The notes under the pieces were generated by a model. That model searched no databases. It was not told the origin of the DNA and worked only from the letters and a program-made list of their open reading frames with translations. DNA of 42,281 nt from a virus. Numbering within the stretch: the stretch's first letter is position 1; the number at the start of each line of letters is the position of its first letter. The stretch lies in IMG/VR virus record IMGVR_UViG_3300030122_000023, one strand, 5' to 3'. The translations under genes and the position numbers were made by a program. This document shows positions 1 to 42,281 of this stretch, piece by piece.

Positions 1-127
1 ATAAATTCTGTTAAAAATCCCAAATCTGTCATGTTTAAATCCTCTCTTTCTGCTTCAAATGAAGCTCTTCAATTTCGTGTTTCATCTTTGTGACCATTCC
101 ATTGCCGCCCAACGCATGATAGGCATT
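1..127. repeat. Direct terminal repeat identical to 42155..42281 (circularisation overlap; unique length 42,154 bp)
   Basis: Base-for-base identity between the first 127 nt (ataaattctgttaaaaatcc...) and the last 127 nt of the window. Confidence 0.95.
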
Positions 128-349
128 GTACATTTCCATAAAATTCTGGTAGGCATAGGATGGAATTTCTTTGAGAGCCATGTATTTATCATGGTACTCA
201 ATCAGTTGTACTCGAAGCAAAAGCATCGTTCCTCTGCTATTCGCATCTCTGTCTGACTTCTGGTTTTTCAAAAGCCACACTATGTATCCCATAAATGCTG
301 TCAGAACGATAGGCAAAGCAATCGTGTACGTTTCTTTTAACATCTCCAT
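35..349 (-). CDS. Small membrane-anchored protein of the lysis cassette, function unknown
   Basis: 104-aa ORF with an N-terminal hydrophobic helix (YTIALPIVLTAFMGYIVWLL). On the circular map its stop abuts the holin start (42186 = position 32). Confidence 0.6.
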   Translation of the reverse strand: MEMLKETYTIALPIVLTAFMGYIVWLLKNQKSDRDANSRGTMLLLRVQLIEYHDKYMALKEIPSYAYQNFMEMYNAYHALGGNGMVTKMKHEIEELHLKQKERI

Positions 350-427
350 TGGATCATCTTCCTTTCTTTTGTATAATTCAATTATAATATTTCAGAATAA
401 TTTTTTGTTCCATTTTACTTCGCATAA

Positions 428-443
428 CCAGAGTTTAACTAAC
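428..443. repeat. Inverted repeat IR-L (ccagagtttaactaac), partner at 1481..1496
   Basis: Perfect 16-bp reverse-complement match. It encodes Q-S-L-T-N in the same codon phase in both contexts. Confidence 0.9.
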
Positions 444-701
444 ATTCCTATATTCAGATGTGGTCGAATTAGAGTATCGTATGATAGTCCTCAATATTTA
501 AAAGCAAATGTTGTTTTTGATAAAGAAATGCCATCATATGATTATTCAGTTACTATTGGCATTGACTCAAATGTTATCGATTGCACAGCTATATACTATG
601 AAAACAGAAGCGTACATGGATTTGGAATTTCCATATATAAAGCTGACGCAAAATTCACAAGCGTTGACGGTGTAAATCTGTCTTGGATTGCTGCAATGTA
701 G
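444..701 (+). other. Start-less, promoter-less alternative tail-fibre C-terminal cassette (85 codons plus stop), H-type-lectin-like pattern
   Basis: Open frame IPIFRCGRIRVSYDSPQYLKANVVFDKEMPSYDYSV...HGFGISIYKADAKFTSVDGVNLSWIAAM directly follows IR-L. No RBS or ATG at its 5' end. It converges on the tail-fibre 3' end. Confidence 0.6.
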
Positions 702-781
702 TTTTTTAGCAACAGAAATTCTGCTTATATAGTATTTGCACGTATTTTCAGATTTTTGACCACCTGTAATAATAAGATTTT

Positions 782-1696
782 TTAATTAAGAACAATGAAA
801 CCTGCTCCGAGACTTCCACCACCGCTATCGTTGGTTTTAAAACCGCATTGTGTTCCTGCGTAAAAGTTCATTTGCACGCCGTCTAAGCTGGTACCGTTGT
901 CTCGATGTCCCATTTCACCGTTAGAAAAAAAGTCTATGTCACGTTTGTTATAGCCTTGCCAATATACTGTAGCAGTAAAATTTTTTGTAGGAACTATACC
1001 AGCACTATTTACTGTGAAAAAATTGGGATTTACACCGACCCATCCTGTTACCCACTGTCCATTGGAATAGCTGTCTATTGATCGCCATCCTGCTATACAA
1101 CTGCCACTAGGAACACCTGCTGATTGACCAGCAGCATAGCCAGTATTATAGCCATCCTCATATCTTTTAAAAGGGGATACTGTACCGGCACCTCCTGTTC
1201 CACTTGCAAAGTATTTATATAAAGTGCTATTATCTGCTGATATGGATCGTTGCTGTACGATACCCCAAACAGTACGGGCGTTACTATCTACATTTGTATC
1301 CGTAGACAGAACACCAGAAAACCAGTCTACATTTGATGCAACTACATCAAACTCAATCGAATACATAGGAGTTATTTGCCCCATCAAATAATTTTTATTT
1401 ATATAATCGCAGACAGTTTTTGCATCAGCCGCAAGGTTTGGCAGGACTAATCTAAGATACGTTTTCTTCGAATCATTTAAGTTAGTTAAACTCTGGGATA
1501 CATCCGCGAACCCCGCCTCAATTCTATCTTCCAGATCATTCATGTTTGCAGCATTAAAAGCATCACCCTCCTGCGAGATTGTGCCCTCATCCCTTGCAAC
1601 TGTCACAAGACTTGTGCTGCCATCTTCCATCGTAATCAGTCTGCGGTTAATATACTCTGCAATTCGATTTTTCCATGTTTTCTTTGTAAATCCCAT
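782..1696 (-). CDS. Tail fibre / receptor-binding protein (304 aa from M43 of the listed ORF)
   Basis: N-terminus MGFTKKTWKNRIAEYINRRL...AFNAANMNDLEDRIE is typical of phage tail-fibre N-termini. RBS GGAAGAGAGGA lies upstream of the ATG at 1696. It is the last gene of the tail module. Confidence 0.7.
   Translation of the reverse strand: MGFTKKTWKNRIAEYINRRLITMEDGSTSLVTVARDEGTISQEGDAFNAANMNDLEDRIEAGFADVSQSLTNLNDSKKTYLRLVLPNLAADAKTVCDYINKNYLMGQITPMYSIEFDVVASNVDWFSGVLSTDTNVDSNARTVWGIVQQRSISADNSTLYKYFASGTGGAGTVSPFKRYEDGYNTGYAAGQSAGVPSGSCIAGWRSIDSYSNGQWVTGWVGVNPNFFTVNSAGIVPTKNFTATVYWQGYNKRDIDFFSNGEMGHRDNGTSLDGVQMNFYAGTQCGFKTNDSGGGSLGAGFIVLN
1481..1496. repeat. Inverted repeat IR-R (gttagttaaactctgg) inside the tail-fibre gene at codons 68-72
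   Basis: Perfect reverse complement of 428..443. Confidence 0.9.
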
Positions 1697-1712
1697 AATA
1701 TGTCCTCTCTTC

Positions 1713-2189
1713 CTATAATAATAGTCCGGTATCATCTCCGGCATATACCTCTGATCCACAATAATAATTAAAGTTGTTAAGTAAAATGCCATACACATCA
1801 TCCAATATTTTCTCAATATCATTCATCTTCTGGTATGTATTGACTGGCATACTCGGTGTCTGCGGCGTGTCTCCATGAATCATGTACGCATTTCTGATAA
1901 CCTCTGTGTTATTTATGACTGATATTAAAAATGTCTCATTTGGATGTTCTGGAACGTCTGCAACCGTAAGATTAAGTTCCAGCACATCTGATAATAACTT
2001 TGTGTTATTCTGGATTCTCTGCATATCTGATCGATTCAGTGCGCCTTTCATCCCGGCAAGCCATTCTGTTTTTTCGTCTACATTGAAATTATCCAATCCT
2101 TTCTGTAACAACTCCAACATGCGATCCACATCACTCTGTGACCGGTCCGTCACTGTCTGCATCCACACCAGCATAAGCAACCACCTCAC
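1713..2189 (-). CDS. Tail-fibre-associated structural protein (start uncertain: GTG 2189, ATG 2162 or ATG 2120)
   Basis: 158-aa ORF between the baseplate and fibre genes. Contains repeated D..R(M/I)-type motifs (SDVDRMLELL, SDMQRIQNN) common in fibre-proximal proteins. Confidence 0.55.
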   Translation of the reverse strand: MRWLLMLVWMQTVTDRSQSDVDRMLELLQKGLDNFNVDEKTEWLAGMKGALNRSDMQRIQNNTKLLSDVLELNLTVADVPEHPNETFLISVINNTEVIRNAYMIHGDTPQTPSMPVNTYQKMNDIEKILDDVYGILLNNFNYYCGSEVYAGDDTGLLL

Positions 2190-2295
2190 TTTTCAGACGC
2201 TCATTTTCTTCTTTTAAAGCTTTGTTTTCCTTTGTGAGCTTTAGATTTTCTTTTCTAAGCTCGTCATAATAAGGATTAATTGGATTGTAATTCAT
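2131..2295 (-). CDS. Small coiled-coil protein (54 aa), not in the ORF track
   Basis: Translates to MNYNPINPYYDELRKENLKLTKENKALKEENERLKSEVVAYAGVDADSDGPVTE. Its start overlaps the upstream stop (TGATG). Confidence 0.45.
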   Translation of the reverse strand: MNYNPINPYYDELRKENLKLTKENKALKEENERLKSEVVAYAGVDADSDGPVTE

Positions 2296-4022
2296 CAGAT
2301 CAGCACATCTCCTCCCGTATATAATTCAACTCCGGCGAAGTAATTTTCCGTAACAACTACTGAATACCCCCTGCACGTTGCCGTTGCGATAAATCCACCG
2401 GTCAAATCAAGCGTCTGGCTCTCAATCAATGTTGTCGATGTCTTGCCACCGATGGAATTTATATTCGCCCAATTTCCTACCTGCTCTAAGTCAACCAGGT
2501 ACTTCATTCCCACCTTTTTTCTCAAGGCATGATAATCCAAAAGATAAGCGGCGATATCAGGTAATATATCAGCATTATAAATGGTGCATCCACTGTACTT
2601 CTTTATATTTTCTGTCTCTCCAGCTTCGATTTTATCCACACGTTTCTCATAAGAAAAAGTGGTATTTGCATATTTAATACCTGTGATCTGGCACTGTCCG
2701 GCATCCGGCATGTTAATGATGAGATAATTTGTTTTTACTTCTTTCAGCGTGCCGACACTTGCCGTGATGGACGATGGAAGATATGGACTTGAGAATGTGA
2801 TCTTGGTATCTCCGGCCGGCAATGTTTTCTTATAAATGTCTGAGTTTTTTTCTTCCAATGCATAGTTTTTCATCTCAATATTCACACCAGAGATATATTT
2901 TTCAAGAGATACTTTCGTATTTCCATTAAATTTGCGATCCGTCCCGACAGTGGATTTCACATATCTGTCTGGCTTATAAACCTTGATGGTATCGCTCCGG
3001 CTGTCATCCGCAACCGCACCACACGCAAAGCATACCTGTTGCAATGCCTTACGGCACGTCTGGATGGCTAAATAGCCACTTAAAAGTGTGTTACCTACTT
3101 CTTCATCAATTACATATTTTTTTATTCCTGCTGTTACAAATATCGCATTCAGTATCACTTCTGCACGGACATTGTTATATACCTGTCCGTCATAAAATGT
3201 ATACTTATCTAATAAACCAACTTCATCAACCAGCTTAAATTTTGCAATATTCTTTGAAAAAGAAAAGTCGTTGATGAAGAATGCTCCCATAGGAATCATG
3301 TTTCCGTTCTTAAACTCTGACAATGTGACTTCCTGCGTTTTCTGCACACTCTTCCACGCTCCATTTTCGTTTTCTGCATCAAAATCATTATTCATATCAA
3401 CAATTGAAATATCCGCTTCGTTGATAGACAATGTTGCAGAGGTCACATCAATGTCTTCCTGCACCTTGGCTGTCTGGATCATATCCTTATCCCACACGAT
3501 ATATTTTCCGTATAAAATGTACTGAAGCTTAATATATCTCTTTGGAAAGCTTGTTCTTACAAATTCAATCTCGATTTTTCCATAATTCTGCACCTGATTA
3601 TTGCAAACATAAATAAGGCTGTCCGGGTAAAATGTTTCTGTGATTAATTTTGTACCGGCGATTGTATACCATGTGATTTTCAACTCTGCTGGTGGCTCAT
3701 CTTCAAAATAAAGTGTGATCGCTGCGGACGTGTGCTGCTCTTGGAACGTGACTGTAATCTTAGGATCTTTTTCAAAAGTACAATCTTCCTTCGATAACGC
3801 ATCATTCCAAAATGCAATGTCTTTCGGATTTTCCGTCAATACGCTTTTACTTCCATCTAGCACAAATTGGTTCAGTTCAAAAGTCCCATAACTTTTCTGT
3901 TCCGTCTGGTCTGCAAACAACTCAACTGAACCTATGCCCTGGTTATCATCTGTCGTAACCGTGGCATCTGATAATGCGGTAACATCTATAAATTTCATTT
4001 CTGCCCTGCAATATGTTCTCAT
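2295..4022 (-). CDS. Tail tip / baseplate hub protein (Tal-like)
   Basis: 575-aa ORF two genes downstream of the tape measure. RBS AAGGGGG lies 5 nt upstream of the ATG. Confidence 0.5.
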   Translation of the reverse strand: MRTYCRAEMKFIDVTALSDATVTTDDNQGIGSVELFADQTEQKSYGTFELNQFVLDGSKSVLTENPKDIAFWNDALSKEDCTFEKDPKITVTFQEQHTSAAITLYFEDEPPAELKITWYTIAGTKLITETFYPDSLIYVCNNQVQNYGKIEIEFVRTSFPKRYIKLQYILYGKYIVWDKDMIQTAKVQEDIDVTSATLSINEADISIVDMNNDFDAENENGAWKSVQKTQEVTLSEFKNGNMIPMGAFFINDFSFSKNIAKFKLVDEVGLLDKYTFYDGQVYNNVRAEVILNAIFVTAGIKKYVIDEEVGNTLLSGYLAIQTCRKALQQVCFACGAVADDSRSDTIKVYKPDRYVKSTVGTDRKFNGNTKVSLEKYISGVNIEMKNYALEEKNSDIYKKTLPAGDTKITFSSPYLPSSITASVGTLKEVKTNYLIINMPDAGQCQITGIKYANTTFSYEKRVDKIEAGETENIKKYSGCTIYNADILPDIAAYLLDYHALRKKVGMKYLVDLEQVGNWANINSIGGKTSTTLIESQTLDLTGGFIATATCRGYSVVVTENYFAGVELYTGGDVLI

Positions 4023-4032
4023 AAATGCCCCC

Positions 4033-4428
4033 TTACGGTGTCTTAAATGGTTTTTTACTCGTCATTTTCCATGACAATCCTTTATATTTCGCTCCGTTGT
4101 CAAATACCTTTTCTACTTCATCTTTAATTGATGAAAAATACCCATAGAAATCAAACTGCTTGCTTGCATCCGGTAAAGATACATGATGGAATCTGTTTTC
4201 ACAATCTGTTATATGATCCATCAGTTTATCATAAAGTCCCGAATCGTCTATTGTGCCAATTGAAATTGTATAGTTCTTATAGATTCCTATACTCTCAATA
4301 TGAATATCTCCGTCCTCTGTTCTTTCTGCATACTTTTCCAAGAAATCCAAAGTCCTTTGAATAGAAACCATAGGGATATTATATGTAATTCCATCAATGA
4401 TAAGTCCTTGTGTATACTTATGTACCAT
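4033..4428 (-). CDS. Small tail protein immediately after the tape measure (distal-tail position)
   Basis: 131-aa ORF, called from synteny only. Confidence 0.4.
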   Translation of the reverse strand: MVHKYTQGLIIDGITYNIPMVSIQRTLDFLEKYAERTEDGDIHIESIGIYKNYTISIGTIDDSGLYDKLMDHITDCENRFHHVSLPDASKQFDFYGYFSSIKDEVEKVFDNGAKYKGLSWKMTSKKPFKTP

Positions 4429-4429
4429 C

Positions 4430-7018
4430 TTATCCCTCCGCTATCCCAAGTCTTATTTCTTCATCCTGTAAATACGGCAGATTAATTCTTGCGAACTCTT
4501 TACCATCCACCGCCAGTACTACTGTCTTTGCACCGCTGTAGTCCGGCATTTTGCTTGCAAGCTTCGATGCAAGGTCGTCCATCCAGCCGGTGTTATTTTC
4601 AAGCGGCAGGACAGCTTCTTTTCCGGCTTCTCCGATTTCCGCGAGTGTCATTCCGGTTGTTACGCCACCGTTGGCAAGACGAGGCAGATTTACAGTAGGA
4701 ATTGTCGGAATACTTGGATGCCATGATCCTCCACCCAAAAAATCAGGTAAATCAAATCCAATGCTGTTAAAGCCAGAAATCAATGAATTGAGGCCATTAA
4801 TAACATGGTTTACCATATTTTCAAACACCTGGATAACACTGTTCACAAAATCTTTTACCGATTTTTCTGCTTGGCGTAATGCTTTATCTGTGTCTTTCGT
4901 AAGTAATGCATGAATTGCGGCGAATACAAGTTTTACCCCTGCCAGCAAAAAATTGATCAGATCTAAAATAAAATCGACGCTGTCTTTTATATTCTGGCTC
5001 AGGTTTTCAATGATCGGCAAAATTACCGGAAGCACATTTTCAATAATCCATGCAATAATCGGCTGTAAAATATTTGTCCATAAATCGTTCAGTATGTCTA
5101 TTACGATTCCCATTATTTCGAAAATATTATCAAACACAGGCTTTAAATGATTTTCATAGGTATCCTCAAACATTAACGCCAGATTCTGTAAAATAGGCTG
5201 CACATAAGTGTTCCAAAATTCAAGAAATTTTTCTATTAATTCTGACATTCCATTTTTTACATTTTCGATAAACGGATGAATATGTTCATCGTACAATTCT
5301 GTGATTTTATCGGTCACATGCTGCACGCCGTCTGATATAGTCGTTGTCAAATCCGCAATCACACCAAGAACCCCATCCAACGCATCTTTTAAAGCATCCT
5401 GATTCTCTACAAAAGGTGTCACGATGCAATCGATAATATCTTTTCCAAATTTTGCTGCATTCTCCGTAACCATCATGAACGCATCCGAAAAAATCTGAAT
5501 CAGGTTTGCTGTGATCTGCTGTCCATTTTCATCCCCAAATACAGAAAATACATTTGCGAATGCATCTGCCCCCTGTGATGCCAACACTGAAATATCAGAT
5601 GCTATATCAAACATGTCGATAATATAATTTTTTATATTTTCAGAATTACTTTCAAGATAAATAGATATCCCACCAAGAAGATTTTCTGCTATGGTAGCAC
5701 CTATGCTTACTACAGATGCCGAAATGCTTCCAAGTGACCTTGAAAAAGTCATAGCAAAATTGTCAACAGATGCAGAAACTTCACTATCTGAAAAAATATT
5801 TAAAAATGAATTCTTTATGCTTTCTATACTGGATTTAATATTATCAAATTGTAAAGAAACATCTAAATTGCTCCAGGTTTCATCCCATCCATTTTTTATA
5901 GAAACTTTTAATTTTTTTAAATAATCTATAAATGGCTGGATTTTATCTGATAATTCTTTTCCAGTAGGAACTTCTTCATATAAATCAGATCCGCCACTAC
6001 CAGATCCACCGCTACCGCTTCCAGAATCATTTTTCTGCAATACATTCAAGTCATCAAAAGCCGCCAATGCTCCAGCCGCTTTTTTGGCAGAACCGGCTGT
6101 TTTATCAAGAGATGCCGCATAGTCTACCTGCTGCTTCTTTGCCTTTGTCCAAGTGCTTTTTCCGCTTATAGCCGCAATAAATCCATTCATAGCATTAATG
6201 GCATTTGTAAGCCATGTGCATAAGGTTACGATTGCTGGTGTCAATGCAGATATGATAGGCGCTGTCAGTGCTCCAATAGAATTTTTTAATGTAGCCGAAG
6301 CACTTGCCATTTCAGACATTTTTCCATTAAATTCAGAAGAATACTTCGCCATGTTCTGTATACCTTCTGTAAATGCCTTGGATATGGTCTGAGATACTTT
6401 CATAACCGCACCGAATATTGCAAAACTAACTACTGTCTGCTTTATTCGTTTCGCCATGTCAGATATTAAGCCAGAGGATTTTTTTGCTGATTTTCCTACT
6501 TTTTCAATGTCTTTCGCACCAGCACCAATAGTTTTCTCATTAGCAGCTGTTTCTCTCATCTTCTGATTAAGGACTTCCTGTTTGCTCTGTACATCAAGAA
6601 GCTTTTCAGATACTTTGCTATATTCCTCTGTAGTTGTAGGATCTATAAAAGCAGTTCCGGAAGATTCCATTGCGGCAAGCTCGCCTTTTGCATATTTAAT
6701 TGAGTTTGTTAATTCCTCAACGTCGTATTGCATTCTTTTGAAGGTTGTGCTTTTACTGCTTCCACCTGTTTCTAAGAATTTATCCATTCTGGCAAGAAGT
6801 TTATCAAGAGAAGCAGTATCTTTTTCTATCTGCATCTGCACAGCCTTATATTCCTCTGTTGGAATCTTTTGACTTGCCAGTTCTTTCAGTGTCTTGGAAA
6901 ACTTATCAGCTTCTCTTGCAAGCTTCTGAAACTGTGATTCCATCTGCATGAGCTTACTTGATGCTTCTCCATTTTCAATCAACGTTTTTATTCTGATTTC
7001 GCCATCATATTCAGCCAT
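4430..7018 (-). CDS. Tail tape measure protein
   Basis: 862 aa with coiled-coil N-terminal and central helical regions, hydrophobic segments and a GSGSGGSGSGGS linker. Sits after the chaperone pair. Confidence 0.85.
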   Translation of the reverse strand: MAEYDGEIRIKTLIENGEASSKLMQMESQFQKLAREADKFSKTLKELASQKIPTEEYKAVQMQIEKDTASLDKLLARMDKFLETGGSSKSTTFKRMQYDVEELTNSIKYAKGELAAMESSGTAFIDPTTTEEYSKVSEKLLDVQSKQEVLNQKMRETAANEKTIGAGAKDIEKVGKSAKKSSGLISDMAKRIKQTVVSFAIFGAVMKVSQTISKAFTEGIQNMAKYSSEFNGKMSEMASASATLKNSIGALTAPIISALTPAIVTLCTWLTNAINAMNGFIAAISGKSTWTKAKKQQVDYAASLDKTAGSAKKAAGALAAFDDLNVLQKNDSGSGSGGSGSGGSDLYEEVPTGKELSDKIQPFIDYLKKLKVSIKNGWDETWSNLDVSLQFDNIKSSIESIKNSFLNIFSDSEVSASVDNFAMTFSRSLGSISASVVSIGATIAENLLGGISIYLESNSENIKNYIIDMFDIASDISVLASQGADAFANVFSVFGDENGQQITANLIQIFSDAFMMVTENAAKFGKDIIDCIVTPFVENQDALKDALDGVLGVIADLTTTISDGVQHVTDKITELYDEHIHPFIENVKNGMSELIEKFLEFWNTYVQPILQNLALMFEDTYENHLKPVFDNIFEIMGIVIDILNDLWTNILQPIIAWIIENVLPVILPIIENLSQNIKDSVDFILDLINFLLAGVKLVFAAIHALLTKDTDKALRQAEKSVKDFVNSVIQVFENMVNHVINGLNSLISGFNSIGFDLPDFLGGGSWHPSIPTIPTVNLPRLANGGVTTGMTLAEIGEAGKEAVLPLENNTGWMDDLASKLASKMPDYSGAKTVVLAVDGKEFARINLPYLQDEEIRLGIAEG

Positions 7019-7028
7019 GCTAAAACCC

Positions 7029-7664
7029 TCATTTCTTAAACTGTTTCAATGCTTCCTGTTCTGTTTCTTTCTGCTTTCTTATTTCTTCCATCATACGATC
7101 ATAATCATCTATCTTTTCTTTTTCTTCGCTGGTATACTCTTTTTCTGGCTGTTCCAGAGCATATTTATTTTGTGCGTTTTTGATTGCATCTTTTTCCTTG
7201 GAACTCATGTTCTTTTCAATTTTCTTCTGTCGAATCTCAATTACCTCCATGAGAGAAGATAATCTTCTTGGCATATTCCAGATCAAGCCATTAAATTTCC
7301 ACCAGTGCATATCTGCTACGGACAAATCAATACCGTATATCTGCAAAAAATCTGCATATATTCTCCATTGATCTACATCATAGTCAATAAAACGCTTTGT
7401 ATTTTTGCTACTGCCGGTATTGTCGTGATACCATCCGTTTAAATACCAGGAAATACATTCATTTAACTCATGGTGCTGTGGATGGTCTCTAAGTTCTCCG
7501 TATTCATCAGAGAACATAAGATAAAGAATAGAAGTTGTTTTCTCGTACTCATTCATTTCTTTGTCATATTGCAAAATATAAATCTGCATACCTATGCGGA
7601 AATCGGTATTTACTTTGTATCCGTTCCATTCAGTAGGCAAATTGTCCAGCATGACATTGTTCAT
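7029..7664 (-). CDS. Gp15-like tail assembly protein
   Basis: 211 aa with an acidic/basic C-terminal tail. Canonical position upstream of the tape measure. ATGA-coupled to the upstream gene. Confidence 0.55.
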   Translation of the reverse strand: MNNVMLDNLPTEWNGYKVNTDFRIGMQIYILQYDKEMNEYEKTTSILYLMFSDEYGELRDHPQHHELNECISWYLNGWYHDNTGSSKNTKRFIDYDVDQWRIYADFLQIYGIDLSVADMHWWKFNGLIWNMPRRLSSLMEVIEIRQKKIEKNMSSKEKDAIKNAQNKYALEQPEKEYTSEEKEKIDDYDRMMEEIRKQKETEQEALKQFKK

Positions 7665-8134
7665 TATTTTGCCCCACGTCTTCTTACATTGTATCTGTTC
7701 TGCACCTGTTCAAAACGTTTATTGAAAAGCTTATTCATAACAGGGATAACCTGCTCTACAAACTCCACAATTGCAAGTTCATCCGGGACAATATCTCCGT
7801 AAATCTGTTTCATGGCATCTTCGCCAAACAACCCATCTATACTTTCCGTAATCTGCTTAAGATATTTCACTCGAATGCTGTTAAGCTCTAATGCTGCATC
7901 CACATTAATATCATCCACATTAATATCGTCTTTGTGGTTCTTTCTCCATTCGGCTGCTTCTTTTTCACAGTTCTGAGATATATTATTTAATTTATCAATT
8001 ACACCTGCAAACTTCTTAGCTGTGTCTGCATTCGCTGTATCTACTGTTATAACTGTAATAAGATCTCCGTCTTCGTCTTTTATTGCAATTTTTTTTATGC
8101 CACTGCTTAATTTAATTTCTTCCATTTTTAACAT
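7664..8134 (-). CDS. Tail assembly chaperone
   Basis: 156-aa acidic ORF between the major tail protein and the Gp15-like gene. Confidence 0.55.
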   Translation of the reverse strand: MLKMEEIKLSSGIKKIAIKDEDGDLITVITVDTANADTAKKFAGVIDKLNNISQNCEKEAAEWRKNHKDDINVDDINVDAALELNSIRVKYLKQITESIDGLFGEDAMKQIYGDIVPDELAIVEFVEQVIPVMNKLFNKRFEQVQNRYNVRRRGAK

Positions 8135-8199
8135 CCTTTCCTAATGTGGGACACCAAGGAAAGGTAGGCATCCCACATATGCTAATTTTTAATTAACAC

Positions 8200-8727
8200 C
8201 TATGAAACTGGGTAATCTTCATCCAAAGCCAAAGCGCTTACTTTAGGCGCCCATGTGAACGATCCATCACCAGCAATAGTGATTGTTCCAAGTTCTACAT
8301 CTCCATTTCCATTAATCTGGACTGTAGACTTTAAAATATCACCACCTGCTCCACCAGTGCTTGATGCACATACAGTTACTGGGACACGGATACAATCGCC
8401 GGATCCGCTTGTAATATCAGCTTTAAAGAAGCGATAATAATATGTCTCGCACTGATCTCCTGTTGGAAGTTTTTTAAAAACATCATTAAACACTGTCTGC
8501 ATTTCATCTGACAAATGTTCTCTTTCTGGAGACATTGAAAATGCATACCCTTTTACAGAGTTGCTTGCATTTTTCATGTTTACGTACTGTGTGCTTTCTG
8601 TGTTAGGTCCCCAGTCTTCAGAAAGCTCTGTGAAACCATCACCCATTTCAGCAAGCTTTTCACTTTTTCCACCCATAAGGCTTCCAATATCCAAAAGTGA
8701 GACCATGTTAGTTCTGTCTTTTGCCAT
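8200..8727 (-). CDS. Major tail protein
   Basis: 175 aa, called from position and an N-terminus typical of phi13/A118-type tail tube proteins. Confidence 0.6.
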   Translation of the reverse strand: MAKDRTNMVSLLDIGSLMGGKSEKLAEMGDGFTELSEDWGPNTESTQYVNMKNASNSVKGYAFSMSPEREHLSDEMQTVFNDVFKKLPTGDQCETYYYRFFKADITSGSGDCIRVPVTVCASSTGGAGGDILKSTVQINGNGDVELGTITIAGDGSFTWAPKVSALALDEDYPVS

Positions 8728-8738
8728 GAGTATTCCTC

Positions 8739-9242
8739 CTATTTTTTATAAAAATATTTAAGCTGCATATTAATTGCTAATTCTGTTGTTTTCCCATCTG
8801 CTGTACCGCAAAATACATCCGATGTGCGGTTGATTTGTTCTACAACAAAATTTTTATCTTTTAATGTAAATTCTCCACTTTCAAGGAACTTTGCAATATT
8901 TTCAAGCAGATTGCTTGCTGCAATATTATCCTTGTTTGTTGTTGGATTGCTTTTGTATACGATCTGGAACGTCATTTGTCCGACATAAGAACCGCTGACA
9001 TATTTTTTCAAATAAACTGGATCCTGCGCCGGAAAAACTCCAATAGACTGAGTATCTTTTATGCTGTTCCATAAGATTGTTGAATTTGATGGTTTGAAAC
9101 CGGGCGGAAAATTTGGATAACTATTTATCATATCAAGAATAGCTCTTTGCGCCGTTTCTGCATCTGATACAAGCATTATTTTTGTCTTTTCATCCAAATC
9201 ATTTACCTCCAATCTCAAACCTTGGTATAAGGCTGTAAACAC
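8739..9242 (-). CDS. Tail completion / head-tail joining protein (true start probably a TTG near 9197)
   Basis: 167-aa ORF overlaps the upstream gene by 44 nt. GGAGG lies 8 nt before an in-frame TTG just after the upstream stop. Confidence 0.5.
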   Translation of the reverse strand: MFTALYQGLRLEVNDLDEKTKIMLVSDAETAQRAILDMINSYPNFPPGFKPSNSTILWNSIKDTQSIGVFPAQDPVYLKKYVSGSYVGQMTFQIVYKSNPTTNKDNIAASNLLENIAKFLESGEFTLKDKNFVVEQINRTSDVFCGTADGKTTELAINMQLKYFYKK

Positions 9243-9660
9243 CGATAGTATTCACTTTGTAGCAATTCCCTTTTTCATTTACCATGTACTGGAAGAATTT
9301 ACCCGGATAATCGTCTGAATTAATTAATCCAACCGGCAATTCCCTATCAATGAGAAGTTCATCTTTTTTTGCAATCACTATGAAGTCAAAATCATTACTT
9401 CTTAAAGTGAAATGCTTTAGCTTTTCTTCTTCGCTCATGTTCTCCCAGTCTGGTGGATTAGCATAATTCAATGTGCCATCATTCGGGATTTTTACAAGAA
9501 AACTATCTGCATCTTTCATTCCAGATTTGCTTATGTTCTCTGCCTGTGTAAGCTCGATTCTTACATTTTCAAATAGAGTACCGAAATAATATTCAGTTTC
9601 TAAAGTGTCGTTGTAATGCCTGTTATATAAAACCACGGCATCTTTATATCCGATTCCCAT
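9199..9660 (-). CDS. Head closure / head-tail joining protein
   Basis: 153-aa ORF in the connector block. Confidence 0.5.
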   Translation of the reverse strand: MGIGYKDAVVLYNRHYNDTLETEYYFGTLFENVRIELTQAENISKSGMKDADSFLVKIPNDGTLNYANPPDWENMSEEEKLKHFTLRSNDFDFIVIAKKDELLIDRELPVGLINSDDYPGKFFQYMVNEKGNCYKVNTIGVYSLIPRFEIGGK

Positions 9661-9663
9661 AAG

Positions 9664-17681: not shown

Positions 17682-19154
17682 TTACTCCTCTCCAAATAGA
17701 CCACCGCTGTTCCTTTCCGCATCTTCCTGCGCTCTCTCTGCAAACATGGCATCTACTTCATCATCATTAAATCCCTCATATTCTTTAAGGTATTTACGCT
17801 TAGAATAAATACCTTGAATCATTAAATTATATGCTCTTGATCTGTCCTGTTCGAAGCTTGCAAGCAAATCTTTAAAATAAAATATATCTTCGTCCGGTAC
17901 ATCATCATCCAGTGCATCCACATAGCCGGCAGAGATTCCGTAAAGGTCGCAGAATACATTGATTGCATAAATAAGATTTTTTAATGCTGTCTTTATGCTT
18001 TTTCTGATATCGTTAATCGTTTCTACCGTTTCATTATCGTCACTTTCAACCTGCGTTGCTGTCAATCTTCCTGACTTTCTGTCAAGGATAAACTGCCCTT
18101 GTGAAAATCCGCATTTTGTCGAAATCATAGATAGCACGCTGTTAATGTCTGTGATTCTGTCAGAAGTAAGCATGGTCGGGACGTGTTCATCAATCGTGCT
18201 TTTTGAATCCAGCCCCAATTTCAAGCCTTTAACGAACCGAGGAAGTTCTACTGTTGAGGAACGGATGCCGCCTTTTCCCTGTTTTGTCATGGCGTTCTCA
18301 TCAATGAAAGTAATGTGCTGCGAATCCTCAACTTCATTCCCTTTTTTACTCCATGCTATATCGAGATCTCTAAGCTCCATAAGTGCATTTGAGAAAATCG
18401 AGACACCTTCTGGAGATGAGTAGTCGATCGTATTGTTAAATGGTGTTTTTAAATAGGCGAACAGTGGCTTTTCTACGTTCATAATATGAACGACTTCATC
18501 AATTGAAGACCACTCCGAAACGTCATGCAGTTCTATCTTTTTACCAAGTGAGTTACTGCTGTTTGACTTGAACGCTCTGTTCTGGATCTCGTACACGTTA
18601 ATCTCTTCGCCCTCTTTATTTTTTGAGGTCGTAAAATGATGGTATTCGAGCCGGTAATAGTACACCTTATCTTTTATAAGTCGATTAATAAAGATACATC
18701 CTCTAATATCTCCGTTGTTTGTTTTTTCTGTGATTGCAAAATCCCACGGCATAATATAATTGATCATGTTGTCTGGGTTCATTGAACCGTTTGGTTTTAA
18801 AATTATACCACCAACTCCGAGCATATCTTCGACTTTGTCTCTGATAGAAGTGTCAACCATTGCCCTGATGCACTTATTAATAAAATCAGCTCTCTCTGAA
18901 CCTGTTACGCTCACTGATAAATCCATACATGCTTTCTTTGCTGTGTACTGGCAGAGGAATTTTGCGAAATTTATTGTCCTGATGTCTTTTTTTTCCGGAT
19001 CAACCCAGAAAGGACTCCCCTTAATGATGTCGTTCCATCTCTGCTGTGAGTTCTCGATCTCCGGAGAAGTGATAAACTCGACATTAAATTCTTTCTCTGC
19101 ATCTGTTCTAAAAAACTTCATGATCGTCTCCCTTATTTTTTCAAAAAAATTCAT
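17682..19154 (-). CDS. Portal protein (SPP1 Gp6-like)
   Basis: 490 aa immediately after the terminase, with the family-typical N-terminus and an acidic C-terminus. Confidence 0.85.
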   Translation of the reverse strand: MNFFEKIRETIMKFFRTDAEKEFNVEFITSPEIENSQQRWNDIIKGSPFWVDPEKKDIRTINFAKFLCQYTAKKACMDLSVSVTGSERADFINKCIRAMVDTSIRDKVEDMLGVGGIILKPNGSMNPDNMINYIMPWDFAITEKTNNGDIRGCIFINRLIKDKVYYYRLEYHHFTTSKNKEGEEINVYEIQNRAFKSNSSNSLGKKIELHDVSEWSSIDEVVHIMNVEKPLFAYLKTPFNNTIDYSSPEGVSIFSNALMELRDLDIAWSKKGNEVEDSQHITFIDENAMTKQGKGGIRSSTVELPRFVKGLKLGLDSKSTIDEHVPTMLTSDRITDINSVLSMISTKCGFSQGQFILDRKSGRLTATQVESDDNETVETINDIRKSIKTALKNLIYAINVFCDLYGISAGYVDALDDDVPDEDIFYFKDLLASFEQDRSRAYNLMIQGIYSKRKYLKEYEGFNDDEVDAMFAERAQEDAERNSGGLFGEE

Positions 19155-19157
19155 TTT

Positions 19158-20855
19158 TTAATCCTCATAATCGTCACTGTCTTCTTCCTCATCATCATAA
19201 AGACCGTCATTCCTTCGGCTGGTCATGATGATCCTGTTCAGTGCATAAATGTTAGCCATGATCGTATCCTCTTCTAAGGTCGGGTAAGCATCCGAGAATG
19301 AACCATCTGGAAGCTGCTCATGCTCTGCCTTTGTAAACTCTTTTTCTGTATTCGGGCAACGTTCTGGATCAATGACAATCTTATTGCATCGCTGAAGCCA
19401 CTCCCAGCAGTAATCCCTTCCTTTTCCGCTTCCCCATCTTTTCTTTGCCCCGATCGCATTGAATCCCCATTCCTGCATCTCTGCTATTCCGTCCGGTCTG
19501 GCAGAATCGCATATAATCTCGACATTCATAAATTTCTTTATCTTCCTGGCAAAGGTAGAGTTTTTACATTTTTTAGAATACACTTCGCCAAAAATATAAA
19601 GAGTGTCCGTCTCGTAATCGTAATAGTTCTGGCTGAACACCTGTGGGTGTGTGTATCCGAAGTCCAAACCGTGGTTTACTGTGTCAAATGTCATTAACTC
19701 CTCATCCGATATTTTTCGGATTTCTAAATTGTCGAAGATGCCGCCGCCTGTTCCAGTGACTTCTCCGAGATAATTATTTTTATAATATAATGGTTTATGA
19801 ATCCTGAACCACTCCGCACGCTCGAAGAATCGCTTTCCAAGCCATTTCACAGGTACATTATAATAATAACTGTGGCAGATCCGTGTCTGTGGCTTATTTT
19901 TACACTCTTCGGTGTACTCGTTCATAAAGTTATTTTTTGACTTCGGAGGATTGAAAATTTTTATGTCAAGTGCTGGTGTATCTGCTCGCAAAAATGTATC
20001 CTCTATGTTATCCATCTGCTCCACACCTGCCATCTCGTCGCACTCTTCATGGATCAGCATCTTAACATATCCGAATGGCACGTTGAAAGATTTTAAGCTG
20101 ATAGGCTTATCAGCTCCCACGAACATTACCATCTGCCCGGTCGGCTTATACACCGCACACATCGGAGACTGCTTAAAGTCCCAGTTATCCAGATCATTAC
20201 ACCGGATCACCACCTTCATAAACTGATTATAAACAGATCCTCTCAAGTCAATCTTATATCGTCTTGTGTATACGATATGCGCCTGAGGATCCTGTCTGAT
20301 CGTCTCATATGCAAGATTCCCCCAAAAATTGGACTTAATAGAACCACGCCCACCCTTCGATATGATCTCGTGTATGTCTATCTCTCCGGCAAAAGCTTCA
20401 TGCACTGTCCGGTATATCTCCACAAAGTCGGATGTAATGTCCGTGATCGGGATCGTCCAGAGTGCCGATTTCTCTCGCTTTTCCTTTTCCTCTCGCTCGA
20501 TCTTCTGCTTTTCTGCTATGGTCAGTGCCTTTTCCAAACCGTCCATTGCCTTAAGCTGATCGGAGAAATCTGGAGAGAATCCGAGACCGTCCACGACTTC
20601 GCCCTTTGCGATTTTACTTCTTCGCTCTTGGATGTCAGCAAGGCTCATAATGTCCCGGTGCTGTTCTTTCTCGATGCGATCCATTTTTTCCGCTATATAT
20701 TCTGTAATGACAGTTTTTGACAGCAGTTTTTGTGCGCTTCGATTCGCTCCATTCTCGCTATAGCCTGCGCTTATGTATGCCTGTGTGGCATTTCCGCCAT
20801 TCTTTATATACTCGTCTGCAAATGCTTTCTGTTTCGGTGTGAGTTCTCCCTTCAT
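19158..20855 (-). CDS. Terminase: small-subunit (Terminase_2-like HTH) domain fused to a PBSX-type large subunit
   Basis: Residues 1-130 (LTPKQKAFADEYIKNGGNATQAYISAGYS...) are TerS-like. Walker A KGGRGSIKS sits at about residue 167, followed by a ~400-aa TerL body. There is no stop between the two parts. Confidence 0.8.
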   Translation of the reverse strand: MKGELTPKQKAFADEYIKNGGNATQAYISAGYSENGANRSAQKLLSKTVITEYIAEKMDRIEKEQHRDIMSLADIQERRSKIAKGEVVDGLGFSPDFSDQLKAMDGLEKALTIAEKQKIEREEKEKREKSALWTIPITDITSDFVEIYRTVHEAFAGEIDIHEIISKGGRGSIKSNFWGNLAYETIRQDPQAHIVYTRRYKIDLRGSVYNQFMKVVIRCNDLDNWDFKQSPMCAVYKPTGQMVMFVGADKPISLKSFNVPFGYVKMLIHEECDEMAGVEQMDNIEDTFLRADTPALDIKIFNPPKSKNNFMNEYTEECKNKPQTRICHSYYYNVPVKWLGKRFFERAEWFRIHKPLYYKNNYLGEVTGTGGGIFDNLEIRKISDEELMTFDTVNHGLDFGYTHPQVFSQNYYDYETDTLYIFGEVYSKKCKNSTFARKIKKFMNVEIICDSARPDGIAEMQEWGFNAIGAKKRWGSGKGRDYCWEWLQRCNKIVIDPERCPNTEKEFTKAEHEQLPDGSFSDAYPTLEEDTIMANIYALNRIIMTSRRNDGLYDDEEEDSDDYED

Positions 20856-21121
20856 CCGCTCACCGCCTTATAAATATCAATTAAACAGAATATTACTTCC
20901 GGGATAGATGACGTTTTAAGAATCTCATAATCTTCTGTTTTCCATTCTTGTCTATTTTTCTTAAAGGTGCACACTGGTGTGAGGATTCTGTAAATTGTGA
21001 TCATGCGCTTCTGGTCTGCACTGTAAAATTGATTTTGGTTTATTTTTACAATCAGTCCGCGCTGGACAATCGCAGTCTGAAGCTTTTTAACTTTTCCTTT
21101 TAAATTTGCCAAGGCGCACAC
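20852..21121 (-). CDS. Hypothetical protein upstream of the terminase (non-ATG start)
   Basis: 89-aa ORF. GGGAGG lies upstream of GTG/TTG start candidates. Confidence 0.45.
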   Translation of the reverse strand: MCALANLKGKVKKLQTAIVQRGLIVKINQNQFYSADQKRMITIYRILTPVCTFKKNRQEWKTEDYEILKTSSIPEVIFCLIDIYKAVSG

Positions 21122-21190
21122 CTCCCATCATTTTACTTATAATTTTATTATAAGATATTTTTTAATAGTTTTTGTTCCATTTTTAGGCAT

Positions 21191-21222
21191 AAAAAAAGCG
21201 GCTATATTTCAAGCCGTTTTTT
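21191..21222 (-). terminator. Rho-independent terminator ending the HTH-led operon
   Basis: Minus strand ACGGCU-UGAAAUAU-AGCCGC followed by UUUUUUU. It overlaps the TAG stop of 21202..21834. Confidence 0.6.
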
Positions 21223-21834
21223 CTCGTTTCTTCGTTTTTCTCTTTCTCGTTTTCTTTTCAGCCTCTCCTCTTCTGACATTTTCTGTTTTCTCGGTTTTCT
21301 CTTTTTTCTCTCCGGAAATCCTTCTCGCGCCTTATTTTCTTCGCTCCATTCTAATAAACGCCATCCCTTATACTGAGCACTCCCACTTTTATGCTTTCCG
21401 AGCAAATATCTTTTAATGTCTCTTATTCCACCAGAAAAAAGATCCGGTTTAATTGGGCTTATGATATCCTCATTGTCAATTGCCCATTTTTTTAAATTGT
21501 TAATTCTGTAAACATCACCTCCTGGCGACTGGATCACCCAGCTTTTCGCATTTGCATTCGTGTCTTTTCTGCCTGTGTTCGGCGATTCTTCATATCCGGC
21601 ATGTGCTTTTTTTAAAACTTCTTTATTCTGCTCGCTCATTCCGTAAAAATGCCGAAGCTTCGCGGAACACTCTCTACTGCATGTTCTTTCTGTTCCTGAT
21701 GGCGCAGAGTAAAATTCTTTTCCGCAAATTACACATTTTCTCATGTTTCTTTGTGCTTCTGCTCGGCATTTTACCGAGCAGTATAATTTATTTCGTCCTT
21801 TTTCTTTTCCGCAAACCACGCATTTCCCTGGCAT
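21202..21834 (-). CDS. Double zinc-ribbon protein with a very basic C-terminal tail
   Basis: 210 aa with CVVCGK...CSVKC and CVICGK...CSREC, and a C-terminus ERKKRKPRKQK...KRKREREKRRNEKKR. Confidence 0.55.
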   Translation of the reverse strand: MPGKCVVCGKEKGRNKLYCSVKCRAEAQRNMRKCVICGKEFYSAPSGTERTCSRECSAKLRHFYGMSEQNKEVLKKAHAGYEESPNTGRKDTNANAKSWVIQSPGGDVYRINNLKKWAIDNEDIISPIKPDLFSGGIRDIKRYLLGKHKSGSAQYKGWRLLEWSEENKAREGFPERKKRKPRKQKMSEEERLKRKREREKRRNEKKRLEI

Positions 21835-21837
21835 TTT

Positions 21838-22146
21838 TTAATCCTCTAAAAAATAAAGTATATCTTCTGTAATATCTTCGGTTTTATAAGCCTTTGTGTA
21901 ATCGATCATGTCGAGTTCCTGATCCGGCTGCACATTATAATAAACCTTATAAATTTTATCATCAGTCACCATGTACTGATAAAACTCATCTCCATCCCAG
22001 CACTCTGCATTTCCGATGATTCTGATTTTATCGTAATTTTCAACATCGCCGTTTTCAGATTCTACTGTTAATTTCTGTAATGGGAATTTTCTCAATTCTC
22101 CATAATTTTCCTCTAACCATTTGTTAAAAAGCTCTGTTCTACTCAT
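21838..22146 (-). CDS. Hypothetical acidic protein
   Basis: 102-aa ORF, tightly packed in the operon. Confidence 0.5.
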   Translation of the reverse strand: MSRTELFNKWLEENYGELRKFPLQKLTVESENGDVENYDKIRIIGNAECWDGDEFYQYMVTDDKIYKVYYNVQPDQELDMIDYTKAYKTEDITEDILYFLED

Positions 22147-22183
22147 TTTTTTATCTCCTTTTTTTAATTAATGCTCTAGGTTT

Positions 22184-22438
22184 TTACTGGTCAATTTCCG
22201 GTAAAAATTCTCCGGTGTGTAATTCTTCCGCAACGATCCTGTACGCTTTTCGGATTGTGCTGGCTCTATTTACCAGATACTCCCAACCCTGCACGTCTTT
22301 TTCTTTCCAGTCTCCCATGTACTCGGCTTTCACTTCGTCATCAAGATTAATAAAATCCATGATGTCTGTGTCATGTCTGTTTTCAATTTCTGCGATCATT
22401 TTCTGTAATTCCTGATAACATTTTTTTAATTCTTCCAT
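22184..22438 (-). CDS. Hypothetical protein
   Basis: 84-aa ORF. Confidence 0.5.
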   Translation of the reverse strand: MEELKKCYQELQKMIAEIENRHDTDIMDFINLDDEVKAEYMGDWKEKDVQGWEYLVNRASTIRKAYRIVAEELHTGEFLPEIDQ

Positions 22439-22452
22439 CTTTTTATCCCCCT

Positions 22453-22665
22453 CTAAGCTCTTTCTCTTAAGTCTTTAACCGTAAAGTTTTTATAAAACTC
22501 CTTATATTTTTCAAATGTGTTCTCTTTGCTCCAGTTCTTTTCTGATCCGTTTATGTTTTCAAAATAGTTTTTATCTCTCTCGTATAAAAGATGTAAAAGC
22601 TCCTCACGTTTCATTTTTTTTATTTCTGTTTTTGAATAACTGTAAATGTTTCTTGATTCTTCCAT
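22453..22665 (-). CDS. Hypothetical protein
   Basis: 70-aa ORF. Confidence 0.5.
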   Translation of the reverse strand: MEESRNIYSYSKTEIKKMKREELLHLLYERDKNYFENINGSEKNWSKENTFEKYKEFYKNFTVKDLRERA

Positions 22666-22766
22666 CTTTCTTTTCCTCCGTGTGTTGTGTTTTCCTTGTT
22701 TCTGATATTATAATACACCATTTCCGGTGTACTGTCAATACCTTTTTACATTATTTTTAAAGTATT

Positions 22767-22979
22767 TTATTTTTTCTCATTTTCTACATATTTAATAATG
22801 TTTCCCGGCTGCATATCCAGAAGTGTACATATCTTCTCTAATGCGATGATCCCGACCATGTCGCCACGCCTTAGCGTCTGGATTGCGTTTTCTCCCAAAA
22901 GCTTTTCTTTTCTCAGCCGTGACGTGGTGTATCCGCTTTCTTTCAGCGTTTCTAATACATTTATTTTATAAGTAAGCAT
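22767..22979 (-). CDS. Small XRE-like HTH protein
   Basis: 70 aa; LKESGYTTSRLRKEKLLGENAIQTLRRGDMVGIIALEKICTLLDMQPGNIIKY is a typical short Cro/CI-type HTH. First gene after a consensus promoter. Confidence 0.65.
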   Translation of the reverse strand: MLTYKINVLETLKESGYTTSRLRKEKLLGENAIQTLRRGDMVGIIALEKICTLLDMQPGNIIKYVENEKK

Positions 22980-23009
22980 TGTTTCGCACCTCTCTTTCCT
23001 TTAAGGGAA

Positions 23010-23038
23010 TTATAAATGATTTTATAATCGTTTTCAAG
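23010..23038 (-). promoter_or_regulatory. Near-consensus sigma-A promoter (TTGAAA-17 nt-TATAAT) for the HTH-led operon
   Basis: Read directly on the minus strand; -10 at 23010..23015 and -35 at 23033..23038. Confidence 0.65.
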
Positions 23039-23052
23039 CGATTTACATTATA

Positions 23053-23092
23053 AATAATGCACAAATATTGTCTATTAATTATGCATTATTTT
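23053..23092. promoter_or_regulatory. 10-bp inverted repeat (AAATAATGCA / TGCATTATTT) between divergent promoters; candidate operator
   Basis: Perfect dyad at 23053..23062 and 23083..23092. Confidence 0.5.
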
Positions 23093-23108
23093 TGGTGTAT
23101 TTGTATAT

Positions 23109-23137
23109 TGCAATTACACCGCTTTTAATGTATTATA
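23109..23137 (+). promoter_or_regulatory. Orphan plus-strand promoter (TTGCAA-17 nt-TATTAT, TG at -15/-14)
   Basis: Read directly. No convincing CDS downstream; AGGAGGG at 23147 has no start codon at a usable distance. Confidence 0.5.
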
Positions 23138-23412
23138 ATATTAACAGGAGGGCAAAAAAAGAATTAACAGAGGTTTGCGGAACTTATGAAAGCGACTGCT
23201 CCAGATGTCCGAAGAAAACAGAATGCGATGAGTATAATTCGATATTTGCACAAAATAGCCGAAATGCTCCGCCCTGGAGAGTCCACCGTGGAACGGTCGC
23301 CCGGTGCTGACGATGGAAGACCAGAAAGGGAAAACATGAAAAATTTAATTGGAAACAACTTGAAACGGCTTTTTATTTTTATCTTGCGTATTTTGCCAAT
23401 ACAGACTTTTTT

Positions 23413-23551
23413 ATGCGTGCGTGGTATTTTTATCCTATGCGTGATAAGAAATCCGTCTATGCGTGTCATGCGTGCGTTATGCGTGCAGTTTAAAATAATA
23501 TGCGTGTGTCTATGCGTGCAGTTCTATGCGTGAATCAAAGCATTATGCGTA
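23413..23551 (+). repeat. Array of direct (T)ATGCGTG repeats: 8 perfect copies plus 1 variant (ATGCGTA), same orientation
   Basis: Copies start at 23413, 23437, 23459, 23468, 23479, 23500, 23512, 23526 and 23545. Outliers at 23628, 23731 and 23784. Confidence 0.9.
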
Positions 23552-23768
23552 ACTGTCCGTTGCTTTCTTCTTCGTACAAGCTCCGGCTGTTGAGCATCAT
23601 TAATGCCATTTTCTTTTTTCTGTAAAAATGCGTGCGTGAAATCGGCATAATCCCATAGCGTGCTTCCATTTTGTCATATGAGATATTATTTAAAATTGAT
23701 TCTGCTATTTTATCGCCCAGGTAATTGTCTATGCGTGTGCATATCTCTATCGTTTCCTCTCTGCTCAT
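23535..23768 (-). CDS. Short sigma-region-4/ArpU-C-terminal-like HTH protein (candidate late regulator)
   Basis: 77 aa; ISYDKMEARYGIMPISRTHFYRKKKMALMML resembles the HTH tail of ArpU/RinA-type regulators. Confidence 0.45.
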   Translation of the reverse strand: MSREETIEICTRIDNYLGDKIAESILNNISYDKMEARYGIMPISRTHFYRKKKMALMMLNSRSLYEEESNGQLRIML

Positions 23769-23949
23769 TTTAAAAACCTCCCCATGCGTGGCGCCTAAGT
23801 TTCTTACAACATTATACCATATATCAGTTCATAAAAACACAATATATTATCTTATTCATGCAACATTATTATATTTTTATTCATTTAATCATTGTTCTTT
23901 GATATGTATTTTTTTACCGGCATATTTCAGCCGGCAAAAATCTCAATAT

Positions 23950-24255
23950 TCAGTTTTTATCGCATTCCCGGAATAAGTCAGCGTCTATATATTTCCATCC
24001 ACCATCATAGATCATGAAATATGTATAATGCTGTGTTCTGACAATGTCATATACCGTAAACTTCTTATTGTCACTGTTTCTGATTACCTCAAACGTAATT
24101 CCGCCTATTCGCTCATTTTCTCTCCGCCGCTCTCTGTCGGTCTTAATTTCCTCACAATAGCAGCAACCTTCACAGTCACCATCACAATCTGCATTCGAAA
24201 TGTCGTCTTCCTCCATATCTTTACGCCACATTTCCATACAATTACAGAATCTCAT
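23950..24255 (-). CDS. Cys-rich hypothetical protein
   Basis: 101 aa with CDGDCEGCCYCEE. Confidence 0.5.
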   Translation of the reverse strand: MRFCNCMEMWRKDMEEDDISNADCDGDCEGCCYCEEIKTDRERRRENERIGGITFEVIRNSDNKKFTVYDIVRTQHYTYFMIYDGGWKYIDADLFRECDKN

Positions 24256-24281
24256 TGTTTTTACCTCCGTTAAAGTTCAGT

Positions 24282-24644
24282 TTAGTTATTTTTCTCAAAA
24301 TAGAAAACAACCGGCTTTTTATTCGGTATCACCAGTCCAAACCTCACAGCATTTTTGTATGTATTACTATCACGCATTAAAGTATCAGGCATAGCAGCAA
24401 CCATTTTCCGAAAACCTTCCAGTGTAGATCTACTCTTATAATGATTGCAGCTTCGGCAAGCAGGAAGCATATTGTCAACCGTGTCTGTTCCCTGTTCGCT
24501 CCAACCATTCAGAGGTATTACATGATCCACCTGCATATCTTTGTATTCCAAGCTGCATCCGCAATAAGCGCAATGTCCATCGCATTTCTGATATATTGTC
24601 ATTCTAATGCTTTTTGGTATTGCCTTTCTCTTATTCACCATCAT
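24282..24644 (-). CDS. HNH endonuclease
   Basis: CAYCGCSL...VDHVIPL...DNMLPACRSCNHYK. Confidence 0.8.
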   Translation of the reverse strand: MMVNKRKAIPKSIRMTIYQKCDGHCAYCGCSLEYKDMQVDHVIPLNGWSEQGTDTVDNMLPACRSCNHYKSRSTLEGFRKMVAAMPDTLMRDSNTYKNAVRFGLVIPNKKPVVFYFEKNN

Positions 24645-24657
24645 ATCTACCTCATGT

Positions 24658-25014
24658 TCAGTTTAAAGAAACAATATGACCATCCAAAACACAGTAACAA
24701 GATGGCTCTATCTCTTCCTGTTCTATCCACGCTTTGACGGTTTCATCGATCATCCTCGCAAGTTCCAGTTCCTGTTCAACAGAAACTCCAAAATTTTCTG
24801 CTGCTTCCCCCACATCTTCAGACAGATTTTCTTTGATGGAATCAATAATTTCTTCCTCGCAACTATTCCATCTAAATACCGGCTTTGTACATGTTCCGAT
24901 ATAAATTTCACTCTTACACGGATAGCTTTCTTTTGCATCTTCTAGTGCATCCTGTTCGGTGTTGAATTCCCCATAATAAAGTTCTCCGTCATTGCTATGA
25001 CAATATTTACTCAT
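24658..25014 (-). CDS. Hypothetical acidic protein (start moved to M34 of the listed ORF)
   Basis: GGAGGT lies 6 nt upstream of the ATG at 25014. The longer ORF would overlap the methyltransferase by 70 nt. Confidence 0.5.
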   Translation of the reverse strand: MSKYCHSNDGELYYGEFNTEQDALEDAKESYPCKSEIYIGTCTKPVFRWNSCEEEIIDSIKENLSEDVGEAAENFGVSVEQELELARMIDETVKAWIEQEEIEPSCYCVLDGHIVSLN

Positions 25015-25043
25015 GTTTATACCTCCACTAAAATTTAATTTAA

Positions 25044-26756
25044 CTACGCAAACCGGAGCTGTCCGGTCTGCTCTGCTTCCATCCTCATGTTCGGTGTTCG
25101 TTCCGCAATACACAGTTCTGGCAGATTGGCTCTAACCAATGCTGCTGGTATCGGTGGACACACTGCATTTCCGCATCTTCTGACCTGCTCACTTCTCGGA
25201 TATGTCTTTCCTGTGTAGTCATGGTCGATTATGTAATCGTCTGGGAATCCCTGGCATCCGTAAAGTTCTTTCGGCTCAAGCATCCTCAATCCTATGTCCA
25301 CAATCTGGTAATCTACACCCTCAATAGTCACAAGTCCAAATCTATCTCTGGATGTAACTGTATCAAGAGGTTCCTCAATGTCCTGTCCGGTTCCCTGCCC
25401 ATAATATTTAATTAAAAATGCTCTTACTTCTCCGAAGTGACCATCCCCAGCGGTTATTGTTGGTATAGGATCACGTAAATCTCGCCCATCACAATGGTTA
25501 TTCATCTGGATAAGATTTGCCGTAACTACACTGTTATGATCCCACGCTGTTACTGTAGGTAGCGGATTTTCTAATGTATCGCCTGCGCCTTTATATCCAC
25601 CATCGTAGTACTTTTGCAGGAATGATGCGACCAGTCCATATCTGTTTGAGCTGTCCACTGTCATGATCGGATCTTCTATAGTCTGTCCTCTTACTCCATC
25701 TTTTGAGGTTTCTGAATGGTACTGGATCAACGTAGGACTTATCAGGCAATGCTCATTTTTACTCACAATGGTTGTAAGCGGCTCCCGGACATCTTTGCTC
25801 CGGTCTTTTGTAAAACCTGTCTGTCCGATCTGCACCATATATGGCTCTACAATCCCATACCCATATTTTCCGGTTATAGTCGGCATCGGCTCTCGAATGT
25901 CGTTCGGTCTACGCTCACCACCATGATTGCACTGAATGATAAAAGGCTCTGGATTATCCAGAATGAATTTTTTAAATCCCCTTGCTATCCTATCCATCGT
26001 CTTTTGTGCCAGCGGTCTCACTGCCCGGATTCCGTATTTTTCTTTTATTTCTTCTGAAGTATCGAAGATACTCGGACATGGCAAGGAAAAATCTAACTGT
26101 GTGTATGCTCCAACATATGGTTTGAGCAATCCTTTCTTGACTTCTTCACTGTCTGCCGGTGCGTGTGTCGGCTCTGGCCAGACAATCGTCTTGCCGTCAC
26201 ACCTGGCGATCATGAAAAATCTCTTTCGCATGGTAGGTGCTCCGTAGTCAGCGGCAATCAGCTCCCGAAATTCCACTTTGTATCCCATATCAGTAAGCTG
26301 CTGCACAAATTTTTCAAAAGTCTTACCCTGCTTGCTCTTAATTGGATGATGCCGCCTGTTTAACGGTCCCCATGTCTTAAATTCCTCTACATTCTCAAGC
26401 ATGATAACCCTTGGTCTTACAAGCCCCGCCCATCTTAAGGCTACCCATGCAAGACCTCTGATATTTTTATCTTTTGGTTTTCCACCCTTTGCCTTGCTGA
26501 AATGCTTGCAATCTGGGGAAAACCAGGCAAGTCCAACCGGATGCCCATTGCAAGTCTTGACAGGATCAACCGCCCACACATTTTCGCAGTAATGCTCTGT
26601 ATTTGGGTGATTAGCTTTGTGCATCTTAATAGCTTCTGGATCATGATTGATTGCGATATCAACACTGTATCCGGTTGCCATTTCTATACCAGTGGAAGCG
26701 CCGCCCCCACCAGCAAAATTGTCAACTATCAATTCTCCATGTATCATTTTCTTCAA
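25044..26756 (-). CDS. DNA (cytosine-5)-methyltransferase with six tandem ~35-aa internal repeats
   Basis: Motif I DNFAGGGGAS, motif IV SPDCKHFS, motif VI ENV, C-terminal QGFPDDY...GNAVCPP. Repeats span residues 272-478. Confidence 0.85.
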   Translation of the reverse strand: MKKMIHGELIVDNFAGGGGASTGIEMATGYSVDIAINHDPEAIKMHKANHPNTEHYCENVWAVDPVKTCNGHPVGLAWFSPDCKHFSKAKGGKPKDKNIRGLAWVALRWAGLVRPRVIMLENVEEFKTWGPLNRRHHPIKSKQGKTFEKFVQQLTDMGYKVEFRELIAADYGAPTMRKRFFMIARCDGKTIVWPEPTHAPADSEEVKKGLLKPYVGAYTQLDFSLPCPSIFDTSEEIKEKYGIRAVRPLAQKTMDRIARGFKKFILDNPEPFIIQCNHGGERRPNDIREPMPTITGKYGYGIVEPYMVQIGQTGFTKDRSKDVREPLTTIVSKNEHCLISPTLIQYHSETSKDGVRGQTIEDPIMTVDSSNRYGLVASFLQKYYDGGYKGAGDTLENPLPTVTAWDHNSVVTANLIQMNNHCDGRDLRDPIPTITAGDGHFGEVRAFLIKYYGQGTGQDIEEPLDTVTSRDRFGLVTIEGVDYQIVDIGLRMLEPKELYGCQGFPDDYIIDHDYTGKTYPRSEQVRRCGNAVCPPIPAALVRANLPELCIAERTPNMRMEAEQTGQLRFA

Positions 26757-26802
26757 AAGGAACCCGATATATCGTTACCCCGGCCGGAGGTTCGGCTCCT
26801 TT

Positions 26803-28017
26803 CTACATAAAATCTTCTAACCTCATTTGTCCTTTACAATTACCACCAATCGTGGATGGATCCCAGCCAACTCCAATGTAGTCTAAGACTTTTGCCCATC
26901 CATAATCGTTGCCTTTTGCATCCTTACACATATGAAACATCAGATAATCCCACTCTTTTGGGTTACTCTCATATAGTAAATCGAATCGATTCGGTCGTTT
27001 CTCCATGTGGATTCCAAAACCGCACATGCTGCATCCGGTACGTTGTGCCTTAGTTGTGTAGAGCGTCCCATCTGGCTTTTTCTCAATAGTTCCATAAATC
27101 TCTGGAATGATGCTGTCAGGCATTTCAAAACTTTGAGATAATCTTCCTTCTTTCAAAAGTCTTTCATGATATTTTTCTTTCAGTCCACCTTTCCACATCT
27201 GATCCATCTCTAAGGCAAGCGCTAAAATATCCTGTCGATGGAATATAGCAAATGGTGCTGATCTGATCGTGGATGCTCCAAAATAATTGCAACCATTCAT
27301 CCGCAGGCTCTTGGCACGTCTGCCACCTTCGGATGCCATCAGTCCCAGATATGGCACACTGTTATGCTCTTTTCCCCAGTCATAACAGTTCTTTTCTTTG
27401 AGGTAATAGCAGCATTTAGCAGATACAAGGAAGTCTGGCTTCTGGAAATCACACCCTTCATTTTCGTTTTCATATCCACCGAACAGCTTTAACCATCTCT
27501 GTTTTAGCTGCATTTTAGAGTTTTTCTGCCATCCGCCATATTCTCCTGTTTCTCCGGTTATAATCGCATGACGGACTGTCTTATTCTTCTCGCTCGGATT
27601 TTGCAAAAGTTCTATCTTCCCGGCAATCTCTTTTGAAATGACTGGAAAGCCAAACTCCTGTATAACTCTTGCTTTTGTCCAATAAGTACCATCCTCTCTT
27701 TTCAGCGGCGGCACATTGATGATTCCCAGTGCTTTATGTACTCTCTGAATACTCTTATCTTCCAGTGTAGATGCACTGACTCCTGGTGCATCAATTCCGC
27801 ATACCTCATGTAAAAACAGGTATAAGATTATACTGTCAAGTCCACCGACCGAAACATGGTAGTTGAGCAATCTTCCATCACATTCATTTGCGAACTCTTC
27901 TGCTCTGATCTGTGCATATTTTCTTTTATATTCATATGGCTGCTTTTCTTTCTGCATAAAAGATGCTATCTTCTCATATGCTCCGATCCGCTCCATTCTT
28001 TCCTGTACTGATTCCAT
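26803..28017 (-). CDS. PAPS-reductase/ATP-pyrophosphatase-family protein (DndC-like fold class)
   Basis: 404 aa with a P-loop-like VSVGGLDSIILYL and C-terminal Cys motifs (GCSMCGFG). Confidence 0.6.
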   Translation of the reverse strand: MESVQERMERIGAYEKIASFMQKEKQPYEYKRKYAQIRAEEFANECDGRLLNYHVSVGGLDSIILYLFLHEVCGIDAPGVSASTLEDKSIQRVHKALGIINVPPLKREDGTYWTKARVIQEFGFPVISKEIAGKIELLQNPSEKNKTVRHAIITGETGEYGGWQKNSKMQLKQRWLKLFGGYENENEGCDFQKPDFLVSAKCCYYLKEKNCYDWGKEHNSVPYLGLMASEGGRRAKSLRMNGCNYFGASTIRSAPFAIFHRQDILALALEMDQMWKGGLKEKYHERLLKEGRLSQSFEMPDSIIPEIYGTIEKKPDGTLYTTKAQRTGCSMCGFGIHMEKRPNRFDLLYESNPKEWDYLMFHMCKDAKGNDYGWAKVLDYIGVGWDPSTIGGNCKGQMRLEDFM

Positions 28018-28076
28018 TATCTTTTGGAGTAAAGAGCTCTTTCACGCTGGCCAGCAAACCTCTCACTCCTTTCGAT

Positions 28077-28358
28077 TTAGTTTAAAATTTCATCTAAACA
28101 AGCATTCCATCCTGCTTTGTATGATGGTTCAATCCTGTCCGGCTGTGGATATTTTCCGCACACTTTCATTTTCTCTGGCAGTTCCTGAAGCGGACATTTC
28201 TCATGCCGCGTCTCCGTAAATCTGTTTTGAGACAATCTCGAAGCTCCACCATTCAGCACATTCATAAGCTGACACTTCTTAGTGCCTTGAAACTCATATA
28301 AAAATTTACATTTGCTACACGATTCTGGCATATCCATAACTAAAATTGCTTTATCCAT
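28077..28358 (-). CDS. Cys-rich hypothetical protein
   Basis: 93 aa with MPESCSKCKF...CPLQELP. Confidence 0.5.
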   Translation of the reverse strand: MDKAILVMDMPESCSKCKFLYEFQGTKKCQLMNVLNGGASRLSQNRFTETRHEKCPLQELPEKMKVCGKYPQPDRIEPSYKAGWNACLDEILN

Positions 28359-28632
28359 CTATTCCACCGCCTTTCACAATTTCGATTGCATGCTCATAAC
28401 TTCTTGCTTTCTCTTTTCCCAAATTCCTGTTGTATGCATTCTCCCAAAACTTTCTCTCATTTTCCAACTGCTCCACAACCTTGTCCGTGTCATATGCAGT
28501 CGGCTGCTGGTCAATCTTCTGTGCCAATGCATAAAACATATCCTCACTACTTGTCTGTGTAAGAAGAATATCCATAAACCATTGTTGATATAATTCTTGC
28601 TTTAATGTCTCCGCATCAATCAGTCTTCCCAT
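28351..28632 (-). CDS. Hypothetical protein (start moved to M33 of the listed ORF)
   Basis: GGAGGG lies upstream of the ATG at 28632. The longer ORF would overlap the Lar-like gene by 113 nt. Confidence 0.5.
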   Translation of the reverse strand: MGRLIDAETLKQELYQQWFMDILLTQTSSEDMFYALAQKIDQQPTAYDTDKVVEQLENERKFWENAYNRNLGKEKARSYEHAIEIVKGGGIDG

Positions 28633-28870
28633 CGTTCGCCCTCCTGTTCCAATCTGTAGTTGCTTTCGTTCGCTCGTCTTTCCCTGTTCTGATGTCTCCG
28701 TCCTGATCCATATACATCTCACATTCATAGCTTTTTGGAAGTTCTGTTCCGCATTTCATACATCTGATTTTGAACATTACCACAACAGCCGAATGTGATG
28801 ACTTATTTGTAATGTTAAAGAACATTGCGTTTCCACCGCAAAACGGACATGGCTTAAGTCTTTCACTCAT
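28616..28870 (-). CDS. Lar-family restriction-alleviation-like protein
   Basis: N-terminus LKPCPFCGG, second CxxC (CMKCG) and C-terminal WNRRA, the hallmark layout of Lar-like proteins. Confidence 0.65.
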   Translation of the reverse strand: MSERLKPCPFCGGNAMFFNITNKSSHSAVVVMFKIRCMKCGTELPKSYECEMYMDQDGDIRTGKDERTKATTDWNRRANDGKTD

Positions 28871-29265
28871 TCTTCATCACCCCAATCAATTTTTCTTAAA
28901 CAATTTGGACATCCATAAGGTTCTTCTACTTGATGCCCACAATCTGGACAATAACCAACATGTTCTTTATGTTTCTGGTATCCAAAATAACTATTCGTTA
29001 CATGCATTGGTTTCTTTGCTGTCTGCTTCTCCATCGCCGCCCGGCATTCTTCCGGCGTGCCGATTGTGCGGTACTGCTTCAGCTCTTCCAACCATTCAGC
29101 AAGTTGCTCATGTTCGCTTGCACATATAGTATTGCCATATGTAATGGCTTCTTTATCAACCGATTCTGGAATATACGCATTATCTTCGATTAGTCTTGCT
29201 GACATCTTTTGGCATTCAGCTACTTCTCTTGCGTGTGATATAGCTTCATCAATTGTCATAGTCAC
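28867..29265 (-). CDS. Hypothetical protein with a C-terminal zinc ribbon
   Basis: 132 aa with CPDCG...CPNC. Confidence 0.5.
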   Translation of the reverse strand: MTMTIDEAISHAREVAECQKMSARLIEDNAYIPESVDKEAITYGNTICASEHEQLAEWLEELKQYRTIGTPEECRAAMEKQTAKKPMHVTNSYFGYQKHKEHVGYCPDCGHQVEEPYGCPNCLRKIDWGDEE

Positions 29266-29267
29266 AC

Positions 29268-29663
29268 CTACAACAATTCCGGGTTGTCAATTGCATTTCC
29301 AACCACAGAACATTCATCATCTAAAACCTCATAGCTTTCAGCAGATAATCTGTTTGTCACTTGGAAGGAAATCGTTTCATCATCCCATACGACTTTACCT
29401 ATGCAATCTGCTTCTGATTGACCGTTATCTGTGCTGTATGTGTCCCAATAAGCAACAATGTCATTCTCATAGATCAGCTTGCCATTCTTGTCCTTACGTC
29501 CGGTGCACCGGCAGACGGTGGACGGGTCTGCTTCGACCATGTTCGGGATATCATTGGTCATTCCCCATAGGATATATCTTCTCTCCCAGATACCATAGAG
29601 ATATCCCTGCACCCATTTGCCGTTATCTTTCCGCTTTCCACGGAATAAATATCTATTCTCCAT
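29268..29663 (-). CDS. yopX: YopX-family protein
   Basis: FRGKRKDNGKWVQGYL...CTGRKDKNGKLIYENDIV...VGNAIDNPELL. Confidence 0.8.
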   Translation of the reverse strand: MENRYLFRGKRKDNGKWVQGYLYGIWERRYILWGMTNDIPNMVEADPSTVCRCTGRKDKNGKLIYENDIVAYWDTYSTDNGQSEADCIGKVVWDDETISFQVTNRLSAESYEVLDDECSVVGNAIDNPELL

Positions 29664-30030
29664 CCTTTTCCTCCATTTCTTTCAGCTTGGCTTCGGCTTC
29701 CTCACGGGTAAAGAATACCGATTTATTAATTTCGCAAATGCTGCAATGTTTAGCTACGCTTTCACGTATGTAGTACGCCTTATCACTGCAATTCTCGCAA
29801 AATCCTCTAACACACATTCCAGACCGATTACTTTTGTTTTTTCCGCAACAATACTCGATGGAATACACTGGTGCATCTTCACTGATTGGCAACCGCAGAA
29901 GTAATCCCTGCTCTTCGGCATCCTCATAGTCAGCTAATTTTTCTGCGGCTGATATATAGTCATGTTGCTTTACCCATACACCAGATTCTCCATCTGGAAC
30001 ATTATCGATTCTTTCTGTTAATCTCTCCAT
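29653..30030 (-). CDS. Hypothetical Cys-rich protein (start moved to M14 of the listed ORF)
   Basis: GAGGGA lies 5 nt upstream of the ATG at 30030. Confidence 0.5.
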   Translation of the reverse strand: MERLTERIDNVPDGESGVWVKQHDYISAAEKLADYEDAEEQGLLLRLPISEDAPVYSIEYCCGKNKSNRSGMCVRGFCENCSDKAYYIRESVAKHCSICEINKSVFFTREEAEAKLKEMEEKDGE

Positions 30031-30031
30031 G

Positions 30032-30397
30032 CTATCCCTCACTTTCTGCCTTAAGCCAATCCAAAACACATGATTTGCAAGCCTCTTCAGGATGAGAACA
30101 TTCCTCTACGCCCATGTGTTCTATGCAACTTCCAAATAATACTTCTGCCAGCTCCTCGTCCGTCATGCTCCTGATCCGGTCGGCGTTGGTCTGTGGCTTT
30201 TCTGCAGGTGTGTCTTTCTCATCTGCTTCATAGCGTTCCGGCAATCCATGTTTCTCGGCATTTTCATATGTAGCAAGTTTTTCAATTGCTTTTATGGTGC
30301 TATCTATGATTCCATTTGCCATACAAGTTTTTGTGATATCGCCAAAATGCATTCTTAGCAGTTCAAGGTTCTGTATCATTTCTTCTATGCGCTCCAT
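30032..30397 (-). CDS. Hypothetical protein
   Basis: 121 aa with the NADRIRSMTDEELAEVLF...C..C pattern common in Firmicute phage early regions. Confidence 0.5.
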   Translation of the reverse strand: MERIEEMIQNLELLRMHFGDITKTCMANGIIDSTIKAIEKLATYENAEKHGLPERYEADEKDTPAEKPQTNADRIRSMTDEELAEVLFGSCIEHMGVEECSHPEEACKSCVLDWLKAESEG

Positions 30398-30933
30398 GCT
30401 ATCCCTCTCTTTCTACATTCAGCCTTGGCTCTGTCTAAAATCTGCTGAAAATACCACTCTAATTGTTCCTTGTCCCCTTCTTTTTCGATCAAAACAGCGG
30501 CATCGTTCCAAGTCGAATCCGTCAAATTGATTCCTCCGGTAATATAGATATCATCGATCCTGTAAAATTTAAAATGCGACTCTTCTACCGGATAGACATT
30601 TATACGATAAGTGCCCATGATATCTTCCATTTCTTCTAATCTTTTTTTTCTATCGATCGCCGTCTCTCCATAATATGAATTGTTATATTTTTTCATCGGC
30701 GGCATTCCTACAACCATATCTGTATTGGTATCCATTAAGGTGTTCAGAAAATTCAATACCATAGATTCTCGCGTTTTAAGCTCTCCTAAACAATTTTTAA
30801 ATTTTTTGTCAGAAAATGATAAACCATATGTAGCGATCTCTACTCTTATATCTTCTGGCGGTTTTTCTCTGAGTTTGTCATATAACACGTCATTTAAAAA
30901 ACTCATCAATTCTACTGAATTTAAAAAAATCAT
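30385..30933 (-). CDS. Single-HKD phospholipase-D-family (Nuc-like) protein
   Basis: HFKFYRIDDIYITGGIN matches HxK(x4)D...GGxN. Confidence 0.55.
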   Translation of the reverse strand: MIFLNSVELMSFLNDVLYDKLREKPPEDIRVEIATYGLSFSDKKFKNCLGELKTRESMVLNFLNTLMDTNTDMVVGMPPMKKYNNSYYGETAIDRKKRLEEMEDIMGTYRINVYPVEESHFKFYRIDDIYITGGINLTDSTWNDAAVLIEKEGDKEQLEWYFQQILDRAKAECRKRGIAWSA

Positions 30934-30937
30934 ATTT

Positions 30938-31144
30938 CTACCTCACTAAATCTATTGTTTTAACAGATATCCCTTTAAATTTCCCGGTGCGACAATACTC
31001 TGCGGTATCAAAAAAACAAATGCATCCATCGTCTTTTCCGGTATCTTCACTTCCTACAAGTGCTATGCTTACACCGTTTCTTATCAGTGTATTTTTTAAC
31101 AACATCAATGCCGCTCCTATCTCCTGCTTGGTTTCATCTGTCAT
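30938..31144 (-). CDS. Hypothetical protein
   Basis: 68-aa ORF. Confidence 0.5.
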   Translation of the reverse strand: MTDETKQEIGAALMLLKNTLIRNGVSIALVGSEDTGKDDGCICFFDTAEYCRTGKFKGISVKTIDLVR

Positions 31145-31314
31145 TTCAACTTCACCTTTCTCTTTCTGCCTTTCTTCTCAAACTTATCGCACATCCCAAC
31201 CGGGCACTCACGCCTTAATCTGGTCTGTAAATAATATCCACACATGATTTCTGTCTGACTGTGTTTATAAGAGTAAATACATTTCCGGCAGTATTTTACG
31301 CTTGTCTTGGTCAT
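31141..31314 (-). CDS. Small Cys-rich basic protein (57 aa), not in the ORF track
   Basis: Translates to MTKTSVKYCRKCIYSYKHSQTEIMCGYYLQTRLRRECPVGMCDKFEKKGRKRKVKLK. ATGA-coupled to the next gene. Confidence 0.5.
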   Translation of the reverse strand: MTKTSVKYCRKCIYSYKHSQTEIMCGYYLQTRLRRECPVGMCDKFEKKGRKRKVKLK

Positions 31315-31328
31315 CTCTCACATTGGCA

Positions 31329-31910
31329 TCACTCCGCTATATCTAAATCACATTCCTGCTTGAAATATTTCACAACATGGTCGTCGTTCATTCCCTCTAC
31401 ATAGTTCTTGGAAAAATCCAGCATCCTGTTCCACCATTCACGAATCAATTCGCCACTGAATTTGTAATTGTAATGCAGTGTATAAACTGCAATCACCAAA
31501 TAACACTCAATGCCGTCATTCATGTTCGAAATTACGGATTTAATCTGGTTCTGCTTAGGATTCTTGCCATACATATGAATCTTGGCTCTGTACGGAAAAT
31601 TCCTTGCTTCTTTCTCACAATCAAACCCAATGTTTTTTATAAATCTTTCTTCCTCTGCTCTAATGGTGGATACATTTTTTATTTTCTCGTTATTCTTCCG
31701 AAGAATTTCGTTGTAATTCTTTAGCTTCTGTTTTGAGAAATCTATGTCATAGTACAGAACATAAAAGCATGACATCTGCATTGATTTGAATGTCTGCCAA
31801 AAACAATTGTCAGATTCGCTTATATGTCTGGCTATGCGCTGCATTGTGAATTTATCCTCATAATTTTTCGGTTCAAGCTTTCTTGTCTTTTTTCTCAATG
31901 CATTGCTCAT
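31329..31910 (-). CDS. Hypothetical protein
   Basis: 193-aa ORF, 4-nt overlap with the DnaC-like gene. Confidence 0.55.
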   Translation of the reverse strand: MSNALRKKTRKLEPKNYEDKFTMQRIARHISESDNCFWQTFKSMQMSCFYVLYYDIDFSKQKLKNYNEILRKNNEKIKNVSTIRAEEERFIKNIGFDCEKEARNFPYRAKIHMYGKNPKQNQIKSVISNMNDGIECYLVIAVYTLHYNYKFSGELIREWWNRMLDFSKNYVEGMNDDHVVKYFKQECDLDIAE

Positions 31911-32740
31911 GTTTTTCCTCCTGTTATCACTTTTTCAATGATTTCCTCCTGCATCCGCTCTGCGATATGATCCCGGACTGATTCTTCCGGGAATGCGATC
32001 TGATATGTCCGCTCCTTGATCCGGTTCGTGATCCGGTCATCGTAGGATAGTTTGTCCAGCGGATCATTACTCGTGAAAATCGTTACCTTCTGGTTTATGT
32101 ACCGCTCATTGATGATCTGATACATTTTGTCATTTATCCAGTCCGCTGGTCTCTCCACTCCGAAATCATCAATTACAAGAATGTCTGTGGTGTAAAGTGC
32201 GTCTAAAAGCTGGTTCTCACTGTATTCTGTATCTCTCCGCCATGTATTCTTAATCTCTTGCAGGATGGTCAGTGACACTGCAAACTTCACTGCATAGTTT
32301 TTCATCAGCTCATTTGCAATCCCGGCAGCGATCCTCGTCTTACCGCTTCCCTTTGTCCTCGACCAGATATACAGTCCCATGCCTCTTTCCTTCTGGCTCT
32401 CAAAATCATCCAGATAGGTTTTTATGATTTTACAGGCATCTGACACCATCTTTTTACTTTCCTGCTTCCTGTACACATCCATTCGAAACGATCTCAGATC
32501 CATCCCACGGAATGCCTCCGGTATATCTGCGAATCGCAACCGCCTTGACATGACCGCTTTCTCACGGCATTTACACGGTACTGCTATTTCAACTCCGTCT
32601 TTTATTTTAAAGATCCACTCCCTGCCTTCGCAAATTGGACACACATCAGAATCCCTGGAAGTCTCCGGTGTCTCCGCGTTCCTGCATGAGTTCGTTGAGT
32701 GATTTTTCATGCGTTCCAGTATCTCTTCCAACTGATCCAT
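31907..32740 (-). CDS. DnaC/IstB-like helicase-loader ATPase
   Basis: Walker A SRTKGSGKTRIAAG, Walker B LVIDDFG, N-terminal CPICEG...PCKC. RBS AAAGGAGAG upstream. Confidence 0.8.
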   Translation of the reverse strand: MDQLEEILERMKNHSTNSCRNAETPETSRDSDVCPICEGREWIFKIKDGVEIAVPCKCREKAVMSRRLRFADIPEAFRGMDLRSFRMDVYRKQESKKMVSDACKIIKTYLDDFESQKERGMGLYIWSRTKGSGKTRIAAGIANELMKNYAVKFAVSLTILQEIKNTWRRDTEYSENQLLDALYTTDILVIDDFGVERPADWINDKMYQIINERYINQKVTIFTSNDPLDKLSYDDRITNRIKERTYQIAFPEESVRDHIAERMQEEIIEKVITGGKT

Positions 32741-33428
32741 CGTTCTCTCCTTTCAGATACTGCATAAACAAATTCTCTTTCAAGAAATTCTCTGCATTTT
32801 TAATATAGCGATCAGGTGTCCTTTTCTTTTGGCAATCAACAGCGTAATTTTGTGCAGCCACTATCAGATCATCTTCCGGTACACCAGCCAGTACCACATT
32901 GCAGTATTCTGTTTCAGCAAGACAACCAGTACACCGTTTCGGATATGCTGCGGCAAACTCTCCGAATTTTTCCAAGGGGGATATAGGGGGTGTGTTTCTT
33001 CCCTTCTTTCCTTCTTTCTTTTCTTCTATTGTTGTCGTTAGTTTGTCGTTAGTTTGTCGCTTGCTTGTCGCTTGCTTGTCGTTCTGCTTGTCTGTTGTCT
33101 GGTATAAATCGTATTTAACTACTGCAAATACGCTAAATTTGTTTGTCGTTTTGCTTGTCACTTCGCCTGTCTTTTTCAAATGCGAAATTGCTGTGCGAAT
33201 TTCACGGTCTGTAAGCCCTGTTTCGCCCGACAGTTTCCCGATGGACGAGACAAACGATCCACGTGGAATCGTTGTCCCTTTGAAATTTCCATCCTTCCAA
33301 TTGGCTTTCAGCAACATATGGATAAACAGCCGGGTTGTATTAATGTCTGTGTACCACTCCCACTCCAGAAGTCCACGGCTCAGTTTTATGTAGTTGCCAT
33401 CCACCAGATCACCCCGTTTCCAAGTCAT
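32646..33428 (-). CDS. Replication initiator / replisome organiser (winged-helix N-terminus, DnaD-like C-terminus)
   Basis: 260 aa upstream of the loader, with an iteron array embedded in its low-complexity linker. Confidence 0.65.
   Translation of the reverse strand: MTWKRGDLVDGNYIKLSRGLLEWEWYTDINTTRLFIHMLLKANWKDGNFKGTTIPRGSFVSSIGKLSGETGLTDREIRTAISHLKKTGEVTSKTTNKFSVFAVVKYDLYQTTDKQNDKQATSKRQTNDKLTTTIEEKKEGKKGRNTPPISPLEKFGEFAAAYPKRCTGCLAETEYCNVVLAGVPEDDLIVAAQNYAVDCQKKRTPDRYIKNAENFLKENLFMQYLKGENDGSVGRDTGTHEKSLNELMQERGDTGDFQGF
33027..33099. repeat. Iteron array (11-bp periodicity), candidate origin; second cluster at 33138..33171
   Basis: gttagtttgtc x2, gcttgcttgtc x2, gttctgcttgtc, tgttgtc in tandem. 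Confidence 0.8.
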
Positions 33429-33837
33429 TAAGCAAGTCTCTCAATTTCATTTTTGCCTGTTCCGGCGTAAGTTCTGTGATTGTGACCTCAATTCTCGGAT
33501 TATCCTTATCTACAGAAACATCATGATAAAAATGAGGGATGCATCTGCGGTTATCTTCTTGCAGCACCTTTGTTTTTGTGAGACTGTCCTGAATGAACTT
33601 TGTTGCGCAGGAGAGAATGTTGTCCCCATCTCTCCTGTTGTCTTTTTCAAAACAGTGGTAATAGATCAGTACCGGCTTTTCGATATGTACACCATGGAGC
33701 TGCTGTCTGATACACCACATGATGTGATTCTCATTATCATTTTTTACCTTTCCGCCCTTATATGGGTTGGTGCGATTTGCTGCGGTGTAATTGTTCAAGC
33801 CTTCCAAACGCCCCGGAACTGTAAATTTATACTCCAT
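33409..33837 (-). CDS. rusA: RusA-like Holliday junction resolvase (start at M14 of the listed ORF)
   Basis: VPGRLEGLNNYTAANRTNPYKGG...RRDGDNILSCATKFIQDSL. GGAGGA lies upstream of the ATG at 33837. Confidence 0.6.
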   Translation of the reverse strand: MEYKFTVPGRLEGLNNYTAANRTNPYKGGKVKNDNENHIMWCIRQQLHGVHIEKPVLIYYHCFEKDNRRDGDNILSCATKFIQDSLTKTKVLQEDNRRCIPHFYHDVSVDKDNPRIEVTITELTPEQAKMKLRDLLNDLETG

Positions 33838-34561
33838 CGGCACCGTCCTCCATTCTGATCTGCGCATTGCAATCATTAATCTGCTCTGCTAAATATGCCG
33901 GAAGAGTGTAGCAATCAACAAATTCGTGTGCATCGGCAAGATCCTTGCGTTTCAGTGCCTTGTAGCTTTTCATTTTTCCTTCATCGTCATAAATGCCAAA
34001 CTCACGTTTTAACTGATTGTAAATGTCGCTGAACACTTTTTTATGTACTTTACTATCCCTGTAAGCTTCTGATTTCTTACCGCCGAGCATTTCCACTGCC
34101 TTTCGTCTGACATGTGCAGAAAGTTCGTCTGATTCTGCACCGAACAATGGCATATCGTTTTCAATGGAATATACTTTCTGCTCCACGGTCTCAACCTTAT
34201 GTTCCAACTCCACCGTTCCCTGCGCTAATAATGCGATCTGTTCTAATGCTGTGCGTGGTTTCTGAATAGCATCTTCCATTTCATGGAAACGATTAATATA
34301 CTTTGCTGTGAACTCTGTTCCTTTTACGCCTGTCAGCTTATGGGCAATAAATTCGCAGCCCTTTTTCGTGACAAGATAACAAGGTTTCTGCCGATTTGAC
34401 TTATCTGTATACTCTGAACCCGTAAAAAAATCGGTGTGGGGAATTTTTCCCTCACCAAATTGTAATATGTATCGTCTAATATCTTTCATTAAATCGTTGT
34501 GTGGTTTTCCAACCATCTCCGCAACCTCGATGGATGTAATTGTTTTCTGTTCTAAATTCAT
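33827..34561 (-). CDS. Rha-family phage regulatory protein / antirepressor-like
   Basis: ITSIEVAEMVGKPHNDLMKDIRRY...YLVTKKGCEFIAHKLTG...AKYINRFHEME. Confidence 0.75.
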   Translation of the reverse strand: MNLEQKTITSIEVAEMVGKPHNDLMKDIRRYILQFGEGKIPHTDFFTGSEYTDKSNRQKPCYLVTKKGCEFIAHKLTGVKGTEFTAKYINRFHEMEDAIQKPRTALEQIALLAQGTVELEHKVETVEQKVYSIENDMPLFGAESDELSAHVRRKAVEMLGGKKSEAYRDSKVHKKVFSDIYNQLKREFGIYDDEGKMKSYKALKRKDLADAHEFVDCYTLPAYLAEQINDCNAQIRMEDGADGV

Positions 34562-34683
34562 TTAAAACTCCTTTCTCCCGGCACCATGGAAAGCACCGGG
34601 AAACCATGGCTTTCAATAATTCGTGATATATTATTTTCTGCATGAATAGGTTTCTTTCTGCCGACCGGCAAGGTGTTCCAACC

Positions 34684-34983
34684 CTATAACCACGACTTTC
34701 CAAAAATATCTCTGAAATCTTCTCTTGTTCCGTAATGAGATTCAAAATATTCCTGCGCCATAGTTTTTAATTTCAAATCAATTTCTTTTGCATTGGCGCC
34801 TCTCTGCGCTCCGTTAGGATGCAGATCAGGTCTGAGCGGAATAACAAAACCATACTTTTCACTGTTTTTACGGTTTGAACTTCCAAAGATATGATGTCTT
34901 TCCACCGGATATGTTCCGGTAAAATAACAGTGATCCATATCATCCGTGAACACGCTCCAAAGCTTTTTACTCATGTTCCCCAC
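34684..34983 (-). CDS. Conserved phage protein with a C..F.G....ERHHIF motif (possible His-Me-finger nuclease)
   Basis: 99-aa ORF; function inferred only from the motif. Confidence 0.35.
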   Translation of the reverse strand: MGNMSKKLWSVFTDDMDHCYFTGTYPVERHHIFGSSNRKNSEKYGFVIPLRPDLHPNGAQRGANAKEIDLKLKTMAQEYFESHYGTREDFRDIFGKSWL

Positions 34984-35501
34984 TCCTGCTTCATACGTTC
35001 CAATTCATCCGGTGTAGCTGTCTCAATGCCAAGTTCCTTTGCTTCTTCAACAATCCGGTCTATAAAGTGGCTCATTTCGACAGTATCGTATTCGCTAGAT
35101 CCTTTGATCATCAGATACGAAGCAAATTTCCCATTGTCTTTAATATATTTCCAATGACCATCAACCTTTGACATGTCAACTGATTTTTTTACTGTAATCG
35201 TGATATATCCGTCTTCATCTTCATAGAACGCTCCGTATTTCTGCAACATTTCCTCATAGACTTCATCCTTGCTGGAATAGATGTCTTTGCTATTGGCAAT
35301 CTTTGTCATGAGCACCCATGCATAAGCATTAGCATCAAGACTTCTTTTCTGACGATACTTAACTGCCTTAATCTGCAATAAATCATCCGGTTTTAAATGC
35401 TCGATCTGCTTTGCTGCTGATGCGTCAACCTCAAATGTAAGGATGATGCCTTGTCCATTGAATGTACGGCTCGCTCCGGTGAGTTTTCCTGTAGTATCCA
35501 T
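34971..35501 (-). CDS. Recombination-module protein, weakly NinB/Orf-like
   Basis: 176 aa. KRSLDANAYAWVL resembles the NinB RSLDQN motif. Adjacent to ERF. Confidence 0.35.
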   Translation of the reverse strand: MDTTGKLTGASRTFNGQGIILTFEVDASAAKQIEHLKPDDLLQIKAVKYRQKRSLDANAYAWVLMTKIANSKDIYSSKDEVYEEMLQKYGAFYEDEDGYITITVKKSVDMSKVDGHWKYIKDNGKFASYLMIKGSSEYDTVEMSHFIDRIVEEAKELGIETATPDELERMKQEWGT

Positions 35502-35504
35502 AAG

Positions 35505-36167
35505 CTACTCTTCTTTCTTTTTCTTATACCAGCACTTAACCTGTTCAATGATCTTAGCAGCCATTTCACTTGATAAATCTGAAGTCTTTTCAAAATGATA
35601 TTTTTCTTTCAGCGTTTTCCAGATATCATTGGATGTAGCATTCTCACACATATCAGAATACGCACTTACAAAATCTGTCATTGTCCTAAGCTGTTCTACG
35701 GTTGCTGGAACAAAATCATTCTTTGGTTCTACCGTATGGCTTTCTGAATCTGGATCCTGCATCTCTTCGGTAGGAATACAGAACACCTGAAAACAAGCAT
35801 ATTTAAAAGCAATCGCCATAGCTTTATTCGTTGCCTTATCTCCGGAATCCATGCCCTCACCGATTGTTACCGCCGTGATACTGCTTCCATCTTCCGCATA
35901 AAAGGTATATTTAATCTTGCAGACGGAATAGATCAGCGTTGCACCTTTTATGGATTTTCTTTCTTCTCTGGTCTGTTCTAAGACCTCTGGAACGATAAAT
36001 ATATGATTGTTGACCAATGCAGGATTGATTGCATTCATCACCGCATCAATTCCGCGGTATTTAAACCCCTGCGTCTTATTCACATCATTTTTTCCAACCG
36101 CACCGATTTCTTCCATGCACTTTGATATTGCCTGGTATATGTTCATCTGTTTTGCTGTCTCTGCCAT
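35505..36167 (-). CDS. erf: ERF-family single-strand annealing protein
   Basis: NIYQAISKCMEEIGAVGKN...FKYRGIDAVMNAINPAL...DKATNKAMAIAFKYACFQVFCIPTEE. Confidence 0.7.
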   Translation of the reverse strand: MAETAKQMNIYQAISKCMEEIGAVGKNDVNKTQGFKYRGIDAVMNAINPALVNNHIFIVPEVLEQTREERKSIKGATLIYSVCKIKYTFYAEDGSSITAVTIGEGMDSGDKATNKAMAIAFKYACFQVFCIPTEEMQDPDSESHTVEPKNDFVPATVEQLRTMTDFVSAYSDMCENATSNDIWKTLKEKYHFEKTSDLSSEMAAKIIEQVKCWYKKKKEE

Positions 36168-37045
36168 TATCGTAATCTCCTATACTTAATTTCTAAGCTG
36201 CGCATCTGTGCTTCCAACTGCACGATCTGGAACGGATCAGCAACAACCTCATAAGTAACTACGTTGTTTGCTGGCTTCGGTTCTACAAATTTTTCTTCCG
36301 GTACATTATCTGTAATTGGTGTTTCGTTCACTGCAATATCCGGTTCTGAATTTTTCTCGGACTCATTACGTGCTTCCTCTTCTGCTTTTCTTTTGGCTTC
36401 CTCTTCCTGCCTACGCAAAATCTCTTCTTTCTGTTTCTGATACTGATTCATGACCTCAATAGCATCTGATAATTCTAAGGTTGCCTTGTATTTCTCAATC
36501 CCCTTATCCTCAAACTCTGATCCCATGCTACGGATAATACCGAGGTCTTTTTCTACATGATCCACTCGCTCTGCAATGGCTTCTGTGATTGCTTTCTTTG
36601 TAGTGGTGGCATTCTCCCACTTGCTATCATAAATTCTCTGTAACGGAAGATATCCGCTCGCTTCCACATGCTCTGCCATGATCTCCGTATAGATTTCAGA
36701 AATCAGCGATTTCTTTTCTTCCACACGCCTACGCTCAAATTCTTCCACCTGATTATTAATAAAATTAATTGGTTCATCAATCAGATTGTCCAGTTCCTTT
36801 ACCTGCGCTTCAAAATTTGTGTAGGGAATAATAAAAGATTTCTTCACTTCCAGCTTTTTATCGTTAACTGATTTTTTCAGTTTTCTAAGACTTGCAATTG
36901 TTTTTTTGGCTTCTGTCTTGGATTCCTCCGTGAAAATCATATTTTTATAAATTTCCAGCTCGGAATTAAGTTTTTCCTTAATCTCCTCAAAATTAAAACC
37001 AATAACACCATTTTTCTGCTCAACATTTACTCTGATTTCTTCCAT
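36167..37045 (-). CDS. DUF1351-like protein (partner of phage annealases)
   Basis: 292 aa. N-terminus VIGFNFEEIKEKLNSELEIYKNMIFTEESKTEAKKTIASLRKL, with a coiled-coil centre. Confidence 0.6.
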   Translation of the reverse strand: MEEIRVNVEQKNGVIGFNFEEIKEKLNSELEIYKNMIFTEESKTEAKKTIASLRKLKKSVNDKKLEVKKSFIIPYTNFEAQVKELDNLIDEPINFINNQVEEFERRRVEEKKSLISEIYTEIMAEHVEASGYLPLQRIYDSKWENATTTKKAITEAIAERVDHVEKDLGIIRSMGSEFEDKGIEKYKATLELSDAIEVMNQYQKQKEEILRRQEEEAKRKAEEEARNESEKNSEPDIAVNETPITDNVPEEKFVEPKPANNVVTYEVVADPFQIVQLEAQMRSLEIKYRRLR

Positions 37046-37191
37046 CTTTCTTTTATCCTCTCTTCCTCTGATTCAATATCTGCCATCTCTTCACGTCTGG
37101 CTTGTTTCTCATATAATCTGTGGCGGCGTTCTCTGTCCCTCTCGTACTATTCGAGCATATCGAGACTGTCCGGTATGTAATCACTGTACAT
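37027..37191 (-). pseudogene. Small ORF interrupted by an in-frame TAG (14 codons, TAG, 39 codons)
   Basis: GGAGG RBS, then MYSDYIPDSLDMLE-TAG-YERDRERRHRLYEKQARREEMADIESEEERIKERWKKSE. The end overlaps the next gene in typical phage fashion. Confidence 0.45.
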
Positions 37192-37208
37192 TTCCTACCT
37201 CCACGGAC

Positions 37209-37424
37209 TTAAACACGGTACCTGACCATTTCCTCTTTCTGGTCGTCTCCAATAATGATTTCCAGAACATTTTTGTCTAAGGTAAATATTCCACGAATAT
37301 CTCCGTCTGCCGTAAGTCTTACACTTCCATCTTCCAGACCAAGGTTTTCAAGTAATGCCGATAAATCCTTAAGTCCGTCAATTAACTTTCCGGCATCCGT
37401 TCTGCATAATCTAGTTGCTGGCAT
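37209..37424 (-). CDS. Hypothetical protein
   Basis: 71-aa ORF. Confidence 0.5.
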   Translation of the reverse strand: MPATRLCRTDAGKLIDGLKDLSALLENLGLEDGSVRLTADGDIRGIFTLDKNVLEIIIGDDQKEEMVRYRV

Positions 37425-37593
37425 TTAAAAATTCCTCCATTTCCATCTGTCTGAAATCTGTAGATAAAACCATGAATCTGACCGCTTTCTCACGCTGTTG
37501 ATTCATGTACTGCTCGTCCCGGCATTCTTCACACATGTTTCCTTCACCGGGATCTAAACTGCATCCACAGATTCTGCATTTTCTGTAAATCAT
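37411..37593 (-). CDS. Small zinc-ribbon protein
   Basis: 60 aa with CRICGC...CEEC. Confidence 0.5.
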   Translation of the reverse strand: MIYRKCRICGCSLDPGEGNMCEECRDEQYMNQQREKAVRFMVLSTDFRQMEMEEFLNASN

Positions 37594-37691
37594 AAAATCA
37601 CGCTTTCCAAAAATTTAACTACGTGTTACAATAAACGCAGAAATACTTTTGTATTCCTACGGTTAAATAGCATCTGTACTCGCCAAAGTTA

Positions 37692-37964
37692 TCAGGGTGC
37701 TATTTTTTTGTCCTCAAATTCCCCAAGGAACTCAACATCAGCGTCAAGCTTGTCCTTCCGGCGGATCATGTAAAAGTATGCTTTCCGCTTTTCTTCCCGG
37801 CGTTTCTCCACATCCAAGATCACAACTCCGATAAGTGCAATCACCGCACCGAGTACCATTTCAATCAGCAGAAAAACATAATACATTCCATCCGCATCAA
37901 GCATTCCACCCAGAAACATGATTCCAAGCCCTATCGCTATAAAAACTTTTGCTACATTTTTCAT
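37692..37964 (-). CDS. Two-TM membrane protein
   Basis: 90 aa with two hydrophobic helices and a basic linker. Confidence 0.55.
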   Translation of the reverse strand: MKNVAKVFIAIGLGIMFLGGMLDADGMYYVFLLIEMVLGAVIALIGVVILDVEKRREEKRKAYFYMIRRKDKLDADVEFLGEFEDKKIAP

Positions 37965-38080
37965 GATGCCTTGTCCTTGACCACAAGCTTAATTCCTTCC
38001 TGTCTTTCGTAAATCTCTAACAGAATGTCCATGATCTTGGATTTCCTCTCTGGTGTAATTTCCATGTCTGCTTTGTTCAT
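37961..38080 (-). CDS. Small protein (39 aa), not in the ORF track
   Basis: AAAGGAG lies 7 nt upstream. Translates to MNKADMEITPERKSKIMDILLEIYERQEGIKLVVKDKAS. ATGA-coupled to the next gene. Confidence 0.5.
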   Translation of the reverse strand: MNKADMEITPERKSKIMDILLEIYERQEGIKLVVKDKAS

Positions 38081-38097
38081 AGGAATCTCCTTTCTCA

Positions 38098-38262
38098 TTA
38101 TTTAACGCTCCCACACATGGCAATCTGCTTGTCAACTTCCGACTGTTTCTTTGAGATTGCCATACCATCCGCAACACCGAGAATATAGTTGAAGTTTTCT
38201 TTGTCCAGCTGTGATACTGTTTCAGCTAGTCTTGCAAGGGATTCTTTCTGTTTTTCGCTCAT
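38098..38262 (-). CDS. First early-lytic gene (54 aa from M13 of the listed ORF); Cro-position protein
   Basis: RBS AAGGAAGTGA lies upstream of the ATG at 38262. The longer start would sit inside operator O1. Confidence 0.55.
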   Translation of the reverse strand: MSEKQKESLARLAETVSQLDKENFNYILGVADGMAISKKQSEVDKQIAMCGSVK

Positions 38263-38284
38263 CTGCTCACTTCCTTTCTTGTTT

Positions 38285-38354
38285 TGTACTTTGTACATTA
38301 TTAATATAGCACTATGTACATATTTTTGTCAATACTTTTTTTGTACAAAGTACA
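38285..38354. promoter_or_regulatory. Three operators of the genetic switch (TGTAC-N3-GTACA dyads)
   Basis: O1 38285..38297 tgtactttgtaca; O2 38308..38320 agcactatgtaca (degenerate); O3 38342..38354 tgtacaaagtaca. Confidence 0.65.
38303..38332 (-). promoter_or_regulatory. Early lytic promoter (TTGACA-18 nt-TATATT with a TGn extension)
   Basis: Read on the minus strand. O2 lies in the spacer and O1 just downstream of the -10. Confidence 0.6.
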
Positions 38355-38411
38355 ATTTTTTTATTTACTTTTTTAACATGTTGTAGTATATTATTAATAG
38401 GAGGTGAGAAA

Positions 38412-38774
38412 ATGCAGAACCGATTAAAGCAAATAAGAAAAAAATTAGGTTGCAACCAGAATGAATTTGCAGAAAAACTCGGTATATCAGTTTCCAATAT
38501 ATCTAGCTATGAAGCAGGAAGAAGAAATCCGTCTGATGCTGTTATAAATCTGATATGCGAAAAATTTAGCGTCAATAAGGAATGGCTAGAGACCGGAAAA
38601 GGCGAAATGTTCATTCAAAAGACCGAGAATGAAAAGATAGCTGAATTTCTTGCAGATGTACTGAAAGCCGGGGAAAAAGACCAGCGGTACAGATTCATAG
38701 CCGCTATCTCAGAACTGGATGAAAACGACTGGAACACAATCCAGAAGCTGGCAGAAAAGCTTGTGAAGAAGTAA
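38412..38774 (+). CDS. XRE/CI-type phage repressor without a peptidase domain
   Basis: LKQIRKKLGCNQNEFAEKLGISVSNISSYEAGRRNPS. 120 aa, no S24 Ser/Lys domain. RBS AGGAGGTGA upstream. Confidence 0.8.
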   Translation: MQNRLKQIRKKLGCNQNEFAEKLGISVSNISSYEAGRRNPSDAVINLICEKFSVNKEWLETGKGEMFIQKTENEKIAEFLADVLKAGEKDQRYRFIAAISELDENDWNTIQKLAEKLVKK

Positions 38775-38778
38775 AAAG

Positions 38779-38811
38779 AAAGACAAGGGCAATGCGCAAA
38801 CCCTTGTCTTT
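38779..38811. terminator. Bidirectional rho-independent terminator
   Basis: aaagacaaggg-11 nt-cccttgtcttt with an A-tract upstream and a T-tract downstream. Confidence 0.8.
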
Positions 38812-38816
38812 TTCTT

Positions 38817-38918
38817 TTATCTTAAAAACCTCTTTATAAATGCATATATGGTTCGGAGATCATCCTCGTCCATGCACTTCTCTATTAATTCTATTATTTT
38901 TTCTTTAAACTCTCCCAT
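38817..38918 (-). CDS. 33-aa ORF downstream of the SOS-box promoter (candidate small antirepressor)
   Basis: AAAGGTGG lies 8 nt upstream. Translates to MGEFKEKIIELIEKCMDEDDLRTIYAFIKRFLR. Confidence 0.4.
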   Translation of the reverse strand: MGEFKEKIIELIEKCMDEDDLRTIYAFIKRFLR

Positions 38919-38949
38919 ATCCAATACCACCTTTCTATTTGATACATAA

Positions 38950-38978
38950 AGTATACGAACGTATGTTCGAAAAGTCAA
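38950..38978 (-). promoter_or_regulatory. Sigma-A promoter TTGACT-17 nt-TATACT with a Cheo (LexA) box CGAACATACGTTCG in the spacer
   Basis: -35 at 38973..38978, -10 at 38950..38955, box at 38956..38969. The box matches CGAAC-N4-GTTCG exactly. Confidence 0.7.
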
Positions 38979-39111
38979 TAACGCATCCATTTGTTTTTAT
39001 CCTAAACTTTCATTTTGCAAAAAAATGTCATAAAAAAATGACAAAAATGTATTGTTTTATAATCATTTTGCTTTATAATTGTAGTATCAAAAGAAAGGGG
39101 AGTTCAAAATC

Positions 39112-39705
39112 ATGAACGAATCAAAAGATACTAAAGTATGTAAACACTGTCAATCGGAGATTCCTAAGAAAGCAAAGATATGTCCAGTATGCAAAAAGAA
39201 ACAAGGTTTACCGAAATGGGCGATTGTTTTAATTGTGATCCTGGTTCTTGCAGCTATCGGTTCTGCTTCTGGTGGAAATTCCGACAATTCAGAAACTACT
39301 ACCACTTCACAATCATCAAGCACAAACGAAACTCAAAATTCGACACCAGAGGTAAAGGAAGTTGAGACCGAATCAGAGCCAGAAATTGAATATACTGCGG
39401 TTGATGTAAGCACCATGATGGATGATTTGAAAAACAATTCAATGAAAGCAGAAGATACTTACAATGACAAATACTTAGAAATTACTGGTCGATTAGATGT
39501 TATTGACAGCAACGGTAAGTATATCGGGGTATTCTCTCAGACAGACAAATTTGCAATTGTTGGTGTCCAATGCTATATAAAAGATGATGATGTAAAAGCA
39601 AAGGTAATGGAAATGTCCAAAGACGATACTATAACGCTCAAAGTTCATATTAAAAACGTTGGGGAAGTTATGGGGTACTCCGCAGATATTATAGAAATAG
39701 AATAG
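39112..39705 (+). CDS. Zinc-ribbon / single-TM protein with an extracytoplasmic OB-fold-like domain (lysogeny-module cargo)
   Basis: CKHCQSEIPKKAKICPVCKKK, TM WAIVLIVILVLAAIG, a Ser/Thr-rich linker, then KAEDTYNDKYLEITGRL. Confidence 0.65.
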   Translation: MNESKDTKVCKHCQSEIPKKAKICPVCKKKQGLPKWAIVLIVILVLAAIGSASGGNSDNSETTTTSQSSSTNETQNSTPEVKEVETESEPEIEYTAVDVSTMMDDLKNNSMKAEDTYNDKYLEITGRLDVIDSNGKYIGVFSQTDKFAIVGVQCYIKDDDVKAKVMEMSKDDTITLKVHIKNVGEVMGYSADIIEIE

Positions 39706-39710
39706 TATAC

Positions 39711-39741
39711 AGTCCCTCTAGTAAATGAGGGACTTTTTTTA
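39711..39741 (+). terminator. Rho-independent terminator immediately upstream of the integrase RBS
   Basis: agtccctc-8 nt-gagggact followed by ttttttt. Confidence 0.7.
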
Positions 39742-39753
39742 AGGGAGTTAAAA

Positions 39754-41094
39754 ATGAACATAGCAATTTATCCAAGGAAATCAAAAAAAGATGATAATTC
39801 AGAATCAATGGAACAGCAAATAGACGATTGTAAAAAGTACATTGATAAAACTTACCATAATGCAAATATAATCGTTTATTCTGGCGATTATGCGATCACA
39901 GGGCATAGCACGGCAAAAAGAAAGGACTTTCAGCGCATGATGGATGATGTCAGAGCAGGAAGAATCAATGCAGTTGTCATTATGAGATACGATCGTATAG
40001 CAAGAAATATGAGAGATTTCTGTAACCTCTATCACGACATGGAAAGCGCAGGATGCAACTTAATATCAGTGAGTCAGCAGATCGATACTTCCACGCCATA
40101 CGGAAAGAACTTCATGTACCAGATGGCAAACATGGCAGAATTAGAATGGGCGGTTATATCTGAGCGATACAAAGACACCGCAGCTTATAAAATCCGTGAA
40201 GGGAAAGCTTACACTGGCAGAGTGCCCATAGGATTTAAAATAGAGAAAATAGATGGTGTAAAGAAAGTCGTACATGATAATGAGGAACAGACAAGGGCTA
40301 TCTTTGATTATTTATTAGCAACCAAAAGCAAGCGCGGCACTGTTTTATGGGTACGTGAAAATTTGATTCCAGACTTCACACGTCACAAATTAGACACAAT
40401 GATAAATTCAGATTTATATATTGGTAAAGTAAGGGAAAATGAAAATTTCTGCGAACCTTATTTTACCAAAGAGCAAATGGAAGAAATAAGAAGTGTCAAT
40501 CAGATAAAATACGCTCCGTCCGGTCATATATATCTATTCAGTGGGTTATTCCGCTGTCCTATATGCGGCAGGAAAATGGCAAGTTTTTATAGCATAGACA
40601 GGAAGACCAAAAAGCACAGGCAATATCAAAGATGCTGGTTTGGTGGAAATGAGAAATTGCACAAAACAAAATTAGTGTCAGAAGCAAAAACAGAAAAATA
40701 TCTTCTTGAAAATCTTGATGCAGCATTAAAAAATCTTGAATTTGATGTAAAAAAAGAAGCAGGTAAACCAAAGCGCAATTTGAATAAGAAACTTAATGAT
40801 GCAATAGCGGAGCGTGACAGACTGAATTACCTTTTTGAAAAAGGAAGAATTGATATTCCAGAATACGAAAAGAAATACAGTGTCTTATCAGAAAAAATAA
40901 ACTCCATAAATGAGGAGTTGTCAAACAACAAAGTTGTAAGGATTGAGGAATTTAAGAAGCAGATACCGGAAGACTGGAAAGTCCTTTACGAACAACTAGA
41001 TCCAAAAGGAAAACAAGAGTTTTGGCATAGAATAATAAAAGAAATTTATTTGAATGAAGCCTTTGAAATTACTGGCTTTATATTTTATATCTAG
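39754..41094 (+). CDS. int: Large serine recombinase (integrase)
   Basis: N-terminal resolvase-type catalytic domain (AIYPRKS...), recombinase domain, zinc ribbon CPICGRK and coiled-coil C-terminus; 446 aa. Confidence 0.85.
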   Translation: MNIAIYPRKSKKDDNSESMEQQIDDCKKYIDKTYHNANIIVYSGDYAITGHSTAKRKDFQRMMDDVRAGRINAVVIMRYDRIARNMRDFCNLYHDMESAGCNLISVSQQIDTSTPYGKNFMYQMANMAELEWAVISERYKDTAAYKIREGKAYTGRVPIGFKIEKIDGVKKVVHDNEEQTRAIFDYLLATKSKRGTVLWVRENLIPDFTRHKLDTMINSDLYIGKVRENENFCEPYFTKEQMEEIRSVNQIKYAPSGHIYLFSGLFRCPICGRKMASFYSIDRKTKKHRQYQRCWFGGNEKLHKTKLVSEAKTEKYLLENLDAALKNLEFDVKKEAGKPKRNLNKKLNDAIAERDRLNYLFEKGRIDIPEYEKKYSVLSEKINSINEELSNNKVVRIEEFKKQIPEDWKVLYEQLDPKGKQEFWHRIIKEIYLNEAFEITGFIFYI

Positions 41095-41095
41095 G

Positions 41096-41146
41096 ACTTG
41101 TACTAAGCAACTATTTCCTAGCGGTTAACATTAATTAGTACAAGTC
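41096..41146. other. Candidate attP (51-bp dyad next to the integrase)
   Basis: gacttgtactaa-27 nt-ttagtacaagtc. No following T-tract, so a poor terminator. Confidence 0.4.
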
Positions 41147-41153
41147 TATTAAA

Positions 41154-41188
41154 AATGGCGATTAGAAATTCTAACCGCCATTTATTTT
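41154..41188. terminator. Bidirectional terminator between the convergent integrase and endolysin genes
   Basis: aatggcg a ttagaa a ttctaa c cgccatt flanked by A and T tracts. Confidence 0.7.
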
Positions 41189-41912
41189 ACGCTTTTACAA
41201 TCGCAGCGTCAAATCCTGCTGCTTTCAATTTTTCCTGCAAGGAAATAGCATTTGCTTTGTTGCGATACGCTCCGACCTGTACACGATAAATAGAATCTTT
41301 ATCACCTACGCTTGTCTCTGATCCAGAAGTTGCAGCATCGTCATCAGATGTGTTATTGGATGGTTCAATGTACTGCTGTCCGGTAATTCCGTAAACAATT
41401 GCACTTGCCATGCTCTTAAAGTCATACAGTGCTACATCGTCTTTATCATCCACGAAGCAACATTCAATCAGCATCGCAGGTGCTTTTGTGTGATTGAGCA
41501 CGTAAAGCTTTTTGTTAATCTTCACACCACGATTTTTAAATCCAAGTGCTGCAATTGCTTTCACAATTTTCTCTGCAAATGGTTTTGCTTTGCTATTATC
41601 ACTATAAATATATGCTTCTACACCTGTTGTCCGTCCGTTTCCAGACATATCCTTCGCACCTGCATTGAAGTGAATGGACACATCAAGATCTGCCGCATGA
41701 GCATTGCATTTTCCTACGATGTTGCAAAGCACATTGTTTGCGCTTGTCCCGTTCTCTACAGTGCAGTCATACACTGTATGTCCGAGGCCTTTCAACTGTC
41801 TGATAACCTCATTTTTTACATTTCTTGCTTCTGTGGATTCACGGATGATTCCGATAGCTCCACATGCTACTTTTCCGTCCGGGTTGTGTCCTGCATGTAC
41901 GTTAATAACCAT
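41187..41912 (-). CDS. Endolysin: N-acetylmuramoyl-L-alanine amidase (Amidase_3-like) with a C-terminal SPOR domain
   Basis: MVINVHAGHNPDG...DVSIHFNAG...LIECCFVDD, with C-terminal YRVQVGAYRNKANAISLQEKLKAAGFDAAIV. AGGAGG lies upstream of the ATG at 41912. Confidence 0.8.
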   Translation of the reverse strand: MVINVHAGHNPDGKVACGAIGIIRESTEARNVKNEVIRQLKGLGHTVYDCTVENGTSANNVLCNIVGKCNAHAADLDVSIHFNAGAKDMSGNGRTTGVEAYIYSDNSKAKPFAEKIVKAIAALGFKNRGVKINKKLYVLNHTKAPAMLIECCFVDDKDDVALYDFKSMASAIVYGITGQQYIEPSNNTSDDDAATSGSETSVGDKDSIYRVQVGAYRNKANAISLQEKLKAAGFDAAIVKA

Positions 41913-41916
41913 TCTT

Positions 41917-42186
41917 TTATTCCTCCTTCTTTTCAATATACTGCTTAAATAACTGGTGCAGTCCTGTGCTTGCCAGACCGCTGAATAATCCACTTAATAA
42001 AATAGGTGCTGTAACTGTCCATCTGTTAATCCAAATGGCTAAAAGCACACCTAATACCGCACAAATGGTAGGGATGTATTTATTATCAACATCCTTGATC
42101 CACTTCTTTACGACATAGCCTACACAAAGGCAAATGCCTACGATCACAGGCACCATAAATTCTGTTAAAAATCCCAAATCTGTCAT
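41917..42186 (-). CDS. Holin (phi LC3/Phage_holin_1-like, 2-3 TM segments)
   Basis: 89 aa with TM segments and a charged C-terminus KQYIEKKEE, directly upstream of the endolysin. Confidence 0.75.
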   Translation of the reverse strand: MTDLGFLTEFMVPVIVGICLCVGYVVKKWIKDVDNKYIPTICAVLGVLLAIWINRWTVTAPILLSGLFSGLASTGLHQLFKQYIEKKEE

Positions 42187-42281
42187 GTTTAAATCCTCTC
42201 TTTCTGCTTCAAATGAAGCTCTTCAATTTCGTGTTTCATCTTTGTGACCATTCCATTGCCGCCCAACGCATGATAGGCATT
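42155..42281. repeat. Second copy of the 127-bp terminal repeat
   Basis: Identical to 1..127. Confidence 0.95.

Follow-up and report, generated by a model that had tools for sequence, protein, structure and literature searches.

A two-cassette invertible tail-fibre tip module in a gut temperate phage, an orphan probably flipped in trans by a shufflon-type Xer-like recombinase family

The range of bacteria open to infection by a phage is set by the tips of its tail fibres, and several known systems change these tips by DNA inversion. In the G segment of Mu with its invertase Gin, the C segment of P1 with Cin, the e14 element with Pin and p15B with Min, a constant tail-fibre N-terminus is combined with C-terminal parts that are switched by inversion. 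The enzyme in each case is a small serine invertase encoded adjacent to the segment, which acts at sites of 26–34 bp with a 2-bp crossover and a Fis-dependent enhancer; p15B has several cassettes. The shufflon of R64 and other IncI plasmids belongs to a plasmid pilus, with the recombinase Rci acting in cis at 19-bp sfx sites to change the PilV tips, and we know of no orphan modules of an R64-type shufflon that have been described in other replicons. Cassette exchange with Cre or Flp makes use of the fact that a segment between inverted sites either flips or is swapped with a like-flanked segment, in either orientation.

Programmed inversions of phage tail fibres have been catalogued by Milman et al. 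(PMC9881135). The Rin shufflon of Bifidobacterium prophages (Mavrich et al. 2018, PMC6109161) has an 11-bp rix site before each C-terminal cassette, and its locus encodes an armless Xer-like tyrosine recombinase. In the bifidophages 689b-1 and Bb423phi2 an inversion of ~500 bp at an 8-bp repeat swaps the 3' end of a gene with no flanking recombinase, and an invertase acting in trans was proposed by Mavrich et al. for that recombinase-less locus (PMC6109161). In addition, a BV01-like Phocaeicola phage has an active multi-cassette tail-fibre shufflon with 10-bp directional motifs and a flanking recombinase (2026 preprint, PMC13596623).

Here we describe a locus at positions 428–1496 of a viral sequence of 42,281 nt (the window, by which we mean the whole stretch of DNA that was analysed), which had been predicted from its letters to be an invertible tail-fibre switch. 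Our analyses suggest that the locus is probably a two-cassette invertible tail-fibre tip module and an orphan, flipped in trans by an Xer-like recombinase family (Table 1). The constant part of the fibre (residues 1–67) would end at a crossover site encoding QSLTN, with tip A expressed beyond the site and tip B lying convergent and silent behind an inverted copy of it. Recombination between the two sites would flip 444–1480 and place tip B on the constant part as a fibre of 157 aa. This reaction would be carried out by a shufflon-type Xer-like recombinase in cells carrying both elements, and the same recombinase family may originally have brought in, or exchanged, both cassettes together as one unit.

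Table 1. Features of the tip module, its junctions and neighbouring genes in the window.
Feature	Coordinates	Strand	Details
Left (outer) crossover site	428..443	+	CCAGAGTTTAACTAAC; conserved core 428–440
Silent tip B cassette	444..701	+	85 codons, IPIFRCGRIRV...NLSWIAAM; stop 699–701; without start codon or RBS
Spacer between convergent cassettes	702..781		80 bp; AT-rich, 26% GC
Tip A, expressed	782..1480	-	Fibre residues 73–304, LNDSKK...GFIVLN; stop 782–784
Right (inner) crossover site	1481..1496	-	Inside fibre gene, Q68–N72
Constant N-terminal part of tail-fibre gene	1497..1696	-	Residues 1–67; ATG 1696–1694
Whole invertible/exchangeable segment	444..1480	n/a	'Module D' in shufflon relatives
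First junction			TTCGCATAA / site / ATTCCTAT; flipped partner TTCGCATAA / site / TTAAATGA
Second junction			GGATGTATC / site / TTAAATGA; flipped partner GGATGTATC / site / ATTCCTAT
Holin-like gene, phrog_4105	35..349	-	Conserved outer flank; context, outside the switch
Large serine recombinase (integrase)	39754..41094	+	446 aa; sole recombinase in the window
ORF, 197 aa	39112..39705		Sie-like/OB-fold protein

The 16-mer at 428–443 proved to be, as claimed, a perfect reverse complement of 1481–1496, with 1037 nt between the arms and no further extension of the repeat. These are its only two copies in the window, also when up to two mismatches are allowed in the 16-mer or in its 13-nt core, the expected number of copies of the 16-mer being 0.02; when 300 windows were simulated with a second-order Markov model, 6 of them (~2%) contained a non-overlapping perfect inverted 16-mer within 2 kb. 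The reading frames confirmed that both copies encode Q-S-L-T-N in the same codon phase, the right one as residues 68–72 of the minus-strand fibre gene (782..1696) and the left one in a plus-strand frame from 429 that runs on through the 85 codons of tip B. The fibre gene encodes 304 aa starting with MGFTKK, has the RBS-like sequence GGAAGAGAGGA upstream and is placed after tail genes. The silent cassette, which had been described as lacking a start codon and RBS of its own and as ending 80 bp from the fibre stop, was found to be exactly so, and a search of the spacer that separates it from tip A found no hairpin resembling a terminator. Inverting 444..1480 in silico yielded the 157-aa protein of the original prediction, in which residues 1–72 are joined to the silent tip.

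Comparison with other genomes revealed that the conserved part of the repeat is 13–15 nt long and asymmetric. The 13-nt core CCAGAGTTTAACT is conserved in 120 distinct contexts, throughout which CCAGAGTTTA is invariant and AACT rarely varies. The four QSLT codons show no synonymous change over these 120 contexts, non-coding ones included, and the core is equally conserved where its outer side is non-coding. Therefore the constraint acts on the DNA, and the 13-nt core is a recombination site. On the constant side of the shufflon described below, the sequence reads AGTTAAA-CCAGAG-TTTAACT, in which inverted arms of 7 nt surround 6 nt; elsewhere only the cassette-side arm, TTTAACT(NA), is retained, and this single conserved arm recalls one-arm sites such as sfx of R64. 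The strand-exchange region is probably CCAGAG, since relatives with a single tip still keep CTCTGG, so that strand exchange must fall within this hexamer or at its border.

In a survey of 47 close relatives of the window phage, every fibre gene carried the site at offset 200, and in 22 of the relatives an inverted core lies just before the conserved holin-side flank, so as to bracket an expressed and a silent tip. The 16-mer is present in relatives and in frame, and the same inverted repeat is combined with different cassettes, as at least 14 different tip pairs are bracketed in the 22 two-site relatives. At least 26 tip families occur on the same constant part, whose residues 1–67 are 92–100% identical among proteins with many different tips, and four of these families were found both expressed and silent. 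On the holin side the flank ttatgcgaagtaaaatgg is constant in all relatives. Single-tip relatives without a silent cassette retain just CTCTGG beside this flank, and one relative, L028, has a degenerate 6-codon remnant. Tip B is intact, free of stops and frameshifts, in 51 of 51 copies, which represent 13 nucleotide alleles.

Natural isomers were sought with the hypothetical 157-aa fusion protein as the query. Six proteins of 157 aa matched the predicted fusion over 100% of its length at 82–93% identity, and the tip-B peptide follows QSLTN on at least five different, unrelated N-terminal parts of expressed fibres. One of the six proteins is encoded by L014, in which the counterparts of window positions -6..442 (98.0% identity) and 1481..6696 (96.7%) have the same orientation as each other, and that of 426..1496 (91.6%) has the opposite orientation, with both inversion breakpoints inside the repeats. 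The same flipped arrangement was found in five more samples (L205–L209), making six samples in total whose assemblies contain inverted junctions; the flanks of these contigs are 95.7–98.9% identical to the window, and their modules are inverted with breakpoints within the repeats. Tip A is the silent cassette in these six contigs and in another flipped relative, L015. Such isomers support the flip that the original prediction proposed. The cluster of the fusion protein has 10 members and that of the native 304-aa fibre 73.

In the window lineage, each opposite-orientation pair that was found is also ~7–8% diverged in the module (~92% identity), and no clean flip was identified in that lineage by a scan for junction patterns, among cluster members or in contigs L217 and L218. 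The two orientations are each seen repeatedly, in several sublineages whose constant ends differ. The tie between orientation and module divergence means that cassette replacement or old flips are indistinguishable from frequent switching in the window lineage, in which we infer that flipping continues.

A search with the silent tip also identified a prophage of ~30% GC whose fibre constant part ends in ...QLNQSLTN and is followed by segments that are separated by the core in either orientation. When mapped against one reference, segments B–G lie between the constant ends A and H in an order and orientation that vary by assembly (A+B+C+D+E+F+G+H+; A+D+C+G-F-E+; A+D-C+..E+G-F-H+; E-B+C-D-G+H+), with every junction at the core. 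Segment D is the tip B/tip A module of the window, and in the assembly L003 tip B is fused in frame to the shufflon phage's own constant part. Segment C encodes a tyrosine recombinase of 347 aa (P0121 family; Pfam PF13495 and PF00589), which is Xer-like by NCBIfam, below equivalog cut-offs. A tyrosine recombinase was found in or next to the array in eight contigs, and homologues with 46–54% identity adjoin fibre or BppU/baseplate genes in other phages of ~40 kb. Many contigs with this recombinase family are just 1–3 kb long, which could be explained by the heterogeneous locus breaking assemblies. No cultured phage is close to the recombinase (<40% identity) or to the 575-aa tail protein, to which only the uncultured MT835516 is close.

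In the window, no tyrosine recombinase was found by Pfam searches of 39 ORFs and the tip-B cassette or by tblastn, and the module is therefore an orphan substrate. Profile searches of the ORFs agreed with the original prediction that no small (~190 aa) serine invertase of the Hin/Gin type is encoded, the sole serine recombinase in the window being the 446-aa integrase; the 197-aa ORF at 39112..39705 was considered as such an invertase and rejected as Sie-like. The enzyme acting in trans is most probably the Xer-like recombinase of the shufflon, since it is physically tied to this site and module.

Modules of this kind are shared almost unchanged between phages. The module of the window is 99.0% identical to that of a shufflon prophage (L110), the module of L014 is 99.7% identical to a myophage copy (L011) and 99.6% identical to a shufflon copy (L100), and the module of L115 is 100% identical to that of L005; in all four pairs homology ends at the two sites and the sequence outside is unrelated. 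In one contig alone, L115, a related siphophage fibre is linked with the module and the recombinase, and this contig was dropped as evidence as it may be an assembly chimera formed via the shared 1-kb module.

A clean flip of the module was observed in a different phage, a myophage with genes for a sheath, Baseplate_J and a PF03406 fibre, and not in the window lineage. Two independent myophage records, L214 and L211, match in their flanks at 99.990% identity (10,473 nt) and 100% identity (1,700 nt), and their modules are 100% identical over 1,070 nt but inverted. Compared to L211, the record L116 has the same clean flip plus a frameshift deletion of 16 nt in its silent tip A. In the myophage contigs L214–L216, the 10 kb to each side of the fibre gene contain no recombinase, and this, together with the flip, shows that the module inverts in vivo without an adjacent enzyme.

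A window-type prophage is integrated at the same host locus as the myophage, the host DNA around the two being 98.35% identical. The flanking genes include spoVA and cotJ, which suggests that the host is a spore-forming Firmicute, and the host-like flanks beside the prophages have a GC content of 38–50%. The difference in GC between the shufflon prophage (~30%) and the window (39%) was considered as an argument against a shared host and rejected in view of the GC content of those flanks. A shared host for the window-type phage, the myophage and the shufflon prophage is plausible, and the shared modules and the flanks of 38–50% GC hint that the shufflon prophage and the window phage may reside together in a cell. 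Tip B is absent from GTDB representative genomes, and a search with two concatenated host-flank proteins matched only a conserved GGGtGRT-type protein found in many phyla.

Neither tip matched a Pfam family even at E ≤ 10, and nothing usable was obtained from PHROGs, NCBIfam or PDB sequence searches, the only match in PDB by phmmer being a weak one to the cell-wall-binding repeats of TcdA (E 7e-4). The suggestion that tip B resembles an H-type lectin was not borne out, as there was no match to the H_lectin profile. An AlphaFold (AF2) model of the fusion, built from an alignment of 18 sequences, had a pLDDT of 36 and was unusable. From their position and by analogy, the tips are likely to be receptor-binding, and their exchange would be expected to change host range.

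The possibility that the inverted repeat is a product of chance, or that the isomers are assembly artefacts, draws on the ~2% of simulated windows with a comparable repeat and on the capacity of assemblers to form chimeras across a shared 1-kb module, as may have happened in L115. It is refuted for practical purposes by the recurrence of the same core in 120 contexts, the sharing of modules, the six independent assemblies whose flipped junctions are bordered on each side by sequence of the window type, and the flip in the myophage. In addition, a repeat of 16 bp is shorter than the usual k-mers of assemblers, so each junction must presumably have been spanned by reads. Catalysis of the inversion by the phage's own large serine recombinase is very unlikely. 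The original prediction was correct that this integrase is the sole recombinase in the window, and the circular map separates it from the module by ~1.6 kb; its proposed role as an invertase fits poorly with its presence, at 96–99% identity, in eight one-tip relatives that have a single site. Integrase presence thus does not track the presence of an invertible substrate among the relatives, and no such gene lies within 5–10 kb of the module in the other phage types. There is also no third copy of the core near the attP/prophage junction at ~41120, where homology to integrated copies ends. Large serine integrases are known to join unlike attP and attB sites of ~40–50 bp, not two identical sites of 16 bp.

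It is more conceivable, but still unlikely, that the module is a genuine inversion substrate of a host chromosomal recombinase acting on many loci, comparable to Mpi in Bacteroides and RecV in C. difficile, and not of the prophage Xer-like recombinase. At least three phage types have orphan modules that lack a neighbouring recombinase (none in the window, none within 10 kb in L214–L216), which is consistent with a host enzyme, as are the insertion of a window-type prophage and the myophage at one host locus with 98.35% identical flanks and the trans invertase that Mavrich et al. proposed for the bifidophage locus (PMC6109161). However, no enzyme other than the Xer-like recombinase encoded within the shufflon was found physically linked to this exact core, and the family of that recombinase is consistently located beside fibre genes. 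A rather less likely explanation is that the module was acquired once, through recombination, from a shufflon phage and no longer inverts in the window phage, the silent cassette being a passenger. That would account for the lack of a recombinase in cis, the association of orientation with module allele in the window lineage, the loss of the second site's arm in some relatives where only CTCTGG is left, the 6-codon remnant in L028 and the frameshift deletion in the silent tip of L116. It accords less well with the perfect state of both window sites (16/16), with a tip B that is intact and identical to copies expressed elsewhere, with the occurrence of both orientations in several sublineages with different constant ends, and with the clean flipping of the same module in the myophage, whose genomes are identical apart from the flip and lack a recombinase within 10 kb of the fibre gene.

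A wider interpretation can be offered tentatively. Potentially, the 13–16-nt site is a shared docking site and the tips form a communal pool mobilised by the recombinase, which only some members would encode, with the orphans, the window phage among them, being flipped or swapped in trans during co-residence. If true, unrelated temperate phages infecting one group of gut Clostridia (siphophages, a myophage and the shufflon prophage) would draw on this pool, and recombinase-mediated cassette exchange would occur in nature, carrying determinants of host range from one phage family to another. The data suggest that a common family of temperate phages of the human gut holds a second tip in reserve at a recombination site, that these reserve tips belong to a large pool of at least 26 families, and that unrelated phages exchange identical tip modules whose ends coincide with the 13-nt site. 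Should a trans-acting enzyme flip or exchange these modules, the host range of a phage would depend on the other prophages in the cell, which would matter when virome dynamics are interpreted. In practical terms, a small natural site together with its recombinase might serve to exchange receptor-binding domains when phages of Gram-positive gut bacteria are engineered.

The likeness to Mu G and P1 C that was originally drawn holds for function, but the site and the associated enzyme are of the tyrosine-recombinase shufflon type. Mu G, P1 C, e14 and p15B share the logic of the locus, whereas the window module has no serine invertase and its site is asymmetric and 13–16 nt long, and the enzyme of its relatives is a tyrosine recombinase in contrast to the small serine invertases Gin, Cin, Pin and Min. 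Judged by its sequence features, the module matches the tyrosine-recombinase shufflons of receptor-binding proteins (RBPs) rather than the Mu G/P1 C family. With the R64 shufflon the relatives have in common a multi-segment inversion by a tyrosine recombinase, a site with one conserved arm and the switching of the C-terminal tip of an adhesin.

The Rin shufflon resembles the system described here in having an RBP gene with a constant N-terminal part, alternative C-terminal cassettes, a short asymmetric repeat, a gut Gram-positive host and, as far as the shufflon relatives are concerned, an armless Xer-like tyrosine recombinase in the locus, although the site, the tips and the phages differ and the recombinases are likened by description. 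The window itself has a constant part with alternative cassettes, a crossover repeat for each cassette and alternative natural arrangements; a tyrosine recombinase in or next to the array is missing from it but present in its shufflon relatives. Unlike Rin, the window has two cassettes only and no recombinase, and cassettes and sites are shared at 99–100% identity among unrelated phages. The inversion in 689b-1 and Bb423phi2 is a single genome pair with a gene of unassigned function and no shufflon or recombinase sharing its site, whereas a cognate site, a candidate enzyme and many isomers are available here. The BV01-like shufflon is likewise found in a gut temperate phage and overlaps the distal end of a tail-fibre gene, but its host belongs to the Bacteroidota, its motif is TGGGAGAACT, its recombinase is in cis and sharing across phages was not reported. 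The pattern seen among these phages is the same as in Cre/Flp engineering, which is a laboratory technique and whose natural phage equivalent would be an extrapolation from that pattern. Inversion of phage tail fibres and tyrosine-recombinase shufflons are thus already known. What is new is the specific site and recombinase family in gut Clostridia-type phages without a close cultured relative, a well-documented orphan form with two cassettes, and the sharing of modules at 99–100% identity among siphophages, myophages and shufflon prophages.

Sequence comparison indicates that the window-type phages and the myophage carrying the same two-tip module swap modules other than fibre tips too. The L120 prophage (NCBI assembly GCA_977054315.1) has tail genes of the window type and a lysis cassette of the myophage type (91% identity), and it shares with the myophage the host locus MBOAT-GDSL-Crp-Fer4-LDH (98.35% identity). 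In the 5.3-kb contig L115 (3555-5272), a siphophage fibre of the MAFSLKTW... type is linked to the tip A/tip B module and to the beginning of the Xer-like recombinase gene. L115 represents either a phage of ~40 kb with the enzyme in cis or a chimeric assembly formed via the shared module. In the shufflon prophage, genes other than fibre tips were observed on two invertible segments, C and E, and shuffling therefore turns the orientation of those genes as well.

Homology to the window in integrated copies ends at window position ~41120 (L205 8733-9700, L209 8727-9700), and beyond this end lie a 159-aa SpoVAD fragment and SpoVAC/SpoVAEB genes. From the position of that end and the genes adjoining it, the serine integrase seems to place the phage inside or beside a spore-former's spoVA operon for sporulation.

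Features of the window, the shufflon prophage (L012), the L120 prophage and the myophage (L214)
Feature	Position	Description
565-aa ORF	window 19158-20855	Terminase_2 (small-terminase) and Terminase_3 (large-terminase) domains in a single ORF
570-aa protein	window 25044-26756	C-5 cytosine methyltransferase domain
197-aa zinc-ribbon/OB-fold protein	window 39112-39705	like superinfection-exclusion proteins; adjoins integrase
Intergenic stretch	window 41095-41186	from after integrase stop (41094) to endolysin gene end (41187)
Segment C, shufflon prophage	L012 2759-3984	invertible; recombinase gene itself
Segment E, shufflon prophage	L012 5055-6414	invertible; 251-aa ORF and 148-aa membrane-protein-like ORF
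L120-myophage comparison	L120 8001-11100 vs L214 11654-13059	

The window also contains a perfect 18-nt inverted repeat, TTTGCTTGCAAGCTTCGA, at 4550-4567 and 17851-17868, with 13.3 kb between the copies, which sit in a tape-measure-sized gene and a portal-sized gene; by a rough estimate, fewer than one 18-nt inverted pair at any distance is expected by chance.

Silent cassettes can decay, leaving the switch locked. At ~1790 of the myophage record L116, 16 nt are missing from the silent tip A by comparison with L211 (10630-10645), the genome being otherwise identical. The lost stretch, GTTTTCAGGTGTTCTG, is flanked by CTG repeats, and its deletion causes a frameshift in this tip. As regards tip B, its stop is read through in some database proteins (P0243, P0244, P0247: …WIAAMQFFSNRNSAY…), as if the gene caller had taken TAG as Gln or the stop had mutated. 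Two of these proteins, P0244 and P0247, have QSLTN and tip B joined to short upstream ORFs of other origin. Residues ~35-70 of tip B (window 444-701) weakly matched, by phmmer against the PDB (E 7e-4), the cell-wall-binding (CROP) repeats in toxin A from C. difficile, a similarity to which Pfam lends no support.

Follow-up and report, generated by a model that had tools for sequence, protein, structure and literature searches.

Gene order at the locus

The window is the whole stretch of DNA that was analysed, a 42,281-nt IMG/VR record (IMGVR_UViG_3300030122_000023) in which the interval 23146-23551 had been flagged. It comes from a temperate phage of gut Lachnospiraceae. Integration is via a serine recombinase, and partition genes are absent from the phage. 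On the minus strand, genes for a C5 methylase, an HNH protein, and a 77-aa protein, here called p77, are followed by TerS-TerL and the portal gene. The terminase, of the PBSX type, has TerS and TerL fused into one protein. A scan of 22000-24500 on either strand found no terminator-like sites. For comparison, 77 non-redundant related contigs were used. The array-bearing members of this set are all close relatives, and the contig counts given below therefore overstate the independent evidence.

The p77 gene (23535-23768, minus strand) is a listed open reading frame. Its AlphaFold2 model (pLDDT 89) has three helices, including an HTH-like helix pair. The leader and a putative promoter (23777-23842, minus strand) can be read from the sequence, with a -35 hexamer, TTGTGT (23842-23837), and an extended -10, TGGTATAAT (23819-23811). 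Nothing above cut-off was found for p77 in Pfam or NCBIfam. Its C-terminal half resembles DUF1492 (LtrB family) with E = 0.028 and 15 bits, below the cut-off of 21.5. There is also a weak match to phrog_248, “transcriptional activator” (E = 0.07), and two of 29 members of the p77 family weakly match a small-terminase PHROG (E = 0.03). A profile comparison by hhalign with RinA of phage 80alpha gave a probability of 0.7%. A Foldseek search of the p77 model against PDB and BFVD returned nothing below E = 0.39, and a sequence-profile search of the PDB gave no match. The ArpU-like label that the original prediction had given to the protein was not confirmed by these searches.

The protein corresponds to phrog_11237, an unannotated family of about 75-80 aa that is Lachnospiraceae-wide and has no Pfam family. 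In prophages of Lachnospiraceae and in Roseburia phage Jekyll, homologues with 35-51% identity are always encoded after the early or methylase genes and before the terminase. Homologues take up this slot in Jekyll, in about 60 viral contigs, and in 11 genomes of Lachnospiraceae, with a promoter-like site after each. In the protein databases there is a gap between homologues with at least 88% and those with at most 51% identity.

On the other side of the flagged interval is a gene for a 70-aa Cro/C1-type HTH protein (22767-22979, minus strand; Pfam HTH_26, E = 1.9e-8). A leftward promoter, TTGACA-17-TATTAT (22738-22710, minus strand; 11/12 in the scan), follows this gene. It contains a perfect palindrome, TACACCATTTCCGGTGTA (22714-22731). 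The pattern TACACY-N6-RGTGTA is perfect in relatives L001 and L011 as well as at 22714 of the window, and the palindrome is a candidate operator of the 70-aa HTH_26 protein.

The hammerhead ribozyme and its cassette

The original prediction had pointed out a locally GC-rich stretch in the flagged interval. The stretch is present; what it is had been missed. By homology, it is a type II hammerhead ribozyme (23257-23325, plus strand). It matches all 66 positions (1-66) of the Rfam model RF02276 with 45.0 bits, where the gathering cut-off is 37, and with E = 3.6e-6 over the whole window. Homologous ribozymes in the relatives score 55-65 bits. The alignment contains the invariant hammerhead core, namely C3 U4 G5 A6 N7 G8 A9, G12 A13 A14, the A15.1-U16.1 pair, and H17 at the cleavage site. 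It shows CGAAA, stem III, GUC followed by C, and CUGAcGA. The topology is that of RF02276, in which stems I and III are loop-closed and stem II is open. Self-cleavage is predicted after GUC, between 23283 and 23284. By inspection, GGUC of loop I (23296-23299) can pair with GACC of the 3' tail (23319-23322). Type II hammerheads typically form such a pseudoknot, in which loop I pairs with the 3' tail (PMC3088659). In its conserved core, capped stems I and III, open stem II, and this possible pseudoknot, the ribozyme of the window is like those of prophages. The Rfam cmscan that had been proposed for the interval found only the hammerhead there. When 22900-23900 was searched with a permissive E-value, it was again the sole credible match, and the snoRNA and miRNA matches were noise.

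The copies across the relatives are near-identical. In the window, stem III contains a G.A mismatch (15.3/16.3) and a U.G (15.2/16.2), and it pairs perfectly in relatives with the 74-aa ORF. Just 2 bp form stem II, compared with 3 bp in the relatives, and there is an extra U between A9 and the first stem II pair. The mismatch, the short stem II, and the extra U are weak points that make the activity of this copy uncertain.

The relatives indicate what the ribozyme once belonged to. In its intact form the cassette consists of a promoter, gene 1, the type II hammerhead, gene 2, gene 3, and a terminator. Gene 1 is a 58-aa or a 74-aa ORF, and gene 2 is found in three different forms. No matches to these cargo proteins were found in Pfam or PHROG. 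The claim that no plausible coding sequence lies downstream of the plus-strand promoter thus holds for the decayed cassette of the window and fails for relatives in which an intact 58-aa or 74-aa ORF precedes the ribozyme and one or two genes come after it.

Remnants of the cassette can still be recognized in the window. The plus-strand promoter (23108-23139) is sigma-70-like, TTGCAA (23108-23113) and TATTAT (23131-23136) with a 17-nt spacer, and is overlapped by TATAAT (23134-23139); its presence agrees with what had been claimed, with a match of only 9/12. The spacer contains a degenerate palindrome, TACACCGCTTTTAATGTA (23115-23132), and the promoter has an inverted paralogue in the leftward one at 22738-22710. 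The gene 1 region (23146-23310, plus strand) opens with a Shine-Dalgarno sequence, AGGAGGG (23146-23152). As had been noticed, no in-frame start codon follows it. What follows is a start-less remnant (about 23155-23310) of the 58-aa Cys-rich ORF, without the ATG and the first 8 codons. In L008 and L011 gene 1 is intact with its ATG, and its product is MERIEEFEKELTEVCGTYESDCSRCPKKTECDEYNSIFAQNSRNAPPWRVHRGTVARC. The final 16 codons and the stop lie inside the ribozyme, and the TGA at 23308-23310 provides U4-G5-A6 of the CUGANGA box.

Behind the ribozyme is a remnant of gene 2 (23325-23351, plus strand), with a Shine-Dalgarno sequence, AAAGGGA, an ATG (23336-23338), and about 4 codons (MKNL...). 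Window positions 23257-23351 align to 5109-5016 of L160, where the same ATG opens a 71-aa ORF. In the window, the frame from this ATG continues into the repeats and is not conserved. The next aligned block, 23383-23560, is shared with L160, L142, and L188. In L160, 645 bp lie between the two blocks, and these carry gene 2, gene 3, and a terminator (GCCGCCGG..CCGGCGG) that are all missing from the window. Because of this deletion, the plus-strand transcript of the window reads into the array, and the ribozyme is the sole 3'-end-forming element left.

The ribozyme would cut a polycistronic RNA between the cassette genes. The upstream message would gain a 2',3'-cyclic phosphate end, and the downstream RNA would begin with a 5'-OH and the stem I hairpin. 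Residual plus-strand transcription would continue into the repeats. In prophages, the genes that flank hammerheads are exchanged on both sides (Perreault et al., 2011, PMC3088659). The ribozyme of the window is likewise found between small, interchangeable genes of unassigned function. It differs from the usual prophage hammerheads in that it is stranded in a decayed cassette, with a start-less ORF upstream and the downstream genes deleted. The Cys-rich ORF variant is also unusual, since the ribozyme overlaps its last 16 codons and its stop falls within CUGANGA.

The heptamer array and its association with p77

The array (23413-23532, minus strand) consists of eight perfect copies of CACGCAT on the strand of p77, or ATGCGTG on the plus strand, in 120 bp. 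The extended repeat unit is CACGCATAGA. Plus-strand copies start at 23413, 23437, 23459, 23468, 23479, 23500, 23512, and 23526, with start-to-start spacings of 24, 22, 9, 11, 21, 12, and 14. The number, the single orientation, and the spacings are exactly those of the original prediction. The copy closest to p77 begins 3 nt past the TGA stop codon of the gene. A variant copy that had been placed at 23545 was also found (ATGCGTA) and lies within the p77 coding sequence, where it reads TACGCAT (23545-23551, codons L-R-I). Three further copies had been noticed in or near p77, and their plus-strand starts are 23628, 23731, and 23784. The first two are in the coding sequence (CACGCAT at 23628-23634 and 23731-23737). 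The third is in the 5' leader (23790-23784), immediately 5' of the Shine-Dalgarno sequence GGGGAGG. On both strands of the window, ATGCGTG occurs 13 times compared with an expected 4.48 +/- 1.96, a count that was never attained in 100 shuffles. The rest of the phage shows no enrichment of the heptamer and has just two copies, both in the other orientation.

The spacers between copies are 2-17 nt and differ in length and sequence. Spacings cluster at 9-14 or 19-22 nt, and 16-18 nt was never seen. Larger duplicated blocks also occur, for example ATGCGTGCAGTT, which is present twice. A junction (23352-23412) separates the array from the cassette, and its part at 23383-23412 (cttgcgtattttgccaatacagactttttt) is conserved together with the array in every cassette type. 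The 115-aa listed ORF across the repeats had been described as largely translated repeat. Its frame is not conserved; from one relative to another, the sequence between copies gains or loses 1 nt or other lengths that are not multiples of three. Folding of the array was no better than that of shuffled sequence (z = +1.1 on the plus strand and +3.3 on the minus strand), and the minus-strand RNA is C-rich and unusually unstructured.

Two other kinds of repeat were considered and rejected. VIPR-type vrRNA arrays can intersperse with hammerheads (bioRxiv 10.64898/2026.04.26.720920), and the array has none of their alternating GGY/NN pentamer pattern. In a scan of viral contigs for three clustered ATGCGTG copies, the only matches beyond close relatives were unrelated regular tandem repeats with a period of 9, 18, or 27, mostly in coding sequence.

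It is possible to regard the array as functionless, minisatellite-like DNA that arose by local duplication in a recombination hotspot. Perfect downstream copies range from 0 to 8 among very close relatives, a maximum that rises to 10 if one includes one-mismatch variants and the copy in the stop-proximal codons, and duplicated blocks are visible. The array is also dispensable in a few contigs. Such an origin is rather improbable given how the repeats are conserved. Over 48 distinct arrays, core columns are 98.9% identical compared with 89.0% for the spacers (P = 4.5e-4), and the spacers vary in both sequence and length, which simple slippage would not produce. The avoidance of 16-18 nt is not expected from local duplication either. 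In addition, the three isolated copies in and upstream of p77 are retained in 74 of the 77 contigs. These are not forced by the protein, because in distant homologues the peptide SRTHFY is the same but is spelled by other codons, and the heptamer is missing.

The search of relatives for the motif, which had been suggested, found at least two downstream copies in 69 of the 77 contigs. The array starts at the p77 stop codon in every case. In L155 the upstream DNA has been swapped right up to the leader heptamer, and this junction sets the boundary of a module that extends from the leader heptamer through p77 to the array. The heptamer is constant while the 70-aa HTH protein varies (72-100% identity) or is replaced. 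At least 4 of the 77 contigs (five loci in a separate tally) have lost all downstream copies together with the cassette. These phages look intact, so the eight-copy downstream array is dispensable. Among the distant p77 homologues, neither comparable repeat arrays after the gene nor hammerheads were found.

The ribozyme follows a different distribution. It is present in only 39 of the 77 contigs, and the array occurs without the ribozyme cassette in 38. In 14 of the 39 ribozyme-bearing contigs, genes and a terminator lie between ribozyme and array. A plus-strand promoter and ribozyme run straight into the array with no terminator in 25 of the 77, the window included. Other relatives have same-strand cargo beyond the array or a promoter that reads directly into it. 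In L006 the plus-strand promoter is deleted and the array is kept. Judged from these comparisons of sequence, the array belongs to p77 on the opposite strand and is independent of the plus-strand transcript. The flagged interval is thus a junction of two independent elements, a decayed hammerhead cassette and a heptamer array. They are neighbours by accident, through the insertion and deletion of cassettes in the hypervariable hotspot that separates p77 from the 70-aa HTH gene.

The same distribution bears on the proposal that the repeats act as RNA. They could be a plus-strand AUGCGUG sponge or an antisense to p77 mRNA, in line with the sponge or antisense RNA of the original prediction, or CACGCAU motifs in the p77 mRNA that serve protein binding or Rho loading. 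In 25 of the contigs the promoter and ribozyme do feed straight into the array, all copies lie within the p77 transcription unit, and the unstructured, C-rich minus-strand RNA (z = +3.3) resembles a Rho-loading (rut) site. Nevertheless, an RNA-level role is very improbable. In the lineage of the window, read-through into the array results only from a deletion, and the array persists behind a terminator, where the plus-strand cassette is absent, and in L006, where there is no plus-strand promoter. No Rfam family matches the repeats, no structure exceeds that of shuffles, and no candidate gene for an RNA-binding protein is nearby. An exact heptamer is also unnecessary for Rho loading. The sole likeness to the sponge RNAs CsrB and RsmZ is the presence of many short-motif copies in a possibly transcribed region. 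Unlike those RNAs, the array does not present GGA in hairpin loops, folds no better than background, and lacks a cognate RNA-binding protein, and it is retained in relatives whose plus strand is terminator-shielded or promoterless.

Possible roles of the heptamers

The array had also been proposed as a binding site for one of the adjacent HTH proteins. Its position suggests p77, because the repeats abut its gene and travel with it, and this part of the proposal is the best supported; the 70-aa protein is the poorer candidate. A comparable arrangement is known for the late transcriptional activators of the Ltr type in phages of Gram-positive bacteria, for which RinA, LtrC, ArpU, LtrA/sigma70_r4, and LtrB/DUF1492 served as the reference (Quiles-Puchalt et al., 2013, PMC3753634; Ferrer et al., 2011, PMC3152322). 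Two to four direct 7-nt repeats just distal to rinA, ltrC, and arpU are necessary and sufficient for the specificity of the activator (PMC3753634). In phage 80alpha, TGGCAGT can be read twice, 11 nt apart, starting 5 nt past the rinA stop codon. Like the Ltr proteins, p77 is small and predicted to bind DNA, and its gene closes the early region ahead of the terminase. Its array is likewise made of direct 7-nt repeats right past the stop codon, in a single orientation and about one helical turn apart, and the repeat block is co-inherited with the gene.

The tentative first choice, at somewhat short of an even chance, is therefore that the array is recognition DNA for p77, in a layout of the late-activator type, beside an unrelated decayed hammerhead cassette. 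The CACGCAT copies would be recognition sites on DNA, and several p77 molecules would bind at spacings of about one or two turns, roughly on one face of the helix. Through the site in its leader p77 would autoregulate, and from the platform of the array it would control the downstream packaging and morphogenesis genes.

There are differences from the Ltr systems. The p77 locus has eight downstream copies and four in or before the gene, compared with two to four repeats. The p77 protein is just 77 aa long and is not significantly similar to any of the Ltr families, the best match being that to DUF1492. Past the array of the window, the terminator and terS promoter of the Ltr layout are absent, and a variable cassette and a second HTH gene intervene. 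The terminase is 2.5 kb from the array, and the terminators that follow the array in relatives precede opposite-strand cargo. Some p77 relatives also survive without downstream copies. As for a promoter just past the array on the minus strand, TTGGMA is conserved, but its distance to a -10-like hexamer differs by cassette type, and no promoter that p77 might activate was found close to the array. The first good minus-strand promoters are 340-400 bp from the array, beyond the cassette, and resemble strong constitutive sigma-70 promoters with the operator of the other HTH protein.

Some other host or phage protein, for example a host response regulator of the OmpR/PhoB type, which reads direct repeats phased at about 11 bp, might instead bind the array as a platform and make it an insulator or roadblock against convergent transcription. 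A roadblock of this kind would shield p77 and the early genes from transcription of the cassette. The single orientation, the spacings near one or two helical turns, and the conserved cores would suit such a protein, and p77 has not been placed in any activator family. Array size also depends on the cargo, with a median of 6-7 copies if it is transcribed towards p77, 4 if it is co-directional, and 0 if it is absent. This is unlikely, though it deserves consideration. The tight module of leader heptamer, p77, and array, together with the intragenic copies, points to p77, and the heptamer matched no motif known from hosts. Where relatives have a proper terminator before the array, they still keep 7 copies, and a roadblock would not be needed there. 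The 70-aa HTH protein was itself examined as the array binder and is less likely, as it varies while the heptamer is constant and the separate palindromic operator fits it better.

A role in packaging or recombination would make the array either a pac-type region, with the terminase or p77 as specificity factor, or a cluster of Chi-like sites that would halt an AddAB-type exonuclease after its entry at a DNA end close by. The packaging genes, which include the PBSX-type TerS-TerL fusion, are downstream of the array, an HNH gene is nearby, and a small-terminase PHROG is weakly matched by members of the p77 family. Short repeated boxes are found at the pac sites of SPP1 and P1. The strict single orientation is a requirement of Chi, and the motif resembles lactococcal Chi (GCGCGTG). 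Terminally clustered Chi sites are known in other phages (PMC12315714). Such a signal is distinctly unlikely here. The terminase gene is separated from the array by 2.5 kb and six genes, and relatives without a downstream array are hard to square with an essential pac site. Helical phasing and a copy in the p77 leader serve no function for Chi, and outside this region the heptamer is not enriched, with the two remaining copies in opposite orientation.

A second iteron-type origin had been suggested as well. Like iteron origins and partition centromeres, the array has clustered direct repeats in non-coding DNA by a gene for a small DNA-binding protein. Iterons are usually 17-22 bp, regularly spaced, and next to an initiator gene with an AT-rich unwinding region. 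Here, by contrast, the unit is 7 bp, the spacers are uneven, and the end of the replication module is about 3 kb away, and the suggestion was not upheld.

A more elaborate possibility is that p77, its expanded array, and the convergent transcript ended by the ribozyme make up a previously undescribed switch. A plus-strand RNA released by the hammerhead with a 5'-OH, carrying eight AUGCGUG copies and antisense to the 3' end of p77, could tune the level of this mini-activator or its occupancy of DNA. Transcription through the p77-bound array could have the same effect. Expression of accessory, possibly anti-defence, genes could then be coupled to late-gene timing. Such a switch is highly improbable.

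What had been described as an orphan transcript plus repeats is resolved into two recognisable elements, and follow-up of a sponge RNA is spared. The p77 family (phrog_11237) becomes a group of candidate late-gene regulators of human-gut phages, with a testable motif, CACGCAT(AGA). The hammerhead operons form a natural series from intact to decayed, in which the ribozyme lies exactly at the exchange points of small genes and in some lineages occupies the position of a terminator. This series is useful for probing the purpose of prophage hammerheads.

The Phage Genome and Its Relatives

The window represents the genome of a temperate, siphovirus-like phage, and its minus strand carries nearly all of the genes. 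These encode a serine recombinase (39754-41094), a CI-type repressor (38412-38774), an amidase, a C5 cytosine methylase (25044-26756), an HNH endonuclease (24282-24644), a portal protein, and a fused TerS-TerL terminase (19158-20855, minus strand). The terminase is a single 565-aa protein with a Terminase_2 small-subunit domain (residues 5-123) joined to a Terminase_3 large-subunit domain. Relatives share this fusion, as does Roseburia phage Jekyll, whose annotation places it in the PBSX family. A tRNA-Ile (anticodon TAT, 11964-12037, minus strand) lies within the structural gene block. The interval of interest sits between the genes for a 77-aa protein, p77 (23535-23768, minus strand), and a 70-aa Cro/C1-type HTH protein (22767-22979, minus strand; HTH_26, E = 1.9e-8). 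The nearest relatives are MT835516, a phage contig from human faeces, and numerous gut contigs in IMG/VR. The host is probably a Lachnospiraceae bacterium, because distant p77 homologues fall in prophages of Roseburia, Lachnobacterium, Acetatifactor, and Waltera and in phage Jekyll. A Roseburia MAG prophage (L219, 5342-5442, plus strand) has an Rfam match to the Streptococcus sRNA SpF41 (RF02435; 71.5 bits, cut-off 52) directly 5' of the small gene preceding the terminase; the window showed no equivalent.

The Heptamer Array Beside p77

The window contains 13 copies of the heptamer ATGCGTG where 4.5 +/- 2.0 would be expected, and no shuffle gave as many. Eight plus-strand copies at 23413-23532 form an array, spaced exactly as in the original prediction, and its three further plus-strand copies (23628, 23731, and 23784) and variant (ATGCGTA, 23545) were also found. 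On the p77 strand the unit is CACGCAT, often extended to CACGCATAGA. The nearest copy starts 3 nt past the p77 TGA stop codon, the variant TACGCAT lies within the last p77 codons, two copies are within the gene, and one is in the leader, immediately 5' of the Shine-Dalgarno sequence. The array had been thought to lack coding potential, and this holds since indels between copies in relatives are not multiples of three.

Junk DNA is a less likely explanation of the array. It has to be set beside core columns that are 98.9% identical, against 89.0% for the spacers (P = 4.5e-4, 48 distinct arrays). Copies are spaced by 9-14 or 19-22 nt and 16-18 nt is avoided, which suggests, with the arrays being non-independent samples, that the heptamers lie on one face of the helix. 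Alternatively, the repeats could act at the RNA level. Neither strand of the array folds better than shuffled sequence, and the minus-strand RNA is unusually unstructured. The proposed sponge RNA fails on its defining features, as there is no fold above shuffles and the array is kept without the ribozyme described below. The defining features of a second iteron-type origin, also proposed, are likewise lacking. In an unrelated IMG/VR contig (L102, 2961-3031), seven ATGCGTG copies occur in 70 bp with a strict 10-bp period and no p77 homologue was found; they possibly form an iteron-like array belonging to another element.

Judged by sequence comparison, the array belongs to p77 and not to the plus-strand transcript. 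The comparison covered 77 related, non-redundant contigs that extended far enough downstream. Of these, 69 have at least two heptamers past the p77 stop codon, four have exactly one, and four have none; 74 have the three copies in and before the gene. The ribozyme is present in 39 of the 77 contigs, and in 14 of these contigs it is set apart from the array by genes and a terminator. Other relatives possess opposite-strand cargo ending in a terminator, with no ribozyme, and still others possess same-strand cargo or a plus-strand promoter joined straight to the array. Because cargo types vary while the array persists, the region from the array to the 70-aa HTH gene is a hypervariable insertion hotspot with the array as its fixed left border. 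In one relative (L155), the DNA 5' of p77 has been replaced exactly up to the leader heptamer. Distant p77 homologues keep the peptide SRTHFY with other codons and no heptamer. In a small clade, the eight downstream copies and the accessory cassette have been lost together, and its contigs look like intact phages.

A Hammerhead Ribozyme in an Accessory Cassette

The GC-rich stretch noted previously is present, but it is a type II hammerhead ribozyme that had gone unrecognized. The Rfam search that had been advised gave a full-model match to RF02276 at 23257-23325 on the plus strand (45 bits, gathering score 37). The core is intact (GAAA; GUC followed by cleavage; CUGAcGA), and pairing is possible between GGUC of loop I and GACC of the tail, a pseudoknot described for type II hammerheads (PMC3088659). 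Cleavage is predicted between 23283 and 23284. The match is weaker than those of relatives' copies (55-65 bits), with a G.A mismatch in stem III and a stem II of just 2 bp; an extra U after A9 is common to the whole clade. By sequence, the window's ribozyme is one more copy of a known class, within an accessory cassette that has decayed.

In four relatives (L149, L160, L162, and L196) the cassette is intact and runs promoter, gene 1 (74 aa), hammerhead, gene 2, gene 3 (60 or 103 aa), intrinsic terminator, short spacer, and array, with p77 converging. Gene 2 has three unrelated versions (53-71 aa), with its Shine-Dalgarno sequence and ATG directly after the hammerhead. Gene 1 is exchangeable between a 58-aa Cys-rich ORF and a 74-aa ORF, with the switch point at the ribozyme. 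The cassette proteins matched no known family in Pfam or PHROG. Prophage hammerheads are known to flank variable genes (PMC3088659), and the window's cassette fits this picture.

The window retains the ribozyme, a Shine-Dalgarno sequence, and the beginning of gene 2, with its ATG at 23336 and some four codons (23257-23351 aligns to L160 5109-5016). From there the sequence skips to the spacer and array (23383-23560 aligns to L160 4371-4209), and 645 bp with gene 2, gene 3, and the terminator are absent. Gene 1 has lost its ATG and first eight codons compared with the relative L011, which explains the strong AGGAGGG reported to have no start codon. Given these losses, the supposed orphan transcript, whose promoter-like site does exist, is the remnant of an accessory ("moron"-type) operon. 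In 25 contigs arranged like the window, the ribozyme takes the place of other relatives' terminator. Three contigs (L006, L002, and L003) have a cassette promoter without its -10 element and palindrome and still carry the ribozyme and array, further evidence that cassette decay is under way in several lineages.

In the Cys-rich variant, the ribozyme supplies the last 16 codons (window 23257-23310), and the stop codon is U4-G5-A6 of the CUGANGA catalytic box. Self-cleavage would turn the mRNA into a non-stop message, and the ribozyme would be unfolded by a ribosome translating through it. Given this overlap, coupling of translation and cleavage is possible. In the 74-aa variant, the stop codon adjoins the ribozyme 5' end (relative L001, 6750-6752). 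Given what is known of the glmS ribozyme and of RNase J1 in Firmicutes, the 5'-OH RNA downstream of the predicted cleavage may be a decay target or may be shielded by the terminal stem I hairpin.

Putative Regulators and Their Sites

The plus-strand promoter-like site is modest (9/12), and no terminator-like sites were found on either strand in 22000-24500. The 70-aa HTH gene is flanked by two outward-facing promoters (22710-22738 and 23108-23139), one an inverted paralogue of the other (TTGACA/TTGCAA ... TGTATTATAAT). The spacers of both contain the palindrome TACACY-N6-RGTGTA, perfect at 22714-22731 and degenerate at 23115-23132; it is perfect in L001 and L011. The palindrome probably serves as the operator for control of both the leftward operon and the accessory cassette by the 70-aa HTH protein, a layout that recalls Aca-type regulation of anti-defence genes. 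In some relatives, a 79-aa HTH gene and a putative GIY-YIG homing endonuclease gene, assigned in L005 by sequence reading and not by a family-model scan, replace the 70-aa HTH gene (L005, minus strand, about 465-872 nt upstream of the ribozyme), with the array unchanged.

In the nearest parallel, established by experiment, RinA, LtrC, and ArpU, late activators (Ltr-type) of phages of Gram-positive bacteria, recognize two to four direct 7-nt repeats immediately past their own coding sequences, and these are necessary and sufficient for specificity (PMC3753634). In phage 80alpha, two TGGCAGT copies 11 nt apart can be read just past the rinA stop codon. The window likewise has 7-nt direct repeats right after a gene, and p77 occupies the same genomic slot as the Ltr-type genes, past the end of the early region and ahead of the terminase. 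The predicted p77 structure is confident, with three helices, an HTH-like pair, and a basic third helix. Two faint, sub-threshold similarities were seen, one to DUF1492 (LtrB) in its C-terminal, DNA-binding half and one to a transcriptional-activator PHROG. Based on this precedent, slot, model, and similarity, we propose, with at best moderate confidence, that the heptamers are DNA sites of p77. Confidence is limited because family models, RinA profile comparison, and fold search did not place p77 in any Ltr family, distant homologues have promoters after their genes but no repeats there, and the small clade has lost the array. In addition, no regulated promoter was located beside the array; the minus-strand promoters closest to it are strong matches to sigma-70, and the palindrome that one of them carries fits the 70-aa HTH protein better. 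Of the binding array originally suggested for either of the adjacent HTH proteins, the p77 version is thus favoured, and the 70-aa protein is better served by the palindrome. The array could instead serve another DNA-binding protein or as an insulator. A packaging or Chi-like signal is another reading, and some other phages do carry terminal Chi clusters (PMC12315714). If p77 does bind the heptamers, the leader copy would allow autoregulation, and the downstream array would be a multi-protein platform influencing transcription of the downstream packaging region.

The finding is real and consists of two ordinary elements side by side, a ribozyme in a decayed cassette and a probable activator-site array, of a known kind, on an unannotated small protein family. 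It provides a testable heptamer motif and a natural series of ribozyme cassettes.

Follow-up and report, generated by a model that had tools for sequence, protein, structure and literature searches.

The closest known system to the locus described here is the AimX/AimC pair of the extended arbitrium Bacillus phages phi106, phiW23, BMBtp14, Wbeta and Waukesha92 (bioRxiv 10.1101/2025.11.23.689978). AimC is a short HTH repressor (80–140 aa) that has no cleavage domain (bioRxiv 10.1101/2025.11.23.689978; PDB 9iaq), and AimX is the product of a 29–80-aa ORF that is convergent with the AimC gene and sometimes overlaps its 3' end (bioRxiv 10.1101/2025.11.23.689978). The AimX gene of phi106 lies just downstream of a LexA site, and its product binds the C-terminal domain (CTD) of AimC, prevents AimC from oligomerising and from binding DNA, and is required for induction (bioRxiv 10.1101/2025.11.23.689978; PDB 9sf2). 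The helical AimX takes the place of the partner subunit, AimX and AimC co-diverge, and recoded and stop alleles of AimX excluded an RNA mechanism; the authors compare the pair to SinI/SinR (bioRxiv 10.1101/2025.11.23.689978). SinI/SinR of B. subtilis (PDB 1b0n) is the mechanistic analogue, SinI being a small helical antagonist that mimics the multimerisation domain of SinR and forms a heterodimer with it. LexA-repressed antirepressors of non-cleavable phage repressors are also known from coliphage 186 (Tum) and from the Salmonella Gifsy prophages (GfoA and GfhA) (PMC3121763), and in the Sar–SroF pair of SPbeta and phi3T, Sar (YopT, 72 aa) acts as a DNA mimic on an integrase-fold repressor (bioRxiv 10.1101/2025.11.27.690993). 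Finally, Vibrio linear plasmid-like phages carry transcription factor–smORF induction modules, in which a small protein inactivates the master repressor (PMC10432266, Nature 2023).

We focus here on a small gene among the lysogeny genes of a temperate phage of Clostridia, whose genome was analysed as a stretch of 42,281 nt (the window). In L159, an integrated copy of this phage, a fragment of a SpoVAD gene directly adjoins the integrase, and among the host genes on its flanks is that of an ABC transporter 98% identical to one of Roseburia inulinivorans; the host is thus probably R. inulinivorans and the insertion in spoVAD. The elements of the small gene are as follows.

38973–38978, minus strand: −35 hexamer TTGACT of the small-ORF promoter (sequence and promoter scan)
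38956–38969, no strand assigned: LexA (Cheo) box CGAACATACGTTCG, filling the promoter spacer
38950–38955, minus strand: −10 hexamer TATACT of the small-ORF promoter (sequence and promoter scan)
38927–38934, minus strand: ribosome-binding site AAAGGTGG, 8 nt before ATG 38918
38817–38918, minus strand: 33-aa ORF MGEFKEKIIELIEKCMDEDDLRTIYAFIKRFLR, candidate antirepressor, stop codon 38819–38817
38848–38949, plus strand: antisense ORF overlapping the small ORF

A sequence-only reading of the window had placed a LexA box within the spacer of a minus-strand TTGACT-17 nt-TATACT promoter, followed by an ORF of 33 codons with its own ribosome-binding site, and all of these elements were found where it had put them. 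The promoter, with its 17-nt spacer TTTCGAACATACGTTCG, scores 10/12 in a promoter scan. The box fits the Gram-positive LexA consensus CGAAC-N4-GTTCG exactly, as had been claimed, and is the one exact site in 42,281 bases against a shuffle mean of 0.03 (any match in 3 of 100 shuffles); when up to one mismatch is allowed, it is still the single site in the window, against 0.51 expected. Close relatives, defined as the 64 IMG/VR loci retrieved with the repressor, preserve these elements closely: the box CGAACATACGTTCG is identical in all 60 that reach that position, TTGACT is unchanged across 55 aligned relatives, and the ribosome-binding site AAAGGTGG is likewise unchanged among aligned relatives.

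The ORF itself is kept intact at 33 codons in every locus long enough (60 relatives), with ten conservative peptide variants. Among 55 aligned copies there are 18 nucleotide variants, of which 11 are synonymous and seven nonsynonymous, the latter all conservative (F/L/I, T/I, I/V, K/R and K/N). Set against 17.7 synonymous and 81.3 nonsynonymous sites, this gives a dN/dS of ~0.14 (binomial p = 5e-5), which indicates that the ORF is under purifying selection. The third codon positions of this frame coincide with those of the overlapping plus-strand ORF, and third positions can thus not tell the two apart; read in the plus-strand frame, however, the variants are 5 synonymous versus 10 nonsynonymous, and overlapping plus-strand frames are closed in 27 of 38 diverse lineages, so that the minus frame is the coding one. 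The only database version of the gene is a 57-aa 'hypothetical' protein whose start codon, ATG 38990, precedes the −35 element; distant relatives do not share this N-terminal extension, and the ribosome-binding site serves ATG 38918. Gene callers usually miss or mis-start the small ORF in this manner, with either a 57-aa call from upstream of its own promoter or no call at all. We regard the 33-aa ORF as very probably a real LexA-regulated gene. The peptide carries 8 acidic and 7 basic residues out of 33, is amphipathic and has no hydrophobic span; it is modelled as a soluble helical hairpin with helices at residues 2–15 and 18–32 (AlphaFold2 single-sequence, pLDDT 85). An SOS-induced type I toxin of the TisB kind was considered and rejected, since the peptide is charged and not hydrophobic.

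The small ORF faces the 3' end of a repressor gene, and the surrounding lysogeny region contains the following features.

38412–38774, plus strand: XRE/cI-type repressor, 120 aa (Pfam, PHROGs, AlphaFold2, Foldseek)
38775–38816, no strand assigned: bidirectional intrinsic terminator, common to the small ORF and the repressor gene (folding, conservation)
38303–38332, minus strand: early (lytic) promoter TTGACA-18-TATATT (11/12 promoter match, with TG)
38290–38355: TGTACA repeats flanking the early promoter
39112–39705, plus strand: Sie-like Zn-ribbon membrane protein gene, divergent from the small ORF
39754–41094: serine integrase gene
33827–34561: Ant/Rha-type 'anti-repressor', 244 aa, in the early operon

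That the repressor lacks an S24 autopeptidase domain, another point of the earlier reading, is borne out by two lines of evidence. Pfam returns HTH families alone (HTH_3, E = 1e-15) and no Peptidase_S24 match in the 120-aa protein, and the AlphaFold2 model (pLDDT 90) has no protease fold, consisting of a five-helix HTH followed by three C-terminal helices at residues 72–86, 91–100 and 104–118. The protein can thus be divided into an HTH domain (approximately residues 1–61) and a three-helix CTD (residues 72–118). The bidirectional terminator claimed for the 3' end of the repressor gene is also real: situated between the stop codons of the small ORF and of the repressor gene (38772–38774 for the latter), it forms a hairpin GACAAGGGUU...GCCCUUGUC with a U-tract (dG −19.7 kcal/mol, z = −3.7), has A/U tracts on either side and is nearly invariant among relatives. 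On the other side of the repressor gene, a divergent early operon is driven by the TTGACA-18-TATATT promoter, which together with the TGTACA repeats is the presumed repressor target, a tentative operator assignment. The early operon also encodes the Ant/Rha-like protein, for which there is no LexA box in the window besides that of the small ORF. Being inside the repressed operon and having no LexA box, this protein cannot be the primary damage sensor; it might reinforce induction.

How does this locus compare with the described systems? First of all, it resembles AimX/AimC in having an HTH-only repressor within the 80–140 aa range and with a predicted helical CTD, in having a small ORF convergent on the repressor 3' end with a LexA site just upstream, as in the phi106 family, and in having its early lytic genes divergent on the other side of the repressor. 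It differs in that there is no aimR or aimP: the upstream gene is the opposite-strand Sie-like gene, and no receptor-sized ORF was found between this gene and the integrase. Whereas AimX is expressed by read-through from aimP, the small ORF here is preceded by a sigma-A promoter of its own, whose spacer contains the LexA box. The predicted CTD has three helices, while that of BMBtp14 AimC has two helices and a beta-hairpin, and the hosts are Clostridia (Lachnospiraceae, Oscillospiraceae and C. difficile) rather than Bacillus. Foldseek neighbours of the repressor model include AimC (9iaq and 9sf2, both among the top matches), SinR (1b0n) and DdrO, and the phi106 repressor (9sf2) is the second-best solved sequence neighbour of the 120-aa protein, although the sequence matches to 9sf2 and 9iaq span the HTH only. 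The peptide showed no detectable similarity to AimX among the PDB chains searched, a set in which the 9sf2 AimX chain was not confirmed to be present.

Second, the repressor shares with SinR an XRE-type HTH and a small helical C-terminal domain; 1b0n_A is a full-length Foldseek match, and the profile alignment extends beyond the HTH (query 3–90). SinI/SinR, on the other hand, is a chromosomal biofilm and sporulation switch that is not LexA-controlled, and sinI precedes sinR in the same orientation, whereas the small ORF here is convergent. A comparison of the peptide family with SinI found no sequence match. Third, the locus shares with Tum, the Gifsy antirepressors and Sar the logic that the host SOS repressor senses the damage and a LexA box controls a repressor-binding antirepressor. 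As in those systems, a putative LexA operator overlaps the promoter, in this case that of the small ORF and with a motif apt for Clostridia; the enterobacterial (Gram-negative) examples use CTG-N10-CAG boxes. Tum, the Gifsy proteins and Sar, at roughly 70–150 aa (146 aa for Tum), are larger than the 33-aa peptide, unrelated to it in sequence and encoded at different gene positions. Since LexA-controlled antirepressors such as Tum, Gifsy and Sar–SroF are well known, the module described here is not a new principle. Furthermore, the earlier description of a 33-aa version as unusually minimal has lost some of its force, since a 29-aa AimX under the control of both LexA and AimR, convergent with the short HTH repressor AimC, has meanwhile been demonstrated in Bacillus phages.

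Homologues of the peptide are difficult to find directly. A protein search with the 57-aa extended ORF found only relatives of at least 86% identity, and an exhaustive phmmer search with the 33-mer, covering 1.84 billion representatives, retrieved its own family alone, apart from two matches in proteins of 981 and 2,605 aa that were disregarded, one being unaligned and the other short and at 40% identity. There was no credible match of the peptide in Pfam or PHROG, and none below E = 1.6 for its profile among PDB chains. As direct searches stopped at close relatives, homologues were sought by synteny. Contigs with repressors 41–51% identical to ours, one of them from Lacrimispora sp. NSJ-141, have an uncalled gap of ~300 nt downstream of the repressor, and each such gap contains a convergent small ORF of the same pattern after a LexA-like box (for example MDYREEIKRLIDKVQNQEKLRIIYRFIRKYIEE and MDYRTEITKLLQRPIEDYILKLIYTFIKRLLD). 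A genome scan with a narrow repressor alignment yielded 80 loci, from Lachnospiraceae, Oscillospiraceae and further Clostridia. Ten seed peptides were then made into an HMM, and every stop-to-stop fragment of every locus was searched with it; the matches are nearly confined to the minus-strand ORF just beyond the repressor stop. For the genome loci, 31 of the 34 matches (E < 0.01) are convergent and downstream, a class that makes up 266 of 10,989 fragments (2.4%), and one of the three off-position matches is a second repressor/peptide pair within the same locus.

The peptide profile thereby places a convergent small ORF behind repressors of 33–52% identity in ~30 further Clostridia prophage lineages. 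At 70% identity the family falls into 33 clusters, with members of 29–54 aa and a consensus of roughly (D)Y(K/R)xxIIEL(I/L)xK...N...LxxIYxF(I/V)Kxxl, and this amino-acid motif is kept across lineages whose DNA is unalignable. Members from cultured phages include gp38 of C. difficile phiCD38-2 (31 aa, annotated 'hypothetical'), phiCD111, and Butyrivibrio phage Arawn, in which the ORF is unannotated. In Blautia phage Montmirail, the corresponding position is occupied by a convergent ORF of 39 aa whose promoter is flanked by LexA-like sites; this ORF was not among the HMM matches, and its membership is therefore based on position and resemblance by eye. No description of the peptide family was found in the literature on Lachnospiraceae or C. 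difficile phages. The family is new and largely unannotated, while the type of switch to which it belongs is one recently described in Bacillus phages. Several members (L086, L108, L114, L117 and L149) have a small ORF that overlaps the stop codon of the repressor.

This overlap, together with the convergent arrangement of the two genes, could be taken to mean that the RNA is the functional product, SOS-induced convergent transcription or antisense pairing reducing repressor expression and the ORF being incidental or secondary. Antisense action was indeed the original proposal for aimX, and it was the alternative offered by the sequence-only reading. It is disfavoured by the strong, conserved bidirectional terminator that stands between the two genes, by the purifying selection on the peptide and by the amino-acid motif that persists where the DNA cannot be aligned. 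For the analogous AimX, the use of recoded and start-to-stop alleles assigned the activity to the protein and not to the RNA. An Rfam search of the locus returned nothing above the gathering score, and two matches by E-value, to the MIR408 miRNA precursor and to a CRISPR repeat, lie far below it and were dismissed as noise. We thus consider an RNA mechanism very unlikely for this module.

The LexA box can be followed across the same lineages. The operator of clostridial LexA is GAAC-N4-GTT(C/T) (PMC4234289). We used a set of 86 diverse loci (417 kb), in which the 130-nt windows upstream of the small ORFs total 5.07 kb, and found 11 of 27 GAAC-N4-GTTC sites within these windows against 0.2 expected, an enrichment of ~55-fold (Poisson p = 4e-16). 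Counted by peptide cluster, the strict GAAC-N4-GTTC motif is present in 9 of 33 and the clostridial GAAC-N4-GTT[C/T] in 14 of 33, the background being 0.015 per 130-nt window; a recognisable box is missing from ~58% of the clusters. At least 10 lineages with otherwise unalignable DNA place the box between a TTGAC-like −35 and a TATAAT-like −10 element. The arrangement of promoter, box and ORF is thus beyond chance, because all three recur together in many diverged lineages.

These comparisons also bear on whether the box could be fortuitous, or could belong to the divergent Sie-like gene (product matches: Zn-ribbon/tRNA_anti-like), in which case the small ORF would be silent or unimportant and induction would proceed via the Ant/Rha-like protein or otherwise. 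The box is palindromic and sits in a shared intergenic region, the phage does have an Ant-like gene, and over half of the related lineages have no box. On the other hand, enrichment and identical placement within the promoter across lineages are incompatible with chance, and the Ant-like gene is itself within the repressed early operon and without a LexA box. As for the Sie-like gene, the box lies 143 nt upstream of its start, beyond any plausible plus-strand promoter, and two relatives (L067 and L069) retain both box and ORF although the sequence farther upstream is different, so that the box is to be assigned to the small ORF rather than to its divergent neighbour. A role of the box in regulating the Sie-like gene was rejected on these grounds of distance and lineage comparison, and we judge a fortuitous or misassigned box to be barely credible.

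In relatives that lack a LexA box, the small ORF is directly preceded by the gene of a small XRE protein or of a response regulator. Such modular sensory input is reminiscent of the Vibrio induction modules, which, unlike the LexA-gated small ORF, are SOS-independent, encode small proteins of ~80 aa and act in other hosts on other repressors.

What links the peptide to the repressor? Part of the evidence comes from recombination. A segment of the window appears to be inherited as a unit:

38571–39098, no strand assigned: co-inherited mosaic module, comprising the C-terminal half of the repressor, the terminator, the small ORF with its LexA promoter, and the intergenic region

The window matches the fecal phage MT835516.1 (95.6% identity) solely over this segment, and the two differ in the HTH half of the repressor and in the next gene. 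The close family likewise combines three HTH types (down to 39% identity) with one CTD (at least 78%) and one peptide (at least 91%). Among diverse lineages, peptide similarity is correlated, albeit weakly, with CTD similarity (Mantel r = 0.18, p = 0.001) and not with HTH similarity (r = −0.04, p = 0.73). This linkage could mirror physical adjacency rather than interaction, because recombination breakpoints fall more readily between the HTH and the CTD. Further evidence comes from the profiles. An hhalign comparison aligns the peptide profile to repressor residues 87–120, which form the last two helices, with a score of 18.8 (P = 7e-4, HHalign probability 26%), against 6.2 ± 1.3 for 200 column shuffles (maximum 12.9) and 11.9 for the reversed profile, the latter control implying that amphipathic-hairpin periodicity may explain part of the score. 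The peptide and the C-terminal helices of the repressor are each predicted by AlphaFold2 as a helix-turn-helix hairpin. The similarity fits a SinI-like mimic that would cap the oligomerisation surface of the repressor.

It is conceivable that the SOS-induced peptide is real but has another target, such as LexA or RecA (like GIL01 gp7 or Listeria AriS), a serine integrase for which it would be the directionality factor, or a host function to be taken over. SOS-induced small phage proteins with other targets do exist, as GIL01 gp7 shows (PMC4551915), and the small ORF is 836 nt (38918 to 39754) from the serine integrase gene. The genes on its far side, however, vary between tyrosine integrases (L066), serine integrases (L067–69) and lysis genes (L070), whereas the ORF is always convergent on the repressor 3' end and the peptide tracks the repressor CTD and resembles its terminal hairpin. 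A recombination directionality factor was rejected, as the peptide family occurs irrespective of the type of integrase. Since it accompanies the repressor whatever the integrase, and co-varies with the CTD, a target other than the repressor seems unlikely to us.

We thus favour, as fairly probable, a LexA-derepressed small antirepressor that acts on the C-terminal oligomerisation domain of the repressor. The corresponding proposal of the sequence-only reading gains computational support from purifying selection, the fixed position, box enrichment and CTD tracking. In the lysogen, host LexA would occupy the Cheo box within the spacer of a near-consensus sigma-A promoter and keep a transcript of ~165 nt silent. 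Upon DNA damage, RecA-stimulated self-cleavage of LexA would allow the promoter to fire and the 33-aa helical-hairpin peptide to be made. The peptide would then bind the CTD of the 120-aa non-cleavable repressor by mimicking the last two helices of the repressor itself, giving repressor–peptide heterodimers that would be unable to oligomerise on the operators, so that the divergent early promoter would be derepressed and the prophage induced. We infer each of the functional steps here, namely LexA binding, damage inducibility, binding of the peptide to the repressor, and its sufficiency and necessity for induction.

A broader reading, which we offer tentatively, is that the peptide is an offshoot of the CTD hairpin of the repressor and also serves as the common 'output plug' of a large, essentially unannotated family of induction switches with swapped inputs among gut Clostridia prophages. 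This family would extend over Roseburia, Blautia, Lachnoanaerobaculum, Pseudoflavonifractor, Butyrivibrio and C. difficile phiCD38-2, and its inputs would be a LexA box in ~40% of lineages and elsewhere small XRE regulators, response regulators or BRO/Ant genes.

To our knowledge, a short repressor without an autocleavage domain is found in most temperate phages of gut Clostridia, and little has been described of how they sense DNA damage. The module is a concrete mechanism proposal for a prophage of an abundant butyrate producer, and relatives are available in cultured systems, namely Blautia producta DSM 2950, Blautia phage Montmirail, gp38 of C. difficile phiCD38-2 and Butyrivibrio phage Arawn. 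Specialists aware of the 2025 work on AimX and Sar would find the module unsurprising in principle; of interest here are the breadth of an unannotated gut-Clostridia family, the arbitrium-free form that relies on LexA only, and the hint of interchangeable inputs. The AimX/AimC type of 'mini antirepressor' design is thus tied neither to arbitrium nor to Bacillus. Furthermore, as the small gene is usually missed or mis-started, a profile of the family could improve the prediction of SOS-inducible gut prophages, and may aid in predicting their induction by, for example, antibiotics or genotoxins. If the 'output plug' reading is true, the input found upstream of the mini-gene would predict the inducing signal of each gut prophage.

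The phage of the window appears, from the sequences that meet in its integrated copy (locus L159), to be a prophage of Roseburia inulinivorans that interrupts the sporulation gene spoVAD, given that a SpoVAD gene fragment directly follows the serine integrase in L159 and that the host flank carries an ABC transporter with 98% identity to one of R. inulinivorans. The segments concerned are:

L159 12585-13157 and 14289-18073: segments of the locus with the integrated copy
Window about 41095-41186: attP

Within the immunity region, the repressor is mosaic. Three types of HTH (immunity) domain, with identity down to 39%, are followed by the same C-terminal domain (CTD) (window 38412-38570 versus the relatives' loci L021, L041 and L001), and the junction to the CTD is the conserved WLETGKGEMF. 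The early promoter (window 38332-38303, minus strand) is bracketed by TGTACA-containing repeats, which are likely the operators of the repressor:

Window 38290-38355: several repeats that contain TGTACA, with two copies of TTTGTACA as well as TATGTACATA and AAAGTACAA

Furthermore, the early operon carries an Ant/Rha-type gene, with NinB-like and RusA-like genes on either side of it and no LexA box at it; its counterpart in L159 is a Phage_pRha/ORF6C gene.

Window 33827-34561, minus strand: Ant/Rha-type 'anti-repressor', 244 aa (phrog_373, E = 3e-51)

On its other side, the 33-aa small ORF, the candidate antirepressor gene, has a divergent neighbour encoding a Sie-like protein, and the intergenic region that they share contains a perfect palindrome:

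Window 39112-39705, plus strand: Sie-like protein gene, Zn-ribbon, TM and tRNA_anti-like (phrog_8545)
Window 39026-39043: perfect palindrome TGTCAT-N6-ATGACA

Close relatives have a Zn-ribbon/TM2 protein in place of the Sie-like one (L001 1529-2071; L158 10628-11071), and the stretch between the two genes, as far as the RBS, is nearly identical in them despite this exchange. The gene behaves, as judged from these comparisons, like a swappable moron cassette. The stretch around the palindrome is nearly invariant among 55 relatives and more conserved than the repressor CTD; in the fecal phage MT835516.1 the palindrome is the same, with one substitution that lies within the 6-nt spacer. It is unlike the TGTACA repeats by the early promoter.

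Relatives were also compared for regulators upstream of the small ORF (L072 3057-3360; L128 3153-3359; L133 3113-3310; L121 3114-3347; L066 3639-3848; L114 3199-3939; L076 3228-4067; L149 3803-4567). In most of these eight loci, the small ORF has no LexA-like box immediately in front of it; L066 has a one-mismatch box, CAAACACATGTTCG, between an XRE gene and the small ORF. All eight have other regulators there, namely a same-strand XRE HTH gene of 65-77 aa, a response regulator or a BRO/Ant-like gene. One Lachnospiraceae contig (L086) has a repressor/small-ORF pair at 2868-3146 and another, about 1.3 kb away, at 4207-4401, and a LexA-like box, CGAACAAATGTTTG, is present at just one of the two. 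In L102 and L126, the position of the Cheo box in other lineages, about 90 nt before the small ORF begins, is taken by another palindrome, TGTAC-N4-GTACA, which possibly serves a different regulator as its operator. Finally, two LexA boxes in L072 precede the XRE gene that is upstream of its small ORF, which, together with the variety of upstream regulators, suggests a common small-protein output with interchangeable inputs.
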